A stretch of 63,181 nucleotides of DNA, the filler included, from Octopus bimaculoides (Eukaryota), in assembly GCF_001194135.2 (NCBI RefSeq). It is 3 parts of 3 records of this genome, joined end to end, with 100 filler letters (N's around TTAATTAATTAA, not from the genome) between each part and the next. Parts side by side here need not be neighbours in the genome. Positions count along the whole stretch, not along the records: positions 1 to 21,995 come from NC_068983.1; 2 more parts are not named here. One strand, given 5' to 3'. How positions within the stretch are numbered: position 1 is the first letter of the stretch; each line of letters starts with the position of its first letter. The notes under the pieces are model-generated. The model made no database searches. It worked only from the letters and a program-made list of their open reading frames with translations, and was not told where the DNA came from. The translations under genes and the position numbers were made by a program. Shown here piece by piece: positions 1 to 63,181 of this stretch.

Positions 1-479
1 ACTTAATTTGATAAAAACATAATGATAATGATAACAATGAAAAATAAAAATAAAAACAAAAACAAAAACAAAATAAAACCAAAAACATAAATGGAAGGTA
101 AACAAACGAAGACAAAACATCTAGCTATTTACTTTAATATACTCTTTCCCTATTCTGCTTTTTTTTTAATATGCCAATCATTTCAATTTAAGCGTGTTGT
201 GTTATCGATATTGTTCTCCTCGTTAGCTAGTTTTTCGTCCGTTTTATTCAAAACGTTTCTCACGCCTTGTCAAAATATTGGTATTTTCATCAGCATTCAT
301 CGATTCCTAGTCAAACATGATATTGTAGTAAGCAATTTAGGTAAAAATCGCTTAATTGTGTTATCATTCATTAAATGAAAATTCTTCATCTAAATGTTCT
401 CCTTCACTTAATTAACTTAAGACTAACCGACGCTATCAATCGACATTTTGTTACTTCTATGTTATTTCCTTTTAATTTT

Positions 480-535
480 TTGTTTATATTTTATCATCAT
501 TATTATTATCATCATTGTTTTTGTTGTTGTTGTTG

Positions 536-615
<80 letters not shown>

Positions 616-922
616 GCTGTTATTTCATTGTTATTAAAAATATTTTTATTAGCTTTTGTCTTCCATTTCTATTCTAACATATTGTTGTTTCCTGGCTGCT
701 ACATTTGTTGTTGCTTCTGCTGCTACTGCTGTTTTACCTGCTACTGTTTTTACTGCCGTTTTTGTTGTTGTTGTTGTTGTTGTCGCTGCTGCTACTGTTG
801 TTGCTATATTGCATTATTCTTCAGTTCATTTCATTCTCTAAACAATCATCAGTGTGACAATCTTCTATATTATTATCATCACCATCATCTGTATCATAAT
901 ATCATCATCATCATCATCATCG

Positions 923-976
<54 letters not shown>

Positions 977-1079
977 CCATCCCCGTCATCATTATCGTCA
1001 TACAGTCCATCAGCATCATCATCATTATCGCCATCGTCACCTACATCCACTACAACAATCATCATCACCCTCGTCGTCG

Positions 1080-1116
<37 letters not shown>

Positions 1117-1195
1117 AATCATCATCATCATCATCATTCTTATAAAAACCACCACGGCTGCCACCACCACCACCACCACCACCACCACCAATGAT
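480..1195. repeat. Compound trinucleotide microsatellite field: (ATT)n, (TTG)n, (CAT)n, (CAC)n
   Basis: Direct reading; source of the poly-I/S/D/H ORFs. Confidence 0.95.
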
Positions 1196-1877
1196 TGAAT
1201 GAACCCCAGTATATTAAACGTATTTATATCATTTATCCAAGTGGAATAAAAAGGTAAAAATCAACTCCGGCCGAACTTTAATGATGCTGAGAGCAGGACT
1301 ATGAAATTAAATATTCTATAACATTTAGTAGAGTTCCACCATTGCTTCACTTCCTACCTTTTGCATATTAGCAATAATAATTATCATGCATTCCAGCATA
1401 AAAATACAATTTTAAATCTAATCTTCGCTTGACTAGAGTTGAACGTTGCCTTTATCTTCTACTGGTAGCTAAAGACGACAATTAAATGTTGAGAAAATAG
1501 TTCATTTCGTTGCTGTTATGTTAAACTGTCGTACCGAATTTGGCCAAATACGTTTTTTTTTTTTTTCAATATTGATTTTTGCTTGAACTAGCCGGTTCTT
1601 TTGGTCAAACTATCGTATCTCCAGCTGCTTAAGATGTCAAGATATCAAAAATTGTCAAAGTGTAGTACAACGGTTTTGATATGGAATGGTAAAAACTATT
1701 TTTTCGTTTTCTGAAAAAGCAACGTTTTGGTCTTACGATACGTTTGCATAATAGCAACGATTTTAATTTCGAAATTTGCATGCAAACTGCTTACTAAGGT
1801 TCAAATCCTGTTGTGGTCAATTGTGCCTTTCTAAATTCATGGCTTTTTGCCTGTAGTAGAATGACGACGCATTTCTT

Positions 1878-1879
<2 letters not shown>

Positions 1880-1950
<71 letters not shown>

Positions 1951-3101
1951 CGCAACCAGAAACTCATAGAATCAAGGCACTTCAGAAGAATGTTCATCAT
2001 GTCGCATCCAGCGATTGCTTCGAAACAACCCAGCCCAAGTTGTTCTGTTTGTGGTGAAGTTGACCACACAACTCGTTCTTCAAAACATAAGGTGTCTGCT
2101 TTGACAGAATAATCAAGAATCGAATCATTATATTACTAATTGGCCCATGTTACGCATATTTATTGTTTGGAATTGTTGTTTCGATATTTGTTGTGAAGAA
2201 AAAGTGATGAGTTTTCACAATTTAGTGCAAATGATGGGGGAGGGGTGGTTTTCATTGTATTTTTCCTTTTTTTGTGGGGAGGGTGGAGTAGACTATGATA
2301 AAGTTTCAGGGATTTGCTGGGTATATTTTCTTTTTGTTATCTCGTGTTTTGGCCTTTCTTCAATTTCGACGTAAGCAAGACAATATCCTCCAAGTCAGAA
2401 CCTGACCTTCCTAATCAGATTTTTATTCCATAAAATAGGCTAAATACCAAAAAAAGTGCATTTTAGATCAATTATTTCAAGAAATTTATTAAGTTTTGAG
2501 TCCATTTTAGGTTTCCTGTTTTTATACTTCTTTAATCACGTTGGGGGTCAATAACTACCGATTTTTCCCAATTTTGCATGGTTTTGATGTGGTACCCAAA
2601 TTGGAATTATACTTTCTGTGTGGACTTTTAATTCCTTTGAACTGATTTTTTTCCACAGTTTACATAAAATGTTGAGGATGTCAAATATGTTAGCCCTTAA
2701 TATGTCAAAATTTGTCATTTAAAACAGAAAATATCAACTTTGAGGAGGTTTTACCAAAAATTTGGATATTTTTCATGCATCCCCTATTTTCACAAATTTC
2801 TCAAATTTATATTGGACTATGCACTCTAGGCTGTAGCTTGACTGAAAGACAAATGCTTCTAAATAAGTTCAAACAGAAGTTTAAAATATTTTTTGTGAAA
2901 GAAAATATGTTCAATCTTATGATACTTAAAAAAAAAAACAAAAAAAAAACGTAAATTTCGTGAAAAATTGAGCTATAATTTATTTTAAACTCATGTTTTT
3001 TGCTTTTTAATCTCTTGAGTTTAGAGAACCAGAAAATATGCATTTTAGACATCTGGGGGAAACTTCCAAAAATGATAAATTCCCACACTGGGCACAATGT
3101 G
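1880..3101. mobile_element. Possible DNA transposon relic (unclassified)
   Basis: CSVCGEVDHTTRSS resembles the C-terminal zinc knuckle of MULE-type transposases; no matching TIR pair found. Confidence 0.25.
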
Positions 3102-3510
3102 CAGCGAGCTGTCAGAATATTAGCACGTTGGACAAGATGCTTAGCAGTAGTTCGTTCATCTTTACGTTCTTAGTTTAAATTCCGTCCAGGCCGACTTTGC
3201 GCTTCATACTTTCGGAGTCGATAAATTCAGTATCAGTCAAGCGCTGGAATCGATATAATCGACTAGCCAACTCCTTCTGAAAGGATTATTAGCCTTCCAA
3301 AGGTGGCGAGCTGATAGAATCGTTAGCACGCCAGACAAAATGCTCAGTGTTGTTTCAATTTCTGAGTTCGAATTATACTAAGGTGGACTTTGCTTTTCAT
3401 CCTTTCGGGGTCGATAAAATAAGTACCAATTGAGTAATGGGGTGGGGGGATGTCAATGTAATCGACTCCTCCCACCACTCCCAATTCAGAAATTGTGTCT
3501 ATAATAAAAA
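3102..3510 (+). mobile_element. Two tandem tRNA-derived SINE family A copies (about 3102-3265 and 3299-3510)
   Basis: ggcgagctg.cagaatcgttagcacg head, gagttc(g/a)aatt B box, ttttcatcctttcggggtcgataaaataagtacc core. Confidence 0.8.
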
Positions 3511-3711
3511 CAAATTTTAGTCTCTGTTAAAAAAATATCAACCTTATCCCGGTTTGCAACTTGAAGAGGACTCCCTATGTAAATAGAAAGTTAACACTGA
3601 CTGACAAAGACCTTACGAGCGAAGAACCTATTTGTTTCTTTAATATTAGAGTCAAGTTTTGGCACAAGGCCCATCATTTCGAGGAAAGAGCTAATTTGAT
3701 TAAATTGACTC

Positions 3712-3861
3712 CGATGCTCAACTGGTACTTATTTTATCGACCCCGAAAAAGATGAAAGACTAAGTCAACCCCGGCAGCATTTGAACCCAGAACGTAAAGA
3801 CATGAAATGCCGTTAAACGTTTTGCCTGGCGTGCAAACGATTTTGCTAGCTTGCCATCTTA
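3712..3861 (-). mobile_element. SINE family A
   Basis: Reverse complement of the family A core (aactggtacttattttatcgaccccg). Confidence 0.75.
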
Positions 3862-4827
3862 ATTTGTTCCAGTTTTAGTATTATCTAGGGTATTAGAGAG
3901 ATAGAAGTAGAATTACTTCAATATTTAGTATAATCTAGAGCAATTATGAGATAGAAATGAAATTCCTTTAATATTTAGCGTTATCTAGGACTGTAGAGAG
4001 GTAGAAAGAATAGTCCTACACGGTATTTAACCTTCTTTACCTTATGTACACAAATGTCAGGGAGGGGGATTTTTTTCTCTTTTTTTTTTGCCTGTTGTGT
4101 TCTATAAAAGGTGTCAGCAATGTGCTGCCGTCGATTTAATCGATACCATTCATTTCCTTACAAATTGTTGGTATTGTGCCAAGAGTTAGAAATCAATATT
4201 TAATATTACTACGAGGAACGGAGGGGAGAGAATAGGGTGATAATCAAAGAATTGAAGATTGATTGGTTTCTGTTTTATTGTATTTATATATTTGTTTATC
4301 TTATTTGTTGTTGTTGCTGCTTAGCCTCAGAACTCTATTATTTAACGTGTCCTTTACTTTATTAATGCGGTGGAGGGATTGATTGCAGAGATGTTTGGCT
4401 GTAATTTCCATTAGGTCTAACAACCATTTCGTTCTTCCATTTGCTCTTATATTCATTATTGTTGCTTTGTCCCGCACCAACCAACTCTGATCAAATAGAC
4501 CGAGCCATGAGCAAAACTATTTCCAACCGTGGCCATCTTGACTTTTTGAGGAATATTAAGGACTACATTATCTAATGTGCCATACTTCATATAATGAAAT
4601 CTTTAAGATCGCAAGCTGCGATTTTGGAGGTATTTTTTGTATATATACGTAAATGTTAACGATATGGATATAGGTAAAAAACAATGTTAGAACGTTTGTC
4701 ATGTCAACGGATGTGGGCATCAGTTCCGTAAGCAGCCCTCGATCGTTTTCTACCCAAAAAGGGTCTTCTTAACCCAATATTTACATGCTTTTATTTAGAG
4801 GCATATCGTCCATCTTTTCATTCATCA

Positions 4828-5045
4828 AGGGTAGTGAGCTGGCAGAATTGTTAGCCCGCCGGGCATAATGCTTAGTGACATTTCTTTCCGTCTTTATGTT
4901 CTGAATTCAAACTCCTCCAACGTTGACTTTACGTTTCATCCATTCGGGGTTGATAAAATAAGTACCAGTTGAACTCTGGACTCGATGCAATCGACTTATC
5001 CCTCCCCCAAAATCGTTGGTCTTGTACCAAAATTTGAAATCAATA
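4828..5045 (+). mobile_element. SINE family A
   Basis: Head, B box and core present. Confidence 0.8.
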
Positions 5046-5561
5046 TTGTGCTGTTGCTACGACTCGAATGCTTTACGCACTTCTTCGGAAATTTATTGGA
5101 AAGAATAACATAACATAGATAAAAGAGTTAAACTAGTAATGACATGGTTAGGCTCTTTTCCTGGCGGATTTCAGTCGACAAGACATCCAAAAGTCCACTG
5201 ACAGCAGAACGCGTCTCTCACGGTCTTAATACCTTTCAATGTCAAAACAAGATATTGGAAGCAAAGATGTTGATCTCATCCTTGCAATCACTCATCACCT
5301 TAAGGAACACGGATAAATTTTGTTTTCTGTGCTCTGTTTATGTTCTGTTTTTCATTTTGTCCACATTTTTTTGTGATGTCCTGTACCCAGATATGCATCT
5401 ATATATACATGTAGATGTAGGTATGTACATACATGTACTATATATGCATATACTCACATATTATTTGTATTATATATATAAATACGTGCGTACGTACGTG
5501 TGTATGTATGTTCGTATGTGTGCATATATGTATGTACCCTGTTACTTTCTCTTATTTCAGT

Positions 5562-5850
5562 CATTTGACTCTCTCAAGTCTCGTACTTATTCTATTGGTC
5601 TTTTTTTAGCAAACCGCTAAGTCACAGGGACGTAAACAAATTAATACTGGTTGTCAAGCGATGTGAAGACAAACACAAAAACATACATACATACATAAGA
5701 CAGGCTTCCACACAAATCCCTCCTCCCAAACTAACTCACACGGCACTGATCAGTCAGGTTCTGTAGCAGAAGGCACTTCACCAAAGTGCCGCGTAGTGAG
5801 ACTGAACCTGAAATCATGTGGTTGCGAAGTGAACTTCTTAACTCTGTACC
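5562..5850 (-). mobile_element. SINE family B
   Basis: cgtacttattctattggtct...aaccgctaagt...gactgaacc. Confidence 0.75.
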
Positions 5851-5888
5851 TATGTCCTACATCTACACACACACTCACACACACACAG

Positions 5889-5921
<33 letters not shown>

Positions 5922-5934
5922 TGTATGTTTCTGA

Positions 5935-6265
5935 AGGCCCATGGCTCAGTGGCTAGAGCGTCGGGCTCACAATCATGAGGTAGTGAGTTCGATTGTCGGA
6001 CCGGGCTGTGTGTTGTGTTCTTGAGCAAGACACTTTATTTCACGTTGCTCCAGTTCACTCAGCTGTGGAAATGAGTTGCGACGTCACTGGTGCCAAGCCG
6101 TATCGGCCTTTTCTTTCCCTTGGATAACATCGGTGGTGTGAGGAGGGGAGACTGATATGCATGATCGACTGCTGGTCTTCCATAAATAACCTTGCCCAGA
6201 CTTGTGCCTCGGAGGGGAACTTTCTAGGTGCAATCCCATGGTCATTCATGACTGGAGGGGATCTT
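5935..6265 (+). mobile_element. tRNA-derived SINE, family C, full length
   Basis: A box tggctcagtggctagagcg and B box gagttcgatt; body ttgagcaagacactttatttcacgttgctccag shared with the minus copy at about 30130-30245. Confidence 0.8.
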
Positions 6266-7899
6266 TACTCTTTGTTTGTTTGTAAGTATGTATATGTGCT
6301 TTTGAATATATGTGTGTAGTGTGTACATTTGCATATATGTAAATATATAGACATACAGAAAAACTACTACCGCATATATTTAGAAAACAACCCCACAATT
6401 GTAGTAATCGAATCAGTATAGAAAAATATTTCATATTGAGAAATATACCACAGCAAAGCTATCTATATATACATAACCACGCATACACGTTCATACATTC
6501 ACAAACAAACAGATATACAGAGAAACACTATGCATGCATAAACACATACACACGTAAACGCTCACACTTTCCTACATACATACGCATATACTATAACTGA
6601 CCAGCGTGTATACTGTCTGGCTTTGTCCTATACAATAATGTGTACTGTAAGAAACTATTTCGATCCGTATATACATTGTGTGTGACATGTAAAAGTGTAT
6701 ACATGTGAATATCTACAGTTATCAGCCTGCTTTGTGTCTGTATACACTATAATCCAGTCATTTAAATGTATATAGAAATATGTGTAGTTGTTTGTGCATG
6801 TATTCCTAGTGTTTCTCTATGTATTTGTTTGTTCGTGAATGTATGAACGTGTGTGTGTGCTTATGTATATATGTGCACGTAAATGTATATGTGTTAGATG
6901 TGTGCATTTGTCTATGTATGTATGTTTGATGTATGTAAGTAGCTGTGTATGTATGCAGGAAAGTGTGAGCGTTTACGCGTGTATGTGTTTATGCATGTAT
7001 ATGTACGTGCGTATGTGCGTCTCTGTGTGTATGTGATTATGTATGTATTTACATACGTATATATGCATGCATGTATTATAAAATGTACGTACATGTATGT
7101 GTTCGTTGTGCGTAGTTGTATACCTAATGTGTATAATATGAGAGCGTATAGTATAATAGTGTATACTGTGAGAGGTCACTTCTTCTCCATAACTAAATTA
7201 AGTGAGTCGTGTCAATAAGCAAACCAACAATCAAAGTTCCGAATGAATTTCAAATTGAGTCTAAACTAGCATGCCATTTAGTCCGGCCTCAGAAATGATG
7301 GATGTGGCATTATTGAATAGAATGAGGCACTCAGCTGTGAGTTATTGTCGTTAAATCAATGAACAGAAATACCGTTTTCGACACTATGCTCGGTTGGTCG
7401 ATCATGATCTCTTCGGAAACTCCTTCTGATTGCCTACTAGTTCTTCTTAGGCGAAATAATTTAGGAATTATTTATTACCGATTCTCTGTGTCAGAACTGA
7501 GGTCATTTTCATTAAGGACTGATCAATTTAAGTAGAAGATACTAAGAAATCATTTGTTATACTGAAATGCTATTGTTCGCTGATAACGATGGCAAAATGG
7601 TGAATTTCTGTTCACAGATAAGCAAAGCATAGGGACGGTCGAAGGTAGTGAGTGAGTGTGAAATATTTAGCGGGAAAAAATATATTATCGATCATTTAGT
7701 AATGGTTGGATAAACGGGGGACGATTAATCGATCACTGTTACAGTAAGAACGCTTACGGCTTTCACTTATTCACCGTGCATGTCTTAACAAGCATTTCTC
7801 GAGTTTTGTCGAAGAAACAAATAAAGGAACGATTAATTCAGACAGAGCAGCCATCCACTTTTTAACAAGTGGTTCATTTCAGTGAGTATTCAAGAAACA

Positions 7900-8280
7900 A
7901 ACACAAAACAACAATTTGCACGTCAGCACCGTTCCTCTGAATAGCCGCCGAACTTCCCTGCTACACTTGAGTCTGAGCATGGTGGAGAGTGACGTCTGCA
8001 GGACTTGTGCAGTCCACTACACCGGTCCATAATGTGAATGATGCCCTGTGATGCACTGGTGCAGACCACCACGCCAGGCCGACGTTGTTCCAAGACGCTG
8101 CTGCGACCACGACGTGAGGATGGGTTGAATTTATGTAATGCGTTCCAACGACTCATAAGAGGTCCTGTCTCCGAGCCAATGAGAGAGCTTTAGTTGTTGC
8201 TTAACTTACAAGAAACAGCAGTCAAATATCCCTCAATTCACACCCTGACATCTTAAAAAGGAAAGGATACTTTACATAAT
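7900..8280. promoter_or_regulatory. Candidate promoter/enhancer island (GC- and CpG-rich relative to surroundings)
   Basis: CACGTCAGCA 7919-7928, TGACGTC 7990-7996, GACGTG 8111-8116, TTATGTAA 8131-8138, CCAAT 8176-8180, TTACATAA 8272-8279; no repeat match within the window. Confidence 0.3.
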
Positions 8281-9352
8281 GTAATCCCTGTCTAGCAAAA
8301 AGAAAATAGATGGTCATAATTAGAGCATCTAGTTGTTGTTCCCGATGCATTACACTTTTCTTTATCCGTTTATATGATTCTTTTAAGCACAGAAAAGTAA
8401 ATGGAACAGAATCAAAATAAATTAACTTTTGCAAAACTTACACACAATCTTTATCCTAAGAAATGAGTAAGCTATTGCAGCATAAAACACAGTATACAGA
8501 TCTGCACATCCACCGACTCCAGATACTTGCACATATACACACTTACATGTACAAGCCTTGTTGATGTTGTTGAAATTTCAATGAAGGAGAATTGCATCTA
8601 GATTAGAAACCAGCTCTTTCTTCGTTGGCAAGAAATCTAGAAATAAAACTAAATAATTACATACATACATATATACATACATACATACATATGTCCGTAT
8701 GTATGTATGTATGTATGTATGTATGTATGTAGGTACGTATGTATGTGAGGAGAGAGAATGATACGTGAAGAGAAAGATATAGTTGACAGAGAGTAAAGGA
8801 AATATACGGCAAAGATACTTCATAAATTTTTTGTGGTAATATTGTGAGTAAGTAATCCAATAGGAAAACTTGTTTCTAAATCATTTTGAAGTGTACCAAG
8901 AAATTAAAGACTGTAATAAAATATAGATTTTTTTTCGTCCGATCCCCGAATAATGATTAACGAAGTAAAAATGGTTGCAAGAGTTTAAAAAATTACTCTG
9001 GCCAGAAAAAATACGAAAAAAATAAATGAATTGTGTACTTTTCAAATATGTTATGCTTTATATTCCCGCATGGAAATATTCACCGATAAAAAATCTTTAG
9101 AATAAAAAATATATGGACTGTAAATTACTAAGAGTGAGAAAACATAAACGGTTATAGAATTGCTAAAAGGGAAACGGAGGAAATACTATTTGGTTTGCTA
9201 TATTTTAAATCTCATTGAACTGGTGAAACTGTTGTCTGATAAGTGGTTATTGATAGAAATATATCATCGAGGAAATTTCAAATTTTGAAACGGGCTTGTT
9301 TTTTGGTGTTGGCATGTATATATGTGTTGGCACATATATATATATATATATA

Positions 9353-9384
<32 letters not shown>

Positions 9385-9589
9385 ATTTATGCATATATAT
9401 ATATTTGTGTGTGTATATACACGCATATGTATATGTGTATATACACGCATATGTATATGTGTATATGTATGTATGAGTGTTTAGTAGAAGAAACGGGATA
9501 AATGGAACTTAATACATGAATTATTTTCTATAGGAATTGGTATACAACTTGCAAAACAAATACTTATTACCAACTTAGACCACTCTAAG

Positions 9590-9850
9590 AAAGACGAAAA
9601 CAACGGAAGACAAAACCAGAAGAAAAATGTTTCCAAATGCCAAAAATGAACTGTAAAATATAAACTGTAAATAGAAATCTGATCTATAATATCAAGTATC
9701 CGAATTGCCATGAAATGTATCTTGGGCCAGATGGGAAACTCAATATCGGAACACACGCGAGTAGACCGGCAACAACTTAATCCAGCAGATCCCATTAAGT
9801 AATCATTTAGATACATCTGTCATAAAGTTTTTAAATATTTTCATTTTACA
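9590..9850 (+). mobile_element. Degenerate Penelope-like GIY-YIG relic, similar to 22096-22450
   Basis: Broken frames read MNCK, NLIYNIKYPNCHEMYLG, SEHTRVDRQQL, QIPLSNHLD, parallel to the 22164 ORF. Confidence 0.55.
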
Positions 9851-9851
9851 A

Positions 9852-10252
9852 TAGGTGGCAAGCTAGTAGAACTGTTAGCACGCCAAGATAGTCTTTGTTT
9901 TTCCAACTTTTGAGGTCGATAAAATTAGTACAACACCGAAATTGCTGGTGTTTCGCGAAACATTTGAAATCAGTATTTTCATTTTACACAAGGTGGCGAG
10001 CTGACAGAATCGTTAGCACGCCGGGAAAAATACTTAACGGCATTTCGACCGTCTTCGCATTCTAAGTTCAAATGCTATCGAGGTCGATTTGTTCATTACG
10101 CTCTGAGTTCGGATTCCGCCGAGGTTGACTTTGCCTTTCACTTTTCGAAGTCAATAAAATAAGTACCAGTTGAACACTGGGGAGGGGAGGCAATCTAATC
10201 GACTCACCTATCTTCCCCGAAAGGCTGGTCTTTTGCCAAATGTTGAAACTAA
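9852..10252 (+). mobile_element. SINE family A: a partial copy and a full copy with internal duplication
   Basis: Two heads (about 9852 and 9990), each preceded by tattttcattttac. Confidence 0.75.
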
Positions 10253-10656
10253 TTCTGTTGTGTCTGGGGAGAATCATTCTCTTTTAGTGCTTTATAATTT
10301 AACACACTCACCAGTAAAATTTCCACTTAATTTTTTTTTTTACTTTTCTAAAATTTTCGTTGCGTCTTGCAACCTTTTCAATAGTTTTGACTCTGTCCGT
10401 TATTCACACTATGTTCCTTTTTGTTTGTTTGTGCGCATGTGTGTGGGTTAGTGTGTGTTCCTACACATGCATGTATGTATGTATGGATGCATGTGTGTGT
10501 ATGCATGTATTGTATGTGTGCATATGTATATATGTATGTGTGTATATTTCTATGTATGTATTCTGCATATTCATGTGTTTGCGTGTCCGTGTTTGTGTGT
10601 TTTTATGTATATGTGCATGTGTGTGTGTACTTCTGTCTCCTTGTGTGTGCATGTTT

Positions 10657-10691
<35 letters not shown>

Positions 10692-11470
10692 GCAACTATG
10701 TACCGTGTTTGTATGTATGGATGTGCATCTCCACATGTGTGGACGTGTGTCTCCATATGTGTCCTTGTATGAAGTAAAGNNNNNNNNNNTGTGGACGTGT
10801 GTCTCCATATGTGTCCTTGTATGAAGTAAAGTGTGTGTGTATATATGGTCATGTGTTTCAGTCTCCATTTGTGTATGTGTGCTTGTCTGTTCATATAACC
10901 TATGTACCTATCCGTCTGTATGTTGATCTATTTACTTTCATATCCATAAGCTTACATACATGTGCATATACATATATATATTCATGCACCCACCCACACA
11001 TACACACATCTATCTACATAACAGCTCACTAACTATTCTACTCTACCTATGTAAACTGTGGGTATGGGGGTATGATATCTATCATGTATATTTCCTATTT
11101 ATGTAGATAGATGCATGTATGAGTGTGTGTGTGTGGGTGTATTCATATATATGTATATTCACATGTATATAAGCATACGTATATGAAAGTAAACAGATCA
11201 ACATACAGACGGATAGGTACATAGGTTATATGAACAGACACACACATACACAAATGGAGACTGAAACACATGACCATATGCACACACACACACACACGCA
11301 CACACATATATAAACACACAAATATGGACACGCAAATACATGAATATGCAGAATACATACATACAAATATACACACATACATATATACATATGCACACAT
11401 ACAATACATGCATATACACACATGCATGCATACATACATACATACATACATACATACATGCATGTGTAGG

Positions 11471-11525
<55 letters not shown>

Positions 11526-11722
11526 ACCCACACAAATTTGCACAAACAAACAAAAAGCAGCGCAGTGTGAAGAATGGACAGAGTCAAAACTATTGAAAAG
11601 GTTGCAAGACGCAACGAAAATTTTAGTAAAATAAAATTAAGAAATAACTGGAAATTTTACCTGTGAGTGTGTTAAAGTATAAGGCACTAAAAGAGAATGA
11701 TTCTCCCCAGACACAACAGAAT
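10252..11722. repeat. About 1.47-kb imperfect fold-back (inverted duplication); arms 10252-11021 and 11099-11722
   Basis: Unique outer sequence (attctgttgtgtctggggagaatcattctc / gagaatgattctccccagacacaacagaat) and inner sequence (ctatccgtctgtatgttgatct / agatcaacatacagacggatag) are reverse complements. Confidence 0.9.
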
Positions 11723-11924
11723 ATGCTTCAGCACACGAACTCGCATAAAGAATCTTGCAAACCAAATCCAAAAACGAAATTTGAAACTAATATTTTCATT
11801 TTAAGAACTTATGATTATAAATTCAACTGAATTTATAAGAGTATGATAATATGGTAAGAGCATGATAAGAGTACATTAGTCACAAGGCGTAAAATTTTGA
11901 GAGAGGGTGAGAGATGGTCTAGTT

Positions 11925-12252
11925 AATTACACCGACTCCAATGCTCAGCTGGTACTTATTTTATTGACCTCGAAAGTGATGAAATGTAATGCCAACCTTG
12001 GTGGAAATTGAACTCAGTATGTAAAGACAGACAAAATGCTGCTTAGCATTTTGACCGCCGTGCTAACGATTCTACCAGCTCGCCGCCTTAATAATCCTTT
12101 CTACTGAAGGCACAAGGCCTGAAATTTGAGGGGTGGAAACTAGTCTATTACATCGACCCCAATATTTCACAGATACTTAATGTATCGATCCCCAAAGGAT
12201 GAAAGATGAATTCGACTTCGGCAGCTAAATCATTCTGCCAGCTCGTCGCCTT
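11925..12252 (-). mobile_element. Two SINE family A copies, minus strand
   Basis: tgctaacgattctaccagctcgccgcctt at about 12061-12089 and tctgccagctcgtcgcctt at about 12234-12252. Confidence 0.75.
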
Positions 12253-12946
12253 AATAAAAATATTAATATCGATTTTAATCTTAATTTAATTTTATTCAAA
12301 AACTGAAATCATATTGACAATAATTTTCAGATAATCTCCACATAAGTACACAGCAAAGCACACACTAATACAGTTGCCGTTGTTTTGCAGATATTTACTT
12401 GAAGATTTTAATAAAACATGAAAGTTGTTAAACTAGAGAAATTGAAGTAAAAGAGAAGTAGAAGTACGGGATTTTATCGAGAATTTCGAACCCATTGTAA
12501 ATGAACAAAGCTGTTGTAATATTGAAAGTATTTTATAGATGATCTCCGCTTCAATTTACAGTGAATGCCACAACGTAAAATTTGATATATTGTTTCAACT
12601 TTAGGATAACATCATCGAGCTTGCTAAAGGCACTCGTCTGTATACATTTACCTGAAGGCTGGTTATAAGGAAACGAAGTTCACGTAACAATGAAAGACAT
12701 GCAAAAATAGAATGTGAAAATAGGACGACGATGGAATTTGATCAAGGAATAAATTTATCTATACATTAATTCACTAACTCTCAACTTGATACACACACAC
12801 ACATATACACATGCATGCGTGTGTGCTTGTGTGTGTGCGCGCGCGCGCGTCTGTGTATGCGTGCGTGTGCTTGTGTGTGTATAATACAATTGTCTTTTTT
12901 AAAACTTGGTCCCTATCATTTTGAAATATCTATCTATCTATCTATC

Positions 12947-12992
<46 letters not shown>

Positions 12993-13107
12993 NNNNNNNN
13001 NNNNNNNNNNNNNNNNNNNNNNNNNTATATATATCTTTCTATCTATCTACTTATCTATCCGCCTATCTATCTACATCTCCCTCTCTTTCTCTCTCTCTTT
13101 CTCGCTT

Positions 13108-13174
<67 letters not shown>

Positions 13175-13205
13175 ATACATATGTATATATATAAACATAC
13201 ACTCT

Positions 13206-13243
<38 letters not shown>

Positions 13244-13254
13244 ATATGATGGGC

Positions 13255-13530
13255 TTCTTTCAGTTTCCGTCTACCAAATCCATACAGTAGAAGGCAGTTG
13301 CCCGAGGTGTCACGGAGTGGGACTGAACCCGGACCCTTGTGGTTGGTAAGCAAACTACTTACCACACAACCACAGCCATATGTATGTATGTTTACACACA
13401 CACACACGCATATAAACGACGGGCTTTCTTCCGTTTCCGTCCACCAATACCACTCGCAAGGCTTTGGTAAACCCGGGGCTTTTATTGTAGAAGACACTTA
13501 CCTAAGGTATCATATGGTTGGGAAGGAAAC
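13255..13530 (-). mobile_element. Two partial SINE family B copies
   Basis: ttcagtttccgtctaccaaatcc occurs twice in variant form, with heads. Confidence 0.7.
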
Positions 13531-13583
13531 TCCTTAAGAGCCAGACTTAGAATAATAATAATTATTATAATTGTTATTAAGAC

Positions 13584-13825
13584 TTTGAGCTGGCAGAATC
13601 ATTAGCACGCCGGACAAAATGCTTAGTGGCATTTCATCCGTCTTTTCGTTCTGTACTGAAATTCTGTCGTGGTCAACTTTGCCTTTCATCATTTCGGAGT
13701 CAATGAAATAAGCACTAGTTGACTACTAGGGTGGATGAAATAAGTACCAGTTGAGCACAGAGGTTGATGCAATCGTTTGGCCTTCTCCCCCAAAATTTCA
13801 GGCCTTATGTCCATAGTAAAAAGGA
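13584..13825 (+). mobile_element. SINE family A
   Basis: Head, core and duplicated aataagtaccagttga. Confidence 0.75.
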
Positions 13826-13845
13826 CCATTATTGTTGTTATTGCA

Positions 13846-13937
<92 letters not shown>

Positions 13938-14407
13938 GGAAAGCTATCTCCACTCGCAAATTCTTTATATATTTTAAGCGACACAGTCACTGATCTTGTA
14001 TCGAGATAAACAACACGTTTTTATATCCTTGAGCAAGGGAAATACAATAACAGTACCGAATAGTAATGTTTATATGCCACCATAACGAATATATAGTATT
14101 AGCGAGTGCATATAGCTTTCGTCACTAGCTGGTGGTTGATTCACACTGAGGACAGATAATATCCAGAAACTTAAGTCTGTGAGTATCGCATAAGGTTAGA
14201 GATGAGAGCGATGACTTCCCTCGCAAATGCTATATCCGGACACAGACTGTGTGTCGATAGCCAGCTGGAAAAGATGTTTTCCTGGGGCTAAAACGACAGT
14301 AACATCGTCCTTTATAGGACTACCACGTTATGTTGGCATATAAACATTACAATTCGGTACTGTTACTGTATTTCTCTCGCTCAGAGATGTACATACATAC
14401 ATATACA

Positions 14408-14496
<89 letters not shown>

Positions 14497-14964
14497 ATGT
14501 GTTTGTGGAGTTGCTAGCTAACTCCTCCTACATCGTTTTATCGATTTTGATGAAACTTGACACGTAAGTAGATCTCATGTCTGGAGACCTTATGGCATAC
14601 TCAGATTGTGGAAAAAAATTGATAATCGATAGTATATATGATGTGTGAACTTCCTCTTTCATATATTAACCATTAGCACGTGTGTTTGAAAAGGATCGAA
14701 AGCGCTCACACGCTCTAGGAAAAAAACTTCTTTCAAAAAGGTTAGTAACATCCTGATGAAAGATTCTATAACTTTTAAAAAAAATATATATATATTCTTT
14801 ATCCGAGTACATATTATACATGGTTATAAATGCGCAAAACAAGAGAACGCACATACCTAATTGTATTTTCTAAGTCACAATTACATACGTAATATCTACA
14901 ACCAGTAAGTAGAACCACATTAAAATGCATACAATTTATACCATCATATATATGTGACTGGAGA

Positions 14965-15590
14965 TATGATCTCAGCTGATGAACCTGATGAGAGGTTCGA
15001 CATCATCAACTTTTTAATCCCTAATTCACCCAAGTTCTGCTAAACGCTTTCAAAGATTTAAATCTGGATATTTACATCAAATAGCGTCTGGATGGATTAC
15101 TTTTCAATCTGCGTCTTTACCTTGTGGTACACACAAACACCCCCTTCGGAAACTTATCATAGCGCTCTTTGCAGACTACTTTACAGACTACTTTGCATTC
15201 AAGGCATGCCAAGAAAACCGTCTTCAAAATATAGTTAACACATTCTACGCTGCATCCAGATTATTTGGCTTGACAATCAGCCTCAGTAAAACGAAGGTTC
15301 TCTCCTTCATCCTGCACCTAACAATACCCAACTACGGCCATGCATTGCCATCGATAACACACAACTCACAGAACTGACTGGACTAGGTGGTACAATATAT
15401 ACTGCAAGGCAGGCAAACAACTTCCGTAACTAACTTGCGTAAGCTGCGCCTCATGGCAAGACAAAAGAAACGTAAAAAGGCGCACGCTCCTATTTCAACA
15501 AACTATGAGCCTTGTCAGACCTACAGCCGCATTTGTGTATCTGTCTTCGGCCTAAGACGTCACGAACGTCGTTAAATATTAACCAAGTAA
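14965..15590 (+). mobile_element. RTE-clade LINE relic (RT domain and C-terminus, internally deleted)
   Basis: DGLLFNLR, ALFADY, RLQNIVNTFYAASRLFGLTISLSKTKVL, C-terminal CQTYSRICVSVFGLRRHERR* (decayed zinc-finger-like end of RTE ORFs). Confidence 0.75.
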
Positions 15591-15645
15591 CATTTTTCTC
15601 AAAATCGAGAGGTTCCAAGGAAGGAGGGCTACATACATACATACA

Positions 15646-15707
<62 letters not shown>

Positions 15708-16439
15708 NNNNNNNNNNNNNNNNNNNNNNNNNNNNNNNNNNNNNNNNNNNNNNNNNNNNNNNNNNNNNNNNNNNNNNNNNNNNNNNNNNNNNNNNNNNNN
15801 NNNNNNNNNNNNNNNNNNNNNNNNNNNNNNNNNNNNNNNNNNNNNNNNNNNNNNNNNNNNNNNNNNNNNNNNNNNNNNNNNNNNNNNNNNNNNNNNNNNN
15901 NNNNNNNNNNNNNNNNNNNNNNNNNNNNNNNNNNNNNNNNNNNNNNNNNNNNNNNNNNNNNNNNNNNNNNNNNNNNNNNNNNNNNNNNNNNNNNNNNNNN
16001 NNNNNNNNNNNNNNNNNNNNNNNNNNNNNNNNNNNNNNNNNNNNNNNNNNNNNNNNNNNNNNNNNNNNNNNNNNNNNNNNNNNNNNNNNNNNNNNNNNNN
16101 NNNNNNNNNNNNNNNNNNNNNNNNNNNNNNNATATATATATATATATATATATAATTATAGGGAAAAGAACCAAGGTTCATGAACTCATCGATGAAAATC
16201 CACTGTCACATATAGAAAAATTAATAAGTAAAAGCACAATAAATAAGTATAATATAATACAAAGTAAATATCATAAGATAAATATATATATATATATACA
16301 TACATACATATATATAACGGCGTACGTACGCACTTGTATGTATCTAAATTTTGTACGACTCTTACCCTATCTTTCTGCCCCCTCTCACTTTCTTCCTTTT
16401 TTCTTCTTCTCGTTCCTCCCTCTCTCACATTCTCTGGCC

Positions 16440-17145
16440 CCCTCTTTAATTTCCACTAGTTCCCACTCGTTTATCTCTCCTGTACCTTTCTCTTTGTCTT
16501 TGATTTGTTTCTAATCCTTCAATCCCGCTGCCCCCTAACCATCTCTCCTCCTTCCATGTGGCCGGTGTCCGGCCAGCCATGGTCTTTGTTTCTTGGCCTG
16601 ACTGCCGACTGCCAACACCTCTTATGTCCATCTCCTATATTCCTGCCTTTAGGCTTTCACTTTATACACGGCAACTCAATTTGATTCGTTCTCAGTCGAA
16701 AGATACCTGTTGTTATTTCTTGTTGCTTGTATACGTAATTGTATACCATGTTCGTCGTTTTCTTGTCTTTGTTACCGTACACATTCGCTAGCTTTCTAAC
16801 AAAGGGGTTTAATGCTCTTAGCTTAGACTTTTGGGGGGCAACCAGATCGAACCATTTCAAGTGTAAATGCCCGAAATGGTCGTGACGTCTGGTGCTTGAC
16901 TGAAGAAAGAAGGCCATGAATGACCCGTCTTCTTTTGCCTGTCCTTCTAATTGTTGTTTCTCTTGTCCACCTCTGTATCGTCTATTTGTCCGAATGTTTT
17001 ATTGTCCTCTATTGCGTTTTTGTTCTTGAAGAGCGTAGGCTCGAAACGTTAAAGACTTTCTCTATTCCCGAGCGTTATACTAATACATCCATTTGTTGTT
17101 TACACCACCTGTCTTCGTCTGTTGTTTTTTCGTGAATTCTCCTAT
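16440..17145. mobile_element. Longer copy of the hammerhead-like-motif repeat family (non-autonomous, probably Penelope-related)
   Basis: Terminal ~115 bp (gaagagcgtaggctcgaaacgttaaagac...gtgaattctcc-tatata) closely matches 30642-30755; ends in (TA)n. Left boundary uncertain. Confidence 0.55.
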
Positions 17146-18149
17146 ATATATATACATATATAAGTATAATAGATACAATAGAAAAGGTTCAAATCAGGCA
17201 GACTACGATTAACNNNNNNNNNNNNNNNNNNNNNNNNNNNNNNNNNNNNNNNNNNNNNNNNNNNNNNNNNNNNNNNNNNNNNNNNNNNNNNNNNNNNNNN
17301 NNNNNNNNNNNNNNNNNNNNNNNNNNNNNNNNNNNNNNNNNNNNNNNNNNNNNNNNNNNNNNNNNNNNNNNNNNNNNNNNNNNNNNNNNNNNNNNNNNNN
17401 NNNNNNNNNNNNNNNNNNNNNNNNNNNNNNNNNNNNNNNNNNNNNNNNNNNNNNNNNNNNNNNNNNNNNNNNNNNNNNNNNNNNNNNNNNNNNNNNNNNN
17501 NNNNNNNNNNNNNNNNNNNNNNNNNNNNNNNNNNNNNNNNNNNNNNNNNNNNNNNNNNNNNNNNNNNNNNNNNNNNNNNNNNNNNNNNNNNNNNNNNNNN
17601 NNNNNNNNNNNNNNNNNNNNNNNNNNNNNNNNNNNNNNNNNNNNNNNNNNNNNNNNNNNNNNNNNNNNNNNNNNNNNNNNNNNNNNNNNNNNNNNNNNNN
17701 NNNNNNNNNNNNNNNNNNNNNNNNNNNNNNNNNNNNNNNNNNNNNNNNNNNNNNNNNNNNNNNNNNNNNNNNNATATATATATATATATATATATACATA
17801 TATAAGTATAATAGATACAATAGAAAAGGTTCAAATCAGGCAGACTACGATTAACAGACATATATATACGGGTTCAATTAGAATAAAATAAGAATTGTCC
17901 AATCTGAAACACATACTGATATATTAGAAATATAAAAATATAGAAATATAAAAATATAGAAATATAAAAATATATGAATACTAAAAATATTCATGGACAT
18001 ATAGATATATAGATATGTAAACATGATAATAATATAATATAGATGGAAATAATAATGGAATATAGAAAAAAAGATGCTTTTTTTAAAATTAAAAATATAA
18101 TGTAGAGAAAGTAATAGGCATTAAAAAGAGTTTTGGGTAACATGTTAGA

Positions 18150-18620
18150 GGAAAATAAGGTGTTCCAACGATTAATATTTAATTCCCTGTGAAGACTGAA
18201 ATTCATGTCATGACGCAAACACTTACATTGGATACACAAATCGACTTTTTCCCTCAGTTAACCATTCACTTACAACAAAGAACCATCGTAATTCATTATA
18301 AAACTACACCAAATGAAATTAGATACAAAATCATTGGTAGATCATAGAATTCCACAAAAAAAAGAAAAAAAATTACGATAGCTAAGAGCAGTTTCATTAC
18401 TAGCACGATACAAACCAAACATCAACACACAGATACAGCACAAGCAAAATAAAACATGGACAGTACAAGGACTTGAGTGATTAATAATTTTTAAATATGG
18501 CGTTGATGGTTGTTGTTAACTATTTCAATATTCCTTTGATATTTTGTTAATATCATTTTATGCTGATGATGAAGCCGAGAAGGTTTCAAAATGTTAATTT
18601 ACTAATGGATTTAAGAATTC
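18150..18620 (+). mobile_element. Degenerate Penelope-like GIY-YIG relic followed by a decayed hammerhead motif
   Basis: YLIPCED*NSCHDANTYIGYTNR, QLTIHLQQ, KPNINTQ across frameshifts; CTGATGAT-gaagcc-gagaa-ggtttc-aaaatgtt at 18563-18595. Confidence 0.55.
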
Positions 18621-19103
18621 CATTGTTCTGAATGAAATATCACGGAAATATGGGTAAAGAAATCCTGATAACAATTCTTAATCTCGGACATACCAGTATC
18701 TTTAGTATAACGTCTATGAGAATAAAGCAGTTCCCTATTTCAGCATATGCATACATACGCGCGCAAACACACACACACTCATATACACATACAAGCATAC
18801 ACACACACACATGCGTATATGTGTGTGTGTGAGTGTATGTGTGCGTGCGTGCGTGTGTGTATGTATGTATGTATACATACAGACATATCTATATAGATGT
18901 ACAGTCCGATGAAGTCTAGCATGCTGAATCTCTGGAGTCACTGTCATCACTCTTATTGCAAAAGTATAAACACACTTTCTACAAAAGATATTGAGTCATC
19001 TTTCAGTTTAATATCAGATTATTTTTTATTATAGTTCAGCATACAAACAAACATCAATACATGTGTGTGTGTGTGTGTGTGTGTGTAATCTGTAGTATCC
19101 ATG

Positions 19104-19178
19104 GATATCGGGTGGTTCATAGTTCATGCGTTCATTGCCTGATGAAATGAACGCATGAGCTATGATCCACCCTATGTC
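19104..19178 (+). ncRNA. Candidate pre-miRNA-like hairpin
   Basis: 27-bp upper stem (one U-U, one G-U), a C-U mismatch, then 5 more bp; 9-nt loop; unique sequence between microsatellites. Confidence 0.4.
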
Positions 19179-19391
19179 GAAGAATACTATGGATTGTACA
19201 ATAATCATCCCAGGAATACAGACTATATATANNNNNNNNNNNNNNNNNNNNNNNNNNNNNNNNNNNNNNNNNNNNNNNNNNNNNNNNNNNNNNNNNNNNN
19301 NNNNNNNNNNNNNNNNNNNNNNNNNNNNNNNNNNNNNNNNNNNNNNNNNNNNNNNNNNNNNNNNNNNNNNNNNNNNNNNNNNNNNNNNNNN

Positions 19392-19473
<82 letters not shown>

Positions 19474-20845
19474 TGTATGTATATGTATGTACCTATTTTT
19501 GAATTGTATAAATATGCATATACATGTACACACTCACGAACACTTGCGCACATATTCCAAAGTATGTACATATGTAGGTCTGTGCATGCGTACAATGTCT
19601 ATTCAAGATCGTACATTCGTTCATCATGAATGAAGCGAAAGTTACTAAACATTTAATTGGGATAGATGCTTGTACAGCATTTCTAAGTACCAGCTGTACG
19701 TGATTGCAATCATCTGAGCTATCACTATAATTAATGATACTGTCTAAATGACCATATTTATAATCCAGAAGAAATTTTATTGATTGAACAGGTCGCTGTT
19801 TGTTCGTTTTCTTAAGCAGTTATCAATCAAAATATTAGCCACGTTGAATATATACTACGTGAAATTTAAGTCGGTAGTTAGAAGGAATGTGTGTGTGTGT
19901 TTGTGTGAATGTGTGTGTATGTGTGTAAGCGGGAGAGGGAGAGAGAGAGAGAGAGAGAGAGTGAGAGAATGAGAGAGAGAGAGAAGAGAAGAGATAGATG
20001 TATAAGGAGAAAAAGAAGTGAAGAGAGTTAGAGAGAGTAAAGAGAGAAAATATATAGATCAAGGTAGAGGCCAACGGATGTTAGAAAGTGCGTGCACGAG
20101 AGAGATGGAGGGAGAGAGGCAGAGAAAAATGGGGTGAAAAGAAAGGCTAGAGGTATAAGGAGGAAGGGAGAGAAAGGGAGAGACTTAGAGAGATATACAG
20201 AGAAAGAGAGAAAATAAGTAAATTAAGATGGAGGATTATGGATGATAGAAAACGTGGACGAAAGAGAGAGAGTGGGGAGAGAGAGAGGGAGAGAAAGAAA
20301 GGAAAGCGTAGACATAAAGAGAAAGAAGGAGAGAGTGTGGGGGAGAGTGAGAGGAAGTGAGGCTGAGTGAGAGAGAGAGAGAGGGAGGTAAGGAGAGAGA
20401 GACAATAGAGAAAGGAAAATAATGAGAGAGATATAATTTCACACTACAGCATTAGTGGCCCAAACACAACACTACTTCATTTTCCAACACATGATATAAA
20501 TGTGCAGACACATACATAGACACATTGACAGACTTATAAACACACGTACGTACATACATACATACATACGTACATACATATATACATACATACTTACGTA
20601 CATACATACATACATACATATGTATTGGCAAACATAATGCATTGACATCCACACAGAAATATACATATGCATTCATCTTATATAGCAACATACACGTACA
20701 TGCGGTATATAGGTATGTGTGTATGAAGGCATATATATACATGTATATTTATATAAGCATGTATGTGTGTGTATACTTACAGATATGTATGTATGGAAAT
20801 ATGAATTTATATATGTATGTGTATGCTATATAAATATGCATATAC

Positions 20846-20903
<58 letters not shown>

Positions 20904-21238
20904 NNNNNNNNNNNNNNNNNNNNNNNNNNNNNNNNNNNNNNNNNNNNNNNNNNNNNNNNNNNNNNNNNNNNNNNNNNNNNNNNNNNNNNNNNNNNNNNNN
21001 NNNNNNNNNNNNNNNNNNNNNNNNNNNNNNNNNNNNNNNNNNNNNNNNNNNNNNNNNNNNNNNNNNNNNNNNNNNNNNNNNNNNNNNNNNNNNNNNNNNN
21101 NNNNNNNNNNNNNNNNNNNNNNNNNNNNNNNNNNNNNNNNNNNNNNNNNNNNNNNNNNNNNNNNNNNNNNNNNNNNNNNNNNNNNNNNNNNNNNNNNNNN
21201 NNNNNNNNNNNNNNNNNNNNNNNNNNNNNNNNNNNNNN

Positions 21239-21305
<67 letters not shown>

Positions 21306-22039
21306 ATATATAAATATTTTATATATTTGGACATACAATGATATGCACATACATATATCTTCGCCTCCCCACTCCCTACCTCTCTCTATATATATATACA
21401 TAGATATGTATGTATGTATGCATGTATGTATACAAACACACACACATATATTTATAGACGCACACACACAGGTATTTAGATATCTTTACGTTCATACATA
21501 TTTATGTATGTAAGCATATAGCATGTAAGTAAGTATAAAAGTATAAATACACACAAGTTTACATATATTACTTTGTCGGATGATCTATATACGTATGAAA
21601 GATATTTACATAACACTTGCATCTTTGCATATATACAAATTAATTTATAGACAAATAAACACAAATGCTTAAACATACACTACACAGCCAGAGCTAAAAC
21701 TAAGAGTTCAAATGAAGCTTGATAAATGAAGTTATCTCACTGCTTATTCTCAAAGGAGTGAATCTAATGAAGCTTTAAATCATACTACTCAACATTACAA
21801 TGGTTAGGTTAGGAATGTACTAGAGACAGGAGAGGTATATATATTTGCGGGTATATACGTTATTACTTTACTTACATACATGCATAGATAGATACGTACA
21901 TGCTTACATATATACATACATACCTTCATGCGCACATGCATACATACATATATGTATAGATATATGCGTGATTGTATATATATATATATATATATNNNNN
22001 NNNNNNNNNNNNNNNNNNNNNNNNNNNNNNNNNNNNNNN

Positions 22040-22051
22040 TTAATTAATTAA
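22040..22051. other. Artificial scaffold-joining linker TTAATTAATTAA flanked by 44 N each side
   Basis: N 21996-22039, palindromic six-frame-stop 12-mer, N 22052-22095; exactly 100 positions. Confidence 0.9.
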
Positions 22052-22095
22052 NNNNNNNNNNNNNNNNNNNNNNNNNNNNNNNNNNNNNNNNNNNN

Positions 22096-22590
22096 TCAAA
22101 TATATAGATGGGGACACCCACATAAGATTTAAGAGTGGATTCTCATTCAATGTAAATGCAAATATGAACTGCAAGACACAAAATCTCATATACTGCATTA
22201 CTTGCTCCAAATGCAAGAAGAATTATATTGAGGAAATCAATAATTTCCTTTGCCAATGCGCAAGAATCCACAGACAACACGTCCAGCAAGAGGAACTATG
22301 GAAAATTCCACTGAGAAAACATTTGAAAATAAGTGGAGAAGGAAAATTCAAGATCTTCCCCTTCTATAAATGCTCAAGGAATGACCCAAACTTCCAAAAG
22401 ACAATGGAACTATATTTCATAAATAAGTTCTCACCAAAACTAAACGGTTGAAAAAACGGAAAAAGCAAACATTTGGAAATATGTGGAGAAGGAAAATTCA
22501 AGGAACAACCCAAAGTTTCGAAAGACAATGGAACTGTATTTCATAAAAAAAAGTCCCCAACAAAAATTAAATGGTTGAGAAAACTACATC
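22096..22590 (+). mobile_element. Penelope-like element relic, GIY-YIG endonuclease region, with partial tandem duplication of its C-terminus
   Basis: MNCKTQNLIYCITCSKCKKNYIEE...RIHRQH...KIFPFYK...MELYFINKFSPKLN*; 22471-22590 repeats the GEGKFK...MELYFI..KLNG segment with deletion and frameshift. Confidence 0.8.
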
Positions 22591-23886
22591 GATATACAGG
22601 GATTCTCCATCAAATCAAATGGAATAAGTCCAGGATACAACAACACCATACCAAGATACTATACCTAACCGACATTCCTGGAATATATGATTGGGAAAAA
22701 GTAATGCGAATACTAAAATACCCAGGTTTGGCCCCCTCCAAACTTAACCTGTATGAACCCAATCATCACTGGGAGAAGATATATTTCCATGGACATTCTA
22801 ACTCCGTGCCACCACCCCCATTCACCTTATATTTATGATTCTCATGATTTGTAGAACTTGATCCTTGATTTAGATTGTATTTATAGTTGTGAGTATATTC
22901 ACTTAAGAAAGGTATATTTTTATCAGATCATACTTATGTTTTTTTTTAAAGAAATTCAGATTATATTTATAATTGAGAAACACTTTCCCACACTTGAACG
23001 TTTTTGTTTTAAAATCATTTTAAATTGTATTTAAAATTATAACTATACTTACTCAAAAATCATTCTTTCAAAAACAAGATCTGGAATTTTAATAAAAAAA
23101 GAAGTTGACCACATCCATACAACCACTTTCTTCCCCTTACATTAATGAATACAAAAGAATTGATAAACATTCTTCTTTCTTTTTTTCCTTGCCTTTGTAA
23201 CCCCTTCCCCCCCCCAAAAAAAACAAGAATACAATCCCAAAACATANNNNNNNNNNNNNNNNNNNNNNNNNNNNNNNNNNNNNNNNNNNNNNNNNNNNNN
23301 NNNTCTTTATCTTCACTACCTCCCACTCTCTCCTCTCTCACCCCTGCACCTTCCTTCCTTTCTAATTTATTCCTTCCTTCCTCTCTCTCTCTCTCTCTCT
23401 CTCCCTTCTAAAACATCATCCGTTTCAATTTTATATAAAAAGGCAAAGTAAACTTACTGTAAACCTCTTTTTTTGATAAATCCAATGACTAAAGGAAGCA
23501 CTAAAAATGTAAATAAAAATATATATAATCATCCAACATTCTGAATACCTTGTTATTCTCAATATACAATATCTGTATATCACTTCAAAAACTCTTTACA
23601 TATATGTATGTATGTATGTATGCATGCCTGCCTGCCAGTCTGTCTGTCTGTCTATAATGTAATAATGTTGATCTGTCTAACTGACAGTTTAATTTAGCAT
23701 TTGTAAGTTCTAGCGTAGTTTTTGAGTGTTTGTTGTGAATATGATATAAGGTTAAATTGTGAAATTATATATACAAAAAAACATTTAAAAAATATTTATA
23801 TTTATCAATGTATACCTATGTGTACATGCACACATAGAACCATATGTTAAATGTTTGATCTTTGTCTTCATCTGGTTGGATTTTAG

Positions 23887-24391
23887 GTGTGTTTGATTGC
23901 TGACAGCACCAGCTCACTACTGGCATATGACGCCCTCTGTCGAACATCAGTCAAGGAACAGCGCAACAGTTGTAGATATGGCAGTCATGCCAGTATATAT
24001 GACGGAACAGACGGAATCGACGGCCGTCATTCACAAACATACAGTGAATACCAAGGTAGTCCCGATAGCACCTCATATCCCCACGACAACGGAACACCGT
24101 CTCCCATTAGCAATGATGTTTTCACTCATGACATCGACACCGCTGCAGCTGCCAGTGGTGTCAGTGGTAAACCCTGCCAGCAGAACACCAGCGGTAGTCG
24201 AACGTTCTCGCAGCATCTGTCAGTGCAAGGTACACAGATGAGCAGCAGCAGTAGTTCACACACAACTCAGCGGACGAGCAGTAGTAGTCACTGTGAAGCA
24301 AACCAGAATGCCATTCGTTTAGGATTTGAAGTCTCAGAATTCTTCATGTTTGGAGCACCACTTGGACTTGTTTTGGCTTATAGAAGGAACG
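23887..24391 (+). CDS. PITPNM: PITPNM exon A (VCLIADS...[13 protein letters not shown]), phase 0 to 1
   Basis: ttttag|GTGTGT acceptor and AACG|gtaagt donor; 505 nt; includes a Ser/Thr-rich linker and the start of the DDHD region. Confidence 0.92.
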
Positions 24392-24980
24392 GTAAGTTGG
24401 CTCGAGCCGTGATTAACTGACCTATTCTATCTTAAGCGCTTATAACTCAAAGAATTCTATATTTTAACTTTTACTTGTTTCAATCACTAGACTGTGGCCA
24501 TGCTGGGGCACCACCTTGAGAAATTTTAGTCAAACTGATCAATCTCAGTACTTATTTTCAAGTCTGGTACTTACTTTATTGGTCTCTTTTGCTGAACCGC
24601 TAAGTTACAGGGATGTAAATGTGCCAACACCAGTTGTCTTCTATTGAAGAAGACACTTGCCCAAGGCACTACACACTGGGACTGAACCTGGAACCACACC
24701 TGCACTTATCTTAAGCTTTGGCCTTCAGGTTACTCTGTCAAATGCAATGCTTGTATGTTTTCACATTGTTTTGAATTAACCATCTCCTGGCTGGTGTCAT
24801 CAAGTACAGGCGCAGGAGTGGCTGTGTGTGGTAAATAGCTTGCTTACCAACCATGTGGTTCCAGGTCCATTCCTACTGTGTGGCACCTTGGGCAAGCGTC
24901 TTCTACTATAGCCTCGGGCCGACCCAAAGCCTTGTGAGTGGATTTGGTAGAAGAAAACTGAAAGAAGCTCCTCGTATATA

Positions 24981-25013
<33 letters not shown>

Positions 25014-26171
25014 GCATGTTTGTGTGTCTGTGTTTGTCCCCCTCAACATCACTTGACAACCGATGGTGTGTTTATGTCCCCGTAATTTAGCGGTTCAGCA
25101 AAAAGAGACCGATAGAATAAGTACTAGGCTTACAAAGAATAAGTCCTGGGGTCGATTTGCTCGACTAAAGGCGGTGCTCCAGCATGGCCGCAGTCAAATG
25201 ACTGAAACAAGTTAAAGAGTAAAAGAATATCAGTAGTAAGAAATTGAAAGAAGAAAATAATAAGAAATTATGTTGTGAACTTCTTTAGCCCTTCATGGCA
25301 CTCTTTTTAAAGCTCAAGCAAAACTACAGGGTGACACTCAAGCACTCAACTAGGAGTGCACTACATCTTATAGCACATACCCACACAAGCACACATATCC
25401 TGCTGTGTCTGTTTGTCATTGTTGTTATTGTAACATTGCTGATACTGTTGTTGTTGTTGTTGTTCTTACCACAGTACCACCAGTCCGACCCACCTGCAAC
25501 CAACTGTACAATCTATTCCACTCCCATGATCCCTCAGCTGTCCGACTGGAACCTCTCGTACATGACAACTTCAAGTTTATTTCACCAATCAAGATACCTC
25601 GACACAGCAAATTCCCCCTTGGTCTCGCGGAACCTGTACATGTAGGTACGTATACATAGCATATATATATATAATATAGATATCCTCCTCTTTCTTGTTN
25701 NNNNNNNNNNNNNNNNNNNNNNNNNNNNNNNNNNNNNNNNNNNNNNNNNNNNNNNNNNNNNNNNNNNNNNNNNNNNNNNNNNNNNNNNNNNNNNNNNNNN
25801 NNNNNNNNNNNNNNNNNNNNNNNNNNNNNNNNNNNNNNNNNNNNNNNNNNNNNNNNNNNNNNNNNNNNNNNNNNNNNNNNNNNNNNNNNNNNNNNNNNNN
25901 NNNNNNNNNNNNNNNNNNNNNNNNNNNNNNNNNNNNNNNNNNNNNNNNNNNNNNNNNNNNNNNNNNNNNNNNNNNNNNNNNNNNNNNNNNNNNNNCATGT
26001 TAAAATTGCATACTTTATTCCTACATATGTTTCAAAGGATTACAACCTGTGTGATCCATAGGGATCAAAGATCAAAGATCCCTATGGATCACACAGGTTG
26101 TAATCCTTTGAAACATATGTAGGAATAAAGTATGCAATTTTAACATACGTTTTCTCCATTCCTTAAATTCT

Positions 26172-26223
<52 letters not shown>

Positions 26224-26956
26224 TATGTGTGTGTATATGCATGTGTGTATGTATTTTTGTTGGCATTAATGACATCAGCATTATAACTGTTACCATCATC
26301 ATCCCTACAGCCACCATCATCATTATCACCATGTTTTCTTCTGTATTTTCAATCAAATGCAGGGGATTGTTTAAGGAGACCCTACCCTTCTATCTGAATT
26401 TTTTGGCCATGTGTAAGGAATAATAATAAGTGACTCTCAGTGCCCTGATGAAGTACAAGGCAGTGGTTTTCATGGCTTCTGATCTTAATTGATTGGAAGT
26501 GTTATGTATATGTTTTGTTTTGATGTAAAAGATGGGCCACAGCAAACATTCTGCTCAATACCACAGATTTGCTTGTCAGTTGTTTGACCTTAATCAGTAG
26601 AGCACGTCCCTTCGTGGCTGACAATATGTGCATCGCTGATCACGAGCAGAAGTAGCAGGAGAGCATCATAGTCATGGGTTGAGAGGAATTCTTTGGGGTT
26701 TGAAGAATTCACCTCTGGAAACATGGGTGTATTTCATTCAACATCCTTATGCAACTCTTATTCAGGGACCTTTTGAGCAGGATAAGCTATTCAACCTGAA
26801 GAAAATTTCTAACTGGGCCCCATCTGCAAGGTCATGCATTGTTTATCTTGATATGAGGTTACCATGTTGCACGCATGGTTGTGATGCATGTGCCTGTTGT
26901 ACCCTTGTCAAGTGGGTATTTTGGGCTTTGTATATTTGTACCCCAGTGTCACACTC

Positions 26957-27011
<55 letters not shown>

Positions 27012-27384
27012 ATAATAATAGCAATGGTTTCGTATTTTGGCACAAAACCAGCAAGAGGAAAGGATGTCAATTACATCAACCCCAGTGTTCAACTGGTACT
27101 TATTTTATTGACCCCAAAAGGATGAAAGGAAAAATTATTATTATCATTATTATTATTAAGGCAGTGAGCTGACAGAATTGTTCGCATGCTGGTTGAAATG
27201 CTTAGCGGTATTTCACCTGTTGCTACATTCTGAGTTCAAATTCTGCCAAGGTTGACTTTGCTTTTCATCCTTTTGGGGTTGATAAAATAAGTACCAGTTG
27301 GACACTGGGGTCGATGTAATTGACTCATCTCCATCTACCCCAAGCTGCCCTCATAGCAAAAAATTGAAATAATTATTATTACTG

Positions 27385-27478
<94 letters not shown>

Positions 27479-27892
27479 GGCAGCAAGCTGGCAGAATCAT
27501 TAGCACACTGGACGAAATGCTCAGTGGTATTTCACCTGTTGCTATGTTCTGAGTTAAATTCCGCCTATAATAGAAAGGATTATTATTATCATCATTATCA
27601 TTATGATGATGATCATCATCATCATCGTCGTTTAACGTCCGCTTTCCATGCTAGCATGGGTTGGACGATTTGACTGAGGACTGGTGAAACCGGATGGCAA
27701 CACCAGNNNNNNNNNNNNNNNNNNNNNNNNNNNNNNNNNNNNNNNNNNNNNNNNNNNNNNCTTCCTAACGCCAACCACTCAGAGAGTGTAGTGGGTGCTT
27801 TTACATGTCACCCGCACGAAAACGGCCACGCTCGAAATGGTGTCTTTTATGTGCCACCCGCACAAGCCAGTCCAGGAGCACTGGCAACGATG

Positions 27893-27961
<69 letters not shown>

Positions 27962-27977
27962 ATTGTTGTTATTGTTG

Positions 27978-28018
<41 letters not shown>

Positions 28019-30517
28019 TCTATCTGGCCTGAGTTTCACAAGTTTGTATGAAAACGTACTATCGTTTCTTTCGCCAAGCAGTCCAATTGAGACCTGTACA
28101 AGATATATTAGCCAGGATGTATTGCATTTTCATTTTACAGTTGAAAGCATCCAAGCAAATATGAAATTGTTCATAAACAAGCCACGCCAGTCAGTGTCTC
28201 CCTGTCACATGCCTCTCCACCGCCAGACCAGTTGCTCCAGTATTTGTAGTCAAGCATCAATTCTTGATGAAGCAACAGTTTCTACTATAACCAATGGTAA
28301 GAACCGTTGCATGTGACATTCTACAGTATATCACTGTTTCAGGGATTATGTTGTATAGCTATATATATGTGTGTGTGTGTATGTATGCTGCCTGCTTTAC
28401 TATTTTGTATTGTTTCTCCACCATAAGACCTGTAGATAGATTCCTTCATTAATGTTACCCAGCATGCAACCCCAGTACTGGCACTCCATCGGTTACAATG
28501 AAGAGGGTTCCAGTTCGTCCAATCAACGGAAGAGCCTGTTCATTAAATTAATGTGTAATTGGCTGAGTACGCCACAGACATGTATACTCTTAACATAGTT
28601 CTCCTAACTACCCCTAACAACCAAGCCATACACCTTCACAATCCCAGCACTGCTACAGTACACACATGCCAAATACTCTGTATTCACATATACACACACA
28701 TACACACATGTTGAATACACCATGCTGGCTTCTATACAAACACATGTGTTTCATCATCATTAGACATTCTGGCTCGATTCCCAGATGTCAAGTGGTGGTG
28801 GGAAACAAGCACAGACACACATATGACAGACCTACCAAATCCATTCTGCTTACCAAATCCATTCACAAAGCTTTGGTCAGCCTGAGGCTATAGCTGAAGC
28901 CACTTATCCAAATTTCTACACAATGGGACTGAACCCAGACCCATGTGGTTATGTATCAAGCTTCTTACCACACAGCCACATCTGCACCTACATTTCCTTA
29001 CATTTTTTTTCTTTTATGTTAATTAATCATGTACTTGTCCAATTTAGTTAAGATAATACACCTCATTAAATGTTCTTCATTTATTATTTCCTAGTAACGA
29101 ACCGCTGGTGGGGTAACAAACGACTGGATTATGCCTTATATTGTCCAGAAATTCTACATTCATTCCCCACTAGTGCTTTACCTCAGTTGTTCCACTCCAG
29201 TTTCTGGGAATCAAGTGATGTTGTGTCATTCATTCTCAGACAGGTTAGTAACAATTCTTTATAATGTCACCAATGCTTTTGTTCACCGATTCTTCCTGAA
29301 ATATGCTGTGTCTGTCTATATATCTTCTGTCTTCTATTAAAATGTCATTCACCACTAAGAATATAAACCTTCCCTAGTATTTGACTGGTACTTTATTCTG
29401 TTGAAAGGTGAAAGGCATTCTCGATGTTTGCTGGATTTGAACTCAGAACATAGCATTTTGTGGATCTTTTCACTTTCATCGGCAGATCGAGAAATTAATT
29501 TTTTGTAACTAAACACTTTCAAACTTTGGACACTGGTAGAATGTGTCATATAAAACGTCTTTTACTCTTAGCATTGTTGAGAAAAGTTTCTATTTACGAA
29601 GTTATTTCGTGTTAAAGTTGTCGTAAAGTTGTCATAATTTGAAACAAATATTAAAAAATATATTCTGTGTTGTGACTATCATCACAACAATACCAAATAT
29701 AGTTTTCCATTTATAATATATAATTTATAATGTGGGAGTTCACAACCTTTAATCATGTATCTTTGTTCACTTTTAGGTGTTTTCTCAAGATGTCCTCAAT
29801 GGATCAGAACCAGATGTAGAAATTGGTGCCGTGAAGAAATTTTCACCATCAAAGCCCTGTGAAAAGTGGCTGAAAAGGAGGACCACTATTAAAGTTCGGG
29901 TGAGTTTAGGGACCAGCATCCTCTAAGTCTGTTAACAATTGTTATTGTTGTTGAATGTTGAATCTGGTACTCTGCCAGTTACGGAACTTTCCGCTCATGA
30001 AATTAATGTGCAAATGGCTGAGCATAGTACAGACATGTGTACTTTTAACATAAGTCTCTGGGAGATTCAGCATGACACATAATGTGACAGGGCTAACCAT
30101 TTAAATATTACAAGTACAACACATTTTTGCCAGCTGAGTGGAGCAATGTGAAATAAAGTGTCTTGCTCAAGGACACTATGTTACGCTAGGTTTTGAACTC
30201 ATGACATTATGATCATAAACTGAATGCACACCACTAAGCCATGGCTTGGATTGTTGTTGTTGTTTGGGTCCAGATCGACACTGATCCCACCAGTGTATAA
30301 TTAGACACTATGTCATTAAGTGTATTTCCCTGGGTGAAATTCTGCAGCCTTAAAGCATTTAAACAACACACATTAAGCATATGACATTGATAACATTTAC
30401 ATCATTAGAGTAGCTTATAAATCAAAAATTAATCCTTACATCATATCCCAGCCCAACTACACAAACATCTCAACTCTTTGTATTTCCTGCCTTCTCAGTC
30501 TTCTGCATAGGTCTCCA

Positions 30518-30589
<72 letters not shown>

Positions 30590-33500
30590 ATAGATTGATA
30601 GCCACTACACATTCTTTTTTCTCTCCTTGTTTCTTTCTGTGGAAGAGCGTAGGCTCGAAACGTTAAAGACTTTTTCACTTCCAAAACATTATACTAATAC
30701 TGTTTGTTGTCTACACCACCTGTCTTCCTCTGTTGTTTTTTGTGAATTCTCCCTATATATATATATATATATATCATACATACTGTTTTTATTCTTTACA
30801 GAATCTACAGCCCAACCATCGAGCTAATGATGTATTGGTCCTTGAGGATGTGGAACAAGTATTGACTGCCAAATTTTCATATGGACCCCTAGACATGATC
30901 TCACTATCTGGAGAGAAGGTAGAGTATTGAACACTGTTGGGTGTACTGCACGTGTGCATGCATGTGCATAAGACTGTGCATGTATCTGGATTGTATGACT
31001 GTGTATGTGGAATGTGAGGAGGAGAGGAATTCAAATTCTGGCTTTGTTCTGTCAAAAGAATGACTCTTGCAGGACTTGAACTCAGATGATAGAAATGCTA
31101 TTGACAACTGTTTGACATCTATGTTGGCATGGCTGGGATGGTTTTATTTGTTGGAGAAACTATGTTCACAGCTGAATGATGTGGCTGTGAGGTAAGAAGT
31201 TTTCTTCCCAACCACATAGTTGTGGGTTCAGTGCTTCTGTGTGGTGCCTTGGGTAAGTATTTTCTACGACAGCTTCAGGACAATCAAAGCTTTGTGAGTG
31301 GGTTTGGTAGATGAAAACTTGTTGTATATATATATATATGCGTGTGTGTGTGTGTATGTCTTTGTGCTTGTCTCCCACCACCACTTGACACCTGGTGTTG
31401 GTGTGTTTATGTCCCTGTAACATAGTGGCTCGAGAAAAGAGGTCAATGAAATAGTACCAGACTAAAAAGAAAAACGTACTGGGTTTGGTTTGTTTGAATA
31501 AACCCTGCAATTTGACGCCCTAGAATGGTTGCATTCCAATCACTGAAATAAGTAAAAGATAAGAAAAAATGTCCCTAAGTAAGGAACATAACACAATGCA
31601 GCTCTAGAGATAGTAATGAAGTTTGAACAGATGACCATGTGATGTGGTCAGTAATCCACGACTTTGCCCTGAGCTGCAGCACAATGGCTGCAATGGTGTG
31701 ATGAGTATGTGTATTCACAGACTGTCAGGTGAGAATTTCAGTATTTCTACATAGGCCTTTCAGCAGAAGTTTTCATTTCTTCCACTAAAGATTCATGTAA
31801 TCTTACCATTCTAACTCTCCATGGAACACAAATTCATTAAATCTAAAAAAAAATTTTTTTTTAGATTTTTAACTGGAGAATTATTTAAGAATTTTGTTGT
31901 TGTAGTTTGAATAAATAAATAAAAAAAAACATAAGCTGCATGTGTTTTACCCTTTGACATTCAAATTATTTTGTCAACTGTAATGCTTATTTATTAATTA
32001 TTTTTTTTAATTAATCACACATTCTCATAGCTTTGAGATTTCGATGATATGATTGTGTTGTGGGTGTCTGGCCAGTGTAACAGTTATTTAGATCTGAATT
32101 GACCAGTTTAAATGCTAAAGATTTATAGAAGAATGATGAAATATAATGTAGTCCTAGGAAATTGTATAGACTGAAGAAAAATAAGCACTGGGGTCAATTT
32201 GTTCCACTAAAGCCCTTCAAGGCTGTGCCCCCAGCGTGGCTGCAGTTTGATGACTGAAACATGGAAAAGACAAAACATAAATCTTGATGTTCTCTTATTT
32301 ATTCATTTATTTATTCATTTATCCATCTATTTATTCATTTGCTTGTTTTCTTTCTTTGCTTTACTTTCAGGTTGATATTTATGTAATGACGGTGCCGCCA
32401 TCTGGGGATTGGGATCACCTTGGTCATGAACTGACAGACAACCATGGACGCTTGACTTACACCATTCCAAAAGAGAAAAGGATCACACAAGGGATTTATC
32501 CCATTAAAATGATTGTCAGGTATTGGGCTCATTTCCCCTTTTTTGCTGTTGTTGTTTCATCTCAGGTCAACCATGGGTGAACAGATCTATGATATAAGAT
32601 ATCCAGTTTAATACACCAGCAATTATTCACCATATATATTTTTTACATTTTAAAGACCATACATATATATATTTACAAATTTTGAAGCTATTATTGGTAG
32701 CTGAAATAGCTCAGTTGAACTGAAGTTCTAAAGATCCCTGGTTCAGTCCAAGACTTCGATGTGATGAGAATTTGTTTGTTTCTTGGAATTATTTTGAACT
32801 GAAATTTCTATAGTTTGACTTATTTAGGGAGGAGGGGTGACAGAGGGGAAGTATTTTAGTGACATATATAATATTGATTTTAAATTTGGGGGGAGGGGTA
32901 AGTTGATTACGTCAACCTCCAGTGTTGAGCTGGTACTGATTTTATCAACCCCGAAAAGATGAAGGACAAAGACAACCTTGGTGGAATTTGAACTCAGAAC
33001 ATAAAATCAGAAGAAATGCTACTAAATATTTGTCCACCACACTAATGATTCTGCCAGTTTGCTGTCTTACTCTCTCTCTCTCTCTCTCTCTACATACCAG
33101 TGGCACATAAAAAGCACCGTTCAAGCATTGGGCCTCAAGGAGGTAGTGACAGGTAACCGAGACCTATAGCGATATACTGTGCTTGTCAAGCAAGTGAGAT
33201 CGTAGTTGTGGCTGGTGTCACATCGATGGCTCCCATGCTGGTGGCACATAAAAAGCACCCATTACACACTTGGAATGCTTGGCACTAGGAAGGGCATCCA
33301 GCCATAGAAATCATGCCAAATCAAATTGAGACCTAGTGCAGCTCCCCAACTTTCCAGTTTTCAATCAAACTATCCAACTCACGCTAGCATGGAAGCAGAC
33401 ATTAAATAATGATGATATATATAAGGTTATACATATAATATTGTCATGAAATCACCATTATAATATAACATCTAATATAACATCGATTCCAGGCAGTGAC

Positions 33501-35936
33501 TTGAATAATAATAATAATAATAATAATAAAAACATCGAAAAATACCTCAGGAATGAGAACCCAGGTTCAAAATTTTCCCAAGACACCTGATGAAGGCTGG
33601 AGGGTATATCAGCCGAAATGTTGTGTTAACAACAAACAAGATGAGGACAAATATCTGTCAAATGTAAATAATGTACATAATCCCTCATCTCTTAAATATA
33701 GGACTGTATCCCAATAGATGTTAAAAATTAGTTGATTGTATTTTCTGGAGAGAAATCTGGTCGGAAAATAGTTAAATATATTTCCTGACTCATGTATTTT
33801 GAATACACTTTCTATATAATCTTTTTTGGTTTTCTTTCCAACAGAGGTGACCATTCCACTGTGGACTTTCATTTAGCAGTACTACCCCCAAAGACTGAAG
33901 CAGTCGTTTTCAGTATTGATGGCTCATTCACTGCAAGTATGTCCATTATGGGCAAAGACCCGAAAGTTCGAGCCGGAGCAGTTGATGTTGTTCGGTTTGT
34001 ATCTTCTCTTCACTTTATGCTCTATCATTTAGTAGAATGCTTATAGGTGCATCATCTCCAGTACAATCGTACATATAATATGTATAATTATTAAGTAATT
34101 TTCAGAAAGACTTTCAAATATATATGTATATTTCACCTGAGCGTGACTGTTGCCAGTACCGCCTGACTGGCCTTGTAGGGTTTTCGAGCGAGATCGTTGC
34201 CAGCGCCCCTGGACTGGCTCTTGTGCGGGTGGCACATAAAAGACACCATTTCGAGCGTGGCTGTTTTCGTGCGGGTGACACGTAAAAGCACCCACTACAC
34301 TCTCTGAGTGGTTGGCGTTAGGAAGGGCATCCAGCTGTAGAAACTCTGCCAAATTAGATTGGAGCCTGGTGTAGCCATCCGGTTTCACCAGTCCTCAGTC
34401 AAATCGTCCAACCCATGCTAGCATGGAAGGCGGACGTTAAACGATGATGATGATGATGATGATTTCTAGGTTTTATTGCAAATAAAATTTATGTATTCAT
34501 TACACACTGCACAGTGAGATATTTAACAGTATAAATGTTTTTACATCTTGACTTGAAGTGTCATATTCAGAAAAATCTCTAGATAATCATCAGACACAAT
34601 CATTTGGCATAAATATCCACGCAATTTATTCTGAATTATTTTCTCAATGGTGGTTAGAGTTTCAGGTTTTGTATAATAGGAATAGAGGGGCATAACTCAT
34701 TGTGTATTGATATTGTTTGTTAGTGGAGAGTTGTTTTGCTTGGGTTGGCTCAAAATGATATATGGTTGGTAACTTCTGGAATGTGGTTGGAAAGGAGGGA
34801 GAAAACCGCTCTAGGGTAAAAGAAGGGGAATGAATAGGGAAAAAGTTAATGAGTTGAAGTTATGCGTGAATAAGTATACTGCCATACAGTATAGTGAGTT
34901 GACAGTTGAGACTGATGTCATATTAACAAAGTTAGGAATTTCTCATAGTTGGTTAAAATCTATTGGGGGAATGGAGAGCAAGAAAAATTACCTGGTAAAT
35001 AATTAAATATTAATCCAGATTTGGCCTTTCACACCTACCCTACAATGTCCTTCTAAAAATAAACAATCACATCATCAAAATCTTGAAGCTATGAGATAAT
35101 ATAGGATTAATTGAAAACAATGTGAATAAATAACCATTGCATTTCACAGTCATCGGAACACTAAAGAGCTAAATATCTCCCTGTTCTATTAAATACCTCC
35201 CCATTCTTTTAAACATCTCCTTGTTCTATTAAACATATCCCTGTTCTATTAAATACCTCCCCATTCTTTTCAACATCTCCTTGTTCTATTAAACATATCC
35301 NNNNNNNNNNCATCTCCTTGTTCTATTAAACATATCCCTGTTCTATTAAATACCTCCCCATTCTTTTCAACATCTCCTTGTTCTATTAAACATATCCCTG
35401 TTCTATTAAATATCTCCCCATTCTTTTAAACATCTCCTTGTTCTATTAAACATATCCCTGTTCTATTAAATATCTCCTTGTTCTATGAAAGGTCCTCCTG
35501 ATTCTATTAAACATCTCTCTATTCTATTAAATATTTTCCTCTTCTATTAAACATCTTTTTATTCCATTAAACATCTTTTTGTTGTATTAAATATCTCCTT
35601 GTTCTATGAAATATCTCCCTGTTCTATTAAAAGTACTCCTGGTTCTATTAATAATCTCTTTATTGTTTTATTTGCAGCTATTGGCAAAACCTTGGTTACC
35701 TAATACTCTATGTCACTGCTCGTCCTGACATGCAACATAGGAAGGTTGTATCATGGCTGGCGCAGCACAATTTCCCCCATGGAATGGTAGGGTTCATGGA
35801 TGGATTGTCTAAAGATCCCTTAAGACAGAAGCTCAACTTCCTCAAAACGTTTAAAGAAGATGTGAGTATGCATAAATGTAATTAGTTTAATCACTAGTTG
35901 CCATGTGGTGGAAGGGGACAAATACACACACGCATG

Positions 35937-35990
<54 letters not shown>

Positions 35991-36352
35991 CAGACAGACA
36001 GATATACAACAGGTTTCNNNNNNNNNNGTTTCTGTCTACCAGATCCACTCACAAGGAACTGAACCCGGAACCATGTGGTTGGTAAGCAAGCTACTTACCA
36101 CGCAGCCACTCCTACGCACGTTGACAATCTTTACTAAATTTCTTTGCTTTGTTTTAATTCCTTCGTTCATTACTAGTTTTTCATGCATTTTACCATTACC
36201 TTCCTTCAAATTCTGTCTTTCAGACACAGTTGCTGTTCAGGGCAGCATATGGCTCAGCCAAAGATATTGGTATTTACAAAGACCTAGAAATTTCCCAACA
36301 ACAGATATTTATTGTGGGCAAAGTCTCTAAGAAGCATTACAGTCAGGCTCAG
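23887..36352 (+). CDS. PITPNM: Partial multi-exon gene: membrane-associated phosphatidylinositol transfer protein (PITPNM/Nir2/rdgB class IIA), DDHD + LNS2 regions; 5' PITP exons and terminal exon not found
   Basis: Ten GT-AG exons splice into one open frame of 1833 nt (611 codons). Family motifs recognised: [181 protein letters not shown]. Confidence 0.95.
24470..24700 (-). mobile_element. SINE family B, minus strand, internally deleted
   Basis: Reverse complement of tail and head segments. Confidence 0.75.
24808..25226 (+). mobile_element. tRNA-derived SINE family B, full length, with internal (TA/TG)n
   Basis: ggcgcaggagtggctgtg...gcaccttgggcaagcgtcttctactatagcctcgggccgacc...aacttagcggttc-type core...cagcatggccgcagtcaaatgactgaaacaag tail. 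Confidence 0.85.
25475..25645 (+). CDS. PITPNM: PITPNM exon B ([20 protein letters not shown]...EPVHV), phase 1 to 1
   Basis: cttaccacag|TACC acceptor and GTAG|gtacgt donor; 171 nt. Confidence 0.92.
   Translation, partial: YHQSDPPATNCTIYSTPMIPQLSDWNLSYMTTSSLFHQSRYLDTANSPLVSRNLYM
25997..26146. repeat. Perfect 70-bp-arm palindrome with 10-nt spacer
   Basis: 25997-26066 is the exact reverse complement of 26077-26146; spacer aaagatcaaa. Confidence 0.9.
27040..27570. mobile_element. SINE family A cluster: minus fragment (27066-27127), plus copy (27160-27350), plus head (27478-27570)
   Basis: Matches to family A with heavy CpG to TpG/CpA change. Confidence 0.8.
27360..28020. repeat. (ATT)n / (GTT)n / (CAT)n microsatellite cluster
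   Basis: Direct reading. Similar (AT)n, (GT)n, (TAGA)n, (TACA)n and (GA)n tracts occur throughout and flank most N gaps. Confidence 0.95.
27615..27892 (+). mobile_element. Young interspersed repeat family D ((CAT)n-ended, probably a LINE-tail derivative)
   Basis: About 95% identical by eye to the reverse complement of about 34195-34463. Confidence 0.8.
28141..28296 (+). CDS. PITPNM: PITPNM exon C ([11 protein letters not shown]...TVSTITN), phase 1 to 1
   Basis: cattttacag|TTG acceptor and AATG|gtaaga donor; 156 nt; frame-compatible, occupying the poorly conserved DDHD insert. Confidence 0.8.
28735..28990 (-). mobile_element. SINE family B (CpG-decayed)
   Basis: accaaatccattcacaaagctttggtc...gggactgaaccc...cttaccacacagccac. 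Confidence 0.7.
29095..29243 (+). CDS. PITPNM: PITPNM exon D ([19 protein letters not shown]...FILRQ), phase 1 to 0
   Basis: tttcctag|TAAC acceptor and CAG|gttagt donor; 149 nt; end of the DDHD domain. Confidence 0.95.
29777..29899 (+). CDS. PITPNM: PITPNM exon E (VFSQDV...[16 protein letters not shown]), phase 0 to 0
   Basis: cacttttag|GTG acceptor and CGG|gtgagt donor; 123 nt; P.EKW.+RT.+K motif. Confidence 0.92.
29965..30245 (-). mobile_element. SINE related to family C (decayed); body fragment also at about 28476-28605
   Basis: Reverse complement of head and core (gcaatgtgaaataaagtgtcttgctcaa); aattaatgtg..tggctgag..cagacatgt shared with the 28476 fragment. Confidence 0.65.
30632..30669 (+). 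ncRNA. Hammerhead-like motif with non-canonical core, in a (TA)n-flanked repeat spanning about 30600-30755
   Basis: UCUUU-CUGUGGAA-GAGC-gtag-GCUC-GAAA-CG-UU-AAAGA; second copy of the same repeat at about 17021-17145. Confidence 0.5.
30802..30918 (+). CDS. PITPNM: PITPNM exon F ([11 protein letters not shown]...DMISLSGEK), phase 0 to 0
   Basis: ctttacag|AAT acceptor and AAG|gtagag donor; 117 nt. Confidence 0.95.
31175..31562 (+). mobile_element. SINE family B (CpG-decayed), full length
   Basis: Head, internal (TA/TG)n, core and tail present. Confidence 0.75.
32371..32519 (+). CDS. PITPNM: PITPNM exon G ([14 protein letters not shown]...YPIKMIV), phase 0 to 2
   Basis: tactttcag|GTT acceptor and GTCAG|gtattg donor; 149 nt. 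Confidence 0.95.
32700..32761 (+). pseudogene. tRNA-Phe(GAA) pseudogene with 11-nt D-arm deletion, intronic
   Basis: GCTGAAATAGCTCAGTTG[deletion of GGAGAGCGTTA]AACTGAAGTTCTAAAGATCCCTGGTTCAGTCCAAGACTTCGATG aligns end to end with conserved metazoan tRNA-Phe; GAA anticodon retained. Confidence 0.8.
32870..33068 (-). mobile_element. SINE family A (CpG-decayed)
   Basis: Reverse complement of core and head. Confidence 0.7.
33095..33412 (-). mobile_element. Older family D-related repeat
   Basis: ggcacataaaaagcacc subrepeats; ggaagggcatccagcc; gctagcatggaagcagacattaaa tail. Confidence 0.65.
33583..33626 (+). ncRNA. Minimal type I hammerhead motif (one CpG-type mutation) in a short repeat spanning about 33480-33710
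   Basis: ACAC-CUGAUGA-A-GGCUG-(gagggtatat)-CAGCC-GAAA-UG-UU-GUGU: stems I and II are Watson-Crick; stem III is AUGU where ACGU is expected. Confidence 0.65.
33845..33994 (+). CDS. PITPNM: PITPNM exon H (RGDHSTVDF...FSIDGSF...AVDVV), phase 2 to 2; start of LNS2
   Basis: ttccaacag|AGGT acceptor and TTCG|gtttgt donor; 150 nt. Confidence 0.95.
34138..34463 (-). mobile_element. Young interspersed repeat family D, opposite orientation
   Basis: Reverse complement of 27615-27892; ends in (GAT)n. Confidence 0.8.
35175..35655. repeat. Minisatellite: 60-bp higher-order unit built from three 20-bp subunits
   Basis: aaacatctccttgttctatt-aaacatatccctgttctatt-aaatacctccccattctttt repeated, decaying to 20-bp monomers toward exon I. 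Confidence 0.85.
35678..35861 (+). CDS. PITPNM: PITPNM exon I ([20 protein letters not shown]...FKED), phase 2 to 0
   Basis: tatttgcag|CTAT acceptor and GAT|gtgagt donor; 184 nt. Confidence 0.95.
36224..36352 (+). CDS. PITPNM: PITPNM exon J ([15 protein letters not shown]...KKHYSQAQ), phase 0 to 0
   Basis: tctttcag|ACA acceptor (alternative in-frame CAG 6 nt downstream) and CAG|gtaagg donor; 129 nt; no stop codon, so at least one further exon is required. Confidence 0.9.
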
Positions 36353-36819
36353 GTAAGGTATCCTAATGTAGCTTTTCAGGTGACCGTTCTTGATTTATGT
36401 ATTTCAGATCTGATAGAATATATATATATTTTCTGCTGTATCCTGTAGAGCAAGGATCCCTGACCACCAGACTGCAGGCCTGTATCAGGCCATGGATCAT
36501 TTGGCTTAATTTCAGATAGCTGTGTGAAGCTGCTGGAGACTATCGTCAGTCCCTGATTGGAAGGGCATTTGTGTGGCAGCTGGATCATATTGCAGTCTCC
36601 TGGGTGTTTTACATTATATATATATATATTATCTTTACAATATATTTGTAATAATTAATTTATATATTATGGCCTCTCTGAGGAGACAAGAAGGGACTGA
36701 GACCTCCGGTCACTTGCTGTGCTTGAAAAGACACATCGGACTCAGAAGACATACATACAGGCATGTCCTTTACAGTCATGCACCTGCTCTCCTTCTCAGC
36801 TAAGAGGTCCGTGTCTTGC

Positions 36820-37215
36820 AGGCTCACGGGTGCTGGTGCCATGTAAAAAGCATTCATGCCAGTGCCACATGGGAGAGCACTTATGCTGGTGCCATGTAAA
36901 AAGTAATTGTGCCAGTGTCAGGTAGAAAAGCACCCATGGCGGTGCCACATAAGAAGCAGCCATGCCAGTACCATGTAAAAAGCACCCTTGCCAGTGCCAC
37001 ATGGGGAAGCACCCATGCTGGTGTCGTATATACATTACCTGTGCTGGTTCCACATATAAAGCACCCAGTACTCTCTGTAAAGTGGTTGGTGTTAGGAAGT
37101 GCATCCAGTTGTAGAAACCATGCCAAAACAGACAATTGGAGCCTGGGCAGCTCTCTTGCTTGCCAGCGCCTGTCAGATGGTCCAACCCATACCAACATGG
37201 AAAATGAATGTTAAA
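36820..37215 (-). mobile_element. Older family D-related repeat with expanded internal subrepeats
   Basis: Multiple gtgccatgtaaaaagcac / tgccagtgccacatggg units. Confidence 0.65.
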
Positions 37216-37218
37216 TTA

Positions 37219-37270
<52 letters not shown>

Positions 37271-37923
37271 GCACTTTATTGTATTCTGTTATGTCCATGA
37301 TCTTGTAGCCTGTGGAAAACTTGTCTAGCACAAAACCAGTTCATGGTGTAAAAAAGATTGAGGGCAGCTGATTTAGAGAATATTACCTATATTCTGGAAT
37401 AAAGGTGCTTAAAGTATTATTCTTAGGAGTAGCTTAACCATCTTTATGGAAGGATATGGCATAGTGGTTAGAGCGTTAAGCTCATGATTACTTTTGATAT
37501 AGCTCTATCACTGGTGCTTTTTATGTGGCATCAGCACTGACAGGGTCACTGAGTAACTTGCAAGGCCCCCCCCTGGGAGGGGGAATATATATTATATATA
37601 TGTGTGTGTGTATAGAAAATTATAATTGAGGGTATCTAAGATACCACCATGCTAGAAATGGCAACCAAAGCCTGACTCCAAAACCACATCATTGCTAGCA
37701 TGTTGGTATCTTAGATACCCTCAATTATAATTTTAATAATAATTATTACATATAAGGTTTTTCTTCCCATGCTGGTTGGCCACCTGATAGGATCGTTATT
37801 TTAAATAACGGTCTTATCCTTATATATAAATATATATATATATATGTATATATAAATATATATATATATATGTATATATNNNNNNNNNNNNNNNNNNNNN
37901 NNNNNNNNNNNNNNNNNNNNNNN

Positions 37924-37935
37924 TTAATTAATTAA
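37924..37935. other. Second artificial scaffold-joining linker (N44-TTAATTAATTAA-N44)
   Basis: N 37880-37923, 12-mer, N 37936-37979. Confidence 0.9.
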
Positions 37936-37997
37936 NNNNNNNNNNNNNNNNNNNNNNNNNNNNNNNNNNNNNNNNNNNNTGTGTGTGTCTGTGTGTG

Positions 37998-38029
<32 letters not shown>

Positions 38030-38789
38030 CGCAAATGCACAAACATACACATACATACACACATATATTCATTCACGTCAATATGTACATATGTGTATAT
38101 ATATTACATCCATATGTGAATATCTTCCAGACAGATAATAGCTGTCAAATAAATCATAGGTGTCCTATACAGAATTTACGATTGTTTACTGATCAAGAAG
38201 TCCGAAGACGGAATCAACATTTTCAACTTGCAAAATAGACTTGTTTTAACGGTCATGAAATTCTAACAAATCTTGAATGAAAAATTCTCAAAGTAAGGAG
38301 TTCAAGAAAATAATTTCAATAATTTCACATTGAAGACCCTTAAAAATATTTCGTTCTAAGCCGACCCCCCATAAAAAAAAAAAATAATAAATAAAATTAA
38401 CTCAGAAAAATGTAAATTTTTTTTCGTTAATCAGTTGATGTTATTTTGAATTTTTCCATGACGAACAATTACTTTCTCATAGGTGTTTGTATGGCTTTAT
38501 AGATGAAATCCAGTTTTTCGTTTTGTAATATGAATATCAAGCAAACGACTTACATCCAACGTTATTACACTGACGATCAAACACCGTTAGATCTTATTGA
38601 TGTGGTTAGAAGTGTATCTCTGGAGAGAATCTACGAATACATATAATTTTTCCACGTCAAGAAGCCAATATTTATGTTCAGCAATGAATCACACACACAC
38701 ACACACACACACNNNNNNNNNNNNNNNNNNNNNNNNNNNNNNNNNNNNNNNNNNNNNNNNNNNNNNNNNNNNNNNNNNNNNNNNNNNNN

Positions 38790-38823
<34 letters not shown>

Positions 38824-38880
38824 CATATATACATATAGACATATATATAAATATATATATATACATATAGATATATATAG

Positions 38881-38921
<41 letters not shown>

Positions 38922-39249
38922 CATATATATCTATGTATAAGTGTGTGTGTATTTTTGTTTCTTTTTATGTTCAGTCATAATAAAAACAATTTTACATTTA
39001 TCTGATATGTTACTGGATACCTCTGCAGAGTACAATTTTTTTCTTCTTAAACATGAATGTTGTGGATAGTAACTTTGAAGTGTCGTCCAGTTACGCCATC
39101 GTCTGATTATATGTTATGTTTATATTTATATATACAGAAATATATATAGCAAGAAGACTAGAATAGACAAGCAACTCACATGGTTTCATTTTAGAGCCAT
39201 TAATTTATATTCTATAATTTCAAGTAGTTAGTAGATGGTTGAATAACTA

Positions 39250-39737
39250 GGAAGAATCCAATGTATGAACACAAGGCGACAACGGTTCGGGATGCTTAAT
39301 TGAAAACCTGGCTGCAACTGAAGAAGTATTACATAAACAATGATGTAGGTGAGTTAAAGAAATATGAAATTGGGAAGGAGGATAAAGAAGAAATCTGATG
39401 GTGTCTAAACTTGATTTGGCCAGGAATTGAGGAAAGCGAAAGATGAGGGCTTGATTCATAAGATTTCTCTTCAAAGGATATAACTTCCTTAATAGTTCAA
39501 GCTGGCGACCTTCATTTTCTATCAAGATATATGCGTTAATTCTTGCAGATGATAGATTGGGAACATAAACACCCCTGAAAAGATACCAAAGCGGTATTCA
39601 TGTCAGTGGGGGGCGACTCAAGTAACTTTGTGATTATTTACATTATTTACATTTGATGGATATTTGTCAAATATATCCGTCAAATAAATAATTTAAATAA
39701 TGTACATAATACCTCATCTCTTAAATATAGAACTGTA
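39250..39737 (-). mobile_element. Possible Penelope-like 5' fragment with head-to-head terminal-repeat pieces
   Basis: 39634-39668 (reverse) and 39669-39737 (forward) both match the hammerhead-bearing repeat at 33646-33708; the adjacent 92-aa minus ORF is only weakly suggestive. Confidence 0.35.
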
Positions 39738-40249
39738 TTAACTGTGTGATATATAATTACTTGGTATCATTTGTAATACATAAGTAATCCCTTGTAATAT
39801 GACTCTATTAGTCAACCGTAAAACAAAGAGTCTCTTCAACAAATTTCTTTTAGAATATATTCAACAATTTTCTCATTGACGCGAAGAAAATGTGATGCTT
39901 ATTTTACCCGTATTCGTAAGTGCGTATATTTATATTTGATTGTGTTTATGTATCAGTGTATTAATGAAAGGCTTCGATATAGTTTCCGTCTACACGGCTC
40001 AACACACACCCACACACCGTCATATGGAGTTGTGTAGACAGAAACTATATCGAAAACTGTTTTTTTCATCCAAAATGGAGACGAACACCATTCTTCCATG
40101 AGGTCAGCTTGAAAAATTGTTAAGATATTAAGATATTTTTCAGAACATGAAACCAAGGCTAGCCTTAATACACAAATAAAGAAACTCTATTCACCAGTGT
40201 TGATCACCCATTCTCGTGATTCGACATTTACATGTGTGTGCGCTTGTGC

Positions 40250-40304
<55 letters not shown>

Positions 40305-40930
40305 GATGCACGTCTGAACCAGAAACCTATGATGGCGAATGAAATTCCTGAATGAATTTATCAGTTTTAGAGTTACTTGTTTATGGAAGCAAATGTTCGT
40401 TATGGATCATCACAAAAGGCACATTGTTAGACAAACCCAAGCTCTTTAGTATCAAAGTAATATCGGGTGAGCGAAACTACGGCATACTAGATGCTCCATG
40501 CCAAAATGCTGCTCAAAGTTGCATTGCAGAAGGCTAAGACTGACTAAGACCCGATTGAAATACAAGTAAGAGTGTAAAGCAAAGATGAAACAGTTTACAA
40601 ATCGACAGCCGGAAAAACTACACTAGATGAGAGCAAATATTAGAAAAGGAAACAAATTCACTTGTCACGCTATGACCGAAGACATTTCAAATCTGCAGTG
40701 GATATGCACTGTTAATGGACTGTCTGTCTATCAATGAATCAATGAATCAATTAATCTGTCTATCTGTTTGTCTGCTCGTCTATGTTTTATTTGTTTATGT
40801 GTATATTTACGTATCTCTCTATCTATGAAGCAATATATGAATCAATCCATCTATGTTTGCATACATACGTACGTAGTACATATATACACACAAACACACA
40901 CACACATATATATATACATGTACATATATT

Positions 40931-40961
<31 letters not shown>

Positions 40962-40965
40962 TTAT

Positions 40966-41125
40966 AGGCGCAGGAGTAGCTGTGTGGTAAGAAGCTTGCT
41001 TACGAACCACATAGTTAATACAACTGCGTGGCACCTTAGGCAGGTGTCTTCTACTATAGCCTCGACCCGACCAAAGCCTTGTGAGTGGATTTAGTAGATG
41101 GAAACTGAAAGAAGCCCGTCGTATA
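40966..41125 (+). mobile_element. SINE family B, 5' half
   Basis: aggcgcaggagtagctgtgtggtaagaagcttgc...gaaagaagcccgtcgtata. Confidence 0.8.
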
Positions 41126-41142
41126 TATAAATAAATAAATAA

Positions 41143-41179
<37 letters not shown>

Positions 41180-41804
41180 CAATGTTAATTCTCTGAACGA
41201 GGTGTTAACAGTAACTGCACGATAAAGTGAAGTATATTTGCCATTTAAATGTNNNNNNNNNNNNNNNNNNNNNNNNNNNNNNNNNNNNNNNNNNNNNNNN
41301 NNNNNNNNNNNNNNNNNNNNNNNNNNNNNNNNNNNNNNNNNNNNNNNNNNNNNNNNNNNNNNNNNNNNNNNNNNNNNNNNNNNNNNNNNNNNNNNNNNNN
41401 NNNNNNNNNNNNNNNNNNNNNNNNNNNNNNNNNNNNNNNNNNNNNNNNNNNNNNNNNNNNNNNNNNNNNNNNNNNNNNNNNNNNNNNNNNNNNNNNNNNN
41501 NNNNNNNNNNNNNNNNNNNNNNNNNNNNNNNNNNNNNNNNNNNNNNNNNNNNNNNNNNNNNNNNNNNNNNNNNNNNNNNNNNNNNNNNNNNNNNNNNNNN
41601 NNNNNNNNNNNNNNNNNNNNNNNNNNNNNNNNNNNNNNNNNNNNNNNNNNNNNNNNNNNNNNNNNNNNNNNNNNNNNNNNNNNNNNNNNNNNNNNNNNNN
41701 NNNNNNNNNNNNNNNNNNNNNNNNNNNNNNNNNNNNNNNNNNNNNNNNNNNNNNNNNNNNNNNNNNNNNNNNNNNNNNNNNNNNNNNNNNNNNNNNNNNN
41801 NNNN

Positions 41805-41857
<53 letters not shown>

Positions 41858-42949
41858 TACACACACACATATATATATATATACATATGCATGTAAATGT
41901 ACAGCAACACCACCCCAAATATTTACGTTTTAAAAGGTACCGGATAATATATATATCTGCCTATGGGTGTGAGACAGTGTTTGAGTGTGTGAAAACGCTT
42001 GTGCATAAGTGTGTGCATATTCATGTGTGTTTAAATCTATTTAGGTATTGCTGTATACATCTGTAAGTATTTCATACTTATTGGGAATTGAAAATCTTTG
42101 AAGTAGTTTTATTGCCATGATGTTGATAACCAAAACTGATAGAAGCATTTATTTTTTTCTCTTTTCACTGAGAAATTTTTTGGGAAGGATTTATAAAGTT
42201 ATGTTTGGTGTAAATAACTTCTATCAGGTCTTTAATGGAGAAAATTACACAAAACAAATATTCAGACAAAGTCATACACATTTTACACACATATACACAC
42301 CTACATACATATGCATATATATATATATATATATATANNNNNNNNNNNNNNNNNNNNNNNNNNNNNNNNNNNNNNNNNNNNNNNNNNNNNNNNNNNNNNN
42401 NNNNNNNNNNNNNNNNNNNNNNNNNNNNNNNNNNNNNNNNNNNNNNNNNNNNNNNNNNNNNNNNNNNNNNNNNNNNNNNNNNNNNNNNNNNNNNNNNNNN
42501 NNNNNNNNNNNNNNNNNNNNNNNNNNNNNNNNNNNNNNNNNNNNNNNNNNNNNNNNNNNNNNNNNNNNNNNNNNNNNNNNNNNNNNNNNNNNNNNNNNNN
42601 NNNNNNNNNNNNNNNNNNNNNNNNNNNNNNNNNNNNNNNNNNNNNNNNNNNNNNNNNNNNNNNNNNNNNNNNNNNNNNNNNNNNNNNNNNNNNNNNNNNN
42701 NNNNNNNNNNNNNNNNNNNNNNNNNNNNNNNNNNNNNNNNNNNNNNNNNNNNNNNNNNNNNNNNNNNNNNNNNNNNNNNNNNNNNNNNNNNNNNNNNNNN
42801 NNNNNNNNNNNNNNNNNNNNNNNNNNNNNNNNNNNNNNNNNNNNNNNNNNNNNNNNNNNNNNNNNNNNNNNNNNNNNNNNNNNNNNNNNNNNNNNNNNNN
42901 NNNNNNNNNNNNNNNNNNNNNNNNNNNNNNNNNNNNNNNNNNNNNNNNN

Positions 42950-42995
<46 letters not shown>

Positions 42996-43146
42996 CTATA
43001 AATATTTGTATGCATAGAATTGTGTAACATATCTGAATATATATACATATATGTGTGTGGATGTGTATATGTAGGCACGCGATTAACACTAATTATATAA
43101 TATATATTGAGAGAGAAAAAGATATATAGATAGGTATATAGATAGG

Positions 43147-43192
<46 letters not shown>

Positions 43193-43193
43193 T

Positions 43194-43256
<63 letters not shown>

Positions 43257-44844
43257 TATATATAGATAGATAGATAGATGCACATACAGACGTATACATG
43301 TATCCCTAATCTACTAACAGAAACATAATGTGTATTAATGTAAAATAGTACCTGGTCGCACATGCGCATGGAAGATATATGAAATATAATATACGATCGT
43401 TTCTTAATCTGTATCATTAGTAAATAGATAGCCAAACGCTGAACCTTTTACTAGGTTAATTGAAATGCTAGAAATAGCAGCCAAATGAGTCTCAACTTAC
43501 TATCTAAAGCTTTCAGACAGAATATTAAAATTGCAAAACTTAGCTTTATGTATGAAAAATGTTGGGGCGGTTATACCTAGAAACCGCAAGGCCATTTCAG
43601 TCAATCTATGGCTAAACATCAGACAATGAATCCATTCGAATATACATACATGTATTGTAACATACATCCGCGTACGTTCACATAGACACACACATACACA
43701 CATATATACGTATTTATGTATGTATATATGGATGTATATATATGTGTGTGTGTGTGTGAGTGTATGAGTATGTATATATNNNNNNNNNNNNNNNNNNNNN
43801 NNNNNNNNNNNNNNNNNNNNNNNNNNNNNNNNNNNNNNNNNNNNNNNNNNNNNNNNNNNNNNNNNNNNNNNNNNNNNNNNNNNNNNNNNNNNNNNNNNNN
43901 NNNNNNNNNNNNNNNNNNNNNNNNNNNNNNNNNNNNNNNNNNNNNNNNNNNNNNNNNNNNNNNNNNNNNNNNNNNNNNNNNNNNNNNNNNNNNNNNNNNN
44001 NNNNNNNNNNNNNNNNNNNNNNNNNNNNNNNNNNNNNNNNNNNNNNNNNNNNNNNNNNNNNNNNNNNNNNNNNNNNNTATATGTATATATATATATATAT
44101 ATATATAATATATGTAAATATATACACACACAAATCCATACAGAATAGAGAGTGAGAGAGCTTCTTTACGGTTCGAACAACTGGACTGCGCCTCTTTCAA
44201 GGACATTTTTTTTTCAATCACATCAAATCCAGTAGAACGTGTGGTACTCCATTTATTCGTGTGAAATGGCTGGTTTAACATATTTTTTGAAAGAAACATA
44301 CATTTGAAATCTTCATAGATATCACGTAGTTATCGATTATTGACAGAGATAGACATAAAGACGCATACCTACACTGACTCACCCCCCACCCCCCAGAACC
44401 AAACCACCACCCGCCACACACACATCCGCACAGCTATATAAGTGACATTTTTCCTAACTATGCGCATGTGTGTCTGTGCGTTTGTGTTTTCGAGTGTTTT
44501 AAGTCTCTTAATATTCATCATGGACATTTGCCAAACTTTTTAACAGCTAACTACAGTCACGCATGTAAAACATAGTTGAGGGCATGCTCTTTGATATCTC
44601 ACTGTACCGCAATTGAGCAAAGAAACGAAGAAACCGATGGCTTCCCCAGAGTACTCTCAATTAATTTTCAGTATTGCCATACTAATATATACTTGTAATT
44701 CTTGTGCATAGCATTCGGAATATAGGCTGCCACGAAAACTTATGTGGATAGAAGGGAATATAAAGTTATTCCTAAAGAAACGAGTTGACCTTGTTTTACA
44801 AAAAGAATACTGTGAGGTAGATTCGAATCTTTTATCTGTTAGGA

Positions 44845-45125
44845 TTTATGATTTACTTGTTTCAGCCAGTGGACCGCGGCCATGCTGGAGCACCACCTTT
44901 TCTGGTTGTATTTGAGCAAATGGACCGCAGGGTATATTGTTTTTTTAATTTGGTACTTCTGAGCAGGAAACGCACTCATAAAGATACACAAGCATAGACA
45001 TAAACATGGAAACACACACACATAGTAAACTCTTTATAACGCATTGTTCGGCCTGGGGTTATAATAGAAAATACTTGATCGAACTTCCCTGAACCCGAAA
45101 CCACATGGTAGCAAAGCGGGATTAT
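44845..45125 (-). mobile_element. SINE family B
   Basis: acttgtttcagccagtggaccgcggccatgctggagcacc (reverse tail). Confidence 0.7.
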
Positions 45126-45199
45126 TAACAAAAGCTACATATTTCTAACATATGCATAAAAGATTAATTATAAATTAACAAAAGAAGTATTACAATAAT

Positions 45200-45730
45200 A
45201 ATTCTTTCAAGTACAAGCAGATGGCCTGATATTGTTGGGTATTGAGATAGTTGATTACATCGACCACAGTACTTCACTTATCTTATCGACCCCAAATAGA
45301 TAAAAGGGAAAGTCGACCGCGGCGGAACTTAAACTCAGACCGTACAGGTAAATGAAATACCGCTAAGCATTTTGTCCAGCGTGCTAACGATTCTCCCAGC
45401 TCAATGATTTAAGTATTACACTTATAATAAAATCCAGTTAGATGCTGTTTAGACTGTCTCAGTAGTCATGAAATGTTAAATATTTTAGCTGTTAGAGTTT
45501 AACTACATGACAATGGTCATCTGTGTTTAGGCGGCGAGCTGGCAAAAACGTTAGCACGCCGTGCGAAATGCTTAGCGGTATTTTGTCTGAGTTCAAATTC
45601 CGCCGACGTCGACTTTGCCTTTCATCTCTCTTGGTCGATAAATTAAGTACCAGTTGCGTACTGGAGTCGATCTAATCGACTGGTCCCACCCCCCCTAAAA
45701 TATCGGGCCTTGTGCCTAGAGTAGAAAAGA
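45200..45730. mobile_element. Divergent SINE family A pair: minus (45200-45402) and plus (45530-45730)
   Basis: Both retain most CpGs. Confidence 0.8.
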
Positions 45731-47744
45731 ATGGTGATCTGTAATCAATGTTCCAGACTTAAATATTCTATGTTATTTATCTTAGAATATATTAACCACA
45801 TTGTTCTTCAATGTGTAAGACGGTAAGGAGTAGTTTGAGAAAGATTTCACTGTTTTACTCATGACATTACGACCAGGTCGATATTCTCTTGTTGGTTCGT
45901 GATTATGTATGTGAAACTGTAAAGCTTAGTATGATCAAATAGCCCTGATTGATTCAAGAATCTATATGTTTTATTTGAGGATAATATTTACAAATAATCG
46001 AGGTTGTACTGTGAGTAAATGAACAACGGCATCAAATAAACTATGGTATGTACTAAAGTGAATTGATGAAATAAAATGCTATTTTTTTACCCAAATGAAT
46101 TGTGAATTTTTTGGTAAAATGAAATATGGAATTTCGGTAAATGAACTCTGTCAACAAAATTCTTCTATTTTTATGTTGGTATGTGTTAAAACGTTCACCA
46201 GTTAAACACTACAATTACAGTATACACAGATGCTATGATTCATATCATATATCTGACTTAGCTAATATTTTGTCATCTTCCTTTACATCTATCAGTCACG
46301 GATGCCTTGATATGTTCTAAGATTGTTGACCTTCGTCTTATACCCAATTCATTAAAATTATCCAATCAAGTAGATTTAGATGTATAGTGCTAAAGTAAAT
46401 TTTGGTATATTGTGGCCAAATAAACTCTGGTAAAGATTTGGTTATTAAACTTATAGTATATTCTAGAGACATAAATGAGCATTTGTTGAAAATTAGTAAC
46501 GAAAATCTTATCGAAATCCGTTTTATTCGAGCATATCAAACTGTATTGATAATCGCACGGTAAAGTAGTCTCGTCATTATAACGTATCGAAAACTGTTTG
46601 GTATACTGTAATAAAAGCAAAACGTAATTTTCAAATTCCAATTGAAGGAGAAATTACAAATGACGTACACAGGGTCTCTACAGGGAGAAATATTTACAAG
46701 GAACAATTCAAAGATTGACCATCTTATATATGACACTGTAATGTCAGGTAATTCTTCTTCAAGTCAAATCCCACTGTGTAGAGAATAGAGAGAAGGCTAC
46801 AATAGAAATTTTATTCCTAAATAAACCAAAAAATATGAGAGGCTAACAAATGAAATGCTTTTAGCCATCCAGTTTCAAAGATCAAGGTTCAGCTGCATGT
46901 AATGACGATTGCGAATACGCCATTGTTAACAACAAAATACGAGAAAATGCCTTTTGCCTTTTCTTTGTTGTTAAGGTTGTGAGTGATTCGACTTTCCTTC
47001 TCTTTTATATATAGGACTGCATTAGAGAAAACTCCCTTGAGATATCTTCCTCCAGTTATATTGGTGATATATCCATACAATAGGTGTATTCTCCACATTT
47101 TTCTCTATTTTCGCACATGTGATGTTTTCACCACGCGCACGCGCACGCACACACACACACACACACACATACATATATATATNNNNNNNNNNNNNNNNNN
47201 NNNNNNNNNNNNNNNNNNNNNNNNNNNNNNNNNNNNNNNNNNNNNNNNNNNNNNNNNNNNNNNNNNNNNNNNNNNNNNNNNNNNNNNNNNNNNNNNNNNN
47301 NNNNNNNNNNNNNNNNNNNNNNNNNNNNNNNNNNNNNNNNNNNNNNNNNNNNNNNNNNNNNNNNNNNNNNNNNNNNNNNNNNNNNNNNNNNNNNNNNNNA
47401 TATATATCCAGTGGCGTCATTTGATTTAAGGACGCTTGTACACTTGTATACCAATCTTAAAATGGCATTTTTTTATATATTCAAGTTGAAAATTATGAAT
47501 TCAGATGTATATCAAAATACAGAAGATTTCAAGAGCTTTAATATGCAACTTTACAGCATAACATCAACATATAAATATTAACTCTTGTTTTGCGAAATTT
47601 ACGTCAGCACTTAATTTAAGAAGAATTTACATTTTTTTTTTGCCTTATTGACTAATATAAAATTAAGGAAATTTGCATGCTGTTACAGTTTTTAAGTTAG
47701 TTAATAGTTGTGATGGGTAAGAGACAAAACGTAATACCAGAAAC

Positions 47745-48408
47745 CAGAGCGAGGATCGTTTAGTTTACTAGGTTGAAATGGTCATATAAAGCTATTTCAA
47801 ACGAAGTTGGATTCTCTAAAACAGCCGTCTATAATGCTGCCCATCTTTATAAAGATACAAATGAATAGAAAAACTGCTCTCGACCTTGGAAACCAAGAAA
47901 ATTACGGCAAGAACGGATGGACTGTCCCTAAAAAAAATGAAAAATGACCGCTGTTAAGATTTTAAAAGAAATTCGGCAAAGATATGGACTTACAATTGGA
48001 GTGTCTATCACAAAACACCATCTCAAAGAATTTGGACTTCTAAAAGTCTCTCGAAAAAGACATCCATTTCTTTAAAATAAACCTTTTTTAGACCGAATAG
48101 TGGCTGGTGACGAGAAATGGGTTGTCTATAGAAATGTTAATCCCCGAAAACAGTGGGATGGGAATGGAAAAACAGCGGCACCTAAGGCTAAAGAAGGTCT
48201 TCACACACGTAAGGGGTTGTTATCTGTTTTGTGGGCTATGAAAGGTTTAGCCCACTTTGAACAGACCCAAACCAAACGATAACAAAGGAGATACTATAGA
48301 TGGAAGAACATTGCAGAAAATGAAGGAGAGTATATTTTAGATTAAAATATCTTAATTTTCAAAAATGAAATTATAAAAGACGCTTTATTTATGGGATAAC
48401 AAATTTAT
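47745..48408 (+). mobile_element. Mariner relic (internally deleted)
   Basis: LFLDRIVAGDEKWVVYRNV...KQW...KEGLHTRKGLLSVLWAMKG; TIR-like end ttatttatgggataacaaattta before (TA)n. Confidence 0.8.
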
Positions 48409-48460
48409 ATATATAGGTAGTTAGGTAGGTAGGTAGGTAGGTAGATAGTTATATGTATTC

Positions 48461-48522
<62 letters not shown>

Positions 48523-49667
48523 TTACACTGTTGATAATGTCAACTCAGTAGAATATGTGCTCAGTGATGAAGTTTAATAGGATAGAAAAACGTCTATTTC
48601 GGCAGTCGAATAACGTTCCTGGTGTGAATACTTCTCATACAGAAACTGCTATATATCTTTGAATATTTGCATTGATTAATCTTTTCCAAATTGTCTCCTG
48701 TCTGCATGTTTTCATTTCCCGATCTTAACAGCCCTACAGATATATTTTAGTTATTAATTACATGCGCGCATACGTTGTCCATTTTATCCGTTGCTTCCTA
48801 TCTTTAGACAGTAGTACTTTGAGGAATTTTCCACGCTGACATTTGGTACGCTACGAGTGTTGACTTAAGCAGAGGCCACGATAGATTCCAAGGCAGAGAA
48901 TAGCCTGCTGAGATCAACTTTGATTCCAACCCCTCAGATTCGATGAAATAATGTCCCAGTCAAGTAGTAGGAGTCTATGTAACCGATCTGGACGCTTACG
49001 TCAAAATTACCAAGGATGAAGCCTGCAAAAGACCTCCATCATATTTATCAGGAATGTTGTGGAAACACTTATACTTCATGGATATGTGGCAATCCACAAT
49101 GTACGAGTAATAGTGGTTGTGAAAAAGAAAAAAAGATCTACAGATAAATTTGTCTAATATTCACAAAACCTTTTTTGTTTCTATACTTGGATTATGTTTG
49201 TCTCATCATCTTCTCTAAATCAATATCGATTCTAATATTTATTTTGTTTAATATGCAATAATGAAGAAATATACCATCTATGCATACTTTAATAATTACT
49301 GAAACCTTGTTGCTTTAGTTTAACATCTATTTTCCTATGAATTTCATTCTAAGACTGTCTACATGTATTAGCGTATGTGTCGGGGTTCACATTGGGTTTT
49401 ACGCACGATTTCGACAGATAAAATAATATTGAGAGAAACTGAAATAAAATTATTATGTCTAGGATGAGGATTTAATTTATTTAAAACTTCACTAATGTCG
49501 AAACTCCTCCTCTGATGGAATTAAAACTGTCCATATGTGTCAACGATTGCAATAAATATTCTTCAAATTTTGTTTTATATAATTTTATCTCATATAAATC
49601 TAAAGAGAATTTCAAAAATACGACACGATTATTGGTTCGCATTTAACCAGGTCATTAATTTAATTCG

Positions 49668-49707
<40 letters not shown>

Positions 49708-50747
49708 TGTGTGTGTGAGTGTGTGATTTTGTGTGAGTCTGTGTGTGTATATATATATAAATATATGCATATATTGATATGTGTATATATATNNNNNNNN
49801 NNNNNNNNNNNNNNNNNNNNNNNNNNNNNNNNNNNNNNNNNNNNNNNNNNNNNNNNNNNNNNNNNNNNNNNNNNNNNNNNNNNNNNNNNNNNNNNNNNNN
49901 NNNNNNNNNNNNNNNNNNNNNNNNNNNNNNNNNNNNNNNNNNNNNNNNNNNNNNNNNNNNNNNNNNNNNNNNNNNNNNNNNNNNNNNNNNNNNNNNNNNN
50001 NNNNNNNNNNNNNNNNNNNNNNNNNNNNNNNNNNNNNNNNNNNNNNNNNNNNNNNNNNNNNNNNNNNNNNNNNNNNNNNNNNNNNNNNNNNNNNNNNNNN
50101 NNNNNNNNNNNNNNNNNNNNNNNNNNNNNNNNNNNNNNNNNNNNNNNNNNNATATATAAACATATATATATATGTGTGTATAAATATGTGTATACATATA
50201 AATATATGAACGTGTCTTTGCGTGAGTGTGTATACGTATGTATATTTTAGTAAACGAGTATATATATATATATAAAATATATTTATACGCATACATGTGT
50301 GAGTGTGAGTGATTTTGTGTGTGTGCTTTTGTTTCAGCCTTAACACAGCTGATGTCCTTATATATTACGCTACATAATCGCAGAAGATTCTAGAAACCTC
50401 ATCATAATTTATCATTCAATATAAAATTATGAGAGATAATAGTAATTATTTCTCAAAAACACATGCTATCACACACCGTACACAGAAAAAACATACACGC
50501 GCAAACGCACAAACGCACACTCATACACGTTCGGTTATGTACATACAGATATGCTTAGAATTGTTTATACATGTATATCTCTGTGTGTGAGTCATGTGTC
50601 TGTGTGTGTTTCTGTGTGTATACATACACACACATATATATATGCATATATATACCTACACATATACACACGCACATTGACACAGACACACACACACACA
50701 CACACACATATATACATATATTTATATATATATACATATATATATAC

Positions 50748-50782
<35 letters not shown>

Positions 50783-52433
50783 CGTATATATATATATATA
50801 NNNNNNNNNNNNNNNNNNNNNNNNNNNNNNNNNNNNNNNNNNNNNNNNNNNNNNNNNNNNNNNNNNNNNNNNNNNNNNNNNNNNNNNNNNNNNNNNNNNN
50901 NNNNNNNNNNNNNNNNNNNNNNNNNNNNNNNNNNNNNNNNNNNNNNNNNNNNNNNNNNNNNNNNNNNNNNNNNNNNNNNNNNNNNNNNNNNNNNNNNNNN
51001 NNNNNNNNNNNNNNNNNNNNNNNNNNNNNNNNNNNNNNNNNNNNNNNNNNNNNNNNNNNNNNNNNNNNNNNNNNNNNNNNNNNNNNNNNNNNNNNNNNNN
51101 NNNNNNNNNNNNNNNNNNNNNNNNNNNNNNNNNNNNNNNNNNNNNNNNNNNNNNNNNNNNNNNNNNNNNNNNNNNNNNNNNNNNNNNNNNNNNNNNNNNN
51201 NNNNNNNNNNNNNNNNNNNNNNNNNNNNNNNNNNNNNNNNNNNNNNNNNNNNNNNNNNNNNNNNNNNNNNNNNNNNNNNNNNNNNNNNNNNNNNNNNNNN
51301 NNNNNNNNNNNNNNNNNNNNNNNNNNNNNNNNNNNNNNNNNNNNNNNNNNNNNNNNNNNNNNNNTATATATATATATATATATATATATGCACGTATATA
51401 TATATATGGAAAGTGAGAGTGAGAGAGGGAGATAGATAGATACGTAAAGTGTATATTTGTATGAAGATGTACAGATAGTGACAAGTGAATAACCCGCATT
51501 TTATTCCATGGATATTCGCTATGGTATTAGTCTGGAACCAACGTTGCCTACGAATGTTACCGATTCTTCTTTTCTTTCCTAATGATCTTATCTTTGGACT
51601 GTTGCGTGACATTCCTATAGAATCGTTGTCAATCTTTAGAATAGTGTGTCTTTTTTGTTGCGCCTTATATGTAGGAAATATAGCTCTAGCTGGTTGAGAT
51701 CCCTGTCTAATGTCTTCTGATGTGTGACATATATATTTTTAAACACAAAACCTTCTTTCCCTATGAGAAGCGTTGTTTGAAGTACATTAGATCAAGTATG
51801 TTTACTTTATATTTCGTAGTAAATATTTTGTCTTTCTATTTTTTCTTCTTGGGTAGATTGAGGATTTAGCAATTTTTGGACGGTAACGATAACGTTGCGT
51901 TATCTCTTCTAGGCCGAGTGGTCTAAGAAATGGGGGAACAAAATCCCTCCAACGGACTCGCGTGTCCGATTCGCAACCTAATACCTAAACCAAAATTCGG
52001 TGTTTGACGGACTGAAGTTGTCGTATATGCTGCTAAATATCCTTAGGCCAGCAATAAAGAGACGCGCTGATGCGCTTGGAAAAGGATTCTTGCGAAGAAC
52101 AGTAGGTCGATATATTTATGTCATATTTAGTTATGTTAACTAGATATCATGATTTTGAATTTACCCCCAACCCATGCTTGATTCTTGTCAGTCAAGTTTA
52201 CTCGTAACAAACTCTTATATATCACTTCAACTAATGCCTGTGTTTGTTTCATTGCGCATACCGCACTGAGAAAAACGAATTAAGTGAATACATTTTTTTA
52301 AATAAAAATAGATAAAAAAAAAAACATTAATACTCATGAGAGATATTAATGGTTGTAGACTTTGCGGCCTCTGAGTGTTTTGACACCTATTTTTAGCGAA
52401 GCAGGTGTTTATTTTAAAAAAGCGTCCTTGTTT

Positions 52434-52464
<31 letters not shown>

Positions 52465-52633
52465 AGCCGGCAACTGATGAAGGGTCCTGTTTTCCATTCT
52501 TCTCGTTGTTTATGTATTTCATGTTTTTTGAAGCATTGCTGACGTCCTGTACCTATATACGCATGTATATATATATATATATATATGAATAATAATAATA
52601 AATGGAGAAAAACGCATATAAATAAAAATTCCT

Positions 52634-52728
52634 TTAATTCCTACATATGTTTCAAAATATATGTGCAAACTACACCAAAGAAGTAAGAGCTGCTAGAATT
52701 GCACATATATTCATCGTCAGGGAACCAA
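52634..52728 (-). ncRNA. Type I hammerhead ribozyme motif with intact core (Penelope/retrozyme-like)
   Basis: Minus strand reads UUGGUUCC-CUGACGA-U-GAAUAUAUGUGCAA-(30 nt loop)-UUGCACAUAUAUUU-U-GAAA-CAUAUG-UA/GGAAUUAA: 8-bp stem I (2 G-U), 14-bp stem II, palindromic ACAUAUGU stem III, GUA cleavage triplet. Confidence 0.75.
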
Positions 52729-53750
52729 CATATAGAAGCAAGATACATGTGAAATGACTATCATTTTTGCTGTCATATATTGTCATATTGTACTCATCAG
52801 TGGATTATAATTAACAATAAGACATTTTGAATTTATTACCTTGAGTTTGTTCTTTTTGTTATCATTATATTAATATTTACTTCTTTAAATTCACAAAATG
52901 CAATTGAAAACTAAGACGTTTTTATTTCTAAATTGTGTGATTCTTTACTATAAACTCCCTCCCTGACATATCTAAATAAACATCTCCCTCCTTTATCCTT
53001 AACTTACGGATTAAAAAATGCATGCGCATGTACATCTAGAGACACCAAATAAGGATCTATACATTATTTCAAAGTCACAATTTATTTTCTAACTGTCATC
53101 TATCATAACACTTACATTTTAAAATGTCTTTAGTTAGAAAACAACAAAATATGAAAAATCTAGTTTTATTCAGTTCTTTATATGTAATAAATGATTCGCA
53201 GTACTATTATTAAATTACAAAAGTTATCTTAAAATTTTGATATATTTATATTGTAGCTTGATATATTTATATTAAAATATGAACAATATACTTACAATGC
53301 TTATGTAAATACATAAATATATATTAATATATTTTTTTTATTGATTCTGAGCGAATTTTTACGCAAGGGCATATTACTTTCGTAATTGACAAAAAAAAAA
53401 CAAAACAAATATACGTATTTACGTTTTCGTTATTCTACATACTTGAGTAAAATTTAAATTAAATAAAATTAAGTATTTTATCGATACATTTTTGTTATAT
53501 TAATAGGCCAGTAATTCTTATGACTTTATAAAAATATAATGTTAGAGATTATATAATCCGTTATATTCCATTTTCTTATACAATATAGAGGAGATAACAT
53601 TTAATATCTATATTCTTATTGGAGGTTTTGTTATATCATAGTTCTAAATACGACACTTAAATATCTATAACAATTTAAATAACGATACTAGTTTAATCGA
53701 TATATACATATGTATATACATACATACAAACATATACACCCTCACATACT

Positions 53751-53790
<40 letters not shown>

Positions 53791-54005
53791 NNNNNNNNNN
53801 NNNNNNNNNNNNNNNNNNNNNNNNNNNNNNNNNNNNNNNNNNNNNNNNNNNNNNNNNNNNNNNNNNNNNNNNNNNNNNNNNNNNNNNNNNNNNNNNNNNN
53901 NNNNNNNNNNNNNNNNNNNNNNNNNNNNNNNNNNNNNNNNNNNNNNNNNNNNNNNNNNNNNNNNNNNNNNNNNNNNNATATATATATTTATATATATATA
54001 TATAC

Positions 54006-54062
<57 letters not shown>

Positions 54063-54136
54063 CGCATGCTCATACCCACATATTTGTTCACATATATTTA
54101 TAAAGATACTGCTATAAGGAGTTAAGTATTCCGTCT

Positions 54137-54184
<48 letters not shown>

Positions 54185-55029
54185 GATATTACGTATGATT
54201 TATATTACCATAATAAACATGTGTACACCTACATGTAACAAATATACACACACATATATACATCTATCTCAATATGGTTTATAATTCTATTACGCGAGGG
54301 CGTTTATACATCCATATTCCTTAACGGTTATTTTTAATACTAATTAATTTTAATTTGAATACTAATTCTTGCTCTACTGCGTGTTCGTTTCATTTTTACA
54401 TCTGTTAATTTATTCTACGAAATAAGAAGATATAATGCGGAACTTATTTTAACGAGTTGTATATAATTATCATTTGATGAGCCACATCTGCACCACCGGA
54501 TACTCCTGAACCGGTTGTTAAGTGTCCCGTCCGTGAGGGATCGATGCTAGATGAGTTGAAACAATATTCGTCATTAATAAAAATTGGTCGTATACTCCAT
54601 CTTCTGTATTTCATTTACCATATATCCGTGTGCGTGCGCGCGCTTGTGTGTTAGTTGAAGAAACGGAGATGAGGGAAATTCTGTAAACAATAATAATTAC
54701 TAGCCTTAAGCTTATAAGTGCTCACCGTATGTTGAGTATTGGTGTATATAGACGGATATGTATACACTTGAATCTATGTATATATATTATTAACTAAATG
54801 TGTACGCGTTAATATTTGCATAACTGAGAGGAAGATACACAAAAGAAGCACAAAATGGATGATTATGAAAACCGTACCGTATTATTTTTTCCGTCTGAAG
54901 TATATAGAATATCACATTGTGATTAGTTTTCCCTAGAACTTTTCAAAAATCATGTTGGTCGATGCGTCGGAAACCTACAATCAAATAAGTCCCTCTGCTT
55001 TAAATATTATAAAAGATGGAAATATGTGT

Positions 55030-55085
<56 letters not shown>

Positions 55086-55174
55086 TTGCGCGTGTATATG
55101 TATATATATGTGTGTGTGTGTGTATGTGTATGTGTGTGTGTAATTATATATAGAGAGAGAAAAAGAGAAATAGA

Positions 55175-55572
55175 GAGGCGCAGGCATAGGTGTGTGATAA
55201 GAAGCTTGTTCCCGGTTGTTCTCGGTTCAGTCCCATTGCGTGGAAACTTTGGCAAGTGTTTTTTTTTTACTATAGCCTCGGACCAAGACTGAAAGAGTCC
55301 CGTCGTACGTATATGCGTGCGTGCGTGTGTGTATGTGTGTCTGTGTGGGTGTCTGTGTGTCTTTATGTGTGTGTTTTTTCCACCGCCATCGCTTAACAAC
55401 CAATGTTGGTTTGTTTACGTCCCCGTAATTTAGCGGTTCGGCCAAATAGATCGATAAAATAATTACTAATCTTACAAAGAATAAGTCCTTGCGACGATTT
55501 CTTCGACGAAAAGGTTGTGCCCCAGCATAGCCGTACTCAAATGACTGAAGCAATTAAAAGAATAAAAGAATA
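55175..55572 (+). mobile_element. SINE family B, full length
   Basis: Head, core and tail; CpGs retained. Confidence 0.8.
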
Positions 55573-55594
55573 AAAAATACCAAAGGAAATAATA

Positions 55595-55985
55595 AATTAT
55601 CCGCACTTTCGCCATAACGTATCTTTATTTTTATCACATTGACTTCTGCGCATGCGCGCTTATAGTTGGTACTATCATGATCACATGATCATAGTTTTAG
55701 CCTGATCGTGCCGTTTATCTTTCTGGCTATACAGCATGGGCATAGTAGCTCCACTAACAGTGTGCACCAAAGAAGAACAAAGAGCAGTGATCCGAGACAC
55801 AGCAATGATAAACCGGTTCACCATTACCATCTCTCGAGCTTTCTGAATCTTCTCGTCTGTAGTGGAGGTTGAGCGATGACCTGCTCCTTCTTTGTGCGTC
55901 ATGCTTGTCCAGCGAATTTTAAACCTCTCGATGCACCCATACACACTTCTAGACGGTAGATGCACCTTCTGCTGTAGAGTACATT
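55595..55985. mobile_element. Mariner relic with internal inversion
   Basis: Plus strand MGIVAPLTVCTKEEQRAVIR (N-terminus), then minus strand LPSRSVYGCIERFK...THKEGAGHRSTSTTDEKIQKAREMV (the region that normally follows, HTH). Confidence 0.7.
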
Positions 55986-56138
55986 TCTAGTTCTGTGGTT
56001 AATGCCACGGTTAATCTTAATTATCAAGCAGTTTCCATTGGTGCATGTGACATTTTCAAAGGGGTACGCACTACAAATGGACACGTCTCATAGTGTCACG
56101 CCCTTTGGAAGTACCATGTTTAAGAATATATGTATGTA

Positions 56139-57395
56139 CAGGGTGCGGTGAATATATTATCGCCGAAATTACGCAAGACTAAAATAACACCGACATCTCA
56201 TTTTAACATAAATTTTACTAAAATTATATGAAAATATCTTAAAATACAAAAGAGTAAATTTATTCAATAAATTCGTCATTGACTTGAACCACTGACTCCA
56301 GACGACTTCGGAATTTCGTGCAACTCTTCAGGACGGTCTCATTGTTTAAGTGGGTGAATGCTGTCATAATCCTTACAATTCATCTTTGGTGTTGCAGCAA
56401 GTTTTCTTGGTCTCTCACTCAACTGCGCCCTACACATAATAATCAAGAGGTTTGCAGTTTCGGGAGTTAGGTGGCCAGAATTAGGGGTGACGTGGTCTCA
56501 GAATTTGTCTGACAGCAATGTCTGGATTCTCCTGCTTTTGTGGCATGGCGCAGAGTCTTGTTGCAGCCGCCTTACAGCAGCTGCTTTCTTGATCCAGGTC
56601 AGCATTACTCTTCTAGGTACCTGATGTAGGCCTCTGTGCTGAGTGGAGGCCATATGGAAAGTTAAATGGAGGCACTAGTGATCACTCGAAACACCATGAC
56701 GTTGACTGGATGTTTGATTTTTATCACTCTCGGTACATGTTTTGAGGACACAGGAAGCCAACGATTGTTTTGTGTGTTCACCATCTGACCCTGGCAGAAA
56801 TTTTTTTTATTGTTTGACAAAAACCAATGCATGATCCGTTGGATGGGACGCTTGAGTTTCCTCAAAAGCTGAGTGGCTTGGTTTTCCCCTTTGTCCTTGA
56901 TGGCTTCCGATAATACTAGGCTCTTTCTCCTCTTGTATGAGAAATACCAAATGTCTTCCTACATATCTGCCTGATAAGAAACTCTGTAATTCTCATGTCA
57001 CTGGCGGTAGACCTGATTGACTTGGAGGGGTCGTTGTCAATCATGGCGTGGATCTCACCAAGAAATTCAAGAGCTCATTTCTTAGGAGAACAACCAGAGT
57101 GAAACTTCCGAGCTGCCGTACCTTCTTAATCACAATTAGATTCATCCAACTTTTTTCCGAATCCTTTGTACTGTCCTCAGATTGCTACCCAAACAACACT
57201 GTGAAATGTTCGTACTGGACCTTCCGGCGAGAGTACCAAGCACTACAGCATATCTTTTCCAAATTTCTGGCAGAGTGAATTGAGTCATGGTGCTGTTTTT
57301 CTCACAGACGCTTCCCAAATGACCCAACTATAGGGTGTAGTCAAACAAAATCAAAGACAAACTATAACATAGGGACAATTTGCCGTCGCACACTG
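56139..57395 (-). mobile_element. Near full-length defective Tc1/mariner element (maT/DD37D-like), 1257 bp
   Basis: TA flanks; imperfect TIRs cagggtgcggtg... and ...cgtcgcacactg. Broken transposase on the minus strand: KNFCQGQMVNTQNNRWL, PRVIKIKHPVNVMVF, QQDSAPCHKSRR, DHVTPN, CCNTKDEL, KFRSRLESVV. Confidence 0.85.
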
Positions 57396-57544
57396 TATAT
57401 GTATCGTAAGTATAAGTTCATACATGAAATTTCTACTTAATTCGTTATGACAGTTATGCAACTAAATGCAACACTTAAACTTGGAAAATTACTTCATTGA
57501 ACGTCAGCATTATTGCAAACATCGCCATTTTATTTTCCTTTATA

Positions 57545-57630
57545 GTTAACAATATAACTCCCATCAAGAAAGAGAAAGACATCGACACCAACAAGATTTC
57601 TACCTACCACGAAATGTTATGCATTTGCTA
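57545..57630 (+). mobile_element. Possible CR1/L2/Jockey-type RT fragment
   Basis: NITPIKKEKDIDTNKISTYHEMLCI loosely fits the ITPIxKxxD...NYRPISLL pre-RT motif. Confidence 0.25.
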
Positions 57631-59170
57631 CCCTCCATCATTCCCTGGTTTGCGTGTAATGATCTGCACTTAAACATTATACCAGCCCAGCATGACTTCG
57701 CATCTGTACCCGGTGAATTCCTTTATTTAAATACCATGATTAGATTACGTGCAGCATGCGAATAATAATGTGGTAATACACACATACATACATATACATA
57801 TGTGTGTGTGTGTGTGTGTGCATATATGTTTGTGTGGGTGTGTGTCTCTGTGTGTATGTATATATGTATATATATATATACATATATTGATATATGTCTA
57901 TGGTTATATATGTATATGTATATACATATATGTGTACACACATAATATAATACACACACATATCTATAGATATAAATCTATATATATGCACTTATGTCTC
58001 AGCACACACATATATGATATGAACTTATGTATATATATATGCATACATACATGTGAATGCATGTACGTAGGTACGAACAGACGTACGTATGCATGTATGA
58101 TTGCATTTATGCATGTATGTTTGTAAGTATGCATATTCGTATGTATGTATCATTGTAAACATATGTATTACCATGTATGAGTGTATCTATGTATGCATAC
58201 ATGCATGTATGCATGTATGTATGTATGTATGTATGTATGTATGTATGTATAAATGTGTGTGCGTATTATGTATGTGTACCTTTCTCCCTGGGTGCAAATC
58301 GTTTATTCTCATACCGTCTACATGTTTCAGTCACTGGATTGCGTCTATACAGGACGATCGCCTTCAAGAGTATATTCGACGCCACGCCATTATTTATTTG
58401 ATGCCTGGCAATAATACCATCGGTGTCTTGTTGCAGAGCTATTGTGTTAAGGAGGCAGAAATAAATAAACCTTCTATTGGAACAAGGAAAGACGCATATA
58501 TATNNNNNNNNNNNNNNNNNNNNNNNNNNNNNNNNNNNNNNNNNNNNNNNNNNNNNNNNNNNNNNNNNNNNNNNNNNNNNNNNNNNNNNNNNNNNNNNNN
58601 NNNNNNNNNNNNNNNNNNNNNNNNNNNNNNNNNNNNNNNNNNNNNNNNNNNNNNNNNNNNNNNNNNNNNNNNNNNNNNNNNNNNNNNNNNNNNNNNNNNN
58701 NNNNNNNNNNNNNNNNNNNNNNNNNNNNNNNNNNNNNNNNNNNNNNNNNNNNNNNNNNNNNNNNNNNNNNNNNNNNNNNNNNNNNNNNNNNNNNNNNNNN
58801 NNNNNNNNNNNNNNNNNNNNNNNNNNNNNNNNNNNNNNNNNNNNNNNNNNNNNNNNNNNNNNNNNNNNNNNNNNNNNNNNNNNNNNNNNNNNNNNNNNNN
58901 NNNNNNNNNNNNNNNNNNNNNNNNNNNNNNNNNNNNNNNNNNNNNNNNNNNNNNNNNNNNNNNNNNNNNNNNNNNNNNNNNNNNNNNNNNNNNNNNNNNN
59001 NNNNNNNNNNNNNNNNNNNNNNNNNNNNNNNNNNNNNNNNNNNNNNNNNNNNNNNNNNNNNNNNNNNNNNNNNNNNNNNNNNNNNNNNNNNNNNNNNNNN
59101 NNNNNNNNNNNNNNNNNNNNNNNNNNNNNNNNNNNNNNNNNNNNNNNNNNNNNNNNNNNNNNNNNNNNNN

Positions 59171-59202
<32 letters not shown>

Positions 59203-59329
59203 TCATCTCCTTATTCGCTTTGAACAAATGTGTTCGTATGTGTATGTGTGGGTGTGTGTGCGTGTACGAAAAATCGTTGACTACTTTGCAACAGCATCAA
59301 GAAAAAGATGAAAATAATAAAAACAAATA

Positions 59330-59545
59330 AGGCGGCGCGCTAGCAGAATGGTTTGCGCGCTAGCAGAATGGTTTGCGCGCCAACTTACTTATGAGCATTT
59401 CGTCCATCCGGTTTTTCTGAATTCAAATTCTGCCGTGGTGGAATTTGCACTTTATCGTTCCGGTGTTAGTAAATTACAACCAGTTAAACACTTTGGTTCA
59501 TGTAATCAACTTCCTAGTCTTAAATTTGCTGGACCTGCATCAGAA
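59330..59545 (+). mobile_element. SINE family A with tandem duplication of about 20 bp in the head
   Basis: gcgcgctagcagaatggttt occurs twice. Confidence 0.7.
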
Positions 59546-59619
59546 TAGGAGACGAATAGTAAGAACAAATAAGGCTTTGAGCAGACAGACTCGCTAGCAC
59601 ACCGGGCTTAGTAGTAATT

Positions 59620-60035
59620 TGTCTCAGGCCGTTCTGCAATCAGTCTTGCTCTATGGATATAGAGTATGGACCCGAACAGAAAATTGATCGCACTGATACA
59701 AGAATGCTGCAAACTGTTCTAGACATGTAGAGCCAAACCCTACGAAAGAACTTTTTGGCAGTTTACCACCAATATAACACGTCATCAGAGAAAGAAAAAC
59801 AAGATTCGCTGGGCATTTTTGGAAAGCAAAGAATGAGATTATCAGCAGCGTTCTTCTTTCGGAACCGAAGCATGGGTATGCAAATGTTCGCAGACCACAT
59901 CGAACCAATATAAAGCAACTATGCGATGATTCACAGAGCAACTGAGAAGTCTGTCACGGTCAATGGCGGACCGAACACCCTGGAGAGAACGACAAAAGGC
60001 GATACGTGCAATAAGTACGACCAAATGAGGACGCT
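59620..60035 (+). mobile_element. RTE/RTE-X LINE 3' relic
   Basis: VLLYGYRVWT, TRMLQTVL, PTKELFGSLPPI, IRERKTRFAGHFWKAKNEIISSVLLSEPKHG, SMADRTPWRER across frameshifts. Confidence 0.75.
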
Positions 60036-60329
60036 TCCTTTATATATGTATGGATATATATATATGTGTGTATATTATGTATGACTATTATCACATGTCT
60101 AAACGCAGACAAACACACACACACATAATATATACGGCAGGCTTCGATACAGTCTCCATCTAGTAAATTTACTCATAAGGTATTATAGGCACTAAACCCG
60201 AAACTTTACGGTTACAACGATAGAGCTTTGATAAAAGAAAAACTATGTCTGCGTGTATCAAATAATATATAAAATCTTTAAACTGCGAAGAGTCGCTGTG
60301 CAAAGGTCATTAACATTCCCATAGGTTTA

Positions 60330-60722
60330 GGCTTGTCTGTGTGGTAAGAAGTTTGCTTCGCAATTACACCCATCCGGGTTCAGTTCCATTACATTGCACC
60401 TTGAGCAAGTTTCTTCTACTATAACCTGAGGCCGACCAAATCCTTGTGAGTGGAGTGGGTAGACGGAAACTTAAAGAATCCTATCGTACATATGTATCTA
60501 CATATCTATGTGTGTGTATGTTTGTGTCTATGTTTGTCCCACACCATCGCTTGACAGCCGGTACTAGTCTATTTATGTCCTCGTAACATAGCAGTTCTGA
60601 AAAAGTAACTGATTGAATAAGTACCAGGTTTTAAAAACTTAAGTACTGGGGTCGATTCACTCGATTAAAAAGCGGTGCCCCAGCAAGGGCGCACTCTAAT
60701 GAGTGAAACAAGTAAAAGTTAA
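60330..60722 (+). mobile_element. SINE family B, full length
   Basis: Head, core and tail present. Confidence 0.8.
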
Positions 60723-61067
60723 ATGATAAAAGTTAGCCTCTATTTTTTCTTTATCCTCAACTTCTCCCTTTCTTCTTTTCCATCTACATCTCTTTCTCGT
60801 TTTCATCTATTTCCCTTACTCGTAAATATTTCTGTGGGCGAAAATAAATGCGATCCGGTTTATTAATTCTAATTCTTATTTTCTATCACCAGTAACATCT
60901 GTTCCATGCACGAACGAAGCCCAATAACTAAGAAGGCCAAACTATACAAACGACAAATGCATTTAGATGTCAGACAAAACTGCGAAGTCACTATAAATAA
61001 AATCATATCTGCTTCACATGGAGTCAGACCTTTGCACAGCGATTCTTCACAGTTCAAAGATTTTATA

Positions 61068-61106
<39 letters not shown>

Positions 61107-61649
61107 ACACGCACGCATACACACACACTTGCAATTATGTGTGCTTGAATATATACCTATATATAAATATATAATTATGTATTTGAATTCATAGCCTTGA
61201 ATAATTAAAAAGTTTTGTTGTTTGTTCTGCAGTTTGTCTCGTGGGAGCTGACCTGAATCGAATCGTACAGCATCATGGCACCACTTAATTAATTGCATCT
61301 CCACAAGCTCATGAACCAGATAGTAAGTATACATATTCCTAATTGCATTTTTCTGTTTTTTTTTTTATTTTTCATTAGTATTAGACTGTCGATTGGCAGT
61401 GTCGCAAGAACATTGGATAAATTCATTGTGGTATTCCTTCACGATCTCATTTCAAATAACACCGAAGTAACGTTACCTTTCATCCTACCAAGGTCGATAT
61501 AGTAATATACCTTACGCGTACTAAGACACATGTCACTCTTCTTCTCTGAGAACTGTCTGATCTCTGCCTAATTATTTTCATTGAGATGAATATGTCTGCT
61601 GGTACCAAACACCATCTGTAAAAATAAGGATAATAATAATAATGATAAT

Positions 61650-61802
61650 GACGTTTTCACATTTTGGCACAGGGCCAGCAACTTCAAGATGGGGTCCAGT
61701 GAGTTGAGTACATCGATCCCACAGATCTACTAGTGCAAATTTTATCGACCTAGATAGGATGAAAGGCAAAGTCGACATCTCTGGCGTGCTCACGATTCTG
61801 CC

Positions 61803-61805
<3 letters not shown>
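61650..61805 (-). mobile_element. SINE family A, internally deleted
   Basis: tttatcgacc...ggatgaaaggcaaagtcgac, cacgattctgcc. Confidence 0.7.
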
Positions 61806-61866
<61 letters not shown>

Positions 61867-61868
61867 TT

Positions 61869-61922
61869 GAGCTCAATGCTAAAAACAAGATAATAGATAT
61901 TAACACTTTAGCCGTCCCAGCC
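61869..61922 (+). mobile_element. Short R4/Dong-like non-LTR retrotransposon fragment abutting a (TAA)n tract
   Basis: ELNAKNKIIDINTLAVPA resembles the post-RT region of R4-clade ORFs; follows (AAT)n at about 61803-61864. Confidence 0.4.
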
Positions 61923-63128
61923 TTCCTTTTCTTAGTGGCTGTAGCAAAAGAGACTCTGTGGTAGACCCGCCTGAAAGGTTTGAGGGAAGGCTTCCATCAA
62001 TTGTTTACTTAAGTATTATTTCATGAGTAATGTGAGGGTTTGGAGGGATATACTGGCTTCTAGTGAACTTGTCAAAACGTGGACAAAAGTGGCAAGACTG
62101 GTGAACATGAATGATTATACACTGAGTAACTTTTTCTAACTCGAAGGATAGAAACTGAAAAATGGCACATCTCTGCTTTGGGGATGATAGTGTAATCCGT
62201 GATTTCCTGTGTGAGGTCAACATCTATTGTTTAGTTATTTTTATTTTCTATTTTTATGTCCCTTTGTTATATCCTTAATGTTGTAATGTTTCTCCAAGAT
62301 CGATGTAAACCGTTGTATCGGTGTATGTTGTATCTCTTCCTTTGATATTCTTGTGCATGCCTTGGGCCCTTCTGATTAGTAAAACAAAACATTATTATTA
62401 TTAATATTATTGTTATCGGTTAATATTATTAATATTATTATTTGTTAATATGATACTGTGTTACATGAGGGGAGTTAGTGGTTATTTCCAGGATGAGGAC
62501 AGTTGAGTCATTCAATTGGTATCAAATTTACACAACTGATTTTTGCCACGTCAGTACAAAATCACTTGATTTGGAATTTAATTCCATACTTACTTTCTAC
62601 ATAAGTGCTGGTATTAAAAACATATTTAATATATTCTATAAAATACTGTTTTCACAACATTCCTCAATAATCTCTATGAAATAACAAACGTCAAGGTAGT
62701 ATCCAGACATTTTCCTTCTTGAACATAATGTATTAGAGACCTCTCCAAATCATTCTGGGCGTGGTATATCATTCGTTTCTCGACGCCACAGCAACAACGA
62801 ATAATATGTTTGTATAGCTTCACGTTTCAAAATGAAGTTTCAATTATTCTCTTATTTAGGCGTTTCTGAGTAATTTTTCTTAGTATTTTGACGTTTTCCT
62901 GTTTTAGTGAAAGCATATTTCGCAGAAAATATGGGAATGAAAAGAGAAATTAAAGGAATACTCTTTCCTGTTATACCATGACTATGGATGTCTTTATGTG
63001 CTTATGTATCTCTCTGTGTGTCTATGTGCATTTATGAAAGAATATGCGTGTGCGCAGGTGCGTGTGTGTATGTATATACATATACATATATATAAATATG
63101 TATATATATATATATGTATGTATATATG

Positions 63129-63180
<52 letters not shown>

Positions 63181-63181
63181 T

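What the first reader, a model, noticed from the sequence alone, without database searches (positions are those of the whole stretch)
19104..19178. Pre-miRNA-shaped hairpin in otherwise microsatellite DNA
Seen: GATAT-C-GGGTGGTTCATAGTTCATGCGTTCATT, loop GCCTGATGA, AATGAACGCATGAGCTATGATCCACCC-T-ATGTC, i.e. about 33 bp of stem, plus a further 7-bp helix (19097-19103 with 19188-19194) beyond a 9-nt bulge. All three wobble positions are G-U on the + strand but A-C on the minus strand, favouring a + strand RNA. Cutting about 11 bp from the base predicts a 22-nt 3p arm TGAACGCATGAGCTATGATCCA (19148-19169) starting with U. No CNNC motif at the usual spacing. It matches no conserved bilaterian miRNA that I recognise. 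Established: coleoids have a large lineage-specific miRNA expansion. Inference: a candidate novel miRNA or a young fold-back.
Basis: partly seen in the sequence, partly recalled or inferred. Interest (0 to 1): 0.7.

Follow-up and report, generated by a model that had tools for sequence, protein, structure and literature searches.

The report
Lone hairpin-forming palindrome, unproven microRNA
The hairpin is real, but it is best read as one of several local inverted DNA duplications in a repeat-rich, non-coding stretch; nothing obtainable here shows that it is a microRNA gene.

Summary
Window 19104-19178 forms a 33-position stem (29 Watson-Crick pairs, 2 G·U, 2 mismatches) with a 9-nt loop. It is the core of a longer imperfect palindrome, about 19087-19195 (BLAST 19082-19200). 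As + strand RNA it folds at -59.7 kcal/mol (z = -10.6). It is the only non-microsatellite hairpin among the most stable folds in the window.

No evidence links it to a known microRNA:
- Every Rfam hit is 27 bits or less, against gathering scores of 33-100.
- Nothing matches in the cephalopod microRNA supplements held here or in the full-text library.
- There is no second copy in the window and no related sequence in any searchable collection.
- Three of the four MirGeneDB criteria need small-RNA reads and cannot be tested.

In wider context the stem keeps pairing to more than 50 bp. There is no CNNC or apical UGU motif. The G·U strand bias (4:1) is not significant.

The window holds three other local inverted repeats, including a 1.47-kb palindrome, plus several inverted microsatellites.

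Best reading (about 0.62): a local inverted duplication, probably from replication template switching, that is decaying neutrally. At most it is raw material for a microRNA. Rivals are a MITE copy (about 0.2), a real lineage-specific microRNA (about 0.07) and an assembly artefact (about 0.02). The organism could not be identified. Interest is low.

The parts
19087..19195 (.). Whole imperfect palindrome. The arms are 19087-19136 and 19146-19195; paired positions sum to 38282. BLAST extends it to 19082-19200.
   Evidence: Ungapped arm comparison: 41 of 50 Watson-Crick, 4 G·U on the + strand, 1 on the - strand, 4 other mismatches. Self-inverted BLAST gives 77% over 119 nt, E = 1e-22, and 80% over 103 nt. 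DNA fold -32.2 kcal/mol, z = -11.2.
19104..19136 (+). 5' arm of the 33-position core stem
   Evidence: 29 Watson-Crick pairs, 2 G·U and 2 mismatches against 19146-19178.
19137..19145 (+). Central loop GCCTGATGA, 9 nt. It is itself partly palindromic (C19138:G19144, T19140:A19142).
19146..19178 (+). 3' arm of the core stem
   Evidence: The arm core 19146-19171 is the reverse complement of 19111-19136 with 2 mismatches.
19115..19136 (+). Hypothetical 5p product, only if the hairpin is transcribed and cut about 22 bp from the loop. A start at 19116 would give a 5' U and a UG at -14.
   Evidence: Geometry only. No expression data.
19148..19169 (+).
   Evidence: Sequence confirmed. Geometry only. 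Its seed site TGCGTTCA is absent from the held Zolotarov seed tables.
19179..19187 (+). 9-nt segment GAAGAATAC.
19062..19086 (.). (TG)n microsatellite next to the left edge of the palindrome. In a longer transcript it extends the predicted stem.
19232..19391 (.). Assembly gap (160 N), 36 nt beyond the right edge of the palindrome and preceded by (TA)n

Best explanation
The hairpin is a local inverted duplication: a DNA palindrome of about 109 nt with a short centre. It most likely arose in one step from a replication error, either template switching or fold-back priming, in microsatellite-rich, non-coding DNA. It has since picked up substitutions at roughly the neutral rate.

It has no dedicated function. 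If the + strand lies inside a transcript, the RNA would fold into a very stable stem of 44 to over 50 bp, which Drosha or Dicer could occasionally cut. So it is at most raw material for a microRNA, not an established gene.

Shown: the palindrome, its extent, its arm divergence, its single copy within the window, and the other palindromes nearby. Inferred: the template-switch origin, the neutrality and the lack of function.
For: 1. The structure is a palindrome through the centre, not two repeats around an unrelated spacer. Two of the four loop position pairs are also complementary.
2. Mismatches are spread over the arms with no significant heterogeneity: inner 33 positions 29 Watson-Crick, outer 17 positions 12 Watson-Crick, Fisher p = 0.24. 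The outer part still exceeds chance (p = 2e-4). This is the pattern expected of a decaying palindrome, not of a 35-bp stem kept by selection. Five of the nine differences are transitions and four are transversions, which looks unremarkable.
3. The same 20.5 kb of non-N sequence holds three other non-microsatellite inverted repeats: a 1.47-kb palindrome at 10252-11722 (78-82% identity), 6465-6592 against 6781-7004 (84-93%), and 14030-14087 against 14326-14383 (91%). It also holds inverted microsatellites at 8650-8750, 13140-13250 and 18750-18880. Local inverted duplication therefore recurs at this locus.
4. There is no second copy of either arm in the window. A SINE-like family has at least 6 copies in the same window.
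5. No known RNA family matches, and there are no credible coding ORFs around it.
6. Base rate from PMC10710096: template switching made more than 6,000 suitable hairpins in primates, and at least 18 of them became miRNA genes, about 0.3%. The two octopus genomes studied hold only 162-164 curated miRNA genes each (PMC9699675).
Against: - The inner 33-position stem and 9-11 nt loop do fit pre-miRNA dimensions.
- The + strand is 11 kcal/mol more stable than the - strand.
- A UG sits at -14 if the 5p arm starts at 19116.
- Neutrality and lack of expression are inferred, not shown. No ortholog, outgroup or small-RNA data could be obtained.
- Copy number in the source genome is unknown, so a transposon origin is not excluded.
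Confidence: 0.62

Rival explanations
1. It is a copy of a miniature inverted-repeat transposable element (MITE) or fold-back element whose two terminal inverted repeats make up nearly the whole element. The human Made1 element behind the mir-548 family is of this type (recalled from memory, not checked here). It would be present in many copies in the source genome.
For: - The whole-length palindrome of about 109 nt with a short centre matches the architecture of very short MITEs.
- The region is rich in transposable elements: a SINE-like family with at least 6 copies and a decayed reverse-transcriptase-like ORF.
- Another inverted repeat in the window, 14030-14383, has a MITE-like layout of 58-bp arms and a 238-bp spacer.
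Against: - No other full or partial copy occurs in 22 kb.
- No target-site duplication is visible. Only a GT dinucleotide is shared at the edges, and the left one belongs to a (TG)n tract.
- The termini show no motif I recognise from a DNA-transposon superfamily (my own knowledge).
- A six-frame translation of the element found nothing among 5.8 billion protein clusters. This is a weak negative, because such short ORFs are rarely called.
Confidence: 0.2
2. It is a bona fide lineage-specific microRNA gene. It would be transcribed on the + strand, cut by Drosha about 11 bp above the 19104/19178 junction and by Dicer near the loop, yielding roughly 19115-19136 (5p) and 19148-19169 (3p).
For: - It is an imperfect hairpin with far more than 16 paired bases.
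- The 33-position stem equals 22 + 11 bp, and the loop is 9-11 nt.
- The + strand is more stable than the - strand.
- The 3p candidate starts with U, and a UG lies at -14 for a 5p start at 19116.
- If the source is a coleoid, that lineage has many novel miRNA families (PMC9699675).
Against: - No Rfam family matches. The best score is 27 bits against gathering scores of 33-100, to unrelated plant, viral, mammalian and nematode families, on both strands.
- No arm sequence or seed 8-mer appears in the held Zolotarov 2022 files, and no arm sequence appears in the Euprymna supplements or in 8.3 million full texts.
- There is no CNNC and no apical UGU or GUG.
- In context, pairing continues to over 50 bp with no clear single-stranded basal junction.
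- The hairpin is unusually stable at -64.5 kcal/mol per 100 nt. My recollection is that typical pre-miRNAs are less stable than this.
- The G·U strand bias of 4:1 is not significant.
- The base rate for such hairpins becoming miRNAs is about 0.3%.
- The coleoid origin is unverified.
Confidence: 0.07
3. It is an assembly artefact: a chimeric fold-back read or contig end next to the gap at 19232.
For: - The palindrome ends 36 nt before a 160-N gap.
- This assembly does carry gap-flanking artefacts: 100% direct duplicates at 17143-17213 = 17785-17855 and at 10738-10779 = 10790-10831.
Against: - The arms differ at 9 of 50 positions, whereas artefactual fold-backs are identical.
- Unique, non-palindromic sequence continues for 36 nt between the palindrome and the gap.
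Confidence: 0.02

Closest known systems
Template-switch-generated hairpins (Mönttinen, Frilander and Löytynoja 2023, PMC10710096)
   Same: Adjacent inverted copies with a very short centre. They give a near-complete stem-loop of pre-miRNA size in non-coding DNA, and they arise locally rather than by transposition.
   Different: The event itself cannot be shown here, because that needs an outgroup or ancestral sequence. The arms are already 18% diverged, so it is not a fresh event.
Canonical animal pri-/pre-miRNA (MirGeneDB criteria, PMC12539619)
   Same: An imperfect hairpin with more than 16 paired bases, a stem of about 33 bp and a loop of 9-11 nt.
   Different: There is no read evidence, no family homology, no CNNC or UGU motif, and no clean single-stranded basal junction. 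The stem is nearly perfect and unusually stable.
Palindromic MITEs that give rise to miRNAs (Made1 and the mir-548 family; from my own knowledge, not checked here)
   Same: A short element that is almost entirely two inverted repeats and folds into a near-perfect hairpin.
   Different: No target-site duplication, no second copy in the window, and copy number in the genome is unknown.
Hairpin-RNA (hpRNA) endo-siRNA loci of Drosophila (from my own knowledge)
   Same: A long, near-perfect inverted repeat that could feed Dicer.
   Different: Those stems run to hundreds of base pairs. This one is about 50 bp, and no small-RNA evidence exists.

Membership tests
Animal microRNA gene (MirGeneDB criteria as listed in PMC12539619) | Imperfectly paired hairpin precursor with at least 16 paired nucleotides in the stem | tested here: met
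   31 of 33 positions are paired, including 2 G·U.
Animal microRNA gene (MirGeneDB criteria as listed in PMC12539619) | Small-RNA reads from both arms | not testable with these tools
   No small-RNA data are available, and the organism is not identified.
Animal microRNA gene (MirGeneDB criteria as listed in PMC12539619) | 5' homogeneity of the reads | not testable with these tools
   No small-RNA data.
Animal microRNA gene (MirGeneDB criteria as listed in PMC12539619) | 2-nt offsets on the duplex (Drosha and Dicer signature) | not testable with these tools
   No small-RNA data.
Animal microRNA gene (pri-miRNA geometry, as summarised in PMC10710096) | Stem of about 35 bp with an unstructured apical loop of 10 nt or more, bounded by a single-stranded basal junction | tested here: inconclusive
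   The core stem is 33 positions with a 9-nt loop. With 70-110 nt of flank the predicted stem continues to over 50 bp with only small internal loops.
Animal microRNA gene (processing motifs; from my own knowledge, and not obligatory) | Basal UG at -14, apical UGU or GUG, CNNC at +16 to +18 | tested here: not met
   UG is at -14 only if the 5p arm starts at 19116. There is no UGU or GUG at the loop and no CNNC.
Any described RNA family (Rfam 15) | Score at or above the family's gathering threshold | tested here: not met
   The best hit is mir-606 at 27.2 bits against a threshold of 80. All 22 hits are 27 bits or less, against thresholds of 33-100, and they fall on both strands.
Cephalopod novel miRNA families (Zolotarov et al. 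2022, PMC9699675) | Same seed or sequence as an annotated family, and present in a second species | tested here: inconclusive
   No arm sequence or seed 8-mer was found in the held supplement files. Those files are truncated and hold no full mature sequences. Presence in a second species is not testable.
MITE / fold-back transposon | Terminal inverted repeats | tested here: met
   The whole element is an inverted repeat. This is trivially true of any palindrome.
MITE / fold-back transposon | Target-site duplication flanking the element | tested here: not met
   Only GT is shared at the edges, and the left GT lies inside a (TG)n tract. The boundaries are fuzzy.
MITE / fold-back transposon | Multiple dispersed copies | tested here: inconclusive
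   No other copy occurs in the 22-kb window. The source genome is not searchable. The prokaryotic, viral and metagenome collections gave only chance bacterial palindromes.
Template-switch / local inverted duplication | Adjacent inverted copies with a short centre, arising locally | tested here: met
   The arms are separated by 9 nt and the loop is partly palindromic. Other local palindromes occur in the same window.
Template-switch / local inverted duplication | Ancestral or outgroup sequence that lacks the inverted copy | not testable with these tools
   No orthologous sequence could be retrieved.

The most novel reading that the evidence does not exclude
A species- or genus-restricted microRNA (or short hairpin endo-siRNA) caught after birth from a template-switch palindrome in microsatellite-rich DNA. 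It would be expressed from the + strand and processed into a duplex at about 19115-19136 and 19148-19169.
Probability: 0.08. Interest if true: 0.4.

Novelty: new member of a known kind. Interest (0 to 1): 0.15.

Why it matters
If it were an expressed miRNA, it would add one young, lineage-restricted gene and one example of hairpin birth by local inverted duplication. That is useful but incremental.

As it stands, its main value is as a caution. In this kind of genome, stable pre-miRNA-shaped hairpins arise as by-products of local palindrome formation. Microsatellite palindromes in the same window also draw spurious miRNA-family hits (mir-297, mir-466, mir-3149). Shape alone should therefore not be used to nominate miRNAs.

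Tried and rejected
- **Rfam.** I searched the whole piece and the hairpin alone. Only sub-threshold generic hairpin hits came back.
- **Cephalopod miRNA literature.**
  - The Zolotarov 2022 supplements were searched for arm sequences and for six plausible seed 8-mers. Nothing was found.
  - A control search showed these files hold no full mature sequences, so this is a weak negative.
  - The Euprymna miRNA paper supplements gave nothing.
  - Arm 16-mers in the full-text library gave nothing.
- **Public collections.** The pattern CATGCGTTCATT-N3-15-AATGAACGCATG was scanned against the metagenome, prokaryotic genome and viral contig collections. Three hits were bacterial or metagenomic short palindromes with no flank similarity. 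These collections do not cover animal genomes.
- **Copy-number proxy.** A six-frame translation of 19086-19224 was searched against 5.8 billion protein clusters, with no hit.
- **Organism identification.** Every route failed.
  - The reverse-transcriptase-like ORF gave no homologs, and Pfam RVT_1 scored only 13 bits.
  - Five window ORFs are not on record.
  - Two searches with SINE-frame translations timed out and a third found nothing.
  - The representative-protein search gave five weak Logan hits.
  - The contigs of the one hit looked up (P0002) share only a 47-nt SINE core at 85% identity.
  - The SRA run numbers of those contigs are not mentioned in any held paper.
  - SINE k-mers are not in the literature, and ARAGORN found no tRNA.
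- **Rejected: assembly artefact.** The arms are 18% diverged.
- **Rejected: strand bias as evidence.** Wobbles favour the + strand only 4:1, which is not significant.
- **Rejected: a conserved core stem against decayed flanks.** Fisher p = 0.24.
- **Rejected: part of a larger palindrome across the gap.** No inverted match was found between 18890-19086 and 19392 onward.

Full report

Yes.
- In the ungapped register, where paired coordinates sum to 38282, the 33-position stem has 29 Watson-Crick pairs.
- It also has two G·U pairs (19106·19176, 19123·19159) and two mismatches (C·U at 19109/19173, U·U at 19116/19166).
- The loop is 19137-19145, GCCTGATGA.
It is one of two competing outer registers. 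RNAfold prefers 19090-19098 with 19184-19192.

The fold is far beyond chance.
- + strand RNA: -59.7 kcal/mol against shuffles at -25.8 ± 3.2, z = -10.6, 0 of 200 shuffles as good.
- - strand RNA: -48.7 kcal/mol, z = -8.8.
- Single-stranded DNA: z = -11.2.

I folded 110-nt windows along both strands of the whole piece. This is the only hairpin of complex sequence among the most stable folds (-57.7 kcal/mol, against a window mean of -17.0, sd 9.1). All the others are inverted microsatellites.

**2. What is it at the DNA level?**

- Self-BLAST gives an inverted self-match at 19082-19200, 77% over 119 nt, E = 1e-22. A second run gives 19087-19195 at 80% over 103 nt.
- In the ungapped register the two 50-nt arms (19087-19136 and 19146-19195) form 41 Watson-Crick pairs. 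There are also 4 G·U on the + strand, 1 G·U on the - strand and 4 other mismatches.
- The outer 17 positions (12 Watson-Crick) are clearly more complementary than chance (p = 2e-4). They are not significantly worse than the inner 33 (29 Watson-Crick; Fisher p = 0.24).
- So there is no statistical sign that a ~35-bp stem is being preserved while its flanks decay. The pattern fits one palindrome decaying uniformly.
- Two of the four position pairs inside the loop are also complementary. That suggests a palindrome that once ran nearly through its centre.
- Arm divergence is 18%, so it is not especially young.
The 11 kcal/mol advantage of the + strand rests on those few positions.

**3. Copies and relatives**
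- Neither arm recurs in the window, even with three mismatches allowed. A sensitive BLAST of 18890-19231 against the window finds only the self-inverted match and microsatellite matches.
- The palindrome does not continue across the gap at 19232-19391.
- A structured pattern scan of the metagenome, prokaryotic genome and viral collections returned three short bacterial or metagenomic palindromes with no flank similarity. These are chance matches, and the collections do not cover animal genomes.
- A six-frame translation of the element found nothing among 5.8 billion protein clusters.
- Genome-wide copy number therefore remains unknown. That is the main gap in this assessment.

**4. Is it a known RNA?**

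No.
- Rfam 15 gives nothing at gathering thresholds anywhere in the piece.
- For the hairpin alone, 22 families score 10-27 bits against thresholds of 33-100. They are unrelated plant, viral, mammalian and nematode miRNA families plus a few other RNA types, and they fall on both strands. This is generic hairpin scoring.
- The many mir-297, mir-466, mir-3149 and mir-1277 hits elsewhere in the window all lie on (TG)n, (TA)n or (TACA)n palindromes, below threshold.
- The held supplement files of Zolotarov et al. 2022 (PMC9699675) contain neither the arm sequences nor the 8-mer target sites of six plausible seed registers. Those files are truncated and do not hold full mature sequences, so this is a weak negative.
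- The Euprymna miRNA paper supplements and 8.3 million full texts contain no arm sequence.

**5. Fit to microRNA biogenesis rules**
- MirGeneDB's criteria are listed in PMC12539619: an imperfect hairpin with at least 16 paired bases, reads from both arms, 5' homogeneity and 2-nt offsets. Only the first can be tested here, and it is met.
- The geometry is partly favourable. A 33-position stem equals 22 + 11 bp, the loop is 9-11 nt, the 3p candidate starts with U, and UG lies at -14 if the 5p arm starts at 19116.
- Several features count against it. There is no CNNC and no apical UGU or GUG. With realistic flanks the predicted stem runs on to over 50 bp, using the (TG)n tract, with no clear single-stranded basal junction.
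- The 75-nt hairpin is unusually stable at -64.5 kcal/mol per 100 nt. My recollection is that typical pre-miRNAs are less stable than this.

**6. Context**
- The piece is non-coding. No ORF has credible complexity or a Pfam match apart from a 13-bit RVT_1 trace at 15018-15374.
- It is rich in microsatellites, has six N gaps, and carries at least six copies of a SINE-like repeat.
- It contains three other non-microsatellite inverted repeats:
  - a 1.47-kb palindrome at 10252-11722 (78-82% identity);
  - 6465-6592 against 6781-6872 and 6938-7004 (84-93%);
  - 14030-14087 against 14326-14383 (91%).
- It also has inverted microsatellites at 8650-8750, 13140-13250 and 18750-18880.
- Local inverted duplication is thus a recurrent mutational outcome at this locus. 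The hairpin is the smallest complex-sequence example.

**7. Explanation and rivals**

Best explanation, about 0.62: a local inverted duplication, most plausibly from replication template switching, that is now decaying neutrally.
- The mechanism and the base rate come from PMC10710096. More than 6,000 suitable hairpins arose this way in primates, and at least 18 became miRNA genes, about 0.3%.
- The two octopus genomes studied carry only 162-164 curated miRNA genes each.
- If the + strand is transcribed, it would give a long, stable hairpin that Drosha or Dicer might sample. It is raw material at most.

Rivals:
- A palindromic MITE, about 0.2. The architecture fits, but there is no target-site duplication and no second copy in the window.
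- A bona fide lineage-specific miRNA, about 0.07. Only the shape supports it.
- An assembly artefact, about 0.02. The 18% arm divergence and the 36 nt of unique sequence before the gap exclude it.

These origins and a miRNA function are not mutually exclusive.

**8. Organism**

- Protein searches with a reverse-transcriptase-like ORF and with SINE-frame ORFs found nothing or timed out.
- Five window ORFs are not on record.
- The representative-protein search gave five weak hits, all from unnamed Logan assemblies.
- I looked up the contigs of one of them (P0002; runs SRR11869384, SRR11869385 and SRR11869390). They share only a 47-nt SINE core at 85% identity.
- Those run numbers appear in no held paper.

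**9. Verdict**

This is a real, statistically striking hairpin of an ordinary kind. It is novel only as one more unannotated instance of a hairpin-forming inverted duplication. Interest is low unless small-RNA data show processing.

Noticed in passing
window 10252-11722: A large imperfect palindrome of about 1.47 kb, centred near 11061. The self-inverted match 10831-11291 is 82% over 477 nt, and 10252-10688 against 11288-11722 is 78% over 443 nt. The arms carry (TG)n on the left and (CA)n on the right.
   Followed up: partly
window 6465-7004: An inverted repeat. 6465-6592 matches 6781-6872 and 6938-7004 in reverse complement (84-93%), with an insertion in the right arm.
   Followed up: no
window 14030-14383: 58-bp inverted repeats (91% identity) around a 238-bp spacer. 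The layout is MITE-like, but no clear target-site duplication is visible.
   Followed up: partly
window 3290-3530, 3640-3870, 4830-5060, 9985-10210, 11920-12100, 13580-13730: At least six copies, on both strands and 75-80% identical, of a ~170-nt SINE-like repeat. It appears to have a tRNA-like head and a conserved core (...GACTTTGCCTTTCATCCTTTCGGGGTCGATAAAATAAGTACCAGTTG...). The 47-nt core recurs at 85% identity in Logan contigs from SRR11869384, SRR11869385 and SRR11869390. ARAGORN calls no tRNA.
   Followed up: partly
window 17143-17213 = 17785-17855, and 10738-10779 = 10790-10831: Perfect (100%) direct duplicates flank the N gaps at 17214-17773 and 10780-10789. They are probably scaffolding or gap-closing artefacts.
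   Followed up: no
window 8650-8750, 13140-13250, 18750-18880 (and other microsatellites): Inverted microsatellites, (CA)n...(TG)n and (TACA)n...(TGTA)n, fold as very stable hairpins down to -67 kcal/mol. They draw sub-threshold Rfam hits to mir-297, mir-466, mir-3149, mir-1277 and MIR5565. These are false miRNA look-alikes.
   Followed up: yes
window 15018-15374 (+): A 119-aa open frame with a faint reverse-transcriptase signature (Pfam RVT_1, 13.3 bits, E = 0.067, below cut-off). It is probably a decayed LINE fragment. The protein search found no homologs.
   Followed up: partly
window 12993, 15708, 19232, 20904 (gap starts): These four of the six assembly gaps begin inside (TA)n tracts, so (TA)n arrays appear to be what broke the assembly there. 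Flanking (TA)n was not checked at 10780; the 17214 gap has (TA)n on its right edge.
   Followed up: no
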